11,818 nt of DNA from Promethearchaeota archaeon (GTDB lineage Archaea; Asgardarchaeota; Lokiarchaeia; Sigyniarchaeales; SOKP01), in the NCBI GenBank assembly GCA_016926735.1, contig JAFGOA010000074.1, forward strand, positions 1-11,818. Reading direction: 5' to 3'. A model generated the notes under the pieces. The model saw only the letters and a program-made list of their open reading frames with translations. It did no database searches and was not told the origin of the DNA. Below, piece after piece: positions 1 to 11,818 of the stretch. Numbering within the stretch: position 1 is the first letter of the stretch; each line of letters starts with the position of its first letter. Made by a program: the position numbers and the translations under genes.

Positions 1-791
1 ACAATTAAATTCACAAAAACTTCATTTAACTTTTCTTTAATAATCATTAAATTTTCTGTGGTAGTGCCTTTTCTGACGCTAGAATACCAATATTGCCCGG
101 AAAGTTTAGATATAACAGGCTCAATCGTAATATACGGGATGCAAAAATTCATCATTCCTTCAACTTCGCCTATTTTAGTTTCTAAAGTTACCAAAACTAC
201 CATGTCAGAAGGCGGAACTATTTGTGCAAATTGCGGATTAACCTCAATTCTACCGAGTCTTGGTCTTAAATCAATTACATTTGACCATGCTTCTCTTAAA
301 TTACCTAATACTCTTACAATTACACCTTCAATTACAGCTGATTCTATTTCTGTTAATTCTCTCTGAAGTTTTGTATCGCTTTCTCCTTTTCCGCCAAATA
401 ATTTATCAATAATAGCAAATGTTATTGAAGGATCAATTTCTAAAACAGCATTGCCTTTTAAGGGCTCCATATCAATAACTGCTAAAGTAGTAGGATTTGG
501 AATTGATCTAATAAACTCTTCATATGTTAACTGATCAACTGAAGCAACATGAACATGCGCCATAGCTCTCAATTGTGCAGAAAGCCCTGTTGTTGTTAAA
601 CGAGCAAATGTTTCATGTATCATTGAAATAGTACGAATCTGGTCCTTTGAGAATTTATCTGGACGCTTAAAGTCATATATCTTAATCTTTCGCTGATCAG
701 TACTTTGACTCATTTCTTCAGCGTCAACTTCACCAGTTGAGATAGCGGTTAATAATTGATCAATTTCTTCCTGCGATAAAACTTCAGTCAT
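1..791 (-). CDS. fliM: Flagellar motor switch protein FliM (3' end truncated by the window edge)
   Basis: Not in the ORF track. Manual translation from ATG at 791 gives MTEVLSQEEIDQLLTAISTG...KIKIYDFKRPDKFSKDQIRT...VDQLTYEEFIRSIPNPTTLAVIDMEPLKGNAVLEID...LFGGKG...NPQFAQIVPPSDMVV, with no stop before base 1. It contains the CheY-P-binding LSQxEIDxLL motif, the YDFKRP motif and the GGxG FliG-binding motif, and it follows fliL. Confidence 0.97.
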   Translation of the reverse strand, partial: MTEVLSQEEIDQLLTAISTGEVDAEEMSQSTDQRKIKIYDFKRPDKFSKDQIRTISMIHETFARLTTTGLSAQLRAMAHVHVASVDQLTYEEFIRSIPNPTTLAVIDMEPLKGNAVLEIDPSITFAIIDKLFGGKGESDTKLQRELTEIESAVIEGVIVRVLGNLREAWSNVIDLRPRLGRIEVNPQFAQIVPPSDMVVLVTLETKIGEVEGMMNFCIPYITIEPVISKLSGQYWYSSVRKGTTTENLMIIKEKLNEVFVNLI

Positions 792-831
792 TTATAAAAC
801 CTTTAAAATAATATTAAATATTAATATTTAT

Positions 832-1386
832 TTACATTAAAGTATATTCTTGAAATAAAATCCTCTCTATCTTACCATTATTTAAAATCCGATTAATTTG
901 CTTTAAGAAATCATCTTCTAATTTCTCTAATGAAGTTCCAGATATATCAGTAAAATCATCAGATCTTAATCTTGACAAATGCTTAATAATTATATCTCTT
1001 ATTTCTGGTATTATACTGCTTATTTCCTGCTGCAGTTTTTTATCTTTTGCTTTATAGGCTAATGTTATTTTTAATTGAATCATTTTGCCGTCTAACAATT
1101 GCTGTCTGAATGGATTTTCTAATACTATATATTCTAAATGCATTGTTTTTGGTCTATGGACATCTTCTCCCCATTCATCAACTCTAGTTCTAATTCCTAC
1201 TGGACTAACAAATTTAGAGCCTACTATAAATACAATGATTGCAATAAGAGTTATGACAATAAATAACGCTACAATTAATAAGATACGAATAATCAGTGGG
1301 CTAAGAAAAGGACCTTTTTTTTGAGGGATTTGACTCCCCTCATCAAGATCAAGCTCCTCATCTACTATGTTTTCTTGATCAGACAC
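832..1386 (-). CDS. fliL: Flagellar basal body-associated protein FliL
   Basis: 184 aa with an acidic N-terminus, a single long hydrophobic TM segment and a C-terminal FliL-like domain (IRDIIIKHLS...KQINRILNNGKIERILFQEY). GTG start preceded by a strong SD (AGGAGG). Sits in the canonical position between motB and fliM. Confidence 0.9.
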   Translation of the reverse strand: MSDQENIVDEELDLDEGSQIPQKKGPFLSPLIIRILLIVALFIVITLIAIIVFIVGSKFVSPVGIRTRVDEWGEDVHRPKTMHLEYIVLENPFRQQLLDGKMIQLKITLAYKAKDKKLQQEISSIIPEIRDIIIKHLSRLRSDDFTDISGTSLEKLEDDFLKQINRILNNGKIERILFQEYTLM

Positions 1387-1406
1387 TTCCCCCCTCCTCC
1401 TATAAG

Positions 1407-1435
1407 ATAATATTTAAAATTTTACTAATCGTCAA
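1407..1435 (-). promoter_or_regulatory. Putative sigma70 promoter upstream of fliL-fliM
   Basis: Minus strand reads TTGACG (1435-1430), 17-nt spacer, TATTAT (1412-1407). Each box matches consensus at 5/6 and the spacing is optimal. Predicted start is near 1400, at the SD. Confidence 0.65.
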
Positions 1436-1485
1436 GTAAAAAAATAATAAATTCTAAAAAATTTAGTAAAATTCAACAAATTTTG

Positions 1486-2217
1486 CTAATTTTCCCTTAA
1501 TATTACAATATCAACTCTTCTATTTTTAGATCTACCTTCTTCTGTGTCGTTTTTAAAAATAGGCTTATATTCCCCATAACCTACAACAGACATTCTTTCC
1601 GGATCAGCTCCAAAATCAACAAGATAACCCAAAACATTTAATGCTCTGGCTGATGAAAGATGCCAATTGGATAACCAAGGCCCATCAGGATCTGTTGGCC
1701 TGTTATCTGTATGGCCTTCAATTCTTATATGTTTATTTTTATAATCAGTCTTTGTAATTAGTTCTGCTATTTTCTCTAATACCTCTCTAGCTCTTTCAAT
1801 GTCCAATTCAGCGCTCGCTTGTTTAAAATACGCATCACTTGCAAGCGATATAACAATTCCTCTTTCATCAACAGTAATAACAACATTTCTTGTTTTAATC
1901 TCCGGATGAAAAATAGATTGAGCTTCTTTTATAGCTTTAGCCATTGCCCTGCCTCTTTCATGAGCAGGTAATGACTCTATAACATTTCCCATTTCTGCAA
2001 GTTCACCGGCAGATAGAGTCTTTCCGCCGGGCAGCAATCCAAAAGATCCCTGAAATGCAGATAGAATAAGCTGCATCTCTCTTCCATCAATAGTTGCAGT
2101 TGTAAACATCATTATAAAAAAAGTAAGCAAAAGAGTTGTTAAATCCCCATAGGTTAACAACCATTGAGGAGCGCCTTCATCTTCTTCTACTTTTTTCCTT
2201 CTTTTATACTCTGCCAT
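1486..2217 (-). CDS. motB: Flagellar stator protein MotB (MotB/PomB/MotS family)
   Basis: TM motif WLLTYGDLTTLLLTFF with the conserved Asp25. C-terminal OmpA-like peptidoglycan-binding domain (IEGHTD, NWHLSSARA, GYGEYKP, NRRVDIVI). Follows motA. Confidence 0.96.
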   Translation of the reverse strand: MAEYKRRKKVEEDEGAPQWLLTYGDLTTLLLTFFIMMFTTATIDGREMQLILSAFQGSFGLLPGGKTLSAGELAEMGNVIESLPAHERGRAMAKAIKEAQSIFHPEIKTRNVVITVDERGIVISLASDAYFKQASAELDIERAREVLEKIAELITKTDYKNKHIRIEGHTDNRPTDPDGPWLSNWHLSSARALNVLGYLVDFGADPERMSVVGYGEYKPIFKNDTEEGRSKNRRVDIVILREN

Positions 2218-2257
2218 TTATATTTCCTAATTTTTATATAAAAAAACTACTAATACA

Positions 2258-2286
2258 ATTATATTTTAAATTCCTAAAAAAATCAA
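2258..2286 (-). promoter_or_regulatory. Putative sigma70 promoter between motA and motB
   Basis: Minus strand reads TTGATT (2286-2281), 17-nt spacer, perfect TATAAT (2263-2258), inside a 94-nt motA-motB gap. The AT-rich background lowers specificity. Confidence 0.55.
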
Positions 2287-2311
2287 AAAAATAACATTTA
2301 ATTTAAATTAT

Positions 2312-3085
2312 TTATTCTGTCTGTTTTACTTTTGATCTTGTAGTTGGATCTAAAAAAGCAAGCAATTTTTGTTCTACTATCCTTGGATTATCGCCTGTTT
2401 GAATCGATAAAATCCCTTCTAAAATTATTTCTTTTACAAGTATTTCATTTATATCTCTGTCTTCCAACTTTTTTTTAATTGGCAATAAAATAAGATAACA
2501 CATAATAGCGCCATAAAAAGTAGTAATTAAAGCAGCAGCCATACCAACACCAATACTTGTAGGATCCCCTAATGATCTAAGCATACCAACAAGACCAAAA
2601 AGAGTACCAATCATACCAAATGCTGGAGTCAATTTACTCCAGAAATCAAACATGTCAATTCCGCCTTTATGCCGCTGTTGGAGCTGATTCATTTCATTAT
2701 ATAAAACATTTTTAATTACATCCGGGTCAGTTCCATCAACAACAAGCTGAATACCTTCTCTAAAAAAATCATCTTCTATAGTCTCAAGATCATCTTCCAA
2801 AGAAAGCAATCCTTCTCTTCTTGATTTTTCAGAAAATGTTACTAAACGAGGTATTATTTCTTCCACTCTTAGATTTTGGCTTCTTAAAGCAATATTAAAT
2901 ATTGTCCAGGCTCTTCGCAATCTATCCATAGGCGTTCCGACCATTAGTGCTGCAAAAGATCCGCCTATTGTAATAAATACAGCAATTAAATCCATATAAG
3001 TATCCATTGAGAATCCACTTATTAAAATACTTATAACAATACAAAATAATCCAAATGGAATACCTATTAAAACACCAAGATCCAT
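2312..3085 (-). CDS. motA: Flagellar stator protein MotA (MotA/PomA/MotP family)
   Basis: Hydrophobic N-terminal TMs and the motifs SRREGLLSLE, GIQLVVDG, PAFGMIGTLFGLV, ALITTFYG and EGILSIQTGDNPR. SD GGAG lies in the last codons of flbD, with a 3-nt gap to the ATG. Confidence 0.96.
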   Translation of the reverse strand: MDLGVLIGIPFGLFCIVISILISGFSMDTYMDLIAVFITIGGSFAALMVGTPMDRLRRAWTIFNIALRSQNLRVEEIIPRLVTFSEKSRREGLLSLEDDLETIEDDFFREGIQLVVDGTDPDVIKNVLYNEMNQLQQRHKGGIDMFDFWSKLTPAFGMIGTLFGLVGMLRSLGDPTSIGVGMAAALITTFYGAIMCYLILLPIKKKLEDRDINEILVKEIILEGILSIQTGDNPRIVEQKLLAFLDPTTRSKVKQTE

Positions 3086-3088
3086 AAA

Positions 3089-3283
3089 TTACTCCTGCCC
3101 GTCTAAAGAAATTTTTTTTCTATAATTTATTATTTTATTATATATTTCGTCAAATTTTTCTTTTACTATATACTGAATCTGTGAATCCATAGTAATTATT
3201 GTGTCAGCTTTTGCTTCTATTCTTTCAATTAAATGAGGATTTAAATAAAATATTTCTCCATTTAACCTTGTAACTTTAATCAT
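3089..3283 (-). CDS. flbD: Flagellar protein FlbD (SwrD family)
   Basis: 64 aa, MIKVTRLNG..FYLNPHLIERIE..DTIIT...YIVKE, the FlbD/SwrD family signature. Located between flgE and motA as in spirochetes and Firmicutes. SD-like TAAGGTG upstream. Confidence 0.9.
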   Translation of the reverse strand: MIKVTRLNGEIFYLNPHLIERIEAKADTIITMDSQIQYIVKEKFDEIYNKIINYRKKISLDGQE

Positions 3284-3349
3284 AAAAACACCTTATAACA
3301 ATAATAAGTAAAAATAAACGATTTTTTTAAAATTTTAAATAAAATTATT

Positions 3350-3390
3350 AAAAAAATACAGGGCATTTTTTAAAAATGCCCTGTATTTTT
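3350..3390 (-). terminator. Intrinsic terminator after flgE (potentially bidirectional)
   Basis: Perfect 19-bp inverted repeat AAAAATACAGGGCATTTTT (3352-3370) / AAAAATGCCCTGTATTTTT (3372-3390), starting 15 nt after the flgE stop. It gives a 7-U tract on the minus strand and a 5-U tract on the plus strand. Confidence 0.85.
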
Positions 3391-3405
3391 AATTACTTAA
3401 TTACT

Positions 3406-4836
3406 TTATCGTTTTAATGTTAATAATTCTTGAAGCATCTGATCTGTTGTTTGAATTGTTTTTGAGTTTGCCTGAAAACCTCTTTGAGTTACAATCATAT
3501 CAGTAAACTGTTCTGCAAGATCAACATTACTCATTTCTAAAGCGCCAGCCATGATTTTACCTTTCCCCATACTCCCAGCTGTACCAATATCCGGCTCTCC
3601 AGAATTATTTGAAAACACAAAATTTGTCTCTCCAGCTTTTTCTAAACCTTCCGGATTTATAAATGTTGCTATAGCAACCTGAGCTAATATTCTATTATTC
3701 CCATTAGAATATACTCCTGTAATAGTTCCAGTATTATCTACTTTTAAACCTTCTAAATACCCTAAACCAAATCCATCCTGTCTAAATGGCTTTGTCGTAA
3801 ACTGAGAACTAAATTGCGTTACCCCAACATTATCTTCTGTTTTAACTCTTCCAGACTCACCTAAATTTACTTGTATATTCATTGGCGCTGCACCTGTACC
3901 AGGATCTTCTATTCTAAGATTAACAAATAGGTTATTCTGATTTTTAACATCACCATTTTCATCAGTTACAGAAATTATTCTGCCAAGATTGTCAAAATTG
4001 ATTATGAAATCTTTTTGTCCAGCAATAGGAGCATGATCTTCTACTCCTGTAGGCACAACATTAGTACTTAGCTGATTGTCATCAATTCTTATTTTTTCTT
4101 CAGGATTATCAGGATTATATCTAAATGCTTCTACTCTTACATTCCATTGATTAGTACCGGTTTTATAAAAAGTAAATCTTGTTTCTATTGGCGCACCAAG
4201 AGAATCATATGAATCAATTGATGATGTCCATGTGTTTCTTATTAAATCTTGTTCAGTAGCTGCGTCAAGATCTGGAATAATCGGCATTTCTGACATTAAA
4301 TTACATTTAAAATCTATATTTGCAGTAGCTTGAGCAGGATCTTTTGAATACAAAGGAATAATTATATCATCAGGAGTATCTGCGCTTCTTATTATATATT
4401 GCCCGGCTACTAATTGTGAAGTCCAGCCCTGTACTTTTAATCCTGTTGCTGGATTTACTAATAATCCGTCTTTATCAAGACCAAATGCACCTGCTCTGGT
4501 GTAAAAAATTTTCTCTCCATCTTTTATTACAAAAAAACCATTCCCGCTTATTGCCATGTCAGTATTTACACCTGTGGTCTGTAATGAACCTTGAGTATGA
4601 AGTGTATCAATTGAAGCTACCACCATACCAAGACCTATCTGTTTTGGATTAACTCCTCCTTTTTCTTCTGTAGGCCGAGCCGCCCCGCTTAATGTTTGAG
4701 ACAACATATCTTGAAATGTTGCTCTACCTTTTTTAAATCCATGAGTGTTAACATTTGAAACATTATTACCAATTACATCCATTCTAATCTGATGGTTTTG
4801 CAAACCACTTACCGCAGAATATAATGACCTCATCAT
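3406..4836 (-). CDS. flgE: Flagellar hook protein FlgE
   Basis: N-terminal MMRSLYSAVSGL...GNNVSNVNTHGFKK, internal YTRAGAF, and C-terminal GALEMSNVDLAEQFTDMIVTQRGFQANSK. SD AAGGAG. Follows flgD. Confidence 0.98.
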   Translation of the reverse strand: MMRSLYSAVSGLQNHQIRMDVIGNNVSNVNTHGFKKGRATFQDMLSQTLSGAARPTEEKGGVNPKQIGLGMVVASIDTLHTQGSLQTTGVNTDMAISGNGFFVIKDGEKIFYTRAGAFGLDKDGLLVNPATGLKVQGWTSQLVAGQYIIRSADTPDDIIIPLYSKDPAQATANIDFKCNLMSEMPIIPDLDAATEQDLIRNTWTSSIDSYDSLGAPIETRFTFYKTGTNQWNVRVEAFRYNPDNPEEKIRIDDNQLSTNVVPTGVEDHAPIAGQKDFIINFDNLGRIISVTDENGDVKNQNNLFVNLRIEDPGTGAAPMNIQVNLGESGRVKTEDNVGVTQFSSQFTTKPFRQDGFGLGYLEGLKVDNTGTITGVYSNGNNRILAQVAIATFINPEGLEKAGETNFVFSNNSGEPDIGTAGSMGKGKIMAGALEMSNVDLAEQFTDMIVTQRGFQANSKTIQTTDQMLQELLTLKR

Positions 4837-4879
4837 AGCAATACTCCTTTAATAAAATATTTATTTAAATAGTAATTTC

Positions 4880-5359
4880 TTAATTACCAACTTTAACTAT
4901 ATTACTAGCAGGATAATTCTCTCCATTTACTTTAACAAAAATTTCTTCACCTTGTCTTGATACAGCTTCTACTGTACCGCTTATAAACAATGGATTGCCT
5001 TCACTATCAAAATTACCCTGACTATCTATATCAACATTTAAACCAAGCATATTAAAGCTTGATTGAAAAGATACTCTTTCTAATAATTTTTCCATGTTAC
5101 TGTTAAAATTCATCATTTGCTCTAAAGATGAAAATTGAGCCATTTGAGCAATAAATTCTCTGTCTTCCATTGGATTAGTTGGATCCTGATGCTGAAGTTC
5201 TGTAATAAGCAATTTTAAAAATTGATCTTTGCCCAAATCTTTTACCGGCTCTTTTCCATCGACCTTTAATTTTTTGTTAATTTGGTCAACTTCATATTTT
5301 GTTTTAAACATCTCTGCGCTATTTTGATTTACATTTAATAAAGTATTAATTGCATCCAT
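4880..5359 (-). CDS. flgD: Flagellar hook capping protein FlgD
   Basis: Signature LGKDQFLKLLITELQHQDPTNPMEDREFIAQMAQFSSLEQM. SD GGAGG. Confidence 0.97.
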   Translation of the reverse strand: MDAINTLLNVNQNSAEMFKTKYEVDQINKKLKVDGKEPVKDLGKDQFLKLLITELQHQDPTNPMEDREFIAQMAQFSSLEQMMNFNSNMEKLLERVSFQSSFNMLGLNVDIDSQGNFDSEGNPLFISGTVEAVSRQGEEIFVKVNGENYPASNIVKVGN

Positions 5360-5377
5360 TAAATTATTTCCTCCCTG

Positions 5378-6829
5378 CTAAATTAAAATATTTATATTTG
5401 AATTATCTCTTTTTGAATAATTGATTATTTCTAAAGAATTATTTTCCTCAAAAGTTTCAATATTTTTAGAAATAATATTATTTTTATACGATAAATTATT
5501 ATCTTCATTAACAAAATTATTATTTTGTTGATTACCGGAAAATTCACCGAATCTATTTCCAGCTAAAATAATCTCAATATTTTCCAATTCTACATTTGAT
5601 TTCTGCATAACAGCTCGCAGCTCTTCAACATTTGACTTAAAAAAATCTACTACTTCTTGATTTTGCAGTATAAGTTTGCCATTAACTTTCCCATCTTTAA
5701 CAACAAACTGAAAGTCAATCCTTCCAAAATTTTCCGGACGTATCATTGTTGAAAATTTCGTCTGATTTTGAGTTAAAACAATTTTTGTATTATTTGATAC
5801 TTGCTGAAATATTTTTTGCTTATTCACTTCTAAAGTTTCTTTTGTGTTTAAAGGAACATCTTTATTTAATGCTATATTCGCGTTTTTATTATCATAAATT
5901 TCAAGTTTAATTTCAGACTTAATATCATTTAATTTGACATCTTCACTTTTTGCCTGATCTTTATTATTAATTTTTAACTTATCATTAACCTTTAAATTTG
6001 TTTTATTTTCAGCACTATCAGATGAAGAAAATTGATTAAAATTATTATTCTTTATTACATTTTTACTTTTTTCTAAATTAAGATCGTTACTTTTATCATT
6101 TTTATTTAAATCTTTAATTTCATTTTTATTCTGCTTATCTTTAATTTGAACTTTAATTTTTTTATCAATAGTTTTTAAACCATTTATATGTGAGGTTCTG
6201 ATTAGCTGAGATATAAAAGCATTTGCAATATTTGTATCAATTTTACCTGATTTTAAATCATTCATTATACTTTTAATCTTCTGCTTTGTTTTAAAATCTA
6301 AATCGCTTTTTAATTCAATATGCCCATATCTTAATTTTATATTTATGGACTCTAATGATTCTTTATTATCTATATTTTTATCTAACTTATTATTACTTCT
6401 TATTAATTTTGTGCTATTAATATTTTGATTTATTTGATCTTTATTTATATTTTTTACTGATTTATTATCTTCTCTTATTATTTTGTCACTATTTATATTT
6501 TCAACATTAAAATTTTTCTTGTCTTCTGAAATTTTATTTATCTCTTTTTGTTCTTTATCGAAATTTTCCTTTTCTAAATAATTATCAATATTATCTGTTT
6601 CATTTAATGTTTTTTCAAAATTATTTTGATTATCTTCAAAAGTAATAATTATTGTATTATTATCTATTGTATTATTATCATTATTCTTTCTTAAATAATC
6701 TGTATTATTTTCTGTAAATAAATCTTCAAAAGACGCACCCAAATTATCATTATAGTTTTCTTTATTCTGCTTTTTTAATAAACTTGATGCTTCGTGTAAA
6801 ATATTACTTTTCATTACCTGTTCTATCAT
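5378..6829 (-). CDS. fliK: Flagellar hook-length control protein FliK (about 483 aa from the ATG at 6829)
   Basis: Long low-complexity Asn/Lys-rich N-terminal region followed by a C-terminal FliK/T3S4-like domain (IRPENFGRIDFQFVVKDGKVNGKLILQN...NVEELRAVMQKSNVELENIEI). Lies directly upstream of flgD. Start reassigned from the TTG at 6922 to the ATG at 6829 because AAGGAG lies 6 nt upstream of the latter. Confidence 0.88.
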   Translation of the reverse strand: MIEQVMKSNILHEASSLLKKQNKENYNDNLGASFEDLFTENNTDYLRKNNDNNTIDNNTIIITFEDNQNNFEKTLNETDNIDNYLEKENFDKEQKEINKISEDKKNFNVENINSDKIIREDNKSVKNINKDQINQNINSTKLIRSNNKLDKNIDNKESLESINIKLRYGHIELKSDLDFKTKQKIKSIMNDLKSGKIDTNIANAFISQLIRTSHINGLKTIDKKIKVQIKDKQNKNEIKDLNKNDKSNDLNLEKSKNVIKNNNFNQFSSSDSAENKTNLKVNDKLKINNKDQAKSEDVKLNDIKSEIKLEIYDNKNANIALNKDVPLNTKETLEVNKQKIFQQVSNNTKIVLTQNQTKFSTMIRPENFGRIDFQFVVKDGKVNGKLILQNQEVVDFFKSNVEELRAVMQKSNVELENIEIILAGNRFGEFSGNQQNNNFVNEDNNLSYKNNIISKNIETFEENNSLEIINYSKRDNSNINILI

Positions 6830-6860
6830 AACAGGCTCCTTATTTTTTTTAATAAAATCC

Positions 6861-6917
6861 AAAAAAAAGAGCTGATTCAATACATATATCTTTAAAATAT
6901 ATGTACTGAACAGCCCT
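6861..6917 (-). terminator. Terminator-like hairpin in the fliK leader
   Basis: Minus-strand RNA: AGGGCUGUUCAGUACAUAUAU (6917-6897), loop UUUAAAG, AUAUAUGUAUUGAAUCAGCUCU (6889-6868). This forms 21 bp with two G-U pairs and one bulged U and runs into an 8-U tract (6868-6861). Confidence 0.7.
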
Positions 6918-6937
6918 CCCAAGTTGTTCTAATTTAA

Positions 6938-6964
6938 TTTTCGGATAAATTTAAAAGTGCTAAA
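6938..6964 (-). promoter_or_regulatory. Putative sigma28 (FliA/SigD)-type promoter for the fliK cluster
   Basis: Minus strand reads TTTA (6964-6961), N15, TCCGAAAA (6945-6938) against consensus TAAA-N15-GCCGATAA. The -10 box matches 6/8 including the CCGA core, but the -35 is weak. Treponema fla operons beginning at fliK/tap1 are known to use a sigma28-type promoter. Confidence 0.5.
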
Positions 6965-7071
6965 GAGATAAAATAATAAATTTATTAATTTTTTATTTTT
7001 TATAATAATATAGATTTTTTTATTCTATTTAGTATAATTTCAATAATGCTCTTTAAATCAAGGTATAATAA

Positions 7072-8880
7072 TTGAATAAAATAAAAAATAATAAAAATTA
7101 TACTTATAGTGAATTTTTATCCTTTAAAAAAGAAAGAAAAAAAATTTTCAATATTATTTTTTCTTTTGCTGGTGTGATCTTATATTTACTATATGCAATG
7201 CTGCATATTTTTTATTATGAAAAAAACTATTTGATGACTATATTTCTTGTCAGTACAAGCTTTTTATTTACTCTAAATCTTATTTATTTATTTTTCAAGG
7301 GGAATCCGGATTTATCAGCAAACTATGCTCTCCTGGTTTCAATCTTGATCATTTTCCTTACAACAATCTTTGGAGCTGACACAGATTTTAGATTAGTCTG
7401 GTTTTTGATAATTCCATTATTATCCTATTATTTAAAAGCAAAAATAAAAGGAACAGTATTTATTATTATTGGATTACTATTATTTTTTTTAAGTCTTATT
7501 TTAAATCAAATAGGATTAATTAAATTTACAATTAAAATTAATGCTTACATAGACGTCTTAACTTTATATGTTTTTATCTCATTAGCAACTTTTTATTATG
7601 AGTTTATTAATAATGAAAATGAAGAACATATATTGTCTCAGTTATATACTGATTCATTAACAAAATTTTTTAATAGAACAAGCTTAGTGCAGGATATTAA
7701 AAATAATATCGCTAATAAACTGATATTAATCAATGTTGACAATTTTAAGCATATTAATGATCTATATGGCAATGCATTAGGCGATTTAGTATTAGTGGAA
7801 ATATGTAAAAGACTCAAACAATTTAAAACAAATAATTATATTCACAATATTTATAAACTTCATGCGGATGAGTTTGCACTATTATTTTACAATAGAATTA
7901 ATAGACCTGAATTAAACAAATTAGTAAATAAATTAGAAAACGTTCTTAATCAAGAATATTATATTGAAAATATTGAAATTTTAATAAGCATCACAATGGG
8001 TATTTCTGATTCAACCAGCAACATTTTAGAAGAAGCAGATATGGCTTTAAAACTAGCAAAAGAAAATCAGGTTAGATTTCTATTTTTTGAAAATTCCATG
8101 AAAATAAAAGAAAAATTTGAAAATAATATTATTTGGGTAAAAAAAATTAAAAAATCAATAGCGCATGACAATATTATACCTGTATTTCAACCAATTCTGA
8201 ATAACAAAAATAATAAAATAAAAAAATTTGAATGTTTAATTAGAATGATAGATGAAGATGAATTAATACTGCCTTTAAACTTTATAGAAGTTGCAAAAAA
8301 ATCAAAATTTTACACACACTTAACTAAAATAATATTATTAAAATCTGCCAAATATTTCGCTGATAAAAATTTTGATTTTAGCATCAATATAAGTTTATAT
8401 GATATTTACAGCAAAGAAAGCACTTTATTCTTTACATCAATTATTGATGATTATAAAATTGGGGAAAAACTTATCTTTGAACTTACAGAAACAGAACAAA
8501 TTGAAAATAATAGTCAGGTAAATTTTTTTATTGAAAAAGTTAAAGAAAGAGGATGCAAAATAGCAATTGATGATTTTGGCACTGGATATTCTAATTTTGA
8601 TTATTTGTTAAAAATGAATGTTGATATATTAAAACTCGACGGCAGTTTAATAAAAAACATCAATGAAAATAAAGATTCACATATTATCACAGAAACAATT
8701 GTAAATTTTACAAAAAAACTAAATATTGAAACAATAGCTGAACATGTTTATTCAAAAGAAATATTCGATATAGTTAAAAAATTGGGAATTGATAATTCAC
8801 AAGGATTTTACATTGGTAAGCCGGAAAAAGAAATAGATAATTTTTTTGTAAATGGAAAATTTGTTTTAAATATAAATTAG
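7072..8880 (+). CDS. Membrane-anchored GGDEF(degenerate)-EAL protein, probable c-di-GMP phosphodiesterase
   Basis: About 6 hydrophobic segments in the N-terminal ~180 aa. The GGDEF-like domain has TDSLT..NR, VDNFKHINDLYGNALGD and HADEF in place of GGDEF. The EAL domain has FQPI, ECLIR, INIS, FELTE, DDFGTGYS, KLDGS, IAEHV and QGF. TTG start with an AAGGT SD-like element. Confidence 0.92.
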   Translation: MNKIKNNKNYTYSEFLSFKKERKKIFNIIFSFAGVILYLLYAMLHIFYYEKNYLMTIFLVSTSFLFTLNLIYLFFKGNPDLSANYALLVSILIIFLTTIFGADTDFRLVWFLIIPLLSYYLKAKIKGTVFIIIGLLLFFLSLILNQIGLIKFTIKINAYIDVLTLYVFISLATFYYEFINNENEEHILSQLYTDSLTKFFNRTSLVQDIKNNIANKLILINVDNFKHINDLYGNALGDLVLVEICKRLKQFKTNNYIHNIYKLHADEFALLFYNRINRPELNKLVNKLENVLNQEYYIENIEILISITMGISDSTSNILEEADMALKLAKENQVRFLFFENSMKIKEKFENNIIWVKKIKKSIAHDNIIPVFQPILNNKNNKIKKFECLIRMIDEDELILPLNFIEVAKKSKFYTHLTKIILLKSAKYFADKNFDFSINISLYDIYSKESTLFFTSIIDDYKIGEKLIFELTETEQIENNSQVNFFIEKVKERGCKIAIDDFGTGYSNFDYLLKMNVDILKLDGSLIKNINENKDSHIITETIVNFTKKLNIETIAEHVYSKEIFDIVKKLGIDNSQGFYIGKPEKEIDNFFVNGKFVLNIN

Positions 8881-8979
8881 TTTAAAAAAATTTATATTAC
8901 TTTATTTTTTTAATTCAAATCGTAACAAAAATCGTAAATGAGTTGACTCTCATAAAAATATAACGAATCAACATCTAAA

Positions 8980-10848
8980 TCAATTTGGTGATATTGTTTC
9001 TTCTTTAGAAGTAAATTCAATATTGTCTATGTAAACTGTTATATTTTTATATGGTGTTGATTTTTGATTAGATCTACCTCCTTGAAAACCAATTTTATAA
9101 GGAATTTGATTTTGATTAATCTGCAACTCATAAGTTCCTAAATCTTCATTATTACATTTAAATGTACAATAACCTGTAGTATAATCATATTTTATAACAA
9201 GTTCATTCCATTTATTAATGTCATATTTGCCGATAATTGTTCGTGAACCATCTTTTCTCTCTAAATTTAAATAACCCTTTTGAATTGATAAATCTATTAA
9301 TCTATTTTTTAAAATATCTCTTAAATATATAAACATTACATTATTTTGTTGAACTAAAAAATAAAATTTTAATTGTCCATAATAATGCTCTCCTATATCT
9401 TTATGTAACTTAATAGCTGATTCTTCAGAATTATCATATAATTTTAAACAATTTGGCATTGTATATGGTTTTATGATTTTTGAATCAACAACTTCTGCAT
9501 TTGCGTTAGAATCATAATTGTAATACCAGTCATCTGGGAGTTTTCCAACTTTAGTTGAATCAAAATCTTCTTTAAATTCCTTAATATTTAATTTTTCATC
9601 AACAGCTTTTATTTCTTCCTTATTTTTACTTTCCTCAGTTTTTTTTATTGATTCTGGATTATCTGTTTTATAATATGTTATTTTGTTACTTTTAACAATT
9701 TGTACATTTTTTGTATTTACAAATTCGTCTATGGTCATACCATTATTTATCAATATTCTATTATTTTTTAAAAAATAGTATGTGTTTTCATCAATTGTTT
9801 TTATCTCAATTGTTTCAAAACTATCTTTATAAGGAAATATAATAATATATTTTAGATTTTTAAGATTATCAAGATTCTCAAGTTTTTTTATTTTACAATA
9901 ACTTAAATCAAGGTATATTAAATTTTCTAAATAATCTAAATTCTCAATTTTACTTATATTATTAAATCTTAAACAAAGAATTTTTAAATTCTTTAAGTTA
10001 TTTAAATTTTCGATTTTATTAATTTTATTCCTTTGCAGATTAAGAAATAAAAGATTTTTAAAATTATCTAAATTTTCAATTTTTCTAATATTATTTTTAT
10101 CTAAATCAAGAAATCTTATTTGATTTTTATTATTAATATCTTGTGGAATACTAGTCAAATTACTCTTTTTATATTTTATATCAAAATTAGTATATATGGT
10201 ATCACCATTGTAAGAATTAATAAATAAATCTGTTTCAAAAAAAACAATAGATTCAATAAGTATTTTGTTTAATGACCATTTATAATTATCATATAGTTCA
10301 ATAAAATCTGTTTTTTTAAAATCATAATCACCACTATATATTCCAAAACCAGTAAATATATTTACTTCTTTCTTAATTAATTTTTTATTAGAATTACTAG
10401 CATATAAATTTATATCAAATGCAATATATATTCCATAAAACCTTCCCATTCCATCACAATAAAATTCCTTTAAATCTATATCAAGTACAGGATACTTATC
10501 TTTTTCTTCTGAGGTAGTATTGCAATCAAATCCAGTAATATTTAAAGCATCAATAATTAAATTTTGTAAAATTTTATCTATTTTTTTATCTTCTGTTGTT
10601 CTAATTTCGAGAAATCTAGCCCCATAATCATTTATGTATCCTAAAAAACCACGATCTCCTTTACCTTCATTTTCTTTTCTAAAATCATTAATATTTCTAA
10701 TAGAAATCTTGCCTTTAAAATCTGTAGATTTTTGTAATTTAAAATAATCTAAGTTTACATAAGTTTTTTTTCTATCTGTTGAAAAAGATAAAAATATTGA
10801 CATAATAGTAAAAATTGAAAGTATTAAAAGTAATTTAATTTTATTCAT
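8980..10848 (-). CDS. Exported multidomain leucine-rich-repeat protein
   Basis: Signal-peptide-like N-terminus (MNKIKLLLILSIFTIMSIFLSF), an alpha/beta N-terminal domain, central SDS22-like LRRs, a charged linker and a beta-rich C-terminal domain (EDFD...W...KWNELVIKYD...VYIDNIEF). SD-like GGAG/AGGT upstream. Confidence 0.85.
   Translation of the reverse strand: MNKIKLLLILSIFTIMSIFLSFSTDRKKTYVNLDYFKLQKSTDFKGKISIRNINDFRKENEGKGDRGFLGYINDYGARFLEIRTTEDKKIDKILQNLIIDALNITGFDCNTTSEEKDKYPVLDIDLKEFYCDGMGRFYGIYIAFDINLYASNSNKKLIKKEVNIFTGFGIYSGDYDFKKTDFIELYDNYKWSLNKILIESIVFFETDLFINSYNGDTIYTNFDIKYKKSNLTSIPQDINNKNQIRFLDLDKNNIRKIENLDNFKNLLFLNLQRNKINKIENLNNLKNLKILCLRFNNISKIENLDYLENLIYLDLSYCKIKKLENLDNLKNLKYIIIFPYKDSFETIEIKTIDENTYYFLKNNRILINNGMTIDEFVNTKNVQIVKSNKITYYKTDNPESIKKTEESKNKEEIKAVDEKLNIKEFKEDFDSTKVGKLPDDWYYNYDSNANAEVVDSKIIKPYTMPNCLKLYDNSEESAIKLHKDIGEHYYGQLKFYFLVQQNNVMFIYLRDILKNRLIDLSIQKGYLNLERKDGSRTIIGKYDINKWNELVIKYDYTTGYCTFKCNNEDLGTYELQINQNQIPYKIGFQGGRSNQKSTPYKNITVYIDNIEFTSKEETISPN
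9856..10119 (-). repeat. Four tandem 22-aa (66-nt) SDS22-like leucine-rich repeats
   Basis: IRFLDLDKNNIRKIENLDNFKN / LLFLNLQRNKINKIENLNNLKN / LKILCLRFNNISKIENLDYLEN / LIYLDLSYCKIKKLENLDNLKN, plus degenerate flanking units. Confidence 0.92.
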
Positions 10849-11026
10849 ATACCTACTCCAATTTTTAATTTATAATATAAATAGTATATCATAAATTTTA
10901 AGTTAATTGATATAAATAAATTTATAGGTCATAGTATTAGAATAATAATTAAATTTTAATAATTTAATGAGACATAATTAATACTTATAATTATTACAAA
11001 AAAAATCAAAAAATAAAATTATATTT

Positions 11027-11818
11027 TTACTGAAATTTCTTTAATAATTCCAGTGCTTGATTATATTTTATTTTATCTCTTACAGAAGGATCATTGATAC
11101 TTTTAAATAATTCTAATGATTTATCTAATAAAATCTTTGCATACTCCTTATCGCTTAAATTTTGCGGTGTACCGTCATTTTCTCCATTTTTTTCTTTCAT
11201 TTTCTCTTTTTTACCAACATCCCATCCTCTTTTTAAAAATAATTCACCAGATTCTACCAAAACAGACATATCATTGGGATTAAACTCAATAGCTTTGCTT
11301 AAATTTTTACCCATTCTAAATTTATCTCCGCCTAAAAAAAATGGAACTGCATCATCTATTCTACCTAGCATTAAATATGGCGCAGCAAATGTGGGATCTA
11401 GTGCTAAAGATTTATCAGCAAGAGAGAATAACTCTGGTATAATATCTAATGACTCTTTTATTCCGATTAATTCTGCTCTAGAACCATAGCATGCTGTATA
11501 CCAGAATATAATCTGGGCTTTGTCTAAATTAGTTCCTTCAGTAATATCAAGAAAAGGCTGAGAGACTTGCATACCTTTTGTATAATATTTAATCTTTTCT
11601 TGTTTTTCCTTTTCAGGTAACGCCTCTGCTATTTCAAAATAAAATCTAGTTATTCTCCAGATGATTTCTGGATCAGGATTTAAAATTTCAAATTGCCCCT
11701 CTAATATCTTTACTCCTTCTTGATATTTACCAATGTGATATAAGTTATCAACTTTTTGAAAATTCATTGAAGAAATAAAACTTATAAAGAACACTATAAT
11801 AAAAATAATAAAAAATAT
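11027..11818 (-). CDS. Exported TPR-like helical protein (5' end beyond the window)
   Basis: The frame is open to the right edge and reads IFFIIFIIVFFISFISS, a signal-peptide h-region, so the GTG at 11794 is not the true start. TPR-like helices include KSLALDPTFAAPYLMLG and KAIEFNPNDMSVLVESG. Confidence 0.75.
   Translation of the reverse strand: MFFIIFIIVFFISFISSMNFQKVDNLYHIGKYQEGVKILEGQFEILNPDPEIIWRITRFYFEIAEALPEKEKQEKIKYYTKGMQVSQPFLDITEGTNLDKAQIIFWYTACYGSRAELIGIKESLDIIPELFSLADKSLALDPTFAAPYLMLGRIDDAVPFFLGGDKFRMGKNLSKAIEFNPNDMSVLVESGELFLKRGWDVGKKEKMKEKNGENDGTPQNLSDKEYAKILLDKSLELFKSINDPSVRDKIKYNQALELLKKFQ

Follow-up and report, generated by a model that had tools for sequence, protein, structure and literature searches.

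A putative promoter-proximal terminator in the leader of a sigma-28-type flagellar hook operon on a spirochaete-like contig

The window analyzed here, 11,818 nt in length, is the whole of an 11.8-kb contig (C104) of the bin G000. Open reading frames (ORFs) and Pfam matches place fliK, flgD, flgE, flbD, motA, motB, fliL and fliM on its minus strand (Table 1), and the gene order from fliK to fliM is typical for spirochaetes. Ahead of fliK lie a promoter-like sequence, a hairpin and a U8 run. An earlier sequence-only reading of this DNA had placed these features and the fliK ATG at positions that all hold, with the hairpin counted here as 22 pairs. From the end of the U8 run (6861) to the ATG (6829) is a distance of 31 nt. 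In an alignment of FliK with six homologues, M1 is invariant and the protein starts at this ATG; an ORF opening at a TTG (6922) is simply an in-frame extension of fliK. Because the upstream neighbor of fliK is divergent, no minus-strand gene ends at the hairpin, and the earlier statement that this is not a gene-end terminator stands.

Table 1. Features of the fliK leader, the hook genes and their surroundings in the 11,818-nt window
Feature	Position	Strand	Remarks
-35-like element TTTAG	6960..6964	-	Sigma-28-type motif, conserved upstream of fliK in relatives
-10-like element CCGAAAAT	6937..6944	-	Invariant in six hairpin loci
Predicted transcription start	6929..6930	-	Predicted 7-8 nt after the -10 element, in a conserved TTAGA/ATAGA motif
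G-run GGGAGGG	6914..6920	-	Last 3 nt form the stem base
Core hairpin	6869..6916	-	22 pairs, 3 of them G-U; one bulged U; 3-nt loop
U8 run	6861..6868	-	0 nt after the stem
fliK Shine-Dalgarno AGGAG	6836..6840	-	AGGAG in 6/6 hairpin loci
fliK, hook-length control	5378..6829	-	First gene of the unit; Pfam Flg_hook, 34 bits
flgD, hook cap	4880..5359	-	Pfam FlgD, 1.5e-23
flgE, hook	3406..4836	-	Pfam Flg_bb_rod, FlgE_D2, Flg_bbr_C; 92% identical to L012
Second terminator-like hairpin + U7	3350..3385	-	Between flgE and flbD; 29 nt, ΔG -17.2 kcal/mol
Membrane GGDEF-EAL gene	7072-8880	+	Divergent upstream neighbor of fliK

The bin is an Asgard (Loki-type) archaeal MAG, and the contig, judged by its sequence, is spirochaete DNA mis-binned in it. 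FlgE of the window is 92% identical to FlgE of an uncultured Spirochaetales MAG (L012), and neither FliK nor FlgD turned up in any of 40 relatives of G000. G000 itself yielded no flagellin and no match to the FliA/sigma-70-type model; two TBP repeats are present, and FliA is missing from G000 because the bin is archaeal. The G+C content of the contig (26.2%) is the same as that of the bin, which accounts for the mis-binning. The host of the contig is an uncultured low-GC spirochaete, and users of the assembly should regard the contig as foreign to the Asgard archaeon of its bin. Since G000 is archaeal, genome-context tests were repeated in the genomes of related loci, G041-G046 (L012 belongs to G041, L013 to G042, L015 to G043 and L174/L104 to G046; L127 is a metagenome locus).

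The sigma-28 (FliA) consensus combines -35 TAAA with -10 (G)CCGATAA, about 15 nt apart. The window promoter reads TTTAG-N15-CCGAAAAT, its -10 element having one A for T relative to that consensus. Placement of the predicted start relies on the spacing rule for sigma-28 promoters and falls in a TTAGA motif (around 6932-6928) that is kept, as TTAGA or ATAGA, in the fliK, flgM-like and flaB promoters of relatives. The motif T[TA]AAG/TTTAG-N15-CCGA(A/T)A, with TAGA about 8 nt later, occurs directly upstream of fliK in about 18 distinct loci (the window; L012-L017; L104, L105, L107, L108 and L113-L116; and 8 of 17 metagenome loci). The same motif precedes flaB in L182-L184, and a short gene, with a leader of about 20 nt, in L146 (G041), L172 (G043) and L173 (G042). 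This short gene looks like one for the anti-sigma factor FlgM, a likeness seen in its translated sequence only. FliA scored above the curated cut-off in 5/5 of the closest related spirochaete genomes. The recurrence of the motif before fliK, the flgM-like gene and flaB in FliA-encoding relatives bears out the earlier description of the promoter as sigma-28-like. We infer that FliA uses this sigma-28-type promoter and that transcription starts near the predicted site. In Treponema denticola, PflaB2 is reported with mapped -35 TTAA and -10 CCGATAA elements (PMC9481697).

Counted genome-wide in four spirochaete genomes, the bare motif was no more frequent than a reversed-pattern control, so the promoter assignment rests on position and conservation, and we used only orthologous, gene-proximal matches. 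Scans of G000 returned 180 matches with a loose pattern, mostly noise, and 29 with a tighter one. Among distant spirochaetes, a promoter-like match to the regular expression lay near fliK in 2/62 loci only, both GC-rich and doubtful, in a scan that set aside L052 and nine loci with too little upstream sequence. Six Treponema-type loci have another gene preceding fliK, and no promoter motif. A different placement was seen in L109-L112 (G055, G048, G053 and G051, respectively), where a sigma-28 match (TAAAG, about 14 nt, GCCGATAA) lies inside the fliK coding region, its DNA sequence being conserved among the four genomes, and may serve flgD-flgE as an internal promoter. The more distant L114-L116 (G089, G075 and G111) have the same type of promoter and a short leader after it, in which a 5-bp hairpin holds the fliK Shine-Dalgarno (SD) in its loop and 3' arm.

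A 151-nt stretch holding the hairpin folds with a free energy of -43.7 kcal/mol; 200 dinucleotide shuffles gave -22.5 ± 3.5 kcal/mol (z = -6.0), and none of them matched the native fold. For the hairpin alone, with its 22 pairs, ΔG is -24.7 kcal/mol (z = -8 by mononucleotide shuffles). The outer stem pairs are G-C, G-U, G-C and C-G, and the first 4 nt of the G-run either stay unpaired or form G-U pairs with the U-run. The two strands of the window together hold 37 runs of at least seven Ts, only two of which adjoin a strong hairpin: this one (-24.5 kcal/mol) and the weaker one downstream of flgE (-17.2 kcal/mol). As the sequence-only reading had it, the hairpin is oriented with the flagellar transcript, the sense fold being stronger than the antisense (-24.7 versus -16.2 kcal/mol) and the other strand having no U-run. 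The element thus has the parts of an intrinsic terminator, namely a stable stem with a G/C-rich base and a U-run immediately 3' on the transcribed strand. A consensus terminator scanner missed it because of its bulge. It lies between the promoter, assigned through consensus and conservation only, and the first SD, with no conserved promoter-like motif after it, and this geometry points to a leader attenuator.

Known RNA families and repeats gave no other account of the hairpin. In an Rfam scan of the window, nothing matched at E <= 1 except mir-299, a hairpin artefact with 25 bits against a gathering score of 67; the leaders of five relatives had no match. In G000 the only full-length match to the hairpin was to itself. 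The element is likewise single-copy in G041 and G042, where the remaining matches are short AT-rich stretches, and hence it is not a mobile repeat. The possibility, raised from the letters, of a dispersed repeat or MITE is thereby removed.

The second terminator-like hairpin, after flgE, is likely the end of the fliK-flgD-flgE unit. A hairpin with a run of at least seven Ts lies downstream of flgE in 9/15 loci of the wider clade, often with a sigma-70-like promoter before flbD coming next. These data suggest that fliK-flgD-flgE is a transcription unit of its own. The clade evidently uses terminator signals of this kind, hairpins with at least seven Ts, at the ends of its transcription units. 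In the window, an extended -10-like sequence, TGTTATAAG, is found between the second hairpin and flbD.

In six loci the promoter and the fliK SD are separated by a hairpin with a U-run: the window, L012, L013, L015, L127 and L174/L104. These are the six closest by FlgE (76-92% identity), and in a maximum-likelihood tree of FlgE the hairpin loci form one group, with a single change (support 84/84; 0/500 label shuffles as low). The 20 rows of this tree took in every near-clade locus that has a full FlgE, together with five rows as outgroup, and did not include L018, which is partial, or the remaining distant loci. FliK is only 33-73% identical within this clade. Across the six, the G-run begins 16-18 nt from the -10 element, and the predicted unpaired 5' tail before the stem is 9-11 nt long and varies in sequence. 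The hairpins span 29-99 nt, with ΔG from -9 to -38 kcal/mol, the weakest being that of L174 (9 pairs, 3 of them G-U). The U-run, of 7-9 nt, follows the stem after 0-1 nt and lies 29-56 nt from the start codon (29-34 nt in 3/6). The antisense fold is the less stable one in all six loci.

Interiors of the six hairpins are unalignable. What is kept is the G-rich 5' base, the C/U-rich 3' base, the U-run and the promoter distance. The stem closes with three to five G-C/G-U pairs in every case; the G-run of the 5' arm (GGGRGGG) is nearly invariant, and the 3' arm toggles between C and U. A six-sequence MAFFT alignment put L174 one column out of register, so these outer pairs were listed for each sequence separately. 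The hairpin is absent from sister lineages that have the same promoter: about 12 further related loci have the promoter directly before fliK and leaders of 20-70 nt with no hairpin. The hairpin is therefore dispensable for hook synthesis. Two relatives with neither hairpin nor U-run, L105 (G052) and L134, have a G-run (about 10 nt) that closely resembles the 5' arm and lies just upstream of the fliK SD. This G-run may be an older element and the source of the stem base, and its occurrence in hairpin-less loci means that the motif may have another or older role.

Within the clade, substitutions in the stem preserve pairing. Between the window and L012, 6 of 25 pairs differ by one-sided changes (five U-A/U-G and one G-U/A-U) and none is broken. 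Between L013 and L015, 26 consensus pairs include two changed on both sides, and so compensatory, and two changed on one side, again with none broken. In the two comparisons together, 10/10 changes keep pairing, mostly as G-U, an outcome that is neutral only as RNA on the minus strand. By a rough estimate, the chance that a random substitution leaves a pair intact is between about a quarter and a third; six out of six paired changes between the window and L012 would thus be unlikely under neutrality. Covariation among fliK leaders, to which the earlier reading had looked for confirmation, is thus favorable in that every observed stem change pairs, and thin as a statistic in that only six sequences from about four lineages contribute.

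These patterns bear on two readings in which the hairpin has no role as RNA. It might be a neutral remnant without function, for instance of a palindrome inserted long ago between promoter and SD; in its favor, leaders of only 20-30 nt occur in relatives that have the same promoter, and the interior sequences and lengths vary widely. Yet all six clade members have retained the hairpin despite the divergence of their FliK proteins, the U-run and stem base are kept, all ten stem changes still pair, and the element is single-copy in G041 and G042, which together make a remnant very unlikely. The stems also contain near-perfect DNA palindromes, of 8 bp in the window and 14 bp in L013, as would suit a DNA-level operator at which a dimeric repressor forms a roadblock downstream of the promoter. 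We consider such an operator highly improbable, as the palindrome sequences are not common to the lineages, the substitutions give G-U pairs that break DNA symmetry while keeping RNA pairing, and the sense fold beats the antisense in 6/6 loci.

Two further readings grant the hairpin a role as RNA, and both had been listed as options in the sequence-only reading. In one, the hairpin is a 5' stabilizer or processing element that guards the hook mRNA from 5'-end-dependent decay, and the U-run is incidental. Its nearness to the predicted 5' end and its constant promoter distance (6/6) agree with a need for 5'-end proximity. A stabilizer needs no U-run, however, and a run of U7-9 has been kept after the stem in 6/6 loci despite the turnover of the interior. 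In addition, counting from the predicted start, the stem would be preceded by an unpaired stretch of 9-11 nt, which to our knowledge is too long for known 5'-terminal protectors. A stem followed by U8 would, moreover, terminate regardless. Because of the retained U-run and the roughly 10 nt predicted before the stem, we now hold this option to be unlikely.

In the other, selection acts on the short RNA, which would be a trans-acting small RNA (sRNA) that depends on sigma-28 and shares the fliK promoter, and attenuation is a side effect. A terminator hairpin with a U-tail is the usual 3' end of an sRNA, and the geometry here would yield such an RNA of about 70 nt. Escherichia coli MotR is described as being made in the same manner (PMC10578931), and for GraL, whose stems are conserved, a function of the RNA itself has been suggested (PMC2836576). 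Against this, the six loci share no conserved single-stranded stretch: loops and stem interiors differ completely between lineages, the 5' tail varies, and the conserved parts (G-run, C/U-rich 3' base and U-run) pair with one another. The RNA would also range in length from about 45 to about 125 nt. Since no single-stranded part is conserved, the evidence speaks against a trans-acting seed. The discrete RNA, of about 70 nt, that the earlier reading had put forward would arise as an automatic product of termination, and we doubt that it is what selection has maintained.

Several more specific candidates were tried and rejected. No Rfam aptamer supports a riboswitch of the c-di-GMP-I, c-di-GMP-II or another class, and with only about 10 nt 5' of the stem there is no room for one; both points agree with the earlier reading. 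That reading had also implied a c-di-GMP link through the GGDEF-EAL neighbor, an idea that finds no support, the neighbor being common to the window and L012 only. A leader-peptide attenuator was dismissed since no ORF of at least 20 aa is present besides the in-frame TTG extension of fliK; a leader-peptide start codon after the G-run is absent in L013 and L015. For a CsrA-regulated fliK leader, the G-run lies in the stem, and GGA is absent from the G-run in L127 and L174. An antiterminator formed by pairing of the 5' tail with the 5' arm would have 5 bp in the window and L012, where it was also called as a plus-strand 'terminator'; by inspection, L015 has a comparable 5 bp, and L013, L127 and L174 have at most 3 bp. 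With stem energies between -23 and -38 kcal/mol to overcome, this pairing is far too weak. Judged by inspection only, the fliK SD could pair over 7 bp with the 3' arm or U-run in the window, but not in L013. Lastly, L170 (G041:C196) combines a promoter-like match, about 100 nt of structured RNA, a U10 run and a CCCUCC complementary to the G-run, and was considered as a sigma-28 sRNA. Its 'promoter' overlaps the stop codon of a 424-aa ORF, and L170 is therefore an ordinary gene-end terminator.

Taken together, the layout is probably that of a promoter-proximal intrinsic terminator, acting as a leader attenuator, in the sigma-28-type fliK-flgD-flgE unit of an uncultured low-GC spirochaete. RNA polymerase would start at about 6930, make about 10 nt, transcribe the G-run and the 22-bp hairpin, and meet the U8 run. 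A fraction of polymerases would release an RNA of about 68-72 nt there. The remainder would read through fliK, flgD and flgE and stop at the second terminator. Since every transcript from the promoter passes the signal, the leader would set, and may modulate, hook-gene output. The gap between U-run and start codon is short across the six loci and holds no shared motif, so expression of fliK from this promoter would need readthrough. We infer from the same layout that termination is partial and may be either constitutive or modulated. Three metatranscriptomes of the same study yielded no reads on this region, and a look for RNA datasets covering 5400-7400 returned none; neither result weighs for or against termination.

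The simplest form of this reading is a leaky terminator, which would lower the output of a strong promoter class for the hook genes. About a hundred copies of the hook protein are needed per hook. Flagellin output from the same sigma factor would be handled by CsrA-type leaders. Of the options in the sequence-only reading, premature termination has held up best; a constitutive leaky terminator fits as well as one that would need the antitermination factor proposed there. A plain terminator leaves several features unaccounted for: the near-invariance of the 5' arm beside a 3' arm that toggles between C and U, the fixed promoter distance, and the first three to four G/A nucleotides of the G-run, which lie outside the core stem and can G-U pair with the first Us. 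The similar G-run ahead of the SD in the hairpin-less L105 and L134 is a further such feature.

A more novel reading is a regulated checkpoint. A trans factor (a protein, an RNA, or the 30S subunit acting via the SD-like sequence) would recognize the near-invariant GGGRGGG(G)CU at its fixed distance from the sigma-28 promoter and hold the 5' arm open, allowing readthrough into fliK-flgD-flgE. We offer this as a speculative extension with only a small chance of being right. If true, transcription of the hook genes would be tied to the state of assembly of the flagellum, and this in a lineage whose hook, anti-sigma and flagellin genes share one sigma factor.

The element also bears on flagellar control in this clade more widely. 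In the textbook hierarchy, hook genes are made before sigma-28 is active. In these spirochaetes the hook operon, the flgM-like gene and the flagellin genes all have sigma-28-type promoters, so the cell needs other means to set very different outputs. The flagellin leaders, apparently of CsrA type, and the leader terminator in the hook operon of one sub-clade point to post-initiation control as that means. The putative attenuator is compact (about 110 bp) and clearly oriented, which makes it amenable to in vitro testing.

An early flagellar operon whose transcripts can end prematurely in the leader is found in Clostridioides difficile, where the flgB leader, several hundred nt long, carries the c-di-GMP riboswitch Cd1 with its ligand-binding aptamer. 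The putative spirochaete terminator differs in being preceded by only about 10 nt, with no Rfam aptamer. The flagellin leader of Bacillus subtilis hag is bound by CsrA. Leaders of this class share with the fliK leader a 5' hairpin in a sigma-28 transcript and a GGA at the SD; in the fliK leader, by contrast, the G-run lies in the stem and has no GGA in 2/6 loci, and a U-run follows the hairpin. The flaB loci L182-L186 (G041/G042) have a sigma-28-type promoter, a small hairpin with GGA in its loop (AAGGAUG/ACGGAUG) and a GGA-containing SD, which by sequence is the arrangement known for CsrA control of flagellin. CsrA sites are mentioned for T. denticola flaB as well (PMC9481697).

A counterpart among spirochaetes is T. 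denticola P-tap1 (tap1 = fliK), reported as a strong sigma-28-like promoter (PMC12878829). As in the window, a sigma-28-like promoter directly upstream of tap1 drives a flagellar unit, there of hook and motor genes; the accounts of P-tap1 consulted here mention no leader terminator (PMC12878829, PMC6930189). Our literature search, whose scope did not extend to older Treponema papers, found no leader terminator described in a spirochaete hook operon.

The closest analogues, functional rather than homologous, appear to be two E. coli RNAs. GraL comes from the greA leader, where two-thirds of transcripts are reported to end at a leader terminator, giving RNAs of 40-60 nt; relatives conserve its stem, the lower part of which is important (PMC2836576). 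GraL and the fliK element both lack an aptamer and have their intrinsic terminator a few tens of nt downstream of the promoter. The two differ in gene, sigma factors and sequence, and the GraL stem is described as 11 bp with an interrupted U-run. MotR is produced from a sigma-28 promoter by termination before motA, with readthrough into motAB-cheAW (PMC10578931). In both MotR and the fliK leader, a sigma-28 promoter heads a flagellar operon and a terminator precedes the first gene, so that a short RNA is set against a readthrough mRNA. MotR, however, is reported to act in trans with Hfq on defined targets, whereas the spirochaete leader has no conserved single-stranded seed; the two are unrelated in sequence, and the MotR operon holds motor and chemotaxis genes rather than hook genes. 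The claim of an undescribed regulatory element thus holds for the sequence family, and the kind of element is already known from MotR and GraL. With the spirochaete leader, their principle of a promoter, an immediate terminator and a readthrough mRNA would reach hook genes and a phylum unrelated to that of E. coli.
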